A stretch of 64,000 bases of DNA, from NCBI RefSeq assembly GCF_038025025.1, contig NW_027117338.1:2914001-2978000 (forward strand). Direction: 5' to 3'. The notes beneath the pieces were generated by a model that saw only the letters and a list, made by a program, of their open reading frames with translations, was not told where the DNA came from and searched no databases. The translations under genes and the position numbers were made by a program. This document shows, piece after piece, positions 1-64,000 of this stretch. The stretch's first letter is position 1. Each line of letters begins with the position of its first letter. Origin of the DNA: Phyllosticta citribraziliensis. Lineage: Eukaryota.

Positions 1-1793
1 CGCGCGGCGAGAGCTACGTCGACGAGAGCATGGTTACCGGAGAGGCAATGCCCATTCTCAAAAAACAAGGGTCCAATTTGATGGCCGGTACGGTTAACGG
101 AGCGGGCCGTGTTGACTTTATCGTGACTCGGGCTGGGCGCGACACCCAACTGTCGCAGATTGTCCGCTTGGTCCAGGAAGCTCAAACGTCTCGGGCTCCC
201 ATCCAACGTCTTGCTGATCTTGTTGCTGGATACTTTGTGCCCATCATCATCACCTTGGGTCTGGCTACTTTTGTAAGCTGGATGGTTCTGAGCCATGTCC
301 TCCCTCACCCGCCCAAGATCTTTCTGGATTATGAGAGCGGAGGCAAGCTGATGGTGTGCGTCAAATTGTGCATCTCGGTCATTGTCTTTGCTTGCCCCTG
401 CGCACTGGGTCTCAGCACTCCTACGGCGGTCATGGTAGGCACGGGTGTAGGTGCTGAGCAAGGCATTCTTGTCAAGGGTGGAGCTGCACTTGAAAGTGCT
501 ACCAAAATCACGCATGTCATCCTCGACAAGACGGGAACCTTGACTGTCGGCAAGATGAGCGTGTCCGGAACCAATCTTCAGCCTGCATGGAAAAGCTCAA
601 AGCCCAGAGAACGCCTTTGGTGGACTCTGATCGGCCTGGCCGAATTGGGAAGTGAGCATCCTATTGCGCGAGCGGTTGTATCGGCGGCGAAAGAAAACCT
701 CGGATTGGGTACTGAAGCAGCCTTTGACGGCAGCATTGGAGATTTCGAGGCAATAGTTGGCAAAGGCATCTCAGTCAGCGTCGAGGCCGCCATTTCCCCC
801 GAGTCAAAGCGCTACAAGGTCCTCATCGGCAATGCCGACTTTCTGCGGTCTCGAGGAATCACCGTGCCCATCTCGTCAGAAGAATTGGGCTCGTCTACCT
901 CTCTCGATTCAGATGTCAATGAATCGACCTACACTGGCGTCACCGTTATCCACACGGCCGTCGACAGCGAGTACACAGGCACCATCTGTCTTTCCGACAC
1001 ACTCAAAACTACCGCACGCGCCACTATCCGCGCTTTGGCCCGCCTCGGGGTGTCCTGTTCAATCGTCACCGGCGACCAACTTGCCCCGGCTCTGGCTGTC
1101 GCCCGCGCCATCGGCGTTCCCGCCTCCAACGTGTATGCCTCAGCTACGCCGTCGACCAAGCAAGAGATTGTCGAACAACTCCAGCGACCACTGCATCTCG
1201 GCGGCAAAGGCGAAGTAGTCGCCATGGTCGGTGACGGCATCAACGACTCGCCGGCCCTCGCAACGGCCTCAGTTGGCATTAGCCTTAGCAGCGGCACCGA
1301 CATCGCCATGGAAGCGGCCACGGTAGTCATCATGACGCCGGGCGACCTGCTCTCCATCCCCGCCTCGCTGCAGCTCAGCCAAACCATCTTCCGGCGCATC
1401 AAGCTCAACCTGCTCTGGGCGTGCGGCTACAACGTCGTCGGCCTGCCGTTCGCCATGGGCTTCTTCCTGCCGTGGGGCCTGACGCTGCACCCCATGGCCG
1501 CCGGCGCCGCCATGGCCTGCAGCAGCGTCAGCGTCGTCGCGAGCAGTCTGGCACTCAAGTGGTGGCGCCGCCCGCGCTGGATGTGCCTCGAGGTGCTGGA
1601 CCCGGAGGCCGCGGCGCTCGAGGGCGTGTCGGACAAGTCTGCCCATGGCTTCTCCTTGTCATTCGGTTTGGGTTCGTCGGTCAAGAACCTTGCCGGCGGC
1701 GTTCGGTCATTATGGAATGAGCGCGTATTGGGCCGACCGAGCCAGACCGTCGCGTACACGCCCGTCCCGTTGAGGGATATGGGCGATGTCTGA
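1..1793 (+). CDS. Copper-transporting P1B-type ATPase (Ccc2/ATP7-like), 5' part lies outside the window
   Basis: Frame open from the window edge (RGESYVDESMVTGE). Has CPC transmembrane motif, DKTGT phosphorylation site, SEHP, TGD, GDGINDSPALA, and YN / MxxSS copper-type residues. Stop at 1793. Confidence 0.93.
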   Translation, partial: RGESYVDESMVTGEAMPILKKQGSNLMAGTVNGAGRVDFIVTRAGRDTQLSQIVRLVQEAQTSRAPIQRLADLVAGYFVPIIITLGLATFVSWMVLSHVLPHPPKIFLDYESGGKLMVCVKLCISVIVFACPCALGLSTPTAVMVGTGVGAEQGILVKGGAALESATKITHVILDKTGTLTVGKMSVSGTNLQPAWKSSKPRERLWWTLIGLAELGSEHPIARAVVSAAKENLGLGTEAAFDGSIGDFEAIVGKGISVSVEAAISPESKRYKVLIGNADFLRSRGITVPISSEELGSSTSLDSDVNESTYTGVTVIHTAVDSEYTGTICLSDTLKTTARATIRALARLGVSCSIVTGDQLAPALAVARAIGVPASNVYASATPSTKQEIVEQLQRPLHLGGKGEVVAMVGDGINDSPALATASVGISLSSGTDIAMEAATVVIMTPGDLLSIPASLQLSQTIFRRIKLNLLWACGYNVVGLPFAMGFFLPWGLTLHPMAAGAAMACSSVSVVASSLALKWWRRPRWMCLEVLDPEAAALEGVSDKSAHGFSLSFGLGSSVKNLAGGVRSLWNERVLGRPSQTVAYTPVPLRDMGDV

Positions 1794-2104
1794 TTTGCAA
1801 CGGCCGCCCTTCTCTCTATCCCTATTTTGGTACATTTCCCCCCCTTTGCTGTAAAGGGTTTTCTTCATAGCGTACGTATTCAAGCGCGCTTTTTCTTGTT
1901 TCCTTGGAGCGAGCATCCATCTTGGTATTGGCGTTGCGCTTTTCTTCTCGTTGTGCACATACATACATATCCGCCGTTCAGTTGCTGCTTGCTTGCTTAC
2001 TCGCTTGCTCCATTGCAACCACCGCTGCCATTACCTACATACGTATTCTGTCTATCTGTGTGTTGCAAAAAAGATCAAGACGTACAGTCAGTTGGTTGCA
2101 TCAA

Positions 2105-2210
2105 ACCTACCTACCTACCTATCTGTCCACTGTTGAAGCGTCTCCACGACTAGATTTGTTGCTTTCTCTCATAGCCTACCTAGCCTACCTAGCCTAGCCT
2201 AGCCTAGCCT
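2105..2210. repeat. Microsatellites (ACCT)n and (TAGCC)n
   Basis: ACCT run at about 2105-2120 and TAGCC/TACC runs at about 2172-2210, read directly. Confidence 0.85.
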
Positions 2211-2797
2211 GGCGTTCCAACGGCCAATTACGTCGATGAAGAGCTAGACGCATACGTACGTTTATAATTCAAAAAACACACAAAGGTTAATTCTCTGAAT
2301 CCACACCCGGTTGTATATTGAAGATCTCGGTCCGCACCTAATGATCTAAGCTTGTGTTGAGAGAGTTGTTTACTGCATCCACCCTCTGTCTCCCTACTAA
2401 CTAAGTGCCAAATACTGGATCCACACACTATTATTAAATATGCCCTGATATCCCTTGCTTTACTGCATCGACCGCTGTGCAATGCAATTCAACTCTTGGT
2501 GCAGATATAACGTTGCGTTGCGCTCCACTCTGTACCCGCCCGCACTCATAACCACGATCAGCCTTACTTGTATGTACTTCTCTCGCTTGAAGAAAGCTGA
2601 AGATGCAATGCATAGATGATTATCAGAGAATGAATGGATTGAATGGAACAGTTGAAGGTGACTTCAGTCAAATCAGGGGTGGGAGGAGGGATTCAGTGAT
2701 GTGTAGGGAGGGTGTGGATGTGTTAATTCAGAAAGACTCCCTCTCTTGGTTAATCATTCATCCAGTGCGCAAGAGTGAGGTAAGGGGGATCAATCAT

Positions 2798-2798
<1 letters not shown>

Positions 2799-2825
<27 letters not shown>
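2799..2825. repeat. (TAC)n trinucleotide microsatellite
   Basis: About 9 tandem TAC units. Confidence 0.9.
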
Positions 2826-2829
<4 letters not shown>

Positions 2830-3039
2830 TCGACTATTTACAAATGCGTGCGTGCGTGCCTTATGCGATACGGCCGAGACGTCGTCCGTTCAGTCTGATG
2901 ATGACAATGCTGATGATGCAAGCATGCCACCGTGCCTCCCTCTCTCTCGCGTCCTCGCGTCCTATGCAATTCATTCGTTCCCAGCCATCCCATTCGATTC
3001 CGTCATATCTTGTCCTGTGCCATCCCAATCCGGCGCTAT

Positions 3040-3270
3040 GCGAGAAACAGAGAGAGAGAGAAAGAGAAAAGGAAAAGGAGAGAAGAGAAGTGCAGTGCGG
3101 AAAAGAAAGGACAATCTGACCCCTTGAAAACTCCAGTGCAGGCAGGCGTGATTCGTTGTTGTGTGAGTGAGACGTGATGAAGGAAGGGAAGGGAAGAGAG
3201 GAAGAGAGAGGGAGAGAGAGAGACGGCAAAAGAGGAAAAGAGAGAGAGAAAAACGAGAGCAAAAAACAAA
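3040..3270. repeat. GA-rich polypurine low-complexity tract downstream of ATG2
   Basis: (GA)n and (GGAAG)n runs, almost purely purine on the + strand in two blocks. Confidence 0.8.
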
Positions 3271-3343
3271 ACTCCTATCCTAATGAATCCCCAAACGCCA
3301 TCGAATGACCACCTCCACCTCCACCTCCACCAACATCCACCCC

Positions 3344-6300
3344 TCAATGCTGCCGCTTATACTTCTCATCAATGCGCCGCGCACTTTCCCTATCCATGGC
3401 ATTAGCGGCACCAAACAGCGCCGCGCCGCTCGCCTTGGCGGCCGCCGCGAGCGGGCGCACGACGAGGACGGGCGCGTTGCGCGCAATGACCCACGCGGCG
3501 CCCGACGCGCTGCCCGACTCCATGATCTCGCCGGGGATGGCGATGATGGCGTCGCGCGCCGACGCAAAGTCGGCCTGCAGGTGGCGGCGCGCCGAGATGA
3601 GGCCGGCCCGCACGCCGATCGGCTGGTCGGCGTAGTTGGAGAAGGCTCGCGGCTCCGGAGCGTTGGCGCCTCCTGCGCCCGAGGGCGAGCCGTTGGGCGA
3701 CAATTCTTCCCAGTCTGTCTCGCCGTGGTGGTGAGAGGGGTTGCCGCCGGTGGCGGATTGGGAGGTCGGAGAGAGGAGCCCTTCGGCGCCTTGGAATACC
3801 GCTTGTGTGCCGATGCTGACTTTGGCGCCCAGGCGCAGCAGCTCGATGCCCGTCGTCTTGGCCGCGGCGATGGCGCCTTTCTGGACAGCTCGCACCAAGC
3901 GGCCGTCCTTGCGGTACTCGCTCATGGGCAAGGTGACGAAGTTGCGGAAGCCGGATCCGACGTTGGCGATGGGACGCACCGTGGCCAGGCCAGCGAGGAT
4001 GCTGGGAATTTGGTTTCGTTTCACGTCGGGCATCCAAATGTCATTGAGCGTCTTGTGGACCTTGTCGAATCCAGAGATGCCGTAGACGATGCATCGGCGG
4101 AGCACAATGTTGGCGCCGTCCAGAATCACAAAGTTCATGAATTCGGTCGTGTGGCCCGAGCGCAAACCAGCGTAGTCCACCTGCTTTGGCTTGTAATCGA
4201 GTTTCAACTTGACGGTCTTGACTTCGAGTCGTTGGATGAAGGGTTGCTCGGCCTGTGTCGGTGGCACATGAGAGGCTCGGTCGTCCTTAAACTCGAAGAA
4301 GCGGGTAATGAAGTCCAGAGCGTCTTGGTCAACATGCAGGCGCACGGGCAACACGGAAACCTGGAATAAGTCAGCACTCTGGTCTACTCACTCTGCTGCA
4401 TATTTCACTTACTCGAATGACGAGCTCCGTCGCGGCAAGGTCCAGCACTGGTCGCACGTTGAGAACTTCGAGCTTCAAGAATGGCGAGTCCAATGGACGC
4501 TCGCCAGCATCACGATCGTAGGTCATGAACTTCCTCCAAGTCGAGGTTGGAACATGATCAATAACGTCGAGATCGCGGACGCGCACGTCGATCGATGTCT
4601 GCGTCTCACTGGCTCCAGGAGGGAAGGCAACGAAATCCGCAGCTATGCCTTTCAACTCAAACGTAATCTTGTGGTGTCGACCTCTTTCAAGCTTGAGGCG
4701 GACCTTTTTGGATCCAGGGCGCGAGCTCGTCCCCGTGGCGGTCGTTGTCGCATAGCTAGTCTCACTTACCGTGTCGTCGCCTCCTTTCATCGCGCGATTT
4801 ATCTGTCGGGCATTCTCTTGGGGCGTTTGGTGAATAGGGAGAGCGATGTAAATGGAGCCAAAGAGTAGATCCTCTTCGATTGTCACTCCATCATCTTCAT
4901 CGACTCCGTGTCTCCTGTCGCGACGGTCTTGTGCGCGCTGCTGAACTTCTTCGAGTTTCTGGCCTAGTCTCTCTCTAGTTTCGGGCCAATCGTAACCGTC
5001 GTAGAGATTCCAGATAAAATGGACGTCGTGTATGTGGAGGGTGAGAGGACTTTCCACCTCCATGACGTCACTGGACTCGACGTATTCATTCTTCCTGGAG
5101 TTCCAGGCTTGGGCGACATTTCGCTTCGTCGAAGGGGCACCAAAAAAGTCCTCTTGAAAGTTCAGCTCAAGGTCTTCGCCTGAATCTTCACGCCCACCCA
5201 GCGCGTCAGCTAGGTTGGCGTTCAGTTTCGATTCGTCCACAGACTCTTCCGTCATTTGGTCGAGGCTCGGCAACTGATCAGGGTCGTAAAAGGAGCCCAT
5301 GAAGTGGAGATTCTGCTCATCGTCGTCCACGATGACCGACTGATCCATGTCAATCATTTCTCCTTGTTGCTCCGGTCCTAAGGTTTCGCCAGCCAGCGAG
5401 GCCATCATGTTGAAGACTGGCTCGACTTTGGTCCGATATTGAATAGCTTGAGAAATTGGCTGCGGTGGGGCCAGTCCGCCAAATATCGCAATCAGTGTTT
5501 GAGTAGAGTCTGCGCATGTTTCCATGACGAACAAGTCGTTGTTAAATTCGACGTCGATGACTTGCTTAGTTTCGGCTTCGGGCTCTGTAATCTTGATCGT
5601 CGCCTTGGCTTTGGAGGTGGTACCCACGGAGACAAAGCCCAGACGGCAAAGCTCGACGACCTGCCGGCTTCCCAACTCCGCTGACCGTGGCACGACGTTG
5701 GACAAGTCATCACGAGCCAGACGGCTGACATCGTCAATGATCAGGAGCGAGGCTTTCCTAATATCGGCTTTGACGGTTGTAGCCACGTCCTTGAGCAACG
5801 CTCCGGAAACTCGTGCGTCTGTCAAGACAAGGAGAGCTTTCGCGGAGCTGTTTCGGGGATTCAATCCAACGGCACAGTCTGAGAGCTGTATGTCCAGGTT
5901 CATTGGCTGTGTCGCAGAGCCGTACCTCTCACTAGATGCGGAGGATTGCTTTGTGACGTTGTCGGGTGAGTTTGGTCTTTTGATTGTTCCAACGGAGTCT
6001 TGCGGACCTCTGGCGGCCTCTTCGGTCTCGTTCGGTTCTGTCAGCCCCAGGATTGCCATGAGTAAGTCCACATGGTAGTCAATCAGAACGTTGAACAGCT
6101 TGACCTTGACCGTTGGCTCCATTTCATCGCCCAGAAGTCTGACCATCAGAGATGGTATATCAGCATCGTGAGCGTGCGGTGTGGATACTTGGTCAACCAA
6201 GGTCTGCTGTTCGCCTCGTTGTGACTCGAGCGATCCGACGGCCACAGCAACCAGGGATGGCAGTCCTACGTGAGCGATTTGAAGCCGTTTCCCAATGACA

Positions 6301-9300
6301 GACATGCGCCCGATTTTGTCGTTGACGTTGATGGTGACACCACACTCAGCTGCTTCGATGATGGAAAGAAGTCCAGGGCGCTCGTCGTCTGGTAGAAGCT
6401 TCGCAACGCTTGAAAGCTTTGCAACGTCATTGCCCAGTTGCTTGAGTCTCTCCAGACCGCCAAGGTCGGATATTTCGAGCTGGACCCCTCTACGGGCATT
6501 AATTTTGATCAAAGACCCTTTTCTTCGCTGTGCCATGAGCGTGTCGATCAGAATATCGTCGTCGGCTTCGTACTTGTATTTAGACGGCGTTATCAGAGCA
6601 AGGAGTTTGGCCAGGTCTGCCTCCGCGGGAGTGAAGTTGTACCTGATGTCCACGTCGTCGAGGGTTGCTTGAACAGGCACATCCTCAGCCCATAGCCTAT
6701 GCGTTGGATGGGGACCAGAAACTCTTGCGTGGCGGACCGAGATTCCAAACAGCTGATCGCGGGCAGCAATTTTGACCCGGCTTGTCTCGAGGAGAGCAGC
6801 GCAGCTTTCCCCTTGCAAAACGAAATCGAAACCACCGAGGACAATATTGACCTTGGGCATTTTCATCGGCGTGGGGGAGTGCTCTCCAGCAGTTCCTGCA
6901 GAGGGCTTCTTCCTGGGTGGCGACGAGGGAAGACTGCAAGTCGACTTGATGTTCTTGCCGATTCTCAAAACCCCACTCAAGCCGCCATGGGCGGCAAAGG
7001 TCTCATCCAATTTCTGTACGTCCAGTGCTGTGTGCATTGGAAGTGCCGAAATGTGAATCTCAGAGCGAGCATCATTTTTGACATAGTGCCACGAGATTTC
7101 GCTCTCTTGGGTTGGATCAAGTCCAATGGTGGTTTCGTCAAGGCTAGAAGCAGGGCTGAAACTGAGTATGTCGCTGTCGTCGAAACCAAGCCTAAGAGTG
7201 CCAGTTCTTCCCTTGACTTCCAGGGTCTCCCTCTTGCCTATCACCGATACTGTGGTTTTGCTCATCTTTGTCTTGAGCAACACATCGCCAGAATTCCATG
7301 GAGGATGTTGCAGGGGCCCGACGAAAGGCATTGGTTCGACTCCGTGGCTACTCAGCTGATTCAGGAGAGCAATTTGGATGTCGCTGATTGAAACTTTCAA
7401 GGCAAATTTATGGTCAGTCCTGGCGGCTCGTCTTGTGCTGCTTTCTTGCCCTGAGTCCGGCCCAGCAGGCCAGTCTTGCAGCGATTTGAGGATGCCCATG
7501 GCCAGATAAATGAAGTCAACGTCCATTTGCGCTCGGACTTTGCCTACTTCGACTTCCATGCCGTGATTCGGGCTTGGGTTTTGGGCGAAACGCTCTGCTC
7601 CTGGATTTCTTGGGGACGATTCGTGTTGAACGGATGGCCTTCTGGCTTCTTTCAGAGACGAACCCACTCGCGATCGTGAAGTTGAGGCGGCATATTGCGA
7701 AAAAGATCCAAATACCGATGCTTCCTCAAACGAGACTTTAGAGGCGCGCGCGGGCTGGGGCGAATCTGGTGGATCCGTATCCTCAGGGGAAGAACCTGGC
7801 TGTGGTAGCCACACGACAATGGTGTCTACATCAAATAGCGGATAGTAAGTCCTCGTTGCGTCTGGAAAGTCGTCACCTGCGTCGGTTCCTTCTTCGCCAG
7901 CTGAGCGGCCAGGCCGCGCGCGATCGACAGGGCTTTGGACCCTTGGCGTGTCCAGTCCCTCTTCATTTTCGCGAATAGTACCAAGATTGTCTCTCTTCAT
8001 ACGGCCAGAGGTTGTCGATCGCGCTCGATCCGGGCCGCTTTCGCTGCTTGTTGTGCTTGCACTATCCCATCCGCCAGGCATTTTGAAGTCCCGCTCTGAC
8101 TCGTCCAGCTCATCGCCCATGGCGCTCATGTACAAGCTTTCAGTGTCCTCGTGTGTGAAAAGACGAGATTGCTCTAGATCATTGACGTTTGAGGCCCCGG
8201 AACTGGTAGGACTAAGCTTCTCCTGAGTACTCTGAGAAACTTTGGGAGAAATTGTCGTTGAGTGATAACTTTCAGCGTTGCCGGATATATCATCGTGCTC
8301 TCCCGTGGGTGAAGGGTCAGACTTAGGGCTGGACGTGCTGTAAACTGGCTGACTAGATCCAAAACGCAAATCTGGTGACGATTGGCTTGGACTTGAGCTC
8401 GAATCATCAGGGATATGTCCAAGAGAAAGAGCTTGCTCCGAATCGAAATGTTGTTCTTCATCGCCAGGCCGGATATTGGAACTGGAAATTCCGAATTCCT
8501 GTCCATGAGATGGCTCATCCTCGCCTGATGGATGCGAGAGGTCCATGCCAAAGACGGTAGATTGTTCCATCTGAGAGATATCCTGAGAGCCACTGCTACC
8601 TTCGTCAGCGTCGGCGAACTTTCCATCATCCGTCGAAAAAGACGACTCCATCATTTGGCTTCCCTTGTTTAGGGGGGCAGAATTGTCGGCCATGGATGCA
8701 GTGGAAGTCCTTGCGTTGTGCAAACCGGACACCGAAGCGGAGCTGTGGAAAGAGCCACCCTGCGAAAGGGTGCTGGAGAACTCCGGGCGAACACTTCGAG
8801 CAGCGGCAGGCGATTCAGGCGACGAAACCGTTACTCGGCTTTTCGACATGACTTTTTCGTCCAGCAGGATTCCAGCGCACAAGGTTTCCAAAGTCAGCTT
8901 TCGCTTGTTTCCTCTGGTGTCCTCAGTGGTGTCCTCGACATTCTCCCGGCCAACAGTCGACGAAGTGACTGTCAAGCCTTCCAAGTCGACACGGCCAATG
9001 TGAAAGACCACAGTCGCGGGACCGACTGCGTCATCGTTATCCCAGCCGTCCGGTGGGACTTCCATGTCAAGATGGAGCTCGACATTTTTGATGGATACCT
9101 GGAGCTTGTCGCGGACGCCATCGAGGAAGTTTGTGACCACGCTCGGAAGAGACAGACCCACCCCAGTCCCCAGTTCGGAGGCTTCCGCACTGTCGTCGCT
9201 CAAAATGCTCGCCTCGGCAGTCGACTCTTGCAGGTACTGAGATTGTACGCCTATAGCAGCCTCAAGTTCCCGCTTTTCCTCAGGCGGCTCCTCGAGCAAA

Positions 9301-9782
9301 AACGACTTGGCAAGATCTTCCGTCGTGGGTATGGCTTCGCCGCTGGGACCAGATTTGGCGCGAGGCTGTCCTTTGCCTGAAGTCTTGTCGTTGTCGTGCA
9401 GGTCTTGGGCCACCTTGGTCTTGACAATGACGCCATTTATCTCGATGCATATTCCAGTCGAAAGGTCGGCGGGGACTGTGATGCGGAGGTCGCGCACCGA
9501 AGCTTTGATCAAGGTGAGACCGGGCGGGAGCGATAAAAGTGATGTGAGTTTCTAGACAGGAGTCTCAAATTAGCCCAGTGCGTGTTTGATGTCACGATGC
9601 CATCAACGTACCGCAACATTCAACCCAACATCGCGTAACGCGAGGACATTTTTCTTGCCCCACGTTAAATCCAGTCGGTCCAGATCCAGAGCATCGTCGT
9701 CTAGGAATTCTATGCGCGAAAGAGCGTAGCGCAGAAGGCGAGACTTGATCGAGGCGGATAGGATGTTGAAGGCGAACGCCAT
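3344..9782 (-). CDS. ATG2: Autophagy-related protein 2 (lipid transfer protein); exons 9782-9612, 9551-4413, 4360-3344
   Basis: Exon 1 MAFAFNILSASIKSRLLRYALSRIEFLDDDALDLDRLDLTWGKKNVLALRDVGL is the chorein-N start. Also METCADST, WNLYDGYDW, DHVPTSTWRKF, LPVRLHVDQDALDF, KLDYKPK and an ATG_C-like tail. Introns 9611-9552 (GTACGT..TAG) and 4412-4361 (GTAAGT..CAG) keep frame. Confidence 0.95.
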
Positions 9783-10548
9783 AGGTTAGCCTGAGGCGGC
9801 ACCTCGCCGCAACACCGCACGACGGAACTTTTGAGCGACCAAAGGGCAAGCGATGTCTGGCGAAAGATGCGAGCAGGCAAGAGCAAGAGACGGTCGAGAA
9901 GGGCGAAGAGGTTAAGGCGGGCAAAAGCTGGGCGGTGGTGGGCGTTCGGAGATGGGCGCGGCGGGAGACATGCGGAGATGGCAGCGATGCAGACGGGAAG
10001 GGAGAGAAGAAAGAAGCAGAGAAGGAGAGGGAGGGAGGAAGAAGGCGAAAGAGGGCGTGATGTGATGGCGTGCGTGTGAGCAGTCTGTTGAGTCCAGTCC
10101 AGCGGTCGAAACTGAAAGTGGTTCAATATGATCATTCAGTCACCAGTCCACCGCGGCACCGGGTTGGCGTTGGAGCGGGCAACGCAACGGAACGGACAGC
10201 CCACCTCACCTCCAGGTCTCCCTAGGTATCGGTATCTTATCTCGCTATCAGCCACGTGACTCCACAACAGACTTCCTTGCCAGGCAGCCAGGCTGTAAGG
10301 CATCCATTCTCTCTCTCTCCTCGCTCCCTCGCTCCCTCCCGCCCGGACATGACGCACACCCACGCGCGCCCCGGCCACCTGCACATCCGCACTCCACTGC
10401 ATCTGCACCGCGTCCTGCACAGCATCGTCCCCGAATTCCCCCTTCCAAGGGGCCCTGAGAGGTGCACTGCGCGTGTCCCTCGTCTTCTAACGTCCGCCTC
10501 CACCTCGACTTCGACCTCGTGCAGTCGACAACGCTCGCGCTGCGCGTC

Positions 10549-12436
10549 ATGGACCCGCCGTCAGCTCTCGGCGACGATGCCGCCTGGCACCGCGCCCACG
10601 GCGTGCCGCACCTAGAAGACGCCTTTATCCAAAAGTACCTCGACGGCAGAGACAAGCTGGTTGCCGAAGAGAAGAAACAGCGAAGCGGTTGGTGAAATTT
10701 ATGAAAAATACCAAAACCCACTTGTCCTACCCAAGAAGGAGGTCTGACCGCGCTTGTCAGACCGCTTCTTCCGCGAGAGCCTCTCTCCGACGGCCTTCGA
10801 GGCCTGCTCCATTGTCGATCAGATCCGCTTCGAAGAGCAGCAGACCCTGTGGACCAAGGACTTTGAAAACACCCTGTCGGACGATGGCGACGTGTTCCCC
10901 GGCATGATGTTTTCGCTGGCCAAGGACCGCATGGAGAAGAGCAAACTGTGGCGCATCGTCCGCCGCATGCCAAAGGGCGCCCTGTTGCATTGCCATCTGG
11001 AGGCCATGGTCGAGCTCGACTGGATGCTCGATGAGGCCTTCCGACTGGACGGCATTCACATCTGGGCCGAAAAAGCATTGACTACCCCGGCAGATCTTGC
11101 TGGGAACAAGTTCTTCTTCACCTTTGCCAAAGCCGCTCCTTGTGCCAATCAGTCCATATGGTCGTCGTCCTACACTCCCGAAACCCGAATACCTCTACAT
11201 GCCGCTGCCAACGCCTTTCCCAACGGAGGCGTCCAAGGCTTCCGCGAATGGGTCAAATCTCGAACCATGATTACTTCGGAAGAATTCCTCAAGCATCACT
11301 ACGGTGTCAATGACATTTGGAGAAAGTTCTCGTCTTGTTTTCCCATCCTTGCCAGCCTCGTCTTCTACGAGCCGTTCTTCCGCGCCTTTATCAGGAGAAT
11401 GTTTACAAATTTGCATGCAGATGGCGTTCGCTGGGTCGACATACGTTCGGCCTTTGTCTATCCCTGGCGGAAGCCCGAATGTGAGCACTACGATGACGAC
11501 TTTTTCAGCATGTTCGAGGCGTTCGAGCAGGAGGTGGAGAGCTTCAAGGCGTCACCAGAGGGCAAAGGATTTTGGGGGGCGCGTTTCATTTGGACCACGC
11601 CCAGGATATTCGACAAGCGAAAGCTTGTTGAAAGTAGGTCAATTCCACCAAAAGAAAAACTCCCCACAAGATTCTGATTCTTATTTTCAGGCATGACGAA
11701 ATGCATTTCGACCAAAGTCAGGTATCCCCATTTAATCGGCGGCTACGACGTCGTCGGCCAAGAAGACCTAGGCCGACCTCTCCAAGACATGATTCCCGAA
11801 CTCTTCTGGTTCAAGAAGCGGTGCGCCGAAGAAGGCGTCGACGTGCCCTTCTTCTTCCACGCAGGCGAGTGTCTCGGCGACGGCGACAGCACCGACGAGA
11901 ACCTGTTCGACGCCGTCCTGCTCGGCACGCGGCGCATCGGCCACGGCTTCTCGCTCTACAAGCACCCGCTGCTCATCGACATGATCAAGCAGAAGAAGAT
12001 CCTCGTCGAGAGCTGCCCCGTCAGCAACGAGGTGCTCCGCCTGACGGGCAGCATCCTGTCGCACCCGCTGCCCGCCCTGCTGGCCCGCGGCGTCCCCGTC
12101 TCCCTCTGCAACGACGACCCGTCCATCCTCGGCCAGGGCACCAGCGGCATGACGCACGACTTCTGGCAGGCCCTGCAGGGCTGGGAGAACCTGGGCCTAG
12201 CCGGCTTGGGTGCCCTGGCTGAAAACAGCGTCCGCTGGGCTAACTTTGAGGATTGCTCCGCCGCCGACTGGCTGCAGGACATCAAGGACGGCGCGCTCGG
12301 CAAGGGCTACAGGGCCGAATGCCTCAAGGAGTGGATGGCCGAGTGGGAGCGCTTCTGCCACTGGGTCGTCTCCGAGTACGGTCAGGATGTCGACTTGGAC
12401 GCATCTGATGACGACAACGAGGCGTCTCGCGCGTAG
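10549..12436 (+). CDS. Adenosine deaminase, ADGF/CECR1 (ADA2)-like; exons 10549-10687, 10761-11633, 11691-12436
   Basis: MPKGALLHCH metal motif, GYDVVGQED, FFHAGE, RRIGHG, ESCPVSNE and NDD. Introns join in frame. Confidence 0.9.
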
Positions 12437-13262
12437 GTAGCGAGCGAGGCCTCTTGGCTCCTGATTTCACGGAGAACAATCCTCTTTTCGTTGTTCTAGT
12501 GATATCTCTCTTTGTTCAGTTTCCTATTTGTTCTGGTGGGTGGCTGAGCTCAAGCACTTCCAAAAGAGGGTGAAAAATTGCGTTGGATGTTTGATGCTCT
12601 TGTTTATTTAATTTGTTTGCTACGCACTATTTCGTGGGCAATCCTTCAACAAACCCCCCGAAACGACTCTTTGTATGTATCCTCTCCAGAAATGTGACAT
12701 CCTGGACAAGGAGATGTGAACGTTGGATCCGTGCCACAGCGTGTCGGCAAAAGACACAACAAAAAGCCGTTTGGAGTTGACACTCTGGCCCCGAAGTGGT
12801 TCTCAGCCAAACTCAACGCCAACAGCCAAAGGACTGCGCTTGTGAGTAGTATCAGAAAACGTCCGGCCTCTGAGGCTGTTCAGCTATTGAGGAATTCTCG
12901 AGTTGCGGTCGAATATTGCCATTGCATAGACGCACCGAACCCAGCCCAGTCCCCAAGAACGACAACGTTGCCAGGCTCAAAAGGTCGATTTCGTGTGCGA
13001 CGTCTCTGGATGAGGGACACGCCATTCCACGTGTTCAGCGCCAAAGCCTAGGGGGCCTGCAACGACCTGCGTTCGTTTGTTATGCTGCGAGTTAGTGCTC
13101 TTTCTTTCCATCGGTGATTGTTTGAGTTTCAAAGCCGCGCTGATCCAAGCTTGATCTATATCTCCAAACTAGAAATCAACAGAATGAATCGATGCTGAGA
13201 ACGGCGCCTTGACACTCTCAACACTGCCATGCCACGTACGGAGTCCGAGTGGAGGGTGCCTT

Positions 13263-14767
13263 TCAGACACCAGTGCCTGGAAAGGCGCCTGCCTTGCTCA
13301 GCACGATTTTACCATGCTCGCGGGATATGTATCCCTTCATCAAGTTCTGCCAGCCATCGGTCACGTCAGCCTGCAAAATGGTAGGTACGATGGGCCAACG
13401 GCAAACTGACCTTGTAAATCATGTTTGCCAGAAGGCACTCCACCTCGTCGTTGTCGATTGATTCGCCCTCGCGACAGTGCATGCTCAGGTTGAGCGCGGC
13501 GCCAAACTCGGCGATCGGTATCCTCGTTCGCCGAACTTGATTCTGATCTGACTGGCCGTCTTTGGGTGGTTCATAGCCACCGGCGATAAACACCTTGCGG
13601 AAGAGGTTTCTCAGAACAATGTCCCGGCCCCTTTCCAGGGTCAGGTAGATGCGGCGCTTGACAAACTCTTCTTCCCCTGCAGCCAAAGCAGAATCGAATC
13701 CAGCGAGGTCGCCTTTCTTGATGCAAGTGGCTAGGGGGACGAACAATCGTTGCAACCTTGGAAATGGGGCCAACAAAAATGTCGAGGGAAGAGTGTGAGT
13801 ATTGAGGAGATGGCAGGGGATCAGATAGGTCAGAATCAGCTCGCAGTTCTTCTTGGCATCTTTGTGACAGAGCTTCCATGCCTCGGTCAGATGCTCTTCC
13901 GCTTGCTGATAGTCTTCTTCCAAAAAGCTCAAAACTCCACTGTAGTATTTGAATGTGACCTGGTGGGCTTTGGGAAAGGCTTCAAAGGGTGGCATGTCGT
14001 TCCTGGTGGCATGAAGCGATCGGAGGACGTTTTTCGACAAAGCGACAGCATTGAGCTTGAAGTATGTCTTGAACAGCATGTTGGCAATGTAGTAAAGAGC
14101 CCACTTGCGAGAATCTTCAAGCGGCTCACTGGACTCAAAAATTAGTACAATGTATCATTACCTTGGCCCACAGGGCCGCGTACCGATCACTGATGCAAAG
14201 ACTGAAGATTCGATTGATTTGTCTTGCAGCATCCTCAAGCTTGTCATTTTTGCCAAAAGCTCCTGCAATGTCATCCTGAAGTCCGGCACTGAACGATGGC
14301 TTGGTTTTCGCCTTTGCTGCCGCTTCATCGGCCTTGATGGCGAAGATGCGGAGGTAACTGGAGGCGACATAGAGACACGGGATTGACCAAGCAGGGAAAT
14401 GGTTTGCAGAGTAGCCCTTGATGAGAGCATTGACCAGATCTTTCCACGCGTCGTACACCTTGGCCCAGTCCGCATCTCTTTTCTGAAAGGTTGTTTCCTC
14501 GGCGGCAAGAATCTCGCCGATGGCCTTCCAGTATGCTACGAAGACCTCGGTCCAGGCGCTAGCTTCTGCCTTGGGCATGTGCAGTGCATGGTTGGAGGCG
14601 AGGCGGTGGCGGACGTCGGACTGGACACTGAAGGCGTTGGTGCTGCGGTAGAAGGCGTAGAGGAGACCAGCATCTTGCTTGGGCGGGACGGGCGTGATGG
14701 TTGAAGCGAGAGCGTAGCCATCGCCACCGGCTCGAGCACGCCTGAAGGAGTCGATGAGAGCGTCCAT
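13263..14767 (-). CDS. CSN12: PCI-domain protein, CSN12/PCID2(Thp1)-like; exons 14767-14184, 14128-13411, 13346-13263
   Basis: [80 protein letters not shown] match the family. Canonical introns. Confidence 0.88.
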
Positions 14768-15096
14768 TCTGAAGTGCAGAGGCTACCTATGCAGGGAGCA
14801 TGGCGAAGAAGAGTGTTGGATGGTGAGCTTTGGGTGACGTTGGGTGTTGCGGCAGGTCCAGGTCCCAGTCCCCGTCCCTTGTCGCGCCGGCTGTGGTTGC
14901 CCCTAGCGCGGAAGCTAAGCGAGGGCCGCACACCCACCACCACCGAAAGCCGCCCGTCCAAAAGTCCTCTTTCTTCTGCGACAAGACGACGACGAGGTCC
15001 GACAGCAGAACTCCACCACCGACCAGCCGCAGCTAATCAAGGTCACGACCATCTCCTCCCCATCTGCGCAAGGCTCTGAAGCTAACTCTTGCGTAG

Positions 15097-16033
15097 ATGG
15101 GTATGTACTATTCCTGGTTTTTTTCGCCTTCCACCACACCATCATCCACGACGTCAACCACCCCGAATACGCACGCATCACATCGACAACTCCCTCGGGC
15201 GCGCCGTCTCGATCGATTGTTTCTGAGCACGGGAAGGCGAGGGTGCAGTTGGATCCGAGGGACCGAAAGTGCCATCGTTTGCGAAATCCGTTCGACTCTG
15301 ACGCCCTGGATCTCACGCCGAAACTCCCGATACTGGACTCCTTTGCAAAACAGCGTGTCGCGACACATTTGAAGAATTGGAACTGACGGCATGTTGCAGG
15401 TCGTCTTCAGGAGTACCAGGTCATTGGTCGCCACCTCCCGTCGGAGGCCAACCCGACCCCCAAGCTTTACCGCATGCGCATCTTTGCTCCCAACGATGTC
15501 GTTGCGAAGTCGCGCTTCTGGTACTTCCTTGGCAAGCTCCGCAAGATCAAGAAGGCCAACGGCGAGATTGTCTCCCTGAACCAGGTGGGTTGAGCCGGCC
15601 GCTGGCTGTCTGAGCGACTTTTCAACTAACTCGCCTGCAAGATCGCCGAGGCGCGCCCCGAGAAGGTCAAGAACTTTGGCATCTGGATCCGCTACGACTC
15701 GAGGTCCGGCACCCACAACATGTACAAGGAGTACCGCGAGATGTCCCGCACCGACGCCGTTGAGGCCCTGTACCAGGACATGGCCGCCAGGCACCGTGCC
15801 CGTTTCCGGTCGATCCACGTACGTTACGAAAGATCCATCGCACCCAGACGCTTCTCTCTAATCCAGCTCCACAGATCCTCAAGGTCGTCGAGGTCGAGAA
15901 GGCCGACAACATCCGCCGCCCCTACATCAAGCAGCTCCTCACCAAGGACCTCAAGTTCCCTCTTCCCCACCGTGTCAACAAGAGCAACACCAAGAAGATC
16001 TTCGCGGCAAACAGGCCCTCCACTTTCTTCTAA
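15097..16033 (+). CDS. RPL20: 60S ribosomal protein L20 (eL20/L18a); exons 15097-15100, 15400-15584, 15642-15818, 15875-16033
   Basis: Spliced product [45 protein letters not shown]...[23 protein letters not shown]...RPSTFF*. Strongly C-ending codon bias. Confidence 0.97.
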
Positions 16034-16232
16034 GCGTTTTCATGGTCGCGGGGGTGCGTGTGGGAGTCTCACTTCGGGGTTACGGACATTATGGGCACAA
16101 GGCTGTAGCTACAAAATCATGGCGGTAGCTCCAAAAATGAATGAAAGCCCAACGACAGAGGTAAAGATGAAGAGTTCTCAATCGAATCCAGTCGTCGTCA
16201 CTGTTTATTGTCCCAGAGATCGTGTCACACTA

Positions 16233-17281
16233 TCAAAGCTTGGACCTGCCGATTGGCGCCTCCACCGTCTTCTTGGTCTCGACTGGAGTCCACCAAGGAT
16301 ACGCTCCGGGGGCATTCGCTTCCAGCGTGTCCGTAAACTTTGGCGGCCTTTTTTCCAGAAAAGAATTGACGCCTTCCTTGTGATCGCTGCAATTATTTAG
16401 TATCCGGCTTCTCTCGGTTCTTGCGGAAACATACTTGCTGCTGAACAACTCGTTGATAATTTTCGACTCCAAGAGATGCTGCTCCTCAGCACTCCCCTTG
16501 TCCCGCCACATCAAATCCCTGATCAGCGCGATGCTCACAGTGCTGGTATTCTTGGCCACCTCATCGGCGAGCTCCAAGGCTCTCCTCTTGACATCCTCGC
16601 GCCGCTCACACGTCTCGCTGAACAGCGGGCCCCAGATCTTGTCGTCAGCGCGGTAAGTAGCTCCCGTCGTCGTCGTATGCAAGGCACGCGCAAAGCCGAT
16701 GAGCCGGGGCAAAAAAAACGACGAGCAGGCCTCCGTGATGATACCGCGCCGGGAGAAAACAAAGCCCACCTTTGCCGGTGCGTACGCGACACGGATGGCC
16801 ATGGGGAGCGTCATGGTGATGCCGATGCCTACGGCTGCTCCTTGGAGCGCGCCAATGACGGGCTTTCGACAGCGGTGGATTGCGAGAACTACACGGCCGC
16901 CGCTGGTGGAGACGCGCAGCAGTCAGTACGTTGAGAAGGAAGGAAGGGAGATGGGGAGCTGTCGTACCCATCCCTGTGGTCATTCACCCTCTCTGCGACG
17001 TCGCCAAATCCCTGTTCCAAATCTGCTCCTGCGCAGAATATGTTGCCATGACCTGTGACGACGATACATCTGACTCGGTCGTCCAGGTCAAAGAGTGGGA
17101 ACACTTGCTCCAACTCTTCCTGCATGGTTACTGTAAAAGCATTGTTCTTTCCCGGCCGATACAGTGTTACAATGATGACTGGAGTAGCTGTCGGCGAGTT
17201 CTCAGGATGATGCGACAGCTTTATTTCCTTGGTTGGGAGCGAGGCGTAGGAATCCGGTATGTTTACTTTAGATGTCGACAT
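16233..17281 (-). CDS. Enoyl-CoA hydratase/isomerase (crotonase family), predicted peroxisomal; exons 17281-16968, 16902-16435, 16386-16233
   Basis: [49 protein letters not shown]. Ends in RSKL, a canonical PTS1. Confidence 0.92.
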
Positions 17282-17730
17282 GATGTACGGAGTACGGCTT
17301 AGCTGAACAGTAGGTGAGTTGACTATTTCAAGAGCTTCCTTTCAGCTAGCAGTTCAGAGACTGGATAAGTAGGTGAAGAGAGTCGGTCAATGTTTATGTT
17401 GCCACAGCCGAGGTGGAGGATCTTGCCCGCTTTTGCTTGGCCAATATTCCCCGCGACTCGTGGTTACTCCAAGCCGCTGCACATGTTTGGTCTCCACATC
17501 AATACACCAATTCTTAGTAACCATCAATGGCAAGTATTCAAATCAATGGCCTTCAATTTTGTACAAACAAGAAGAAGTAGAAGCTAATGAGCATAACTCT
17601 AACCACTGAAAGGGAAATGGAAAGAAAAAATGGAGAGAGAAAAAATCCGAGCAAAGCCGCCTATCAACACCGCCGATCTATATTGTCGTCAAATCGTGCA
17701 CCCAAGGTATCCACCCAGACTCGGTCGTAT

Positions 17731-19032
17731 TTACGCAATAGATGACTGCTCGCTCGGCGTGTCGACCAGGAAGTCATCATCGCCCAAGGGAGTTCCATCC
17801 AAACGCGTGATGACGATCCAAAGAATCCGGTTGGCAATGCGCTCCTCCTTCTTGTCCGCCTTTTTCATCTTGCCCTCTCCGGCACGGCGGATCTCATCCA
17901 TCAGCGCATCTCGTCTCGCCAAGCCCGCAGCCAGCTCGTGGTCAATCTGCCTGTCTCCAATCGCCGCCGCCGCCGCTTGCGCTGGTTGCTGCGCCGGCGG
18001 CCTGCCCTTGTGGTTCTCGAGGAGTTGCATCTCGACCAACTCTTGGGCATGAGCCAGTCGCTCCAACTCCTGCACCTCAGCATTTACTTCCGCCAGTTCT
18101 CCTGCAAGCTCGTTGGCTCTTTCTTGCTGCTTTTTCATGCCCTTGCCGCGGACCTTGTCCAGGCCTCTGATGTTCTTGCTGTTCAACCAGCGCCCAGGTC
18201 CGCCCGCCTTGCGCTTCAACCACTGGTCGGGCAGCTCCTCCGCCGGCACATTGAACGTGATTGGCGAGACGTACTCCTCCAGCGCGCGCAGCCGTCGCAT
18301 GCGCGGGTCCTCGGGCACCTGGCCCGGCTGCCGCTGGCCCATCGGATCCAAATCGTTGACGTCGTCGAGCGGCGGGAGCTTGAGCTTCGTCTCCGCCGCG
18401 CCCACAGCCTGCATCATCTTCTTCGTCTCCATGATCTTGACGGCCAGGCCGCGCGGCTTGAATACGGTCTCGTTGGCGTTCTTGAGGTATTTGCGTGCGC
18501 GCACCACGGTGACGGCTGCGGATGCGAGCGCAGAGATGGCTTGCACGGCGCCGCCGGCCGCTTGGACGGGCAGCAGCGGTGCCGCCATGACGAATCCACC
18601 TGACACAAAGCTGGCTTGGAAGAATGGGTGCATCATGTATGCCCCGTTGAGGCCGTCGATGAAGGCGAGGAATTCGTCTTGCGAGATGGGTTCCGGGAGC
18701 TGGGCAAGAGCAGGCGAGTATGCCCGCGCGAACGGGGAAAAGGAGCGGATGTAGAACATGTTGGTGGTTTCTGGTAAGTTTGTCAGCTATGTGTCTTCTT
18801 TGCAGTACTTCTTGAACTTACGCGGTACGACAATGGGCTTCTGGAGAGGACGAGGTGGGCCCAACGGAGGAGAGACCTCTCCGTACATTGGCGCTGCTGC
18901 TAAGACTAACTCATTGTTGTGTGCGCTTTGAATCTGCTCTGAAAAGTATCCAGGAGGGGAGTAACGGGGCGGCGGGTAGTGCGGAGTCTCTTGTTGTTGA
19001 TCCATAGTCATCGGGGGTGAACCGGCAGACAT
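17731..19032 (-). CDS. Conserved fungal hypothetical protein; exons 19032-18822, 18770-17731
   Basis: KPIVVPQ...PFARAYSPAL...ISQDEFLAFIDGLN...YLKNANETVFKPRGL...ILWIVI resembles a widespread fungal family of unknown function. The intron GTAAGT..CAG joins two ORFs in frame. Coiled-coil-like C-terminal part. Confidence 0.75.
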
Positions 19033-19849
19033 CTTGCTCGGGTCCTGTTGAAACTGGGGAATTGTTTGGGAGTTATCGATGAGTCTCGAGTGTCAATGTC
19101 GTGGTTTGGCTACTCTATGTTCACCAACAACAATATTTATCTTTGGTGTTGCCTAGTGCAAACGCTCATTCGGCGCCCATCATGTCAATCAATTGGGGAG
19201 AAGGCTGGGTTTTCACATTGCTGCCTGGCACGAGAATTGGCTGATTGAGCTGGCCTAGAAACTTTTGGCGCTGGTCTGCCTTTTTTGAATGGTAGATGCT
19301 GGCTGGAAGACGGCGGATGTGACGGCTGGCTCCCGAATACGAGCGCCTCCCACCACGCTCGCAATGCGAATCCGACTCTATTCCTCGGGTTTCTCGGGTT
19401 TCTCGCACAGCCGTACAGCTAGTAGGGTTGGCATTGTTGTTGCCTGCAAGTATGTGCTGTTGGACGGAGAGACTTTCTGAATTCGACAACACATTTGACC
19501 AAGCGATACAGCCGCCCAATTTCGCTGGTGTGCAACCGCTCTCACGATCACACAACACTGCTGCTCTCTTCCCCAAAGAGACAATAGAATTATGCTGCCT
19601 GCAATGACCATCCAAGGCACCTGGACGCTCGTTCGTACTTTGTTCTTGAGGATGCCTGAACGCTTCAGGCAGATCAGTCTTTCAGGAAGCAGACGAAAAC
19701 TCCCTGATTCGGGGTCTTTGCATAGAGTGTATGACCGCTCCAAGACCATTTTTAGGCGGGCAGATGGAAGCTTTTTGATACCCTTCCCTTGAAAGAAAAG
19801 CACAAGTGCTTCCTAACACCATGTCTTCGGATAAAGCACTCGACTTCCC

Positions 19850-21687
19850 CTAAGATCCCCACAACACCTTCTTGCCCGAAGCCTCCTGCAACGGCGTCCA
19901 CTTAACGCTCTGCACCTTCTTGCGTGCCCATTCGATCGAGTCAAACTGGATTTTGGGGCACTTCACCAGATTGAGCTCCTCTAACTGCTCAAGACCATTC
20001 ACCAGCTGTTTGATTCCCCAGCCGGTAAGATGATAGAAACCTTCCATTCTGAGACGTCGGAGATGTGGCAAATGACCAAGAACAAGTGCGCAGATCTGTC
20101 CTTCACCTGCTTCTGGAATGTCGACCATGTCAATTTCCTCCAGCTCTGCCAACCTAGGAGTGGAGAGGAGTGTCTTCCATTGCGTAAGACTTGGGGAGGG
20201 TTTGAGGGCGAGTCGGCGGAGAGGAGTATGGTGTTGCAACAGCGCAGGTAGGAACAAGTTCGGGTTTTCGTGCATGTCCTCTGTCCATTCATGGATCTTC
20301 AAAGAGAGAGACTCGAGATGAGGAAGGGCTGTCATCCCTTGAGAGATGAACTCCGGTTCCCCGCTCGATATGTGGAGGTTACGGATGCTCCCTGGAAGTT
20401 TGGGCGGAAGAGCAGCGAAATCAGACCCTCGAAGATCAAGAGTTTCCAATTGGAGTAGGTGGGAGCAGTCCAAATCAATGGCTAACGCGAGATGAAAATT
20501 GGTAAACGCAAGAGTCCGGATGTTAGGTATCCTCTTGAGTAGTTCACGCTTAAAAGCATTGATTAGCTGTGGACAGGAAATTTTCGCAGAGAGCTTACCG
20601 GTCCAATCTTGGTAATCATCATCCCCCGATCGGATGCTCTGAAATCGTCGACGCAGTTGAGCCTTAGGTGCTGCAGATTAGGGTATTGTCTCTGCCAGTC
20701 AATTGCTTCTCTTCGAGTCTCTAGGCATTGAATATTCAAAATTGTGAGTGTGGGAGCTTGGTTTAAAATTTCCTCAAAAACACCAGGCGTGACAACGGCG
20801 CTGGTGATAGATAGGGATTGGAGAGTTTTGAATGCCATCAGAGGGTGTGTGATAGAAGATCCAGCAATGTCTGGATGCAGCAGTAACAACGAGGAGATCT
20901 GGCACTGGCGGCCCAGTTCCCAAAGAGACTGGTGTCTGCTTAGGCGGTTCAGTTTTGCGGTATGTATGCGACCATTCGACCACTTGATGTACTTGGAGAT
21001 GCAATTTCGGGAGACTGGACGACGTGAAGACGACAAGTCCAGATCAGTCCAAAGGCGGTAGTTGCTAGTAAGATAGCTCTGCCATTTCTTGGATACGAGA
21101 AGCAGATTGCTGCGGTCACGTTAGTCTGGCGGCGCCAACTGATTCATTGGCATGGAGGTCCTCACACTCTACACCGAAAGTCCAAATGGCTCATGATCTC
21201 ATCCAGCATTTCATATGGAAGGACATTGACGGGATCTACGCTGTTGGTTGCGCGTTCTTGACATTCGAGACGATTGTATTGCTTCCGCAGTGTCTTGACC
21301 TCATGTTAGCAGTGCTGGGTCGATACGCGAAGAGAGACATGCATCGTATCCGTCGGCAGTCGGGCGACAGCGCTGCAATCCTTTGGCGAAAATCTTGGTG
21401 GCCAAGGCACTCTTTTGCAGCAGTTGAAGTGCCTGACCCATTCGTAGGTAGGTGCGCACATCGCCAGCGTTGACCTTGCTCATCTTTTTCGTGAGCGCGA
21501 GCGCGGAATTGTAGTCTCTCGTCCTGAGATAGCATGCGGCGGCTTTGTCCAAAGGTGTGACATCGTTCAGGTCGTTGGAAGACTCAAAAGCCTCAAGATA
21601 GGCCGTAATCGCTCGTTGAAATTCGCGATCCTGGAAGTAGATGTCACCTTGGGCTAGGAGCTCAGAAGACGACTTTTCGTGAGGCAT
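19850..21687 (-). CDS. TPR / F-box / leucine-rich-repeat protein (Pof3/Dia2-like); exons 21687-21343, 21293-21166, 21109-20599, 20548-19850
   Basis: N-terminal TPRs (GDIYFQDREFQRAITAYLEA; YLRMGQAL), F-box DPVNVLPYEMLDEIMSHLDFR..VSKKW, and LRRs (LETLDLRGS, LEELNLVKC). Intron 1 requires a GC donor. Confidence 0.85.
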
Positions 21688-21840
21688 GACGGCGGTGGTT
21701 GGCTGCAGCGTCGCGGTTGACGCGTTGTCGAGGTGGAGGACGCGCCGCCCGGGGTGTGGGGCCTGTGGCCCGAGCTTCCAGCGTCAGTCGGCGAATCTCT
21801 GCAGCTCCCCTGCGCATCTCGACTCTCCACCTCACCCAAA

Positions 21841-23613
21841 ATGTCCAGCATCGACGACCTCTTCAAGAAGCCTCACCTGCCCTCCAACAAGCGGAAACTC
21901 GAGCCCATCACGGAGCCTTCCCAAGCATACAAATCCGCCAAGCTAGCGCCCAACGGAGACGCCAAAGGAAAAGGGCGAGCCACCGTCGAAGGCGCCGACG
22001 ACAACGAAGACGACGTTGAGGCCGGGCCTGAGCTGCCTCCAGAAGATGAGGTCGATTTTGGCGATGACGACGAGGAAGGCCGCTTCTTTGGCGGCGGAAT
22101 GGACGAAAAGACGGCCAGCGCCATGAGCTACGTCGACAAGGTCGAAGAAGCTGGCGCCGCACCTGAAACAATCGACAGCAGCTGGTTACGGAAGCTGGCG
22201 CTGAATTTTGAGAAGAGGATATCCAAGAATGCCGAATTGAGGGCCAAATTCGAAGACGAACCCCAAAAGTTCATGGGATCAGAAGCAGATCTGGACGCTG
22301 ACATCAAATCACTGAGCGTGCTCTCGGAGCATCCAGAACTGTACGGCGAGTTTGCAAAGCTGGGATGTGCCGGAAGCCTGGTCAGCTTGTTGGCGCATGA
22401 GAATACAGACATTGCCATCGACGCTATTGAAATCATTTCAGAGTTGACAGATGAGGACGTGCAAGCCGAGCAAGAGCAGTGGGACGCGCTAGTCAACGGC
22501 ATGCTGGAAGCTGACCTATTATCGCTGCTCGTTTCCAACATTGAACGCCTTGACGAAGCGAACGAGGTGGATCGAAACGGCGTCTACCATTCACTGTCCG
22601 TCGTTGAGAATCTGTCGTCGAATCCTTCTACGATCGAAGTTTTGGGAAAGGAAGACTCGCTGCTCAAGTGGCTGCTCCGGAGAATTCAAAAAAAGGAAAA
22701 CCCTGTATCTCAAAATAAACAGTATGCAGCCGAAGACCTTGCCATTCTCGTGCAGACATCGGCGCCGAATCGCCTCGCCCTTATCAACCTCGATGCCATC
22801 GACATAATCCTCCAGCTTCTCGCTGCCTACCGCAAACGGGACCCGCCAAAGGACACGGAAGAGGAGGAATTTGCTGAAAACCTCTTTGACTTTCTGGCAT
22901 GCCTTGTTGACGAACCCGCTGGAAAAGAAAAGTTTGTCGAGGCCGAGGGCATTGAGCTTTGTCTAATCATGCTCCGCGACGCCAAGTTCGCCAAACCAAG
23001 GGCTTTGAGATTGTTGGATCATGCGCTGTCGGGATCGCCAGCGGGTGCGGCACCGGTCTGCGAAAGATTGGTAGAAGCAGCGGGGCTCAAGACAATCTTC
23101 AGCATGTTCATGAAGAAGAATGATGGCGCCAATACCGAGCACCTCATCGGCATACTCGCCGCGCTCCTGCGATCCCTTCCTGGCGAGAGTGCAGGGCGCA
23201 TCCGCACCCTGGCCAAGTTTGTTGAGAGGGACTACGAGAAAATTGGTCGACTGATCCAAGTTCGACGCGATTACTCCTCGCGTCTGCGGCTGGTGGATCA
23301 GGCTATCCAGCGGGAGAAAGACGCCCTTCGTCCAGAAGCCAGGGAGGAGCTCGAAGATGAGTGGTTCTCAAGGAGAATGGAAGGCGGTCTATTCTGCCTA
23401 CAAACAATCGACGTTATCCTCTCATGGCTTGTAGCAGAAGATGGTGGGGCAAAGAAGCGCATCGTGGAGCTTTTGGCCGACCGAGACGAGACCCTCGCCG
23501 ACATTCACGCAACGCTCAAAGAGCAATTTGAGGGCATAACTGGTGATGACTTGGGTGAGGGGGAGCTGATGTTGAAGGACATGCTAAGTACCTTGATTGG
23601 TTTCTTGGAATAG
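21841..23613 (+). CDS. CTNNBL1: Beta-catenin-like protein 1 (CTNNBL1, Prp19 complex-associated), intronless
   Basis: FEKRISKNAELRAKFEDEPQKFMGSEADLD, LLAHENTDIA, ELTDED, NKQYAAEDLAILVQ, AYRKRDP, FVEAEGIEL. First ATG is at 21841. Confidence 0.93.
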   Translation: MSSIDDLFKKPHLPSNKRKLEPITEPSQAYKSAKLAPNGDAKGKGRATVEGADDNEDDVEAGPELPPEDEVDFGDDDEEGRFFGGGMDEKTASAMSYVDKVEEAGAAPETIDSSWLRKLALNFEKRISKNAELRAKFEDEPQKFMGSEADLDADIKSLSVLSEHPELYGEFAKLGCAGSLVSLLAHENTDIAIDAIEIISELTDEDVQAEQEQWDALVNGMLEADLLSLLVSNIERLDEANEVDRNGVYHSLSVVENLSSNPSTIEVLGKEDSLLKWLLRRIQKKENPVSQNKQYAAEDLAILVQTSAPNRLALINLDAIDIILQLLAAYRKRDPPKDTEEEEFAENLFDFLACLVDEPAGKEKFVEAEGIELCLIMLRDAKFAKPRALRLLDHALSGSPAGAAPVCERLVEAAGLKTIFSMFMKKNDGANTEHLIGILAALLRSLPGESAGRIRTLAKFVERDYEKIGRLIQVRRDYSSRLRLVDQAIQREKDALRPEAREELEDEWFSRRMEGGLFCLQTIDVILSWLVAEDGGAKKRIVELLADRDETLADIHATLKEQFEGITGDDLGEGELMLKDMLSTLIGFLE

Positions 23614-23782
23614 TTGACACATCAATGGCATCTTGAACCAAGGAAAGCTTCCGCATCCACAAATGTGAATGTATCGATGTCACAAGACAATGGCCGTTCC
23701 TGGCTCAACGTCCACCACCAACGGCTATATCACTGGCTTTTCCCCCCCACATCTCTTTTCGAGATTTCTCCCTACTTTTTAT

Positions 23783-23791
23783 TCTTATAAG
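23783..23791 (+). promoter_or_regulatory. Putative TATA element (TATAA) within a pyrimidine-rich core promoter of the His-rich secreted gene
   Basis: ttcttataag about 40 nt upstream of ATG 23826, preceded by a CT-rich tract. Confidence 0.4.
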
Positions 23792-23825
23792 CATCCTAGT
23801 CGATTGCCCGGCCGGGAAACACTTG

Positions 23826-25775
23826 ATGAAGATGCACGTCGCCAACTTTGGCTCGACTACAGCGGCGGCTCTCATCGCGACCCTGGTCACCGCCCCTCTT
23901 GTCGGAGCACTTCCAGTCGACGCACCGCCCAACCCGCTGCCGTTGACGGCCTCCCCCACGGATCTGCTACCGCACATCAACTCTCCCAGTCCATTTGAGA
24001 AGCGGGATGCGTCATGGACGGCATACCCAACGGTTGCGGTGCCGACGCCGCCGGCGCTCACGACCGAGGCGCCATTCATGACGCTGTCCAGGCTCCACAG
24101 CGGCGACGGCGACAACCGCATATGGATTCCATCGACCAAGGAGATCCGGTCAAGCGGGTATCCCCCAGCGAGGATGGGCAAACGAGGAGAATCGACGCCG
24201 ACATTGAAGGAACACGTCCCTGCAAAGGCGCTTCCTGACCGGATTGTTACAACACTGCCCTCGCCTGCGGAGCCAGAGGCCAAAATAGCTGTCGGACTAC
24301 CGGCGCCGGCGGTGGAAGCGAAGAAGACTCGGAAACGCTGTCGTGTCTATCACGGCCGGCGAATTTGCGACCGTGGACCTGACTATGCGGACGGAATAGT
24401 CGCAGGCGGCCATTCGGACAAGAAACACCACACAAAGAGGAAGCATTCTGATAGGGACCACCACGAGTCGGACAACGACCCTCACCGTTACGATTCCGAC
24501 AAGGACCATCACCCCTCTTACTTGATCAAAGAAAACAACCTACAACGACGGGAGGACGGCGAGATTCCGACGCCACTGCCCCTGCCCCTGTCAGCGAAGC
24601 CAGACGCCAACATATACAAGAGGAAGTGGGTGTGCGGAACTGGTATTTACGCTTGTCCCACCCATTCTGACCCGCCCACGCCCACCCACTCTGACGCGGA
24701 CCACCACAAAAAGAAGAAGAAGCCAAAACATTCTGACAAGGACCATCACCATTCTGATAAGGACCATCACTTCTGGTACATGATCAGAAAAAACCACCTA
24801 CCACGACAGGCAGACGGGGAGATTCCGACGCCACAGCCCCTGCCCCTGTCAGCGAAGCCAGATGCCAATATATACAAGAGGAAGGTTCCGTGCGGACCTG
24901 GTACTGGTTACGCTTGTCCCACCCATTCTCACCCGCCCACGCCCATTCATTCTGACGCGGACCACCACAAAAAGAAGAAGCCCAAGCATTCTGACAAGGA
25001 CCATCACCATCTTGACAGTGATCACCACAAGAAGAAGAAGCCGAAGCATTCTGACAAGGACCATCACCATTCCGACAGTGACCACCACAAGAAGCCGGGC
25101 TGGTGGCCGCGTCTTATGGGTCATCGGCAACCTAAGTATCAAAGCGATAGATTTGGTAGGAAGGCCATCAACACCACCGATATCGCAAACTTCACCCGCC
25201 AGAGCGAAGTCGCGCCTGGTGCAGATCTCCGGAGCGTAGGCTACTATACCAACAACAAACCGTCCGCTGGCGGTCTCAAGGAGAAGCTATTTGGAAACTC
25301 CACCCGGGGAATCGTTGGCGACGTCATCGACTCGATCAGGGGGAACAAGAATGACAACGAGACCAACAACGCCACCGGCAGCATCGTCGACAACATCGCC
25401 AACTCATCCACAGCGAAGAAGGACGACAAGCAGCACAACAGCCCCACCAACGGCCTTCTCGGCAACCTCGTCAACGCAGTCAAGCAGAAGAGGGGCAAGG
25501 TCTGGCACGGGTGGCACACGCACGATGATGGCCTGCCCGAGAAGCCGCCCGTCATCACCCACGGCTACCACACGCACCCGAACGAGATCTATGGCGAGAC
25601 GATCGCAGACTGCCCCTTGCGGAAGCGGGAAATCGAACTCGAGAACCGCCACAAGCAGCCCATCCCTAAGGGAAACGCCGTCTCAGCATCAGCGTCGGGA
25701 GATAATGGGGACTTGGGGCAGCGGCGCGGCGTTGAGATTAGGCGGCCTGGCTTGCCAGGGGCAAAAGAAGGGTAG
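23826..25775 (+). CDS. Secreted His/Lys-rich repeat polyprotein with multiple Kex2 (KR/RR) sites (KEP-like precursor)
   Basis: Signal-like N-terminus (AAALIATLVTAPLVGA|LP), at least 8 KR sites, internal tandem repeats, many HSDxDHH motifs, coding-like codon usage over about 650 codons. Confidence 0.8.
   Translation: MKMHVANFGSTTAAALIATLVTAPLVGALPVDAPPNPLPLTASPTDLLPHINSPSPFEKRDASWTAYPTVAVPTPPALTTEAPFMTLSRLHSGDGDNRIWIPSTKEIRSSGYPPARMGKRGESTPTLKEHVPAKALPDRIVTTLPSPAEPEAKIAVGLPAPAVEAKKTRKRCRVYHGRRICDRGPDYADGIVAGGHSDKKHHTKRKHSDRDHHESDNDPHRYDSDKDHHPSYLIKENNLQRREDGEIPTPLPLPLSAKPDANIYKRKWVCGTGIYACPTHSDPPTPTHSDADHHKKKKKPKHSDKDHHHSDKDHHFWYMIRKNHLPRQADGEIPTPQPLPLSAKPDANIYKRKVPCGPGTGYACPTHSHPPTPIHSDADHHKKKKPKHSDKDHHHLDSDHHKKKKPKHSDKDHHHSDSDHHKKPGWWPRLMGHRQPKYQSDRFGRKAINTTDIANFTRQSEVAPGADLRSVGYYTNNKPSAGGLKEKLFGNSTRGIVGDVIDSIRGNKNDNETNNATGSIVDNIANSSTAKKDDKQHNSPTNGLLGNLVNAVKQKRGKVWHGWHTHDDGLPEKPPVITHGYHTHPNEIYGETIADCPLRKREIELENRHKQPIPKGNAVSASASGDNGDLGQRRGVEIRRPGLPGAKEG
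24495..25094 (+). repeat. Coding tandem repeats: 258-nt unit x2 plus nested 60-nt unit x2.2
   Basis: GACGGnGAGATTCCGACGCCA at 24555 and 24813 (period 258). GAyCACCACAAnAAG at 24960, 25020 and 25080 (period 60). Confidence 0.92.
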
Positions 25776-27058
25776 TGCGTGGCGTCAACTGGCTTGAGAG
25801 TGTGTTGCGAGCTTACCGTTCCAGGGCGGCACGCGTAGTTGAGGAGAAAGCGGCGCGTAGGAGGTCGACCAGGGCGATGCGGAAGAAGTTGGCAAGTGCG
25901 CTTCGGAAGCAGTTGGCGCAGGCGAAGGGGCAGCGGCGGAGGCAGATTCGTGTGCTGGTGAAGGAGAGGAAAGCGGAGGGGAGGACAAGGAGAAGGGAAA
26001 GGCAGGAGAAAGTGAGGGGAATGCAGAATAGCTGAGGAAGCAAAGGAGAAGGGGGATAGAATAGGATGAGAGTTGTGCATTTTCAGTGATGGGTTTCAGG
26101 TTGGGTTGTTGTTCGGTTTGCCTGAGGTTTGAGATAGGTAGTGTAGTCTGAACTCACGTCATTATGTCGCTTTTCACTTGCATCGCTTGGATAAGTCGAC
26201 GACGTGTAGTTTCGTAGTTGCGTCTTTCGTGCATGATGAAAGAAGGGACGAAAGAAAGGAATGTGGGTAAAAGGACAAGAGATGGTCTTGAAAAAGCAAT
26301 TTCACATGCGCCAAAAAGAGCGAAGAAAATCTAGAAAATCTCCAAAAGTCAATTCAATGCAAACAGCACAAACCAAATGCTCTGTTCCTTACTCTGTTTA
26401 CATCTCCATCTCCCTCCGTCCCTACCGTCACTTTCCAGACTCCTCTATCTCTACATCCATACATTGAAACACAAAAAAGTGGTATATCCAACAACAGAAT
26501 TAGCATCAAGGAAAGAAAAAGACACCAAGCCGTACATCCAAAACAACGCGTCTCCGGCATGTCTAGCTTTTCTGTACAACGGAGGTGGTTACAATGTATA
26601 GAACACAAAGAATACAGTGGTCGGCGGCGGAACAGGCGTCGCCAGACTAAAGGAGTTGCAGGGGGTGTTTGCGCGGCGGAACCCGCGCTCATGATTGCTG
26701 TGTCGTGCTGGTGCGCGTCTACCAACCAGCGAGCCAGCATCTTGGACGTGCTCGAGGGGCGGCGGCTTCTGGTGTTTTGAAAGAGTTCGAAGCCGCTGCT
26801 TGTCTTGGTGCTCGGGAGCGTGTAGTTGGGCTGGCTGGGGTTGTTGGTAGAAGGGCGCGCCGACGATGCAACAGGATCAACTGCGTAGAAGGGTATTGGA
26901 ATGGGGCGTGAAGGTGTCGTAACAGGCGGGTGGGCGCGAAGCAGTCGGCTACACGTATAACCTCCGGCGGAGCTGATGAACGCAACAGGACGAGCGGAGG
27001 GCGTGTCGAGTATTCTGAACTCCAGACTTCCGGTTGTCGCCGAGAAGATTTATGGCCC

Positions 27059-28613
27059 TCAGTGCGGTGCAGGCCATGACGTAGGGGGACCCTCAGGCCA
27101 TGACGGCGGACGACCCGCAGGCCACGACGGCGGGCGGCCAGGAACCGTGTCCGAGTCGGCCGTTGCGATGCGCTCCGTCTCGAGCCCGTCTTCCGAATGG
27201 ACGATTTGGAATTCTGTCGTCACCTCGACGGCCATGTCGTTTCTGCTGTTGTGGTTGCTCGGCGACCTCGGAGCGTTGACATACGTCTCGCCGCTTACTC
27301 GGTCTCCCGGGTTCAGCTTCAAACTCGACATGACTTCGGGATTGTGCTGGACTCCTTCTCCGTTCGGGGTGACAGGCTGCGCGCCGTAGATGGCGAGTTC
27401 CTTGACCAGCTCATCCTCGCTATCGCTGCGCGTTATGGGACCAGTCATGCGCTTGACCTTGTCATCGGGCTTGGTACCGTTGGCAGTAATGGTAGTGCGG
27501 TGGGAGCAATTTTGTCGGCCAGATACGTTGAGTTCGTATAGGTTAGATCCACGACGGCTTGGGTACGTTCCTTTGCGCGATGTGTGGCCGAGAATGACGA
27601 CACGAAGCGTTGGCAGACAGGTCATGATTATTGCAATGCTAGTCTCGATCATGGATACGGTGCACGTAATCATGGTTTCTTGCGTATGGGAGTAGTATGC
27701 GCGAATGACTAAAAAGTCAGTATTTATTTTAGTAGACGATTCCTGACTTTAGACGTACTGCTCGTTATGATGACGATAATTCCGAGGGCGAAGACGCAGC
27801 TGACACCAAACTTTTGCTTGGTGGGTAGATTGAGCTTCAAGACCATGGAAATTGGAAGGCACATGATCAGGACGTCTGTCAAAATATTGACTGCAGCATT
27901 GTCAGCGCTTTTCCATATGGATCGCATTGTGCCACCAACATAATATGGTGATCCAGTAGTTAATCTGGCCAGCCGAAGGTGGGCAAGTGTTGCCTTCTCT
28001 GCTCCATGAGCGGCTGAGTGGATAACACCTGAAAATTGTGTCGAATAGAATGACAAGCCAGGAAACGGCCAGCCAAACCAACGTGGCATTGTAGAGCTTT
28101 TGCAAATACGGGTAAGTGGTGCCGGCGAGCCTTTTGTAAAAGATGACCTGAGATTGTCAATAAGCCATTTATTCATGACAGCGAGACTTCTCACTCACCA
28201 AGGCGGCTTTGATCAGCCACAGAGAGAGAGTGTAGAAGAGAGAGCCAGGATAGATGAGCTTTTGCATTTCGATGAAGCCGGCAGGCGAAGCACGCTGCGG
28301 TTCAGCCATGCCTTGACCTCGGTCAGCAATGATGCACAAACAAGAAGTGAGTCTTCAGACGCATACCAATGACCCAAATCCGATGCTGTATGCCCAAATC
28401 GCCAACCAGAAGGCCAAAGGCGCCAATGAGCAGGTAGTCGTCGACGGCCAGGCCACCCATTCTGAGCAACCTCACCACCAGGCGAGTGGCCAGGAATGTG
28501 CCCGCGGCCGCGGTACAAACGTACCATGATGCCTCGCAGGTGTATTAGCAGAAGTAAAAGACATTAGGGACTCTGGAGCAACATACGACTTGGCCCACGC
28601 CAGTGGCACCCAT
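27059..28613 (-). CDS. PTH11-like (rhodopsin-domain) integral membrane receptor without CFEM, multi-exon
   Basis: Spliced MGATGVGQV-ASWYVCTAAAGTFLATRLVVR..GLAVDDYLL, FYKRL, FRCYPL, NILTDVLIMCLPISMVLKLNLPTKQKFGVSCVFALG, IETSIAIIMTCLPTLR are typical Pth11-family segments. Confidence 0.87.
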
Positions 28614-30093
28614 TGTAGTTGCAAGTAGGATGCCAAAGGGGACAAAAAGAAGTTAATACATGGTGGATCGACAGGCAGGTCGCCTTTTAGACGGCGGGGA
28701 GGGCGAGACCGCACATGGGCTCCAAAAGAACAGTCCGGGATTCATGACATGGGGCATTGCGGATCATGTAAGCTTTGATATGATCACACATGACATTGTA
28801 GGGCGATCCCTGCGACACATCGATAGACCACGGCCGCGCGTTCGTCTTTGAAGAGGAAAGGCAGAATGGCGAAGATGGTATTTGATGCAGAATTTGTTTG
28901 CTAGCTGAGACGGCAGGCCAAGGACGGGCAAAAGACCACGCGGCATGACAGCCAAGGAGAGCGGCAGATGAGAGAGCAAAAAAGTCGGCGGGCGTGAAGA
29001 AGACCGAGAAGCAGGCCGAGAAGCACCGGGGTGGTGGGCGCAGGGCCGGGATGTGTCTTCGGGCGTATGAGGATTCAATAATATCCGCAGAGGATGTGTC
29101 GTCAGGCGAGCACGAAGCGGAAGGGAAGAGCGCGAGAATTTGCCCAAGAGGCTGCTGGAGGCCGGGCCGAATAGGACGGGCTGTGCGGGCGTGAGGATGA
29201 ACCGTGATGGCGTTGGGTGGTGAAGAAGAGGACGGAAGAGGGAGGGGGAAGAAAAGGGAGCACCGCAGCAGCCCTATCGGCCACCGGAGCTTCCAGGTCG
29301 CTGAGGTGCTCGCTAGACGCGGCAGTGAGCCGCGCCTGTGGTACTGTACAGTACCTTCAACACCACCAACAACCTCCCGTCTCTTCTCACCACCTTTGTT
29401 GCTTGCGTTGTCGGCCTCGTCCATCACCACCACCACCACTACCATGGCCATGTCCTGCCCTGCACCTCTCCGTCTGCGGTTCCGGCCGCAGAACTTTCTT
29501 CCGCCCACCGAACCGTCTTGCGCCCATGACTCTCCGGGCAATCGTCCGCACCTGGATGGCACGCGCGCGTCGTCATTTGCAGAGCACACGTCTCCCCACC
29601 TCGCTCCGGTATAGACTTTGCCAGTCCAACTCGACGCCCGTGTCCGTCATGCGGTTTTGGGGACAGCTGCTCGCTTCGCACAGGCGTGGCGTGGCCACAT
29701 CTGGCGTAGTCCCTGAATCTCGTATGCCGGACGGCCATCCCCCAGCTACACCACATTTCCTCGCCCCTGCCCGCACCTGAACTTCGCCTCGACCCACATC
29801 CCACTGCCATCCGTATCGCCAATTCGCCCACGCCTCTCCCCCGGTAGGTCCCGTGTTTCGTTCAGACTGCTGTGCGCGCCTGTCCAAATTCCCGGCGAGA
29901 ACCCGTGGATGCCTGCCCTCTGCCCCAAAATGTCCTCCTGGACGGCTGCGTGCGTGAAGCCCCCTTCCTGCTTCTTCCTTGATATCTGTCCGCTCTCCCT
30001 TTGCTGTCCTCTTTTGTCTCGGCTTGAGCCTGGTTGCACCTGACTCCTTTGTCGTTCATTTTGCCAACCTTTGCTCAACGTCTTGTCGCGACC

Positions 30094-32036
30094 ATGGGTC
30101 TGTTCGACAACCTTGTTTGTCAAGCCGTGACCACCGGTCTGCTCCCAGTGGCTCTCCTCGGCTGCCAGGCCCTGTCACAATGCATCGACACTCCCACCAT
30201 GGTCTGCACCAACTCGGGTGCCGTCCAAGGCTACACCGAGCAAGGCACGGGGAACCGCGTCTTCAAAGGCATCCCCTTTGCCGAATCGACCGCTGGCACC
30301 AACCGATTTCAGCCTCCAGTGACCGGCGTCAAGTGGTCGACTTCCCTCAACGCAACCGAATATGGTCCAACCTGCCCTCAGGCAAGCATCTCCAGCAGCC
30401 TCGCTGCCCAGGGCGATGACTGCTTGAACCTGAATGTCTGGACTCCGGCAAACGGAACTGACTTGCCCGTAAGTGATACCTCGGCTTTGCACATCCCTCC
30501 CCTTTTGGTATTAAGCTTTTGACCATTATTTAGGTCTTCGTTTACGTCTACGGAGGCGCCATGGTCACTGGCGGCTCCAGCAACTCTCAATGGCAAGGCA
30601 CCAACTTTGCCTCCAAGGGTGTCGTCTATGTCAACTTCAACTATCGCGAAAGCGTCTTTGGCGCCCCCAACTCGGCGTTGCTGGGCGTAAATGGCTCATC
30701 TCAAAACGTCAACATCCTCGATGTCGAGGCTGCTCTCGAGTGGGTCTACGACAATATTGAAAGTAAGTCATGCCCCGATGGCGTTAGCCATTTGCTCTGG
30801 CTAACATGGTCCCCAAGCGTTCGGCGGGAACAGAAGCCGAGTGGTGCTCGGTGGTCACTCTTCTGGATCCGTGCACGTCGACCACTACCTTTGGAATCAC
30901 CCCGACACGTGGCTCGCCGGCGCCATCGAGATGTCTGCCAACGCCAAGTCTGGTCCGGGCTACGCGCCACAGGATGTTGCCCTGGACACCTTGATGGCTG
31001 ACATCTCCAACGTTACGGGCTCCGTGGTCGACTCCATTGCTGATCTCGAGGCGCTCCCCGTTTACGACATTGAGACGGCCACCTTCAACTCGACCACCAA
31101 CACGTGGTTCGCGCCCATTGTCGACAACATCACCCGCCACTCCGACTATGAGGGACGCTTTGCACAGGGTCTTTACCCCACAAATGTGCCGCTGATTGTC
31201 GGAAACTCCGATCAAGAAGGGGCTCTGTTCGGCGCCGTCTACTCCGCCGAGAACACCAACTTCAGCTCCTGGATCAACACCTTTGACGCCGATCTCGCCT
31301 TTGTCCCGGATGAAGAGCTCCTGGCCTCGTACAACGAGTCCGACTACTCGAGCGTTTCTTCGATGAGCGGAGCGAGCTACGGCGACGCGCGCTTCCTTTG
31401 CTCCACGGACTACCTCCTCGACCTGCGTGCATCAACGCAGCCCACTTGGATCTACCGCTGGTTCGGCGACTACAGCATTGTCACGGGCGTCGACGGCCTT
31501 GGCCCGACGCACGGTACCGAGGTGCCCTTTTTCCACGGCGGCGGCGACTGCTTCTCCGGCCTCGACGCCAGCGACGTCACGGATGACATGCAGGTCCTCG
31601 CCGACTGGATGAACGACTGGCTCGTCGCCTGGATCAAGAACCCCGCTGCCGGCCCTGGCTGGGACAAGGCCACGCCCAAGTCGGGCCCCGTTGCAACCGT
31701 CGGAGTGCCAGGCAACGAGACGGAGATCATCATGGCCGACACGGCAGACTACAACGCGCGATGCCAATCTGTAAGTTTCTCCAATCTTTCCTCTCCGTCT
31801 ACGCTCGGAAGCCGAATTCCTCGCAAAATTTCGCGATCTCCAGCAATCAGCATGATGCGGAGATTTGTGCTAGAGCTTGGACGCGTTGATCAGCGAGATC
31901 TACTCACCGAGTTCGGCATTTGCACCCCATGACCTCATTTGGAAGAAGAATTAGGCTAACGTGTTTTGGCGCACTATAGCTGTACAAGCCGCACTATCCC
32001 GCCTACCCGGTCATTATTGATCCGACCACTGTCTAG
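30094..32036 (+). CDS. Secreted type-B carboxylesterase/lipase; exons 30094-30468, 30534-30762, 30818-31770, 31980-32036
   Basis: Signal peptide, FKGIPFA, DCLNLNVW, YGGA oxyanion hole, FNYR, GHSSG nucleophile, NSDQEG acid and HGTE histidine. Confidence 0.92.
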
Positions 32037-33339
32037 AAGACGCGCCTCGCCTGCGACGTTGTTTGAAAGACTCGGTCTGACGCGTTGTCCACCTGAAGTT
32101 CTTTTGTCGATATCTTCTTCCTTTCACCACGGCTGGCCGGTCTTGTGGGGCAAACACGAGCATCGGCCCTTGTCCTCCTTTGTACAGGGAGCGTTCCGAC
32201 GCAGCAACAGTCGCTCCTTACCTACCAGCATACCTACCTACTTGCCTCGAAAGCGTCGACTCGCTCAATTAATGATTTTTGTCTAGTCACTCACACATCT
32301 CCCCACCTCTGTTCCTCACGCCTCTCACCTTCTTGCATCTTGTTTGCATGTGGGAACCTTCTCATCTTTCTCTCTCTATTCTCTTCATCAGTCACCTCAA
32401 GAAGATCTTCCCCCTAACCACCACATCACTCCCTCTTGTACGATAGATTGCCTACGACCACCTCTCTCTCTCCCTCTTCTTTTCGTATTTTCTTCCTTCA
32501 CCCACGCACATCTTGATACCCCCGCCGCTCTGCTGCATAGCGAAAAGGATAGGATAGAATAGAGCCTCGCCCCATCGGGGCGTTTTACCGCTCTCGATTG
32601 CAACAAAAGTTTGATCCAGCCTTTCTTTCCAAGCAAGCAAGCAAGCACTACTTTGCTTCTTGGCCATGCCCGTGCAAGGACCAACCTGGGATTGCGTGAT
32701 CCCGATCTGTACAACGCGTTTGGCAGGGCAGTGTACAGAGGGGAGCACTGAGCATTCATTTGCGCCACCTCCGCCTCCGCCTCAACTACTAGCTTGACAG
32801 CGCCACAAGCAGCGCCGTGTGCGTTACGCGCACTCAGTGAAGGCATGTTGCGTCGCGTCGTAAAAATAACAATCTGATTGGCCGCTCGTGCGCCGTGTTT
32901 AGGTTTGCTCCGATATACGACATGCGTACCCGCGGTAGCTTGGTAAGTACGGTAACCTTGTTGCCGGCCTCTACTCTGACTACAATATACCGGTATACTC
33001 CATCTCTTTCGCTGTGGCTTTTTATTGGCTCGTTGGATGCGGCGTTTGCTTTACTCCGTGTAGTCTTCTTGAATTAGGCCTCAGGATCTTTGGTTTTTAG
33101 TTGGCTAGGCCGTTGATCGTCTTGTTGCCGACGGCTTGCCATGCCAGTAGGTGCGTACGTGCGTCGTGGGGTCACAGAACGCGCAGTGAAGCAATCCTTT
33201 GCACCGTCAATCGTTTATTCTGTCTTTACCACCAAATGCCCACCCATCTACCATAGTGGGTTTTCCCTCCCTCCCTCCCTCCCTCCCTCCGCTCTGCCAG
33301 CCACCCAACAGCCCCTCCCACCTCCTACCCCTCCTCATT

Positions 33340-34267
33340 CTACTCCTTCTCCCGCGGCGGATACCTCCCCGGCTTCGGCCCCTTCAGTATGAGTTTGCCG
33401 ATGGAGCAAATGACGCCCTTCGGCGTGACGCGCGCCTGTATATTCTCGATGTAGTAGATAGTCGTGTCGGTGACGGGCTTACACCACGACGTGTCGCGGC
33501 CGTTTGATATCTGCAACACCCCCCAGAAAAACGGGTGAGCGTCAGCCAGTCATCTCTGTGTCGACGGCCAACAAGCAGCGACAACGAAAAACAGAACAGC
33601 AGGAGCAGACGACGTACAATTACAACATTGCGAAACTCGAGCCACCCAAAATCCCACGCCTTGCCGTACACCTCGATGGCGAAGAGCGCCTGGTTGAAGA
33701 ACTTGCCGCCGAGCGGCCACGAGTTGGTGCGCGTCGTGCCCGTGCTGTCGTGGCGGATGGTCGTCGTCCACCACGCGCGCTCGTCGCCCGCGTGAGTCCA
33801 TTTGTTGTTGAACGAGACGGTTTCGCCGGCGTAGACGTTGAAGCCGCCGCCCCTGTCGGTTGGTGTGTTAGACAGCATCACGACCACAACCACAGCCACA
33901 AAACCCCAAAACAGATGCAACAGCACAAGTAAAAGAAGAATTAAACAACTCACCAGCCCCACCCCTTAAAACAGCACCACCCGCTCGCAAAGGACCAATG
34001 CCCCTTATTCCCATCGAGCACGTTTTGGTAGATGCCGCCCCCGTACCGCGGCTGCAGGCCCGGGAATATGTAGTAGGCGCCCGGCGACCTGAGCGGCGGA
34101 ATCACCATCTGGCCCGACAGCTCGACGAAGAACTGGACGGGCTCCGGGTGCGGCGTTGTGGCGAAGTGGACGTCGTACCATTTGCTGGCGAGGGCGCCGG
34201 GGGGCGTGGTGGAGAGGAGAAAGACGAGGAGGAGCGGGAGGAGCGGGTTGAGGAGGGGAATGCGCAT
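33340..34267 (-). CDS. Small secreted beta-rich protein of unknown function (effector candidate); exons 34267-33954, 33852-33618, 33510-33340
   Basis: Strong signal peptide (LLPLLLVFLLSTTPPGALA|S), YYIFPGLQP, YQNVLDG, SGWCC, FAIE and WC motifs. Two canonical introns keep frame to TAG at 33340. Confidence 0.8.
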
Positions 34268-35955
34268 GGTGTTGAAGGCGTGTCGTCGGAGTGGGAGCGT
34301 TCAGGACGGACGGTTGAGTGAGGTGCGAGAATTCGACGGACGAACTGCGTGCGCCTCGCCCTTTGTTTGCTGTTCGTGCTGCTGCCTTGAGCTGCCATGT
34401 CTGAAGCGGCTTCATATACACTGTTCCGCTCGACTGAGTACAACGCACATGCCTCTCACCTCACACTCTCTTGGTTCGCCGTTTGCCATGTACGAGGGTA
34501 CGGCGGACAGGTACGACGACTGCAGCCAGTGTGTATAATCGCATAGTTCGAGCAAGCAGAAAACCCAAAAAGGCCATTTTTCCTTGTTTCTGCCAATGGA
34601 CGTAGGTGCAGGATTCTTTTGCATTTGATGAGTGGTGGACTCGGAGACTCAGACTCCAGCCACTCCCGCCGCCACTGTGAGCAAGAATGGGGAGTGGAGA
34701 GGTCGAGAGGGGAACGATGTCGATCCCCAAATACCACTGCTTGATATCTGATGGTGATTGAGGTGTGTAATACACACTCCTCGTTGCGAGGCGTCTGTGT
34801 AAGCATCAAGCATCTGGTCTTGATTTGGCAGCGGTGGCACCGTTCAAGGCAGGCTTGAGATGGAACCAAGGAGGAAAGATTGTAAGTAACAGTGGTGACG
34901 TGAATATCGAGCCAAAATGACAGTCCCACCTAGTGAAGTGAGTTTGTGAAGCAAGTGCCCCTGATGAGCTTCCAACATAGGATCAGCGCCTGCCAAACAG
35001 CAGGAAAGCAAAATGACGGCGTGAACATAGTAAGATAGTTGTATATTTAGCATTACGCGGAGCGTAATGTCAGTAATTGTCCTCCATAGAGGGCTAGTCG
35101 AGACTTTAAAACTTTATTTGGGCCTAGATGGAAAGATTAGGCGCCAAGATCTTGTACAGAATGCGCATGGAACCCTGCATCGTGGCGGCGAAATTTTTCT
35201 TTCTTGGCCGAATATGGGAAGTTCCTGGAGGTCGACAACCAGAAAGCACCAAATCGAAGTGTATCTAGGCATGTAGTTCCTGAATACGTATTGCGGGGGA
35301 TAAGACGGACTTTAGCGCCTTAAAGCTTTGTTTTTGGCACGCGGGTAGATCGTCCTGAAGGACAAGCTCAACGTCAGATCAAAGTTTCCCGCTCCTTGGA
35401 CGCATGCTCGGTTTCGGTATCGCGTTCCAGAACTAGTAGACGATACTGCGAAACTTGTCGCTGGGATCCCATTGCGGCAGCATTATGGGAATAACGACCA
35501 GCAGGTTGAGAGGTTGTGTTGCTCAAAGGAATGGCTCCCGCAGGAGCTCAGCATAATTGTTCCCTAGCATTGTAGTAAACGAGGAGGTGTCAGGTATTGA
35601 CGACGCGCCCGCGACTTCAACGCAGGTCGGGGCTGAACAGAAATCCAAGTGGTATCACAGGTACCTGTTGGTTTGATTCCATTCTTGCAATGCCTGGAAA
35701 AACTCCTCCACAAGCCATGGAATGGAGTCTGGTGCGATATCATGGCCTGGATAGACGGAAGTGCGAAGTCCGGGTGATTTTTCGTCCGGGGACAGACTTA
35801 TGCTTTGCCGTTCATCCATCTGGTTGAGTTCTGGAGGCTTGAATTTTGCTTGGAAAAAGCCGTGATTGCTGCACCGAGCCAGAGGGTGACACGTCCTCAT
35901 GATAATTCGTAGGGTTGCGTGGAACCTCAACGTCGATATTCGGCCAGTGACCATA

Positions 35956-36447
35956 TCACTCTAATCTGAAAGTCAGCAAGAATTCAATTTCTTGTGCTGG
36001 AAGTGATTGCGGCGCGGGCAAAAGCTCACCTTCCACATCACGGCATCTCTTGCGTGGATTTCCAGGACAAACTCCGTTTCCGGGACTTGGAGGCCCTTGA
36101 CCAGCATCTGAAGGCCCAGGGACGACGGCGAGTGGTCTGGTAGAAGCTCTGGCCGGGCCCGCGCTCAAGCGACGCCTTCGAGGAGCGCTTGTCGTCATGG
36201 CTTCTGTTGATGCTTGTTGGTCAGAGCCGTCAGGGCTGGAGCCGAAGACTTCGGCTGGGCGCTCGCCACGTTTGATTCGCGCGACCATGTTGTCGGAGTC
36301 TTTCATGAACCTGTCCAGGTTGTTGAGCAGGATGGTCTGCTCCAGCGGATGCAATTGGGTGCCCAGCCATTCGAGCTGCTCCATACTGCGCTCAAGCTGC
36401 GCACGTCGATCTGGAACCGGATTGGGCTTGTCCGCGGGGTCTGCCAT
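35956..36447 (-). CDS. Hypothetical protein (orphan or possibly 5' part of a decayed gene)
   Basis: 163-codon ATG-initiated ORF with a helical-looking N-terminus, divergent from PPX1. Intron-like GTGAGC..CTGAC..CAG near its end. No recognisable domain. Confidence 0.4.
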   Translation of the reverse strand: MADPADKPNPVPDRRAQLERSMEQLEWLGTQLHPLEQTILLNNLDRFMKDSDNMVARIKRGERPAEVFGSSPDGSDQQASTEAMTTSAPRRRRLSAGPARASTRPLAVVPGPSDAGQGPPSPGNGVCPGNPRKRCRDVEGELLPAPQSLPAQEIEFLLTFRLE

Positions 36448-36744
36448 GACGAGATGGCTTCGAAGGAGTCCTGTCGTCAGTTGCCAGGGTTTCGTTTTGG
36501 TCCAATGTCAAGTTGTCATCCGACGGCGGCCCGAAGCGTGAGACGGCGGGGAGTCGTCGGCAGCCGGCCACGAATTCCCCATGGTGATGTCACTGACCCG
36601 GAGAGCTGGGGTCGCTCGACATGAACACCTTGGACCCTGGCCTTGCGCTCCCTCTGCAACGCCAATCTTTGCCCTCGACAGTTTCCAATACCTGAAACAG
36701 AACCCTTCTGCAAGTGATTCCAGACGAAGCCCTCAATCCCTCCA

Positions 36745-38072
36745 ATGGCTTTTCCACGCAACTCGCTGCGAAATTTTCTTGTCCACGCCAAAAAGGCATT
36801 GCGAACAGCCATTTCGAACAACGACAAGGTCACCTTTGCCATTGGCAACGAATCTGCTGGTAAGTTGTGACCGCGCACTGTCAGAGTCCAACCATCCACT
36901 GACTTGCGGCAGATTTGGACTCGTTGACATGCTCACTTCTGTTTGCCTACCTCCGCAGCCAACAGCCTCCCAAGCACGCCTTCACCCCTCTGTACATTCC
37001 CGTCACCAACATCCCCGCCAACGACATCCACTTGCGGCCAGAGTTCCTCGCATTGCTTCCACACGCCAATCTTGAACCCAGCCACCTCATCACACTGGAC
37101 GATCTTGCGCCTCTTGACAAATTGGACCAGAAGCTGAGCCCCAAGAAGACGCGATGGATACTTGTCGACCACAATGCATTGCAGGGCGTGCTGGGCCATG
37201 TGTATGGAGACAGGGTTGCGGGCTGCATCGACCACCACGACGATGAAAACAAGGTCCCCAAGGACACTGCGGATGAGCCACGCGTCATTGAAGTGAGCGG
37301 GAGCTGCACCAGTCTGGTTACGGAGTACATGCGGCCATTTTGGGACCATCTCTCATCTGAAGGACTGTCGTCTGGTGCAGCCCACGGGCAGAGTGACGGG
37401 AACGTGGTGGTGAATGATGCATATCAAATCAACCTTTGGGATGCCCAAGTGGCCAAGCTGGCTTTGGCGAGCGTGTTGATTGACACGAGCAATTTGCGGT
37501 CAACAACCAAAACCACGGATCACGACGTCAAAGCTGTCAAATACTTGGAGGCCAAGATAACGCTGCAGGATTCAAAGTTTGACAAGGACAAGCTCTTTGC
37601 AGAAATCAGCCATGCCAAGCAGGACATTGGAGGCATGAGGCTGTACGACATTCTCCGCAAGGACTACAAGCAATGGGACGATGACGGATTCCAGCTGGGC
37701 ATCAGTTCTTGCGTCAAGCCAGTCGAGTTTCTCCGCAGCAAAGTAAAGGAGGAGAGGGGAGACGAGCACTTGTTCTGGCAAGCCCTTGGTCGGTATACCG
37801 GAGACCGAGGGGTTGAGCTCTACTCGATCATGACGTCTTACTCAGACGAGAATGGAGAGCACCAGCGCCAACTTCTTCTCTGGGCTCTCTCTGAGAAGGG
37901 CAAGCGAGCAGCCGAGACGTTTGCAGAATCGGCAGCCGAAGAGCTTGGGCTGGAGGAGCTCGTCGGCGAGTGGGTGGCTGCAGACGTCGGCTGGAAAAAG
38001 GTGTGGCGGCAGAAGAACCTCGGCGCAAGTCGCAAGCAGGTGGCTCCATTGCTCAGGAAGACGGTGCAATAG
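36745..38072 (+). CDS. PPX1: Exopolyphosphatase (DHH/DHHA2, Ppx1/Prune family); exons 36745-36859, 36913-38072
   Basis: IGNESA-DLDS, LVDHN, GCIDHH, GSCTSLV, IDT, LRKDYK and SRKQVAPLL motifs. Confidence 0.93.
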
Positions 38073-39169
38073 CTAGAGGCAGCACAAGGCAGGCGACCCT
38101 ACACAAGGAGCGACGGCCCCAGAGCGCGGCTCTGAGATTAAGCTTGACGACGGCGTGGCACGCTACCTATTCGGGAAAGTGCAGACGTCGAGGATCCCCG
38201 CAGACACGTGTCTCCGGTGGACGTCTGGTCGACGGCGCGAAGCCCTAGTGTGTTGACGTGACATGTCTGGTTGTCGTAAGTAGGCGCTGCGGCGGCTTGA
38301 GAAAAAGCACTTGAGACGTGCAGACGCAGCGCATGAATCAGACGGACAGGCTGGCAGCGCGACAGAGTTTTTGGCTTGGTGACTTGTTAGCTGGAGGACA
38401 ATTGGCGATCAGAGTCAGTAACTAGTCGAGCGAGTACATCGGGCCGGAGCCGGTCAAGAAGCCTCACCGCAGGGCGGTTCTCGAAGCAGTCTCCCTGCGA
38501 CATCTCCACATTTATGAGCTGTATGGTGACGGGTCGGTCTCGACTCGGGTCTGAGATGATTTCAGTGAGTCAAGCCGCGTGGGCAGCTGGCGGTGCGTGG
38601 AGCCGTCGGCGGGAATTGGGCGCTGTTTTTGATGGAGTGTCGAGAGTTGCGGTCGTGCCGGAGAGCGTGTACAGCGCTGTTTGGACATTTCAGGTACAAG
38701 CTCTGGAGGTGGATAGGGTGTCCCTGATAGGCGGGAGCTGGGGTGTCGCGGTCAAGAGGCGAGCGAGATGGTAGCTTAAACCACGACGTCGGGGCGTTGG
38801 CCAAGCAACATGGACACGGCGAGAGGTCGAGTGGTGGTTGAGGAGGGCAGAAGTGATGCAGGGTACAGGTCACATCTAAGGCCAAGTAGTTAGTTAGTGT
38901 TTTTGCCACGAGAGGAGTCGGCGGATAAGCAGAGTGAGTCGGCTGAAGAGGGCGCAGGGTCGGGACAGGCGATTGGACGTCTGCAATGTGGATGCATTGA
39001 CAGCGCATCAGGGAGATCCACTCAGGTCGGTCGCTGGAGAGGAGAGTGAATGAGCGCAGCGAGATTGTCGGGGCTGCACGAGGCTGGAAAAAGAGGCACC
39101 ACGGCATCAGGTGGACTGCTGGTTGGCCAACTGATTGGGTGCGCCAGGGCGAGGGCGAGGGCCACGATG

Positions 39170-39325
39170 AGCTGGCCGCCCATGCAGCAGCAGCAGCACC
39201 ACCACCACCACCACCATACACTGTAGTCAACATCGTCGTCGCATCTGGGCCCAGCCTCTGCCTCTGCCTCTGCAACGCGCGACTCGACAATTTTTTTTTT
39301 TTTTTTGGTTTGACTTTTTTTTATT
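39170..39325. repeat. Microsatellite cluster: (CAG)n(CAC)n, (CTCTGC)n and poly-T
   Basis: Read directly upstream of the large hypothetical gene. Confidence 0.85.
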
Positions 39326-39661
39326 CGCCCTCTCATCACTCACTACCGTAGACGCGCCCCCCCTCCCCCGCCAATCGGCCTCGAGCGCGTATCGATAACG
39401 ACACCTCCCCATACCACAGCTTGGTCTCTCCGCTGCCACTTCACCGCACGCTAACCAATGCACCTCGCCCGTTAGGTGCTTGCTGCTCTCTCTCTGCCTC
39501 TCGCCCGCTGCTCCAGCTCCCTCTTCACTCCTTCTCGATTCCATTCTGCTGCTCTCTTCCGCGACTCTCCCCTCCCTACCCTACCGCATGCTCGCCACCT
39601 CCGCGGGCCTCCTCGTCGCGAGACCCTTTTGGTGTCACTGTCCGGCCTTCCTCATGGCGCC

Positions 39662-42600
39662 ATGATTAGACGCAACCACTCCTCCTCTTGCGCGCCGCCG
39701 GGACCGGCCTACTCGTCTCCCCGTACGTTGCCAATTTCTTATTCCCCCAGAGCAGCCTATCCCTGACCACTCGCCGTGTCCCTCTGTATGATGCGCTGGC
39801 ACTCGCTGACAGGAACATAACCAACATAGCCGTGTCACCTACCGTCACCCAAGTCTCTTCTACAAGCCCCACGCCCTCTCCTCCTCCTCCTCCAGAGTCC
39901 TCCTCTCATGTCCCTCCTCGCCAAGTCGCCCGCCGGTCTCCCAGCCCGCCCGCCTCGTCCCATCCCCAACCCGAACAAGACGAGAATATGGGAAGCCGGC
40001 TGGCCGGAGACATTCAACATGACACCAACAACCCCACCGCCAAATCCCTCCCTCCCTCGACCCGCCCCTCCATGCCTCCTTCCGCCTCGGCCCCGGCTGG
40101 CCGTCTGCCCCGACTTCTCCCACACGACGTCTCCCACTATACTGATGCTTCGCTCCACCCGGACATAGTATCTGCTTCCTCGACCTCGCTCGCCGAGCTG
40201 GCCCACCTCGTCCGCTTGTCCAACTACCAAGACCAGCGGAGGACCCACGCCCGCGTGCGCCTGCACAGATCCCTGGTCTCAAACGCCCTCTCGGCGCGCC
40301 TGGTCCACTGCGGGGAGCTGGTCCACAGGGCCCTGGTTGACTACTTCCGCTCCGACGACAAGAAAGGTTTCGCCGCCCTCTATAACGCCCTTCACGATGT
40401 ACGAAGCTCCTGTGATGCTACCAGGCGCTACGCCCTGCTGGAACCCGATTTGGATTTTGCAAAGTCAAAAACGCTGCTGAATGAGCCTCGCATTCATTCT
40501 TTTTCTACTTTTATGCATGAGATACCCTCGAAAACCCGGGATGAGCTTTTGGAGTTTCTTTCCGAGTTGCGCACTAACCCTGACTTTCTTGCCTCGCGCA
40601 TCACTAGCCTTTCTCAACAGGAGTTGGCCGCCTTGACCACCTTTCGCCAGGCCCTGGATCCCGTAGACTCGGTCATGGCCCTGCAGGCTCGCGGCAAGTC
40701 CGTTAGCCAAAAGTCCCAGAACTCTCTGGGCCCCTCGGCAGTAGAGCGCCTATTGTCTTTTCAGCGCCATGACCCCTTATCCGCCTTAATATATACCATT
40801 TTCGCCAATTCTTCTGGCCCGGATTCTGCCGAGGACTTGCGCCGGACAGACATTTGGGCCACGACGTGCGCCCGGCTCATCACCGAGGCCAAGCCTGGAA
40901 GTGACAAGTTCATCAAGAGCGTGCTCGATGCCTGGGCTGGTATGCGCGAGTGGTCCGGCAGGGCCAACCTGGAGCTCTACTTGATGCAAGTCCTCCAGGA
41001 TGGACAGTTCCTATTGGACAAGGCCGAGGAGCAGATGCCCAGGCAAAGAGGTCAACCAGACAATCGAAATACCAAGGACACCATTGCCGCGGATGACTTT
41101 TACGAGAGATCTGTCAAGAGGCTGTTTGAGGTCATTGATGATGACCCTAGCGCCGGCGGCATCCCCGAAGGCAGCCTGGAGATTGGCCTGGCCATTTTGA
41201 AGAAGCTCGAGGACTCGTCGCGGAAGCACCGGACTGCCGCCCAGACCTTTATCATCTCCAGATGGTTCTTTTCAAGCTACCTGTTGAACGCCATCATCTT
41301 CCCCGAGGTGAGAACCATGGGCAAGTTTGGTTTCCTTCCCTCTTTGCTGACAATTTGCAGAGCCAGGGCATCATGACTGGGCACCACATCACGGAGCATG
41401 CGCGACAGAGGATTTTGAAAGAAATTGCCATTCGCGCTCAGAAGCAAGTGCTGGACATGACGTACAATTGGAAGCAGCAAGTGCCGATTCTGCCCGAGAT
41501 TCGCGCCCACATTGAAAACATCATGGCAAGATTCAAAACTTCTCGCAGCAGCAATGCAAAACCCGTCCTCCTTCCAGCCAAAGCCATCACCTCGCCTCGA
41601 GAAACTATCGAGGTCCAACCGTTTCTTGTCATTTGCCCCTCAGACTTGGCTACCATCATTAACTCGCTCTTCCCAGAACGTCGACCATCATCCAGCCACA
41701 CTGAGGAAAGTCGACATCGCGGGCTTGCCTCTGGCGCCTCGTCGTTATCGGGGATATCAATCTTTCGCAATCCTTCCATTTCTGGTGACGCAAGCTCGGT
41801 ATTTAGTCAAAGCGCAACGTCTTCAATGACGAGCGACACGACTTCGCGCGAGCCTCTTCTTGACCAACCTGGCTCTGATACCAACACTTTGGGCTCGATC
41901 GACCAGGACAGCGTCAACAGGGTTGCTCCTACCGAAGAGTACGGGCGCAGGCTGAGAATGGCGCTCTCGGAAATGACGCGCATCCTCGGCTTGGGCGCCA
42001 GCAACGGCTCTTGTCACCCGTGTGCCGAGAGATGGGCTGTCCTCTACGTGTCTCAAGACGGCAATGAGCTCCGAACTCGCATGCGGAAAGATGCAGAACT
42101 GGAGGAAGAGCCTGAGGACGAGTCAACAGAGGAAGAAAGCGACGACGAAGGGCTGGGAGATTCTGTGGAATTGGAGACCGACTACCACCAGCTCAAGGAA
42201 GCGATTATCAAGCTCCTCGAAGATTACGAGATTCCCAAGGAGCTTGCCCCAGAGAGCGAGTCCAAGCACTTTAGCAACCGAGCAATGACCCATCAACGAG
42301 ACGCAAAGGCTGGCGTCCAGCTGATGAAGCAGTCTTTGCCGCTGAGGGACAAGAACCCCTACCATAGCTCCAGCCAGAGTCAGCTATCCAACATGTTCAA
42401 CAGCCAGAGGACCACGCCTCCGAGCAGGCATCGCAGAAACAGCTCCATCGAGAAAGAGACGGCAAATGAAAAGCAGTCGATCCTGATCACGATGCTAGAA
42501 GCGGCTCTCAACCAATGTCAAGCGCGCTCCGACTTTGTCAATGCGCACTTGTATTTCAAGACATTGCAGCAACTGCGCAAGCTTTCGTCGCCTTCCCTCA

Positions 42601-45107
42601 CTCGCAACGGGTACGCCGCTCTGCTCAGCTACTTTGGTCGTGGAGCGCGCGACGCCCTCACCAAATCCTCCAGCGCCATTGAGGAATTCGAGGCCTGGTT
42701 CGTGTGGTTGAAGGTGTCACAAGAGCGCGTTGACTCGACCATTGAAGACATGATGGCCGGCATGAAGTCGCTTCGCGACAAGATGTGGTACATTACCGAC
42801 GTCCGCAACTCTGCAAGCTACGAAGAAGCCAGAAACGTTGCCCTTGCGCTCAAGATGATGGGACAACCGACCAAGACGCTCGACGGCAAGCCAATTCAGA
42901 GTCATCGCCCGCGCATGTCAAAATCCTCGGCCAACAACTTCTTACTGAAGACTGAGAGCCAGATTTTGGACATTATGGCTGCTCCGAGCGAAAACTGCGG
43001 GCCGAACAAGTTGGCCGACGAGCAGGCGGAAATGACGCTCAAGTGGTTGAAGCAGTATGCGATTGAGAGCTCGTTCTGCAAAGGCGAGGAGCGCATCCAC
43101 CGCTTCTGCCTTGAGATTGACAAGTGCGTCAACAAGATGGTGGGAGATGGCATCTTGGACGGACCGGTACTCTGGTCCAGCGAGCTGTACCGTCGCGACA
43201 AGGAGATTCTGGACAGCGGCCGACAAAAAGGAGATCTTTACTTGACCGGCGTCGGGACGCTGAGCATCGCCGGAGACGAAGAATACGAAACGCATCCGGG
43301 AAAGGGCAGCCTGCGAAGTTTGGATTTTTCAAACCGTCCAAGCACCAACAGCCTGCGGTCGATCAATCGCATGGGATCGCAGGCCAGTTTCGATTCTGGT
43401 AAGTGGACCACCGGATCGCGTCCCATGGATCTCATGGACGGGCCGGACTATTTCGGAAATGCAAGCGTCTTGTCGATTGATTCCACGACGACGTTTTGGT
43501 CGCCTTTTCACACCAATGCTGCGACATCGCCGACAAGCGCCACCAGCATCCGCCCCGGCTCATCACGCGGCACTGTGATGCTCAAGAATTCGGCCAGTGT
43601 CAATGAGGATAAGCGCCGGTTCCTACTGGACTTGAAGCAGACGTTGACGGGGCTTCTCTTGAGTGATTTGGGTACGGTCGTCTTCAGCAACGGCAGCGAG
43701 ACGGACGCGTGGTTCTCGGATGATTTTGGAGAGGAGTGTATACAGCGCAAGGAGGAAGAGGACCGCCGGCGCAAGCGGGCGGCACGCAAGAAGAGCATGA
43801 GGAATTTGCGAAGCGCTGCAAAAGAGCAACGTCCGTCGGACCACCAATCCTCGACTGAACACTCGAGTTCAGGCACAGATGCGACGGCGCGGGCGGCGGG
43901 GATATCAGCCAAAAAGGCTGGTCTGCTCGAATTCCCTTTCAATACGGCCTTTCGTCGACTACTCCGCAGATTTGCCACCCATCCAAACCCTTTCTCCAAG
44001 CTCCACGCTCTGTATGAGCTGGAGCTACTCATCATTGCCTCGCTCAGCACACGCACCGGTCGCCAGTACGGGCGCCGTGAGACGTTGCCTACGGTCCCTC
44101 AGTCGCCCACGCTTGGCTCTGTTCCCGAGTTTAGCTCCCGTGAGCCGACGGCTCAACACCAGCAGGCGCAGAATCTCGAAGAGGCGATTGCAAACTGCGA
44201 GGGCAGACGATCACATTCGCTGGGCATGAACTCCGAGACCACAAACACGGGCATGGGAACACCCTTTCGCAGCGGCGCCCGTTCGCCCACCGGCCCGCCC
44301 AGCACCGACATGATTGTCGACGTGTTGACGGGGCTCTTCCGCGACGCCGAAATTCGCCCCAAGACGCTCTTTCGCGACCTCCAGTACATTGCGTCGTTTG
44401 TGCCGGCGCAGATGCTGGACAAGACGGCGCGAGGAAAGGCGTTTTGGGACGCGGGCCTCGCTGCCCTGGGTCTCAAGCAAGACGTCTGCCGCATCATGGT
44501 TGAGATTGCCGACGACATTGTGGCGCTCAACACGCAGAGCCGCGGCGCCGCCGTGCACCAGCACGCCGCCGCGGCGTCCAACAACAGCGGCAGCAGCGCG
44601 GCGTCGGAGAAGACGGCGAGCTCGATGACCACGAGCAGCGGCGGCATCGCCAAAGCTCCTACCTCGACGCCAATAACAACAACGACCACAACAACCTCGC
44701 CTCCCTCGACAACCACGCCCGATGGCCCCACCACCACCACCACCACCACCACACCCCCCTCCACCGACACCAACCCGGCCACAAAATACTCGATGAAAGA
44801 CGCCGCGCGCATGCTCATCATCACGGCCAAAGAAGGCGACGCCGTAGCGGAGCGCGAGCTCGCCATCTTCTACCTCACGCACCCGGACCTGCTGCCCAAG
44901 ACCATCCTCCCGCTCACCAAGCCGTCGGACGTGTTCAAAGCCGAGCTGCTGACGCGCGACCGCTCGCGCCGCGATGACGCGGGCGGCCGCTCCGATCCCG
45001 CGACCATGTGCGTCGCGCAGCATTGGATGGAGTTGAGTAAGCGCGGCGGCGATGTGCTGGCGACCAAGTATTTGCGGCAGCGGGAGGATATGGAGAGGAT
45101 TCCTTAG
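39662..45107 (+). CDS. Large conserved fungal hypothetical protein (RasGAP-like N-half, VPS9-like and Sel1-like C-terminus); exons 39662-39722, 39830-41307, 41361-45107; alternative start ATG 39988
   Basis: Two long ORFs joined by intron GTGAGA..GCTGAC..CAG (41308-41360). An upstream intron GTACGT..GCTGAC..TAG (39723-39829) links ATG 39662 in frame. Domain calls are by eye only. Confidence 0.85.
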
Positions 45108-46399
45108 TTACGTAGGTGTGTATGTGATGCAGGTGTGCTGCGACATGAGGGGGGCACGGGGGGTGGGCTTTGCTGTTCTAATCGGGAGAAGAGAAGAAGG
45201 CGCTGCCGCGTTGGTTGTAATGCCGCCATTTGGGATCTGGAGCTTTGTTGAGCGCTCACCTTTGTTTACTCGTTTACTTCCGTTCTCTGTTTAGATTTTT
45301 TTTTTCCCTTCTACATCTTTTATATCCTTCCTCTTCTTCTTCTTCTAGTAGCCTGTCAGCAGATAGCCAGCCAGCCGCATAGCGAGCGAATGAATTGATG
45401 ACATTGATGAATCTATTGGTTGATTGGTTGATTTGTTGATTGAGTGTGTGGATGATGCTTGTGTGGCTTGTCGTTCCTCTATCTTCTCGTACCTAATTGA
45501 CCATGGTCTTACGGACGGTGACCATCATTCATCCATCTCAATCTCAATCTCAATCGTCATCAGGACTACGATCAACGAACGACGACGATGCTGACTGAGG
45601 GACTGACTGAATGACTACCTGAGATCGCTGGCCTGCTTACAGTGTTCGTTGCTGTGTATTGTACTACACTATACGAGCCGTTCCACCTATGTATGCATTC
45701 TTCACTTCCTCTTACTAGTGTTTGAGATAGGAAGTAGTAGGAGCCCAAGACATGTCCATCGTAAAGACGCACGTATAGACCCATCTTTATCAACAGCAGA
45801 AACAGTCCAAGATGTAGAGAAAAAGAAGACGAGAGCGCGTGTGTATGTGTATACATGCAGTATATTATAGTGTGGCGGAATAGGCAGATATTAAATCTAT
45901 AGCGACAAAGCAAAAATGGCGATAGTTTTGAGAATCGTACTTACTACTGCCTACATACTATACTCTCAGGTACAGGTGGCCGATTAAGTAATGATTCCTG
46001 GGGAATGCGAACAAGTATATCATCAACGACGCGCGCGCTATGCAAGAATGTACGTGTGTGCGAAACGAGGCCTAGAGCCGCCGCGTCGGTCGGAGGTACC
46101 GTCGAGTCCAGCGAAAGGGCGAGGCGATGGGAAGTTTTGGGCCGGCTTCAGGCAGCTTTCGACAGACAAAGTCGAGGTAAGCCGCAAGCGACCAGTCCCA
46201 CCGCCAGAGCGAGCGAGGGAGTGAGCATCGTCGCACAAGAAAAGCGCAGCGAGCATGATTAGCGTACGCTGCGGCTGCCATGCCATGGTGGAAGGTACGG
46301 TAGGTAGTTAGCGAGCTGAAATCAAACCGCCTCCCCCGGCTTGCTTGCTGGGGATGAGGGGGCCCACGCATGAATGACAGTGGCGATCAGTCCAACGAC

Positions 46400-46450
46400 T
46401 GGGCTGCCTGCCTGCCTGTCTCAGCTGGCTGGCTGGCTGGCTGGCTGGTT
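46400..46450. repeat. (CTGC)n/(CTGG)n tetranucleotide microsatellite
   Basis: ctgcctgcctgcctg followed by ctggctggctggctggctggctgg. Confidence 0.85.
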
Positions 46451-47020
46451 GCCTCCCCGCAGAGTCTGGTTCATGTTTTGCTTTTGCGGTTGATTCCGTT
46501 GCGCGCTCGGTTCGTTTGTTCGTTCGTTCAGCTTGAGACTTGAACGGTTTGCCTGTGGATGGCCCGTGCAAGGTTTTCAGATCATGCGCGCGTGGTGCGT
46601 CCGACGGATTACTGAGCGGACCAGCTCGCTCGGCGGGGGATCTTGGTGGTTGGCCGGCTGCACGTGGCTGGCTGGTTGGTTGGCTTGCTCGCTTCCTTGC
46701 TCCATTTGTCGCACGCTTGGTTGTGTGGTTGGTGGCAGGTGGATTTGGTTGCTTGCTTCCTTTCCGTAGTCTGGCAATGCTCTTGGAGGCGCCACACGAC
46801 ACTACCACCACCGTCGGCCCTGGTGCCTCTGCGGCGCTGCGAGACCGACTCCAGCCAAAAAGCCAGCGGTTCGCCTCTTCATCAACCTCCGACGATTGCT
46901 CGCAAAAGATCGCTTGTGCAATGCGGTACCCCGCACGTCATGATCCAACACATGGCCAACCAAGGGCCCGCCAGCAAAAAGTTTGACCGACACGTGGATT
47001 GCGTCTTCCACTGGCTGTCT

Positions 47021-48439
47021 CTACGCTGCTCCCTCGGCATCAGCCGCAAACACGGGTGGCGCTGGTATCCCGCTCTCCGGCTTTTGCCCGTAGATGATGT
47101 AAAACGGCATGAAGGCGTGAGTCTCGGGCGCCAAGTACGCTTTGCGCACATTGGCCAGAAAGACGGTAATCTCCTCCTTGCTCCAGCCGAGCCCGCGGGT
47201 CAGCGGACCCAGCGCAATGGCTTCGAGCCCCTCCATCAGCACGGCGCGCCAGTACAGGCCAACTTCGCGAAGGTGTCGGTTCTTGGGCCAGGGGCCAATC
47301 GGCGTGTAAAAGACCCTCTCAGTGACATTGACGAAACCCGCGTCCCGCATTTGTTTGGCTATCTCTGGGGCAGTCCGAAAGGGGACACCTACGTTGGCCA
47401 AGCCGTCGGTCACGTAGGTCCAGTATTCGACCATGGGGTTGTCGGGCTCGAGGGTCGAGTCGTGGCACATGGGCATGTGGTCGATTTCTTGGCTCTCGAT
47501 CCAGGCGCCGGGTTTGAGGTGCCTGAAGGTGTTGGAAGCTGCTACAAAAGGGTGTGATTGGAGAGGAGTACGCACTTGAAGGCGCGCCTCATCAGCTGCG
47601 GCCAGTTGCGGAATCCTTGGACCGTGTGCCGAGTGTGGATGTAGTCAAAGTGATTGCGCGGGTGCAGCCAGTCATCTTCGGCGTCGTCGACCATGAATTT
47701 CTTTTGCGGGTCGAGGTCAGCAGGGGTGGTGAAGAAGTGGTCAGACAATATATGCACTCACGCAGTTGGTGGGCACCCACTCGGTCTGGATGGGGCTGAG
47801 GTCGATGCCGAGGACATTGGCATTGGGGTACAGGTCGGCGACTGGGCCAAAGGGAGAAATGTAAGCGGGCGTGCAGGAGATAGGGTGCGGGCGAATCTCA
47901 CTCACAGTCGATTGCCCAGATGCCTGTGCCGGTGCCCACTAAAGCGCATCCTTGTCAATAGTTTTTCGAGGGTTGGATGACGGGACGGACAGGCACTCAC
48001 AGTCGATGGCGTTGAGGGGCTTTTCTGGGTCGAGCGGGGCAAAGTGCAGGGTGCCGTTGAAGAGCTTCAGGTACATTGCGTGCTTGAGGTCCTCGCGGTC
48101 TTGCTCGCGGTCATCGTTTGGGAAAGAGTAAGAGCCCTCGCGGAAGCCGTGATAGCGGCGTCCATTTTCGTAAATGAAGTTGCGGGCTTCGGAAGCCAGC
48201 GAGGCCGAGGTTGCCGACGCAGCATCGCTCTCGTAGCCGGGGTCCTCTTCTGATGTGTAGTCGTTTGCTTCAATGCCGTCCTCTGCCTGCTCAAAAGCGT
48301 CGGCTTGTTCCTGGGCGGTGATGGCGTGCGAGGAGGTCGGGTCGGCGGCGAGGTCGCGGGCGGACACGGGATCGAGCGACGGGCCCTGGTCGTGTTCGAC
48401 GAGAGAGTCGTGGAGAGAGGCTTTGGATTGAGAGGCCAT
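47021..48439 (-). CDS. LaeA-like (TAM-domain) SAM-dependent methyltransferase; exons 48439-48001, 47938-47906, 47841-47762, 47700-47576, 47522-47021
   Basis: YENGRRYH, FPNDDREQDREDLKH, DLGTGTGIWAIDFAD, GIDLSPIQ, FDYIHTR, LKPGAWIE, PIGPWP and IYGQKP. Confidence 0.92.
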
Positions 48440-48865
48440 TTGAGGTTGAGGACGGGAGTGTCAGGTCAGGTCAGGTCGAGGGAGAGGTGTGGGGCGCACC
48501 GGCACTGGCACTGGCACTGGCACTGGCACAGACTCGGGCTCAGGCTGAAGTCAGGCTCAGGCTCAGGCTGGGCGCCACGGGTGAGATGATGTACTTTTAT
48601 CGAGCGGAGCATCAAGTGGCGTCGCTAGCTCGCGACAGGAACAAAGGGCGGCCATAATGGCATTTGACGTGTGTTGTCGCGAGTGAGTGATATGATGTAC
48701 CTAGGGTGCTATGCTGTGCCGCAACCCGACCCCAGACAGCTGCGAAGACCCTTGCCCTGCCCTGCCCTGCCCTGCGCTTGCCCCTCGCTGCCAGATAAAT
48801 CGCAAACCCCATCCGCCTCCAGCACAACCCTTGTACGCTATCCACTCCCTCGGTCTCGCTCGACC

Positions 48866-50755
48866 ATGGCCCAGAACCATAACTCAAACTCGCGTCTCAC
48901 CCACCTCACCACCACCATCGCCCGCGAGACGGCCAAGATTCAGGACTATTTTGTTCAACACGGCCTCCCCGACCTCTCCTTCGACCTTTCTGCCCCCCTC
49001 GACTTTCCCGTGTCGGCCGCCAATGCCGAAATCCAGGCATCCCGCCGCCTAGTCATCAATGCTACCCACGAGCTGCACGACCTCATGGTTGGGCCGAGCC
49101 AGAGCTTGAGGTGGCTTGGCTGGAGCGTACGTCGTGTTTCTCGTTGCTTTTTCCTCAGCCGTTGGTGCGACCTGACCTGACCTGACCTGACCCGACCCGA
49201 CCAGTACAACGACAACCTCAGCCTCAATGCCGTCTACCGTTTCAACATTGCCCAAGCGGTTCCCCTCGACCATCCCGTGTCCTTTGACCATGTCGCCAAA
49301 GCCACCGGCGTCGACCTTGTCAACGTCAAGCGCCTTGTGCGCCATGCAATGACCAACCGCATCTTCTGCGAGCCGCGCGAGGGCTACGTCGCCCATACCG
49401 CCGCTTCGCGCGTCCTGCTCGATGACCCCACCATGAAGGATTGGGTTGGACTGTGTACTTCTGACTTCTTCCCAGCCGCCGCTGCGACGGTTCCCGCCAT
49501 GGTCAAGTGGCCCGGCTCGCAAGAGCCAACCCAGTGCGGCTTTTCGCACGCTTGGAACATAGACGTGCCCATGTTTGTCGAAATCGGCAAGAACCCAGCC
49601 CGCGCGAAGCGCTTCGGCCGCGCCATGCAGAGCCTGACGGGCGGCGCGGGCTACGAAATCGACTATCTCGTCCACGGTTATCCTTGGGAGGCACTCGGAG
49701 ATGCTGTGGTCGTCGATGTCAGTTTTGACTTTTGTGATGGGTGCATGCCAAAACTGATGGATTCCAGGTTGGCGGGTCGCATGGCTTTGTGCCCGTCGCA
49801 CTAGGCAAACAATTCCCCCGACTGCGCTTCGTCGTCCAAGACTTGCCCAAGACGGTCGCTGGCGGTCCTGCCACCGTCCCCAACGACCTCTCGGACCGCA
49901 TTCAATTTCAGGCACATGATTTCTTCGACCAACAGCCAGCTCATGGCGCAGACGTCTTCTTTTTCCGGTGGATCTTCCACAACTGGTCTGACAAGTATTG
50001 CATCCAAATTCTCAAGAACCTGATCCCGGCCCTGAAGCCAGGCGCCCGAGTGCTCATCAATGAGAACATGCTGCCAAAGCCAGGATCGGAAGATCCGTGG
50101 GATGAAAAGATTATCCGGTACGTGCTTGATTCCCTAACCCACCGCGACTCGCTCTGACATGACTAGGACCATGGACCTGACCATGCTAGAGCTCCTCAAT
50201 GCTCGTGAACGTGCCGAAGAAGACTACGCCCAGCTGTTCCGTGAGGCCGATTCACGCTTCAAATTTCTCGGCTTCAAGAGGCCTGCCGGCAGTCTTACGT
50301 GCATCATTGAAGCCGTCTGGCTCCCGAAGCTCAACACCGACGATAATTACGTCACCAACGAGCCTCAAAGCAAACAAGCCGTTGCTACCGAGGGTGGCGC
50401 GACATCCGAAGCACAAAGCTTTGACAAGGACCGGGAGCTTAACAAGACGCCCGTTCTTGGCGTCGACACGCCCATGGAGATGCACTTTGCGCCCTTGACG
50501 ACTGGCTCGAACGCTCTCGAAGTGGTCATGGCCTCGACGCCTGCAGTCCAGACTCCGCTCGGCGCGAAACATATCGAATGTATTGGAAGCGGGTTCCTAC
50601 CGCCCGACGAAGGGCCTAGCGGACCACCCGCTTCGAGTCAACTGCAGCCTCCCAGGATACACGTGGACAGCGGCAGCGGTCCAGAACAAGCGACTGGCTC
50701 ATCTACAATTGCAGACGATGCAATCGCTGGCGCATCGTCATCGCAGCCGAAATAG
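48866..50755 (+). CDS. O-methyltransferase (fungal OmtA-like, Methyltransf_2); exons 48866-49126, 49205-49717, 49768-50117, 50167-50755
   Basis: Winged-helix region RLVRHAMTNRIF..VAHTAAS, VVDVGGSHG SAM motif, VQDL, HDFF, RWIFHNWSD, MDLTML..NARER. Confidence 0.92.
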
Positions 50756-52500
50756 ACGACATCCACCGTTTGCGCTAGGTGCTGATGGAGGTTTGTCAAA
50801 AGCGTGTCCCGCCTCGACGCCGCCTACCATCTGCGCCAAATTCTCACGACCTTTTCGTTTTATCCAATGACAGATTTCTCGGTGGGTTCTCTCGTTTCGC
50901 GCATAGCCTGGCATCATCGTTCTTTGACATCTTTTCTCGTCCGGCTTCGTTTCATACCCCATGTCAGCGATCGGTTGCAAGTGAGCGTTGATTAGAAGTG
51001 TCATGGTGGAGTTTGCTTTTGGGGCTTTGCATTTTGCTTCTTCTCGACATCGATCTATCCTCTGCATTTATAATGCTATGAACCTCGTGTGCAGACTCGG
51101 TAGAGGTGGCAGGGATCACAGTCCACGCTGGCGCTCAGAATTGGCACATTCGGCATCAAAGCTTTTGACTCTTCTCGGGCTAAAGACATCTCCTTTACAT
51201 TCATGGTCGGTCTTCTCTGATTGGATCCGGCCCTGCTTACTTGTCTGATTTCGGTGGCCGCTCTTTGCGCTCCCCCGCCTTTCGTGCCCCCGCTTTTGCA
51301 GCCCAGTGGCTGTCTCTCCCGCCGCGGCATGTTCCCTGCCAAAACCTACACTCCTCTCGCCCTTGACGCTAAACGCCCATAGTGGGCAATGAATGCGAAC
51401 GCGAACTCCTCCTTTGCGGATCTCGTTCGGAACAGTCTTGATCTGTCGCGCTCGTTGGCAATATGGCTCCACAGACTGCCAATGCCAAGGTGGGGGCCAA
51501 GCAGTTGGTAATCGCCCGTTGCTCGCCTGTTCGGTCTACGGCGCGTTCCCTGGATGCGGGTGTCGCCGAAGGGAGAATATCGGAGAGCGCAAACGGGCCG
51601 TGAGCTGGAGAACGTCCGGGGGAATTGGGTGCGGCGCCCCATGCCGAGCCGAGTCCATCTCCACTCTCCGCTGTTAGACTCTTCTCTTCGCTCACGAGAC
51701 CACTTTGTCATCTCGGCATTCGCCTTGCGCTGGACTGACGTCTCCTGAGGAAAAGCACCATCCACCAGCTGTCGCTGGTCTTTCAGTTCTGTCGGTCCTA
51801 TTCGGTAACAACGGCGAGCGTGGAGAGGATCTGTGGCGCTGAACCTCTGGGCCCACTTCCATCGTCAGACAAAATCGAACGGTGCTTAAAAGAGTTGACG
51901 GAGAGCGGCTCCGGGGTGAATGACGCAGATGGTGGCGCGATGGGAAAATTTCCCCGCGAGTTCCCCGCTTCTTTGCAGGGCAGGCTTGGCCGGCGGTTTC
52001 CTGGACGCGACTGGCCGAGCCATGGATTGCTTTGTTGTCGCCCTCGTGTTTGAGCCGCGGTCGCTACCTCCTTCACCAAAACTTGCGGTACTCAGTCCGA
52101 GATCAACATGACGTAAACTGTTCAGCTACGGCCGCTGTCCAAGTGGAATTCTGGTGTATTCGCTGCAGTATTGTTGCTTCCATCACTGCCTCCTTGCCCA
52201 GGTGTGCCAACGCTGGGTCTCGTGAGAGGACATGGCTCCATGGCTTGAGCTTTCAATCTGGGCGCAGGTCCGGGCGGTACGATGATGTCCCTTCTCGCCG
52301 TGTACTGCTGTGCGGCACGACTAGCAGGGCGCCCTGGGTAAATTCTGGTATTCTAACATGACCTTTAAAAGGCCTTGACGCCCGGCATGGGCTTGATTGG
52401 AGCTAGCCCCGATTGTTCACCCCTCTCCACCCGTCCTCTAGACATCAGGAACTGTAGCACAGCTGTAGCCAAGGCACAACTGCCACTTGCTTGTCCAGTC

Positions 52501-54333
52501 ATGAAGTCTTCGCGGGTCGCTGCCGTCGGGACGGCCCTTGTCGGCCTCGGTGCCGCAGATGCTGGCACCCCGGCGGTGTACATTGGCCCTGGTGTGCCTT
52601 CTGGAACCCCAATTGCGGCCAACTATACGGGTCCGTTGAGGCCGCAGGCTCATTATTCGCCTCCCACGGTAGTCGGCCCTGGTTCCTGGGGATGATCGTC
52701 GACACTGACGTCTACAGGCCTTTATGAATGACCCCAATGGCTGCTTCCTCGACGCCAGTGGCACTTGGCACGTCTACTACCAGTGTGAGTACCTACAGCC
52801 CGAGTAGTCCAGATAAGACCCTTGCTGATCCTTCCAGACAACCCCACGGATGTGGTTGCCGGGAACCAGCATTGGGGCCACGCTACTAGCAAGGACCTGT
52901 ACCACTGGGACAACCAGCCAATCGCCCTCTTCCCTCCCGATGCCGACACCAACGTCTTCTCGGGCTCTGCTGTGATTGACCCGGAAAACACGTCTGGGTT
53001 CTTCCCCAGCCAGGACAATGGTGTAGTGGCAATCTACACGCTCAACACCGACACCAAGCAGACCCAGAACATTGCCTACTCGTACGATGACGGCTACACG
53101 TTCATCCCATACGAAAACAACCCCGTCATCGACAGCGAGTCGAACCAGTTCCGTGACCCCAAGGTCATCAAGTATGAGGACACATGGGTCATGGTCGTGG
53201 CCTTTTCGCAAGAATTCGTCATTGGCTTCTACACGTCCAAGGACCTCAAGACTTGGGAGTTTGCGTCCAACTTCTCGCACCACGGCCTGCTGGGCACGCA
53301 GTACGAGTGCCCGAACCTGCAAAAGATGCCCATCAAGGACACCGACGAGACCAAGTACGTGCTGACCATCAGCATTAACCCCGGCGCGCCGCTCGGCGGC
53401 TCCATCATGGAGTACTTCCCAGGCGACTTTAACGGTACACACTTTACGCCTGTCGACAATGCTGCACGCATTGCCGACTTTGCCAAGGACAATTACGCTG
53501 GCCAGTTCTTCTATGGTGTCCCCGAGACGGAGCCCGCCGTATCCATTGCCTGGGCCTCCAACTGGCAGTACACGCAGAACGTGCCCACGGCCGACGAGGG
53601 CTGGCGCAGCGTCATGTCGCTGCCGCGCATCAACTACCTGACCAACATCACGCGCCTGGGTTGGGACATGGTGTCCCTCCCATACGACGTATCGCCAGTG
53701 CTCGGCGACGAACTAACAGCCTCCAACGCCGACGCCGCCAGTCTGGTCAACAAGTCACTCGCAATCGACTTTTCGTCGGCCGCCTCCAACGCCCTCTACT
53801 TCAACGCGTCCGTCAGTGGCCTTCCGCCGGTCAAGAACATCTCGGCCTCGGCCTGGTTCAACTTCACCTTCCTGTCGCCCGTCTCGGGCGAGAGCCTGTC
53901 TGGCGGCTACCAGTTCGGCGGCGACAACCCGTTCTTCGTGTCGCGCGAGCGCACGCGGGGTTTCGACAACCCGTTCTTCACGGACAAGGCGTCCATCTCG
54001 CAGCTGCTCGACCCGGCGGGCACGTGGTCCATTGCCGGCTTCATCGACCGCAGCATCTTCGAGGTCTTTTTGGACGGCGGCATCTTCTCGGGCACCGTCA
54101 CGTTCTTCCCGACTGCCCCGCTGTCCATTTTCAGTGCGGCGACGGGCGGCTTGCCTGAGGGTGCGCAGGTGCAGGTGAAGGTTTGGGAGGTCAAGAGCGC
54201 GTGGGCGGAGAAGGAGGATGAGAATGGCACGGTTAGGGGTAATGTCACGGCCAACGGTGGCCAGAAGCATAAGAGGGCCGTGTACGACGCGGGCCTGCAG
54301 GGACAGCGCCTGGATGTGGCGGCGCGGCTCTGA
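52501..54333 (+). CDS. Secreted GH32 beta-fructofuranosidase/invertase; exons 52501-52668, 52718-52784, 52838-54333
   Basis: Signal peptide, FMNDPNG nucleophile, HWGHATS, FSGSAV, FRDP and YECP catalytic motifs, and the DRSIFEVF C-terminal beta-sandwich motif. Confidence 0.95.
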
Positions 54334-55188
54334 ATGTTGTAGCTTGGCCATGGGTTTGAGCGATTCGAGCTGTTTGTAATGCCGTAATGGATAAATGTTC
54401 TCCTGATTTTTCGTCGCGTCGTTGACCATCTGTGTTTGTTTCCCACCGCATCGTGGGAAAGGCGCCGCAAATGCATCCTTAGATTTTCATCATCATCGCT
54501 GAGAAATCGTCAAGACATAAGGCTGGAGAAATGCAGCATTCACAAGGTGTAGACTTCAATTGTGCGAGAGAGAGCACTTCCCTAGACCTTGTTTCAATGT
54601 TTTCTCCAAAAAGAAACAATCGATCACAAAAGGGAAAAAAAGAAGAAGCTACAGCTTTGAGAGTGAGGACCAATTGACCGTCTCAACCTCTTTGCACCTC
54701 TCCGCTGGCTTCGTCACTTTCCTGGAAATCACGTGCCGTCGCTACCGAGCAAAATTGGCCAACAATTTTCGGCCGCCGCCTCTTTTTTCGGGCTGCGACT
54801 CTCCAACTAGCGAAAGACGACGACGAGCAACACTCTTTTACGGCGACCGTCCTGTCAGTCTACTGAAACGCGAACCTACGCCCTAGAGATCTGGAGAGAA
54901 GGACTGCTACGTGTTTTCCAGCTGCAGCGGTCGTGATTTTGGGGAAAAGAGCTTGGGCGACTTTTTTGGGGTGTGACAGGCGGCGGCCACGTCATTTTTG
55001 GCTTTTGCCTGGGTGCTTTTCTCTGCATTTTCTGGGAGTTGGAAAGAGATTTGCTTGAGGATTCTTCGAGAGAAAGAAAAAGAGAGGAATTAAAGACCGG
55101 TAGCATTTCGAAAAAGGAAGAGAGGCGCAACAGGAAAGAAAAGAGCCAGGAAATAGCCCAACACCAACCTCACATCCTAACGACCACC

Positions 55189-57519
55189 ATGGAACCCACG
55201 CACCCACTCCCTCTTCCTCCGCACTTCGCCTCGCTTCCCTCTTCTCCCTCTGGTCCGTCTCCTACTGATGCATACATCTCCTCGCTCCTCCGCTTCGGCA
55301 CGACCAGCACCATGCTGCGCACGCTCTGCGGCGGCGTGCACATCCTCGACTTCTTCACCCGCACGCCCGACCTCTACTCGCAAGTGCTGCCGGCCAGCTG
55401 GCGCGCCTGGTTCCGCAGCCAGGAAATCGCGCGCATCCTCGACTTCCTGATGCGCGACGACGTGTCCGGCTTCGACGACGGCCGGGCCCAGGCCGACGTG
55501 TACGACGCGGACGAGGCCGACATTGGCAACGACGAAGACCCGCAGGACTACGCTGACTCGAGTGCGCCGCCGCCGCCCAGCTTGGTCCGCTTCGTCAAGG
55601 ACGTCCGCATGCATCTGCTCGATCGCGAGTGGCGCGAGCCGCCTGGCGCGCCGACGCACCGCCTCCCGCGGCCGCTGGCTCTCGGCATGAAGGTCAAGAA
55701 GCTGCATGAGGTGGAGCACTTTGCGGCGTTTGTTGACCGGTTGGCCAAGGACATTTCGTCCACGTCAGTCGATGGGGGAAGGCAAGGGGCAGAGGCAGTT
55801 GGGGAAGGGAAAAGAAGCAACGGGATCACTCATGTTGCCGATTTTGGTTCGGGTCAGAATTATCTGGGTCGCGCGCTGGCGTGTCCGCCGTACAGTCGGA
55901 ATATTATTGCGATTGAGAGTCGCGAGCACAATATTGCTGGCGCAAGGGGCATTGACGTGCTGGCCAAGTTGGCGCCGAAGAAGGTGGTGTGGAGAAATAA
56001 GAAGGAGTGGAAGAGGGTCAAGGACGATGCCAAGGCACGAGGGGAAAAGGTCAAGTGGAACAGAAGGGAAGAGATGAGGAATGATTTCGACGTCGAGGGA
56101 AGGGAGGAAGCTTGTGACGAGTGCGGAACCAACGGGGAAAAGGAGGAAGTGAACGGAGAAAATGGGGACGCGAACGCGGATGAAGCATCACCACGGGAGA
56201 CGACAGAGACGGCAGCCGAAGGCCTCCCTGAAGAGTTCCGCAATGTGGAGTTAGAAGATCTGGCCTCGGACGAAGCAAGTTCTACACCAGCAAAGCCCTT
56301 TTCTCCAAACAACTCGTACACCAAGAAGAAGACGACGCTCGAAGTATCGTCCACTGGCCGCGGTACCATCCAGTACGTCACGCACCGCCTCGAAGACGGC
56401 AACCTCAGCAACGTCATCGGCCAAATCCTCGACCCATCCAAAGTCGACCAACAACCCACGGCCGAAATCAAAGAAGCCGCCTCATCGACCGACACGCCGC
56501 TCCTCACCTCCTCTCCCAGCGTCACACCCACAACCACGGCCCGCGACCCCGGTCTGATGGTCATCTCGCTGCACTCCTGCGGCAACCTGCTGCACCACGG
56601 GCTGCGCTCGCTGACGCTCAACCCGTCGGTCCGCGCCGTCGCCATGATCGGCTGCTGCTACAACCTCCTGACCGAGCGCCTGGGCCCGCCATCGTACAAG
56701 CTGCCCCAGCTCCGCCCCAACCACCCGCGCCTCGAGGCCACGGCCAACGCCCACGACCCGCACGGCTTCCCCATGTCCGCCCGCTACGCCGCGTACGGCA
56801 TCCCGGGGACAAGTGGTGACACGGGCGTCCGGCTCAACATCACGGCGCGCATGATGGCGGTGCAGGCGCCGCAGAACTGGGGCCCGCGCGACAGCGACGC
56901 CTTCTTCACGCGCCACTTCTACCGCGCGCTGCTGCAGCGCGTCATGCTAGAGCGCGGCATTGTCGAGGCGCCAAAGGTGCGGACTGCTGACAACGAGGGC
57001 GGCGAAAAGCAGGCTGCTGGAGGATACTACGTCGTGGGCGGCCGGCAAGTCGGCGGCCCCGTCTCCCCAGCGGGCACAGGCGACGAGAGCGGCGACCCAC
57101 TCGTCATCGGCACGCTGCCCAAGAGCTGTTACCGCTCGTTCGTGGCGTACGTGCGTAGCGCCGTGTCCAAGATCCTATCCGCGCCGTCCGCGTCGCCGTA
57201 CACCACCAACAAAGACAACAGCACCTCCTCCGCAAGCGAAGACGAGCGCAAACGGCTCATCACCGAGCGTATGACGGCGCCCGCGCTCTCCGATGCCGAC
57301 ATCGCTGCATACGAGGCGGCGTACGCCGAGCGCAGGAAGGAGCTCAGCGTCGTGTGGAGCCTAATGGCGTTTGCGGCGGGCGTGGTTGAGGCGATGATTG
57401 TCGTCGATCGCTACTGTTGGCTGCGGGAGCAGGAGGGCGTGAAGAGGGCGTGGGTGCAGACGGGGTTTGAGTATGGTCTGAGTCCGAGGAATCTGGTGGT
57501 TGTGGGGGTTAAGGGGTAA
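55189..57519 (+). CDS. METTL25/RRNAD1-like methyltransferase (Methyltransf_32), intronless
   Basis: GMKVKKLHEV, DFGSGQNYLGR, SLHSCGNL, GCCYN, GFPMS, VEAMIVVDR and LSPRNLVVVG. First ATG is at 55189. Confidence 0.88.
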   Translation: MEPTHPLPLPPHFASLPSSPSGPSPTDAYISSLLRFGTTSTMLRTLCGGVHILDFFTRTPDLYSQVLPASWRAWFRSQEIARILDFLMRDDVSGFDDGRAQADVYDADEADIGNDEDPQDYADSSAPPPPSLVRFVKDVRMHLLDREWREPPGAPTHRLPRPLALGMKVKKLHEVEHFAAFVDRLAKDISSTSVDGGRQGAEAVGEGKRSNGITHVADFGSGQNYLGRALACPPYSRNIIAIESREHNIAGARGIDVLAKLAPKKVVWRNKKEWKRVKDDAKARGEKVKWNRREEMRNDFDVEGREEACDECGTNGEKEEVNGENGDANADEASPRETTETAAEGLPEEFRNVELEDLASDEASSTPAKPFSPNNSYTKKKTTLEVSSTGRGTIQYVTHRLEDGNLSNVIGQILDPSKVDQQPTAEIKEAASSTDTPLLTSSPSVTPTTTARDPGLMVISLHSCGNLLHHGLRSLTLNPSVRAVAMIGCCYNLLTERLGPPSYKLPQLRPNHPRLEATANAHDPHGFPMSARYAAYGIPGTSGDTGVRLNITARMMAVQAPQNWGPRDSDAFFTRHFYRALLQRVMLERGIVEAPKVRTADNEGGEKQAAGGYYVVGGRQVGGPVSPAGTGDESGDPLVIGTLPKSCYRSFVAYVRSAVSKILSAPSASPYTTNKDNSTSSASEDERKRLITERMTAPALSDADIAAYEAAYAERRKELSVVWSLMAFAAGVVEAMIVVDRYCWLREQEGVKRAWVQTGFEYGLSPRNLVVVGVKG

Positions 57520-57628
57520 GAGATTTGAAGATATATGAGACAGGGGGCGGCAACGAGTGGACATGGGATGTTCAGATCTAAAACCTTTCTTATCTTCTGA
57601 TACTGGTCTACACACCGACACGAGCAAC

Positions 57629-60214
57629 CTACGCCGCTTCCTCCTGCAACGTCGCATCGCTACTCCCGCCATCTCCATGCCCATGATGCCGACCCTCAAC
57701 GCCACATCCATCGCCATCATCATCGTCAACAAAACGAATCGTCTCCCTCCTCCGATCCCTCTCCCTCCCCACCCGCTCCCGCCACGCCCTCACGTCCTCC
57801 TCGCCGCTCTGAACATGCATCCACACCTCATCCCACGCCGTCCCATCCCCGCCTCCCCTCTCCCCCTTGGCCTCCTCCGCAACCCACCCAATCGCGCGCT
57901 TCGCCTTGCGCACAACACGGGGCAGAATTCTATCGCGGAACTCATTGGGAATCCTCAGCCTGGCAGCAACCCAGCGATCGCCGGGGCGGCGCTCACTCGG
58001 GACAGTCGGGAGGACGGGCGCCTCGAGGACGCGCTCCTGCGCCATAGCGCGGGCAAACACGGCGCTGAGACGCGCCGGCAGCACGGCGTGCAGAAACTCG
58101 AGCGATGCGTTGACGTTGATGTCCATGGCGCGCGTCGGGTCGGCCGTCATCTTGAGCGCCAGCGCGCACGTCTTGGGGTACAGCAGCGAGAAGTCGGTCT
58201 GTGAGATGTGCACCGTACCTCGCAGCGTGAGCAGCCAGGAAGGCGCGCGCGCCGCGCTGCGCTGCGCTTCGTGGATCAGGGACGAGGCTGTGGCGAAGTT
58301 GGACGGCCAGTAGGTGAAGGCTTCGGAGTTTATGCCCAGGAGGGGTGAGTGGAGAGGGCGGTGGCGGGCGTGGGGGTGGAGGGGGTCGTGGCGGGCGGAG
58401 GGGGACAGTGAGGATGGCGCGATGCTGTGTTTGGGTGTTTGCGCGGGGGGTTGCAGGGGGCGCGTGAGGGGGTGTGATTTTCGTCCCCCTTTTCTTTCAT
58501 CCCCGTAACCTTCACCCTCGTCATAATCCTCCTCTTTTTCATCACCAACAGACGACGCTGCTTCCGCCGCCTCCTGCCCCTCCTGTGCCTCCTCCGTCTC
58601 AGCTACCGGCGCAACAGCTGCGCCCCAAATATCGTAAATCACCCCCTGCCCACACCACTCAAACCGCTTCTCGCTCCTCAACACCTCAACCGTCGTCGCG
58701 GCGCCAAATGAGTGCCCCGCCATAGTCGCATTGTCGGTGCAAAAGGCGCCCCTCCACGCATCCCAATCCACGCCGTCCAAGCCGCGCGAGCTGGCGCCGA
58801 CGTACCCCTTCCGCCGCAAGTTGGCCGCCGCGACCTCCTCGCCGCGCCCCGCCGCAACGAGCTGCAGCACGTGGTGCGCCTCGTCGATCTCGGCGAGCCG
58901 CAGCGCGATTTGCGCGTCGCGCAGCTCGCGGTCGACGCCTTTGGGGTTGTTGGGCGACGTGTCGATCGGGTTGTGCTTGGGGAAGATGTAGTCGATGCGG
59001 TCGTAGCCCTTGTGGCGCTCCTGGCACGTCCGGCCTGGGTCCAAAGATGCCCCTCGATCTCCTCCATCTTTTTCTCCCTTTCCTTTGTCGTTCGCGTCGT
59101 CGTCTTTCTCCTTATTCGCGCTCTTTTTGCGTCGCCACCGCTTCGTCACCCGTCCGCTGATGCTTTTTTCTTCGTCCTTCGCAGATCGCCATGCCCGTCG
59201 CGTCGTATACCCCCGCGGCTGCCGCCCCAGCCCACAAAACTTGGTTTCCGCCGGACCAACGTCTGGGTGATTTACGTACGAGCGCGGAGAGCTGCCGTCA
59301 CGGTGCTCGATGGCTGCGACGACGAATCCGTAACTCGCAAACTCGCCGCAGAGGCTCGAGTACGAGGTGCGCGTGCCCCCGAGACCGTGACTGAAGACCA
59401 TCAGGGGTAACTGGCCCTCTGTCCCCCCATCCTGTTCGCCTCCTTGTCTGCCTTCGTGGGACGGATTTTGATTATCCTGCGCATCTCTCGGCAATGACCT
59501 CGCTACTTTGGCGTTCCTCAGCGCCGGCACCTTGGTGAACAGCGTCGTAGCGCCAAAAACAGGAACAGCCAGGTGTCCGACACCAGCGAAGCGGCCATAT
59601 CCTTTGGCCATGCGGACGCGCGGGCGGGGGAGCCATGTCAGCTTGCTCCAGGAAGGGTGACCCGCGGGATCAGGGCCGGGCGGATCGGTATGTCGACGGG
59701 CGAGCGACTTTCGTTCGGGATGGTGGTGCGGCGGAGTCGACGAGGATGAGGCGGCAGCGGTGGAGTTTTTGCGATGGGGCGGCGAGTGCGAGGGGATTTC
59801 GCAGGGGTAGTACAGCGTCATTGCGACGGTACGCAGGCGGAGGAGGTGCTTGGAATGTCGCGTGAGGCGCGAGATGGGTCGGGGTTGGCGGACGGGCAGC
59901 TCGAGGTCCATAACACCGACCTACACAAGCATTAGATCGGTCTCAGAAGATTAGACGACAAGTGGAAGTGTCCAAAAGGAAATGCTTTCACGTACGCCAT
60001 ACGGCCCCGAATAGTTCGGGAGGTGGCTCTGATAGACGCGCAAGTGGTCACCTAGCGACTTGGGCGGTCTGGCCTTTGGCTTCTTTGCGCGCGGAATCTT
60101 GCCCGTGCCAGGGAATTTCGAACTCTGTTGACGAGACGGCGCTCTGCCCGGTCTGTTCGGAAAAGACGAAGGGGCGTCATCTGGTCGGCCGGAGATGCTC
60201 GCGTGAAAGGACAT
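57629..60214 (-). CDS. Platelet-activating factor acetylhydrolase-like alpha/beta hydrolase; exons 60214-59996, 59920-57629
   Basis: [49 protein letters not shown] nucleophile and HISQTD. Confidence 0.9.
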
Positions 60215-61580
60215 GGCTGCTGTGGCGGCGCGACGCCAGAACTGACAGCAATTTCAAGTATTGGATTCGACAAGAGGAATTGAGCTGAAAATGATGCAGG
60301 CGTAAAGTACCTCGCGTGATGCGGATGCAGTGGTTGAAGAGAGATGGTGGAGGCGGCAGTCGACGGTCAACGCCAGCGGCAAGGCACAAAGCGAGATATA
60401 ACGTAGCAGGCCAGCAGGCAAACAGGCAGAACAGAAACCAAGCAAAGGCGACGCCGGAACGATCGAGTCCAGGCAAACGCAAGTCGCTTCTCCAGAAGCA
60501 GACTACACGCGATCGTGAGACGCGGAGCGGAGCAGGAGCAGCGCTCAGCAATAACGCAGAGCAAACCGAACACCTCCAATGACGATCGCAGAAGGGGTCT
60601 CGTCTTCCGGAAGATCCTCAGAGGGAAAAGAGGAGCCACACCGTGGTGTCCATCGGGAACGGATCGGGACAAAGGTACCAAAGTGCCGTGGTAGGTACTT
60701 GGGAGGGCCTATCTTTCAGGAATGGACCGGGCCTACTTTTTCTTCTTTGGCGGAACAGTCGGACCCTTGCTTGGAACCATAACTTTGATACCTTACCTTT
60801 CGTACCGTGCGTACTTTCCGGCGCTGCAGCAGCGGCGGAGTAAGCGAGTGAGAGCGCGCCAACGCGCGTCATATGTATCCCAAGGCCAATCCGCGCGACG
60901 GGACGCTCCAGGGCAACGGCGACGACAGCGGCCCTACATGAGGATTGATTGCGTGCCGGCACCCACGCGATGCGGCGGCAGCAGTGACGGGCAAGCTGTT
61001 CAGACCACTGCCGCCAGGAGCAGCGCGGCTGTGCAGATAATGGATGATGTGTGCCTGAGCAGAGGTGGTGGATCTCGGGACTGGATGGACTGACGTTGAT
61101 TTGCCCCACGCGCCGCTGACGTCAATTCCGCGGCGGGCCTCCCCGGCCGCCTGAGATGCTTGAACTCACTTCTGATGCACGCTAAAATGCTTACTTCCGT
61201 CCGAACTCACACTGTCTGGGTCGAATGTGTGGCTGCCTGCCTTGGCACATTTGCAGAACCCGTCATGGCAGGGGCACAGTAGGTGTCGAAAGAAATTAGA
61301 CCTCCTGGCCACACAAGTGCGTCTAGGGAACATTCATTCGCTGCTACGCCTGCGCCTAAGGAGCATTCATGTACAACTGTAGTTGCACTTAGAAAATAAT
61401 CACCCATTGCCGCAGACAGACTAGGGGAGGGGAGCACAGGAGCCTCATTTCTTTCGAAACCCACTGTGGGGGTTTTGGCAGATACGGTTCGCTGCAGCGT
61501 GCCCCTGATTCTGTAGTCCATGTTGGATAATGGGAATCATGGGAATCATATGGCTGCGATGCACATCTCTTTCAAGAGTG

Positions 61581-61612
61581 AAAAAGTGGTGGAAAAGTGG
61601 TGGAAAAGTGGA
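61581..61612. repeat. 11-bp tandem repeat (AAAAGTGGTGG) about x2.7
   Basis: aaaagtggtggaaaagtggtggaaaagtgg read directly. Confidence 0.8.
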
Positions 61613-61800
61613 AGCAAATATCGTACATGATACTTCCGCCGCTGATTAAATATACAGTCGTCTCTCATCAACAACATCATCGTCATCGTCGTCAACCACG
61701 CAACTCTCCAACACTGCCAGCAACGCCGCATAACTTTTCACCCCATCCTCTCTGACGCAGAGTTATGAACTCTCCCCAACGCCGTGCAACGCTCATCAAA

Positions 61801-63273
61801 TCAATACCTCTTCAACGGCGGGCTGCCCGCGCACGGCGGCGCCGAAAACCGCGTCTGCACAAACACCTTTTGCATGCCGTCGTCCTGCGCGTCAAACAGA
61901 GCGTACACCTTTTCAATGTCGGCCAAGTCGACGCGATGCGTCACCATCTTCAGGGGATCGATTTTGCCCTCCTGGATCATGGCCAGGAGCTTCTCCCAGT
62001 ACAGGTGGACGGGCGCCTGGCCGTTGCCGATGAGACGGATGCCGCGCTCCATGAGGGAGCCGATGTTGAAGTGGTTGGTTTGTTTGAAGTCAGCGACGAT
62101 GTCTTGGAAGGGAGGTGCGTGTAGTGAGGAGCATGGAGCAAAACTTACAAAGCCCACGTAGACGCCCGTGATGCCGCAGCGCCCAAAATTGCGCACGCTG
62201 GTAATCATCTCGTTGACCAGCTCGCTCGTGTCCGTCTCGGCGCCCAGCATCATCTCAAAGTAGTGCGCCCAGCCCTTTGCGTACTCGCCCGCCGCGCACT
62301 CGAGCGCAACGTCCGGCCCACGGCCATCCCCCATCTCCTTCAACTTGCTGGACACGCTCTCGCCCTTCTTCAGCTTGGTAAAGTCCAGCGTCTCCGCCCG
62401 CGGATACCGCTCCTTGATGAAGTCGAGCCGCCACGCGACGCCATCGATGGCAATTACGCGCTTAGCACCTTGCAAGAAGGCAAAGTCGAGCGCCATGACG
62501 CCGATGGGGCCGGCGCCCCAGATGGCCACCACGTCGCCCTCGTAGACGCCCGTGTCGACGACGGCGTTCCACGACGTGGCGAGCACGTCGGACAGGTACA
62601 GCCCCTTTTCGTCGGGCACGTCGTCCGGCAGCTTGAGCAGGTTGGTGTCGCCGCATGGCACGCGCACGTACTCGGCTTGCCCGCCTGCGAAGCCGCCCGT
62701 GAAGTGCGAGTAGCCAAACATGCCGGCCGTGCGGCCGCCGTACATGGCGTTTTCTATCGTGTTGGAGTTTGTCTTTTCGCATTGGGACGACAGCTTGTTC
62801 TTGCAGTAGTAGCACTGTGAGAATCGTCAGTATCCCGTTGTTTTTGACACCACGCCTCGACAAGAGTTACATACGTCGCCGCAGGCAATCTGGAAAGACG
62901 CCACAACCCGATCGCCCTTCTTCAATCCCGTAACAGCGGCGCCCATCTCATCCACAACGCCGCAAAACTCATGGCCCAGGATGTCCCCCTTTTGCAGCTC
63001 GACGACGGTGCCGTGCAGCAGGTGGCGGTCCGAGCCGCACACGGTGCTGCCCGTCACCTTGAGGATGACGTCGCGGTCCTCAATCACCTTTGGCCGGGGC
63101 ACCTCGACGACCTGCACCTTGTTCTTGCCCATCCACGCCAGCGCCTTCATCGTGTCGCGGTCGTCGGCCCACGCCGGGTCGTTGGCCGGGTTCGTCACGT
63201 CCTGCGCCGTCACGCTGTTGGTGTCGTGGCCGATGAGCTGCTCGGCCTTGTATGCGGCTTGCGACATGGCCAT
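61801..63273 (-). CDS. Zinc-dependent medium-chain dehydrogenase (formaldehyde dehydrogenase-like/YbdR type); exons 63273-62875, 62814-62149, 62079-61801
   Basis: CGSD..H, GHEFCG, structural zinc motif CGD-CYYC..C, GGQAEYVRVP, LSDV and GAGPIG. The second intron has an anomalous acceptor (see findings). Confidence 0.92.
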
Positions 63274-64000
63274 GTTTTCGGTTGCTTGGTATTGGTGAAA
63301 GGAACTGTAGGTGTAGATGTACGTGGTATTGAGGCTGGGTCTCGAAACAAGCAGTCAAAAATTTGGCGAATGAGAAGTTCAAGGAGGACTGGGTTAGTTT
63401 GGACAAAGAGGAAGGGAAGAAGGAGCAGACGAGTGCTTTTGACGGCCTCAGCCAGCCAGCCAGCCATCGACATCAGCAGCTACAACATTATCCAGACCGA
63501 CCCCGCCCTAGCTCACTATGTCCCAATCATGACATAATGTCCAATCCAGTCGTCGGTGTCCCCTCTTGGAGCCGAACCAAACCGCCACAGCGCCCTCCTG
63601 CGCCCAGCCCAGCGGCCGGCTGTGGCAGCTCGACAAATCCGGGGATGCATATTGCGACGTCATGGAATGCGGCGAAAAAAGGGGGGGAAAGGATGCGAAT
63701 TAGAAATCCCCATTGTCCCTCACCTCAGCCAGGCTGTGAGTTGATCGGAGCACGCACAGTGCGAATCGGAATTGGAGCCATTGGACCCGTTTGGCGGATG
63801 GAGAAATCTGGACTTTTGCGTTTGTTCGATGTCGAGGGCGGGCAGATCGGATTGACGGGAAGGAGAGAGCTGGTCTGACGTCATTCTCGCGTGGTGGCGT
63901 CAAGGTACCACCGCACTCAGGTCACCACCTCCTCTTCAAAGCAGTTGCGGGGCCCATGAGATGCTGGCAGGCGCACCACGGCGTTCCTCGAAAGACCTGG

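Follow-up and report, generated by a model that had tools for sequence, protein, structure and literature searches.

A candidate cryptic peroxisomal signal behind the PPX1 stop codon, convincing in Pleosporineae and tentative in Phyllosticta citribraziliensis

The PPX1 gene of Phyllosticta citribraziliensis ends in a stop codon after which the same reading frame stays open for a short distance and closes on a tripeptide of the peroxisomal targeting type (PTS1). This locus raises the question of whether a fraction of the exopolyphosphatase Ppx1 could be extended by stop codon readthrough and sent to peroxisomes, as was proposed in a first-pass annotation, or whether a readthrough context and a PTS1-like tripeptide have fallen together by chance in an ordinary 3' flank. 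The gene lies in a 64-kb stretch of genomic DNA, the whole of which is referred to here as the window.

PPX1 consists of two exons with 424 codons in total, and this length matches that of the annotated protein. The parts of the gene are as follows.

36745..36859, plus strand: exon 1, from the ATG, 38 codons and 1 base, ending ...GNESAG
36860..36912, plus strand: intron, GTAAGT...CAG, 53 nt
36913..38069 (to 38072 with the stop), plus strand: exon 2, encoding the DHH and DHHA2 domains, ending ...RKQVAPLLRKTVQ

Removal of the intron restores the DHH motif-I region GNESAG-DLDS (junction at the hyphen), which is conserved in the alignment. The product shows 100% identity to the annotated 424-aa P. 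citribraziliensis protein and reaches the TAG with the C-terminus ...LLRKTVQ. The DHHA2 domain is found in exon 2 (PF02833, E 1.8e-23). The DHH domain (PF01368) scores E 6.7e-5 and 23.6 bits, which is below the Pfam cut-off of 28.1 bits in this query with exon 2 only; both domains are on record for the full-length annotated protein. Yeast Ppx1 (2QB6) is the sole solved-structure match at E of 1e-5 or lower, with E 1.7e-37 and residues 5–421 aligned to 5–390. Residues D39, D41, D124, H125, D145, H146 and H147 are invariant in an alignment of 36 PPX1 sequences. The name PPX1 is justified by this sequence evidence, and the gene would be the orthologue of the yeast exopolyphosphatase Ppx1.

The stop codon and the sequence downstream of it have the following features.

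38070..38072, plus strand: annotated PPX1 stop TAG, preceded by the codon CAA (GTG CAA TAG)
38073..38076, plus strand: CTAG, a 3' context that favours readthrough according to PMC4207609 and PMC4132726
38073..38132, plus strand: in-frame extension of 20 sense codons, read from the sequence as LEAAQGRRPYTRSDGPRARL
38124..38132, plus strand: GCG CGG CTC, Ala-Arg-Leu, a PTS1-type tripeptide with Arg at -4
38133..38135, plus strand: second in-frame stop TGA

Positions 38067–38135 read CAA TAG CTA GAG ... AGA GCG CGG CTC TGA, and the coordinates and peptide given in the first-pass annotation are exact. In yeast, A at positions -1 and -2 before a stop favours readthrough, and the codon in this position is CAA. 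The stop is directly followed by CU, here in its best form, CUA(G), and the extension carries its PTS1 tripeptide right before the next stop (...GPRARL, TGA). The leaky stop in such arrangements is UGA, and PPX1 in the window has TAG. The assignment of ARL as a PTS1 is borne out by the consensus [SAC][KRH][LM] and by the [ASTPCE]RL pattern published in PMC4207609. By published patterns, ARL would be a good PTS1 here, at the end of a tail that is hydrophilic and flexible and has Arg at -4.

A CUA(G) sequence 3' of the stop promotes readthrough, as described in PMC4132726 and PMC4207609, and the earlier statement that the context acts most strongly with TGA agrees with both sources. According to PMC4132726, UGA-CUA alone gives 1.5% readthrough in human cells, and in the CUAG context UAG is about 3-fold and UAA about 6-fold below UGA. 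UAG and UAA also lower readthrough in U. maydis, according to PMC4207609. RNA structure 3' of the PPX1 stop shows no excess over shuffled controls (z 0.16). Splicing as a separate route to ARL was considered and rejected, as inspection by eye gave no plausible donor and acceptor pair around the stop.

Chance levels were taken from the window itself, with the 3273 stop-to-stop segments of all six frames as the background set. Segments ending in [SAC][KRH][LM] number 16 of 3273 (0.49%), and 36 (1.1%) end in the broader published PTS1 pattern. The stop is followed by CT in 176 of the 3273 (5.4%), by CTA in 31 (0.95%) and by CTAG in 8 (0.24%). The joint expectation for CTA plus a strict PTS1, as used in the first-pass annotation, is about 4.6e-5 per stop; under loose criteria (CT after the stop and either PTS1 pattern) it rises to about 5.9e-4. 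The coincidence of two signals is thus as it was described, with CTAG and ARL both present and a joint chance of about 5e-5 to 6e-4 per stop. Among the 109 ORF ends in the window with at least 150 codons, a PTS1-like extension is found for PPX1 only. The further claim that no other checked stop has CTA after it nearly holds, but there is one exception, TAA CTAC on the minus strand at 46310. The ORF that ends there has 209 codons and is a putative gene. A fungal genome has about ten thousand genes and many windows were scanned, so rarity within the window is not decisive by itself.

The PPX1 family provides a comparison that is independent of the window. A protein library, with clusters formed at 50% identity, supplied 150 PPX1 representatives, and the C-terminus is readable in 142. 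A strict PTS1 forms the C-terminus in 10 of these 142 diverse proteins (7%), a few residues past the conserved SRKQVAPLLR helix; examples are Dichotomopilus funicola (...DGARL), Zalerion maritima (...DGSRL), Dipodascopsis tothii (...QAAKL) and Verticillium alfalfae (...ESPKL). Control ORFs end in a strict PTS1 in 2 of 121 cases. The binomial p for 10 of 142 is 2e-6, where the background of 1% is an assumption and not a measurement. Among close PPX1 orthologues, 2 of 120 have a direct PTS1. Orthologues in other lineages thus carry either a PTS1 in the main ORF, as here, or a readthrough device, as in the Pleosporineae described below. It is well supported by these sequences that PPX1 gains peroxisomal signals repeatedly across Ascomycota, which would make them a family trait.

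A metagenome scan with the PPX1 alignment gave 80 loci, 73 of which have a readable stop; 63 are distinct. Four of the loci dropped are on contigs that end before the stop (L024, L046, L071 and L077), and three have no C-terminal match (L070, L079 and L080). The tree was made from 62 loci and 46 named proteins, with L069, a 113-aa ORF, omitted. It contains a Pleosporineae clade of 32 rows with SH-aLRT support of 100%, whose named members include Alternaria, Pyrenophora, Parastagonospora, Phaeosphaeria, Plenodomus and Ascochyta. In all 12 distinct metagenome loci of this clade the stop is TGA and is followed by CT (CTA, CTT, CTG or CTC). An extension of 7–9 codons with an SKL, SRL, GKL or ANL end is present in 10 of the 12: SKL in L001, L003, L011, L015 and L043, SRL in L020, GKL in L008, L009 and L014, and ANL in L033. 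In the remaining two, a one-base insertion disrupts the ...DSK-L ending of L012, and L002 is without a PTS1. The other unique ORF ends on the same loci with at least 200 codons (n=70) include one PTS1-like extension and none that combines CT with a PTS1. Outside the clade, the stop is followed by CT in 2 of 51 distinct loci, L061 and L062. Of these two, L062 alone has a PTS1-like end; it reads TGA CTA ...ARM and fits no pattern but the strict one. L057, the sister of L062, is without a PTS1 (TGA CCG ...AKT).

Phyllosticta belongs to the Botryosphaeriales branch of the tree, distant from the Pleosporineae clade; this branch contains none of the metagenome loci in the tree. The Phyllosticta extension has no similarity to that of Pleosporineae past the first Leu, and because the two are unrelated in sequence the Phyllosticta arrangement would be of independent origin. 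PPX1 is annotated as a 424-aa protein in P. citricarpa, P. citrichinensis and P. citriasiana, and as a 426-aa protein with the end ...KTVQVQ in P. capitalensis. Other Botryosphaeriales, compared as proteins only, end in ...REKMR (Macrophomina, Lasiodiplodia, Diplodia, Aplosporella and Saccharata). Contigs from four sequencing runs of related organisms, termed X5, X8, X11 and X13, were aligned to positions 37300–38700 of the window.

X5: about 95% identical, the whole stretch in one piece; stop TAA (38072 G>A)
X5, extension: 38101 A>G, Tyr to Cys; 38125 C>T, Ala to Val, giving the end RVRL; no indel
X11: covers 38080–38289 only, with the stop outside; shares 38125 C>T; gaps all after 38222
X13: about 91% identical; stop TAG; window letters at 38072, 38101 and 38125, the sites where X5 differs being the only ones compared
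X13, indels: the first one after 38148
X8: aligned through 38071; stop TAA; flank then of unrelated letters

The position of the stop is kept in these sequences, as is the frame where it is visible, and the identity of the stop and the residue at -3 vary. No indel among those listed falls inside the extension of X5, X11 or X13, and X5 has the same frame and length as the window. The signal appears unstable within Phyllosticta, with a TAA stop in two runs and VRL in two runs. X5 has three changes in the 66-nt stretch, and two of them affect key positions, a pattern that looks more like neutral drift than constraint.

These comparisons bear directly on the explanation that competes best with a targeting signal in P. 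citribraziliensis, namely that the arrangement there is a neutral coincidence: the flank would be an ordinary 3' UTR, any readthrough product would be too rare to be of consequence and would be free of selection, and the cryptic PTS1 of PPX1 would be real only in other lineages. The congeners alter exactly the key positions, with TAA in X5 and X8, VRL in X5 and X11, and a flank in X8 that is unalignable; moreover, TAG and TAA are the poorer readthrough stops. Under the loose criteria about 6e-4 of stops match by chance, which amounts to several per fungal genome, and the difference between L062 and its sister L057 presents a comparably patchy and possibly accidental pattern. However, the coincidence sits in a family with independent and strong evidence of PTS1 acquisition, which is unlikely for a random match. 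The three runs that cover the extension have no listed indels in it, although indels start 13 nt past its stop; the expectation for the extension is about 1.9, our own estimate from the density of listed downstream indels, and the argument is a weak one. Plant PTS1 work indicates that Val at -3 may still permit weak import; a literature search for VRL as a PTS1 found no paper. Neutral coincidence is a serious alternative, and its probability is put at somewhat under even.

A peroxisomal isoform of Ppx1 produced by readthrough of the TAG in the window is itself a tentative proposal, to which slightly less than an even chance is given here, and that selection favours the arrangement is less probable still. 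The alignment of 3' flanks that the first-pass annotation had called for, with stop-CTA and a terminal SKL, ARL or SRL as the pattern sought, has a positive outcome, though for another lineage: the pattern is present in Pleosporineae as TGA-CTN with a PTS1 in 10 of 12 loci, and in Phyllosticta there is TAA in X5 and X8 and VRL in X5 and X11. Its proposal that a fraction of Ppx1 is peroxisomal gains from the cryptic PTS1 as a trait of the PPX1 family, but the support from the window is weaker, given the TAG stop and the changes in congeners.

A different explanation, which concerns Pleosporineae and by extension the window, is that the conservation is due to an untranslated element of the 3' UTR, for example a polyadenylation signal or a site bound by protein or RNA. 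In favour of this is the shortness of the conserved block (GAC AGC AAG CTN and a stop). The changes in it, however, are synonymous or conservative. Leu is encoded by CTC, CTG or TTG, Lys is replaced by Arg (AAG to AGA), and the second stop varies between TGA, TAA and TAG at one position. Length changes are in whole codons, and all 12 loci have TGA-CT. Clathrospora elynae (...AEHAAQDSKL) and Dothidotthia symphoricarpi (...SSGESRL), both named members of the clade, have replaced the stop by a sense codon and retain the reading frame as well as an SKL or SRL end. A third named Pleosporineae protein has the C-terminus ...EQARDSKLS. This variation appears to be that of a coding sequence and not of a UTR, and it points to constraint at the amino acid level. 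A 3' UTR element is therefore considered very improbable. That the arrangement is an assembly or annotation artefact, with the TAG as a sequencing error or an unannotated 3' intron placing ARL in the ordinary protein, is scarcely credible: no point in its support was found, TAG or TAA is present at the same position in three independent sets of congener contigs, PPX1 is annotated at 424 aa in four Phyllosticta species, and no plausible splice pair brackets the stop.

The preferred reading for Pleosporineae is a readthrough-derived cryptic PTS1 of PPX1, for which the comparative sequence evidence is convincing and which is regarded as highly probable. The TAG-CTAG of the window with its 20 codons ending Arg-Ala-Arg-Leu would be an independent case of the Pleosporineae type of arrangement. 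Most ribosomes would terminate at the TAG and yield cytosolic Ppx1. A small fraction, probably well under 1–2%, would read the TAG with a near-cognate tRNA and append the extension, and Pex5 would import the extended isoform into peroxisomes, where its substrate could be polyphosphate or a related phosphoanhydride. An imported extended isoform at a sub-percent level is physically plausible. Readthrough and import would then occur in P. citribraziliensis, perhaps together with selection for them.

PPX1 would thus join the class of proteins with a readthrough-derived cryptic PTS1 as a new member, the case being convincing for Pleosporineae. Ppx1 is absent from the text and the four supplementary files of PMC4207609. 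In agreement with the first-pass annotation, which knew of no such description for Ppx1, full-text searches of freely accessible papers found no link between a fungal Ppx1 and peroxisomes. An exopolyphosphatase in this class would imply phosphoanhydride or polyphosphate metabolism in fungal peroxisomes, of which no report was found. To our knowledge, the readthrough-derived peroxisomal isoforms so far are mainly enzymes of glycolysis, redox shuttles and the pentose phosphate pathway. The Pleosporineae include the tractable plant pathogens Parastagonospora, Pyrenophora and Alternaria, in which the prediction is testable with standard reporters. The conserved TGA of Pleosporineae and the unstable TAG or TAA of Phyllosticta, when set against each other, could reveal the birth or loss of such signals.

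A wider possibility, less likely than not on present evidence, is that peroxisomal Ppx1 is a trait which ascomycetes have evolved repeatedly under selection, through a constitutive PTS1 in certain lineages, through a conserved UGA-CUN readthrough extension in Pleosporineae and independently through UAG-CUAG in Phyllosticta, and that a peroxisomal pool of polyphosphate or nucleoside polyphosphates is kept in check by Ppx1. Nucleoside polyphosphates are, speculatively, by-products of peroxisomal adenylate-forming enzymes, and Ppx1 may act on polyphosphate or nucleoside tetraphosphates in fungal peroxisomes. If peroxisomal Ppx1 is such a trait, fungal peroxisomes would parallel the glycosomes of trypanosomes.

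Freitag and colleagues reportedly described readthrough-derived cryptic PTS1 signals of fungal metabolic enzymes in Nature in 2012. The closest known systems are U. maydis Tpi1, Pgk1, Rpe1 and Art1, in which, as described by Stiebler et al. in 2014 (PMC4207609), CU(A)(G) follows the stop and a short in-frame extension ends in a PTS1 immediately ahead of another stop. The main ORF itself contains the PTS1 of such proteins in some species, and Pleosporineae PPX1 matches every sequence feature given for the class in that source (PMC4207609). PPX1 differs from the members described there in that its product is an exopolyphosphatase, outside central carbon metabolism. PPX1 in the window differs further from this class, as PMC4207609 presents it, in its TAG stop, its 20-codon extension and an apparent lack of conservation in congeners.

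Human LDHB and MDH1 share with the window the CUAG context, the dual logic of cytosol and peroxisome, and an extended isoform at a low percentage, as described in PMC4359377, PMC4207609 and PMC4132726. Readthrough of MDH1 is about 4% according to PMC5133446. Readthrough is a prediction from sequence for PPX1 of the window, in contrast to these animal genes, in which the stop is UGA and readthrough has been measured.

Yeast Ppx1 is cytosolic and mitochondrial, and a literature search for a peroxisomal form of it found none. The S. cerevisiae protein (PDB 2QB6, 2QB7 and 2QB8) is a full-length homologue with DHH and DHHA2 domains, and the invariant residues of the DHH family are shared. A table in PMC7237986 includes an exopolyphosphatase of acidocalcisomes for which a PTS1 is predicted. 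The glycosomes of T. brucei contain polyphosphate, and they contain a polyphosphate-degrading Nudix exopolyphosphatase, TbNH2, with a PTS1-like C-terminal tripeptide, according to PMC7005584 and PMC6522730. TbNH2 differs from Ppx1 in that it is a Nudix and not a DHH protein, comes from another kingdom and, as described there, has a constitutive signal without readthrough. The polyphosphate of T. brucei glycosomes, together with TbNH2, nevertheless provides a precedent for polyphosphate turnover in a peroxisome-related organelle (PMC7005584).

Two further open reading frames (ORFs) were noted in the window besides PPX1, the exopolyphosphatase gene:

16233–16922, minus strand: ORF of the enoyl-CoA hydratase/isomerase family (PF00378, E-value 1.9e-19)
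46310, minus strand: candidate gene end of a 209-codon ORF, TAA CTAC, with CTA directly after the stop

The first has the C-terminus ...GRSKL directly at the end of the ORF, which is a PTS1 of the ordinary, constitutive type. Given this signal, its product is likely to be a beta-oxidation enzyme of the peroxisome, encoded in the window alongside PPX1. Apart from PPX1, the second is the only long ORF in the window whose stop codon is followed by CTA; the extension past its TAA has no PTS1.

The PPX1 protein of Phyllosticta capitalensis (P0002) is two residues longer than that of the window species and ends in ...KTVQVQ. The two extra residues point to a duplicated GTGCAA (6 nt) immediately ahead of the stop codon. 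In the PPX1 tree, a protein labelled Curvularia kusanoi (P0036) clusters with the Didymellaceae (Ascochyta, Boeremia), not with the Pleosporaceae (Alternaria, Pyrenophora), and the record may be mislabelled or contaminated.

Three PPX1 orthologues from the metagenome scan, L044, L063 and L064 (40–42% identity to the PPX1 query), end directly in ...SGRL. GRL fits neither of the two PTS1 patterns used, although it is similar to both, and thus may represent a further weak direct signal.

The sister metagenome PPX1 loci L062 and L057 share a 7-codon extension. In L062 the stop context is TGA CTA and the extension has a PTS1-like end, ...TARM, whereas in L057 the context is TGA CCG and the end, ...TAKT, is not PTS1-like. 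The pair is a second patchy case of a putative cryptic PTS1, outside the Pleosporineae. Its patchiness is similar to that of the PPX1 extension in Phyllosticta.
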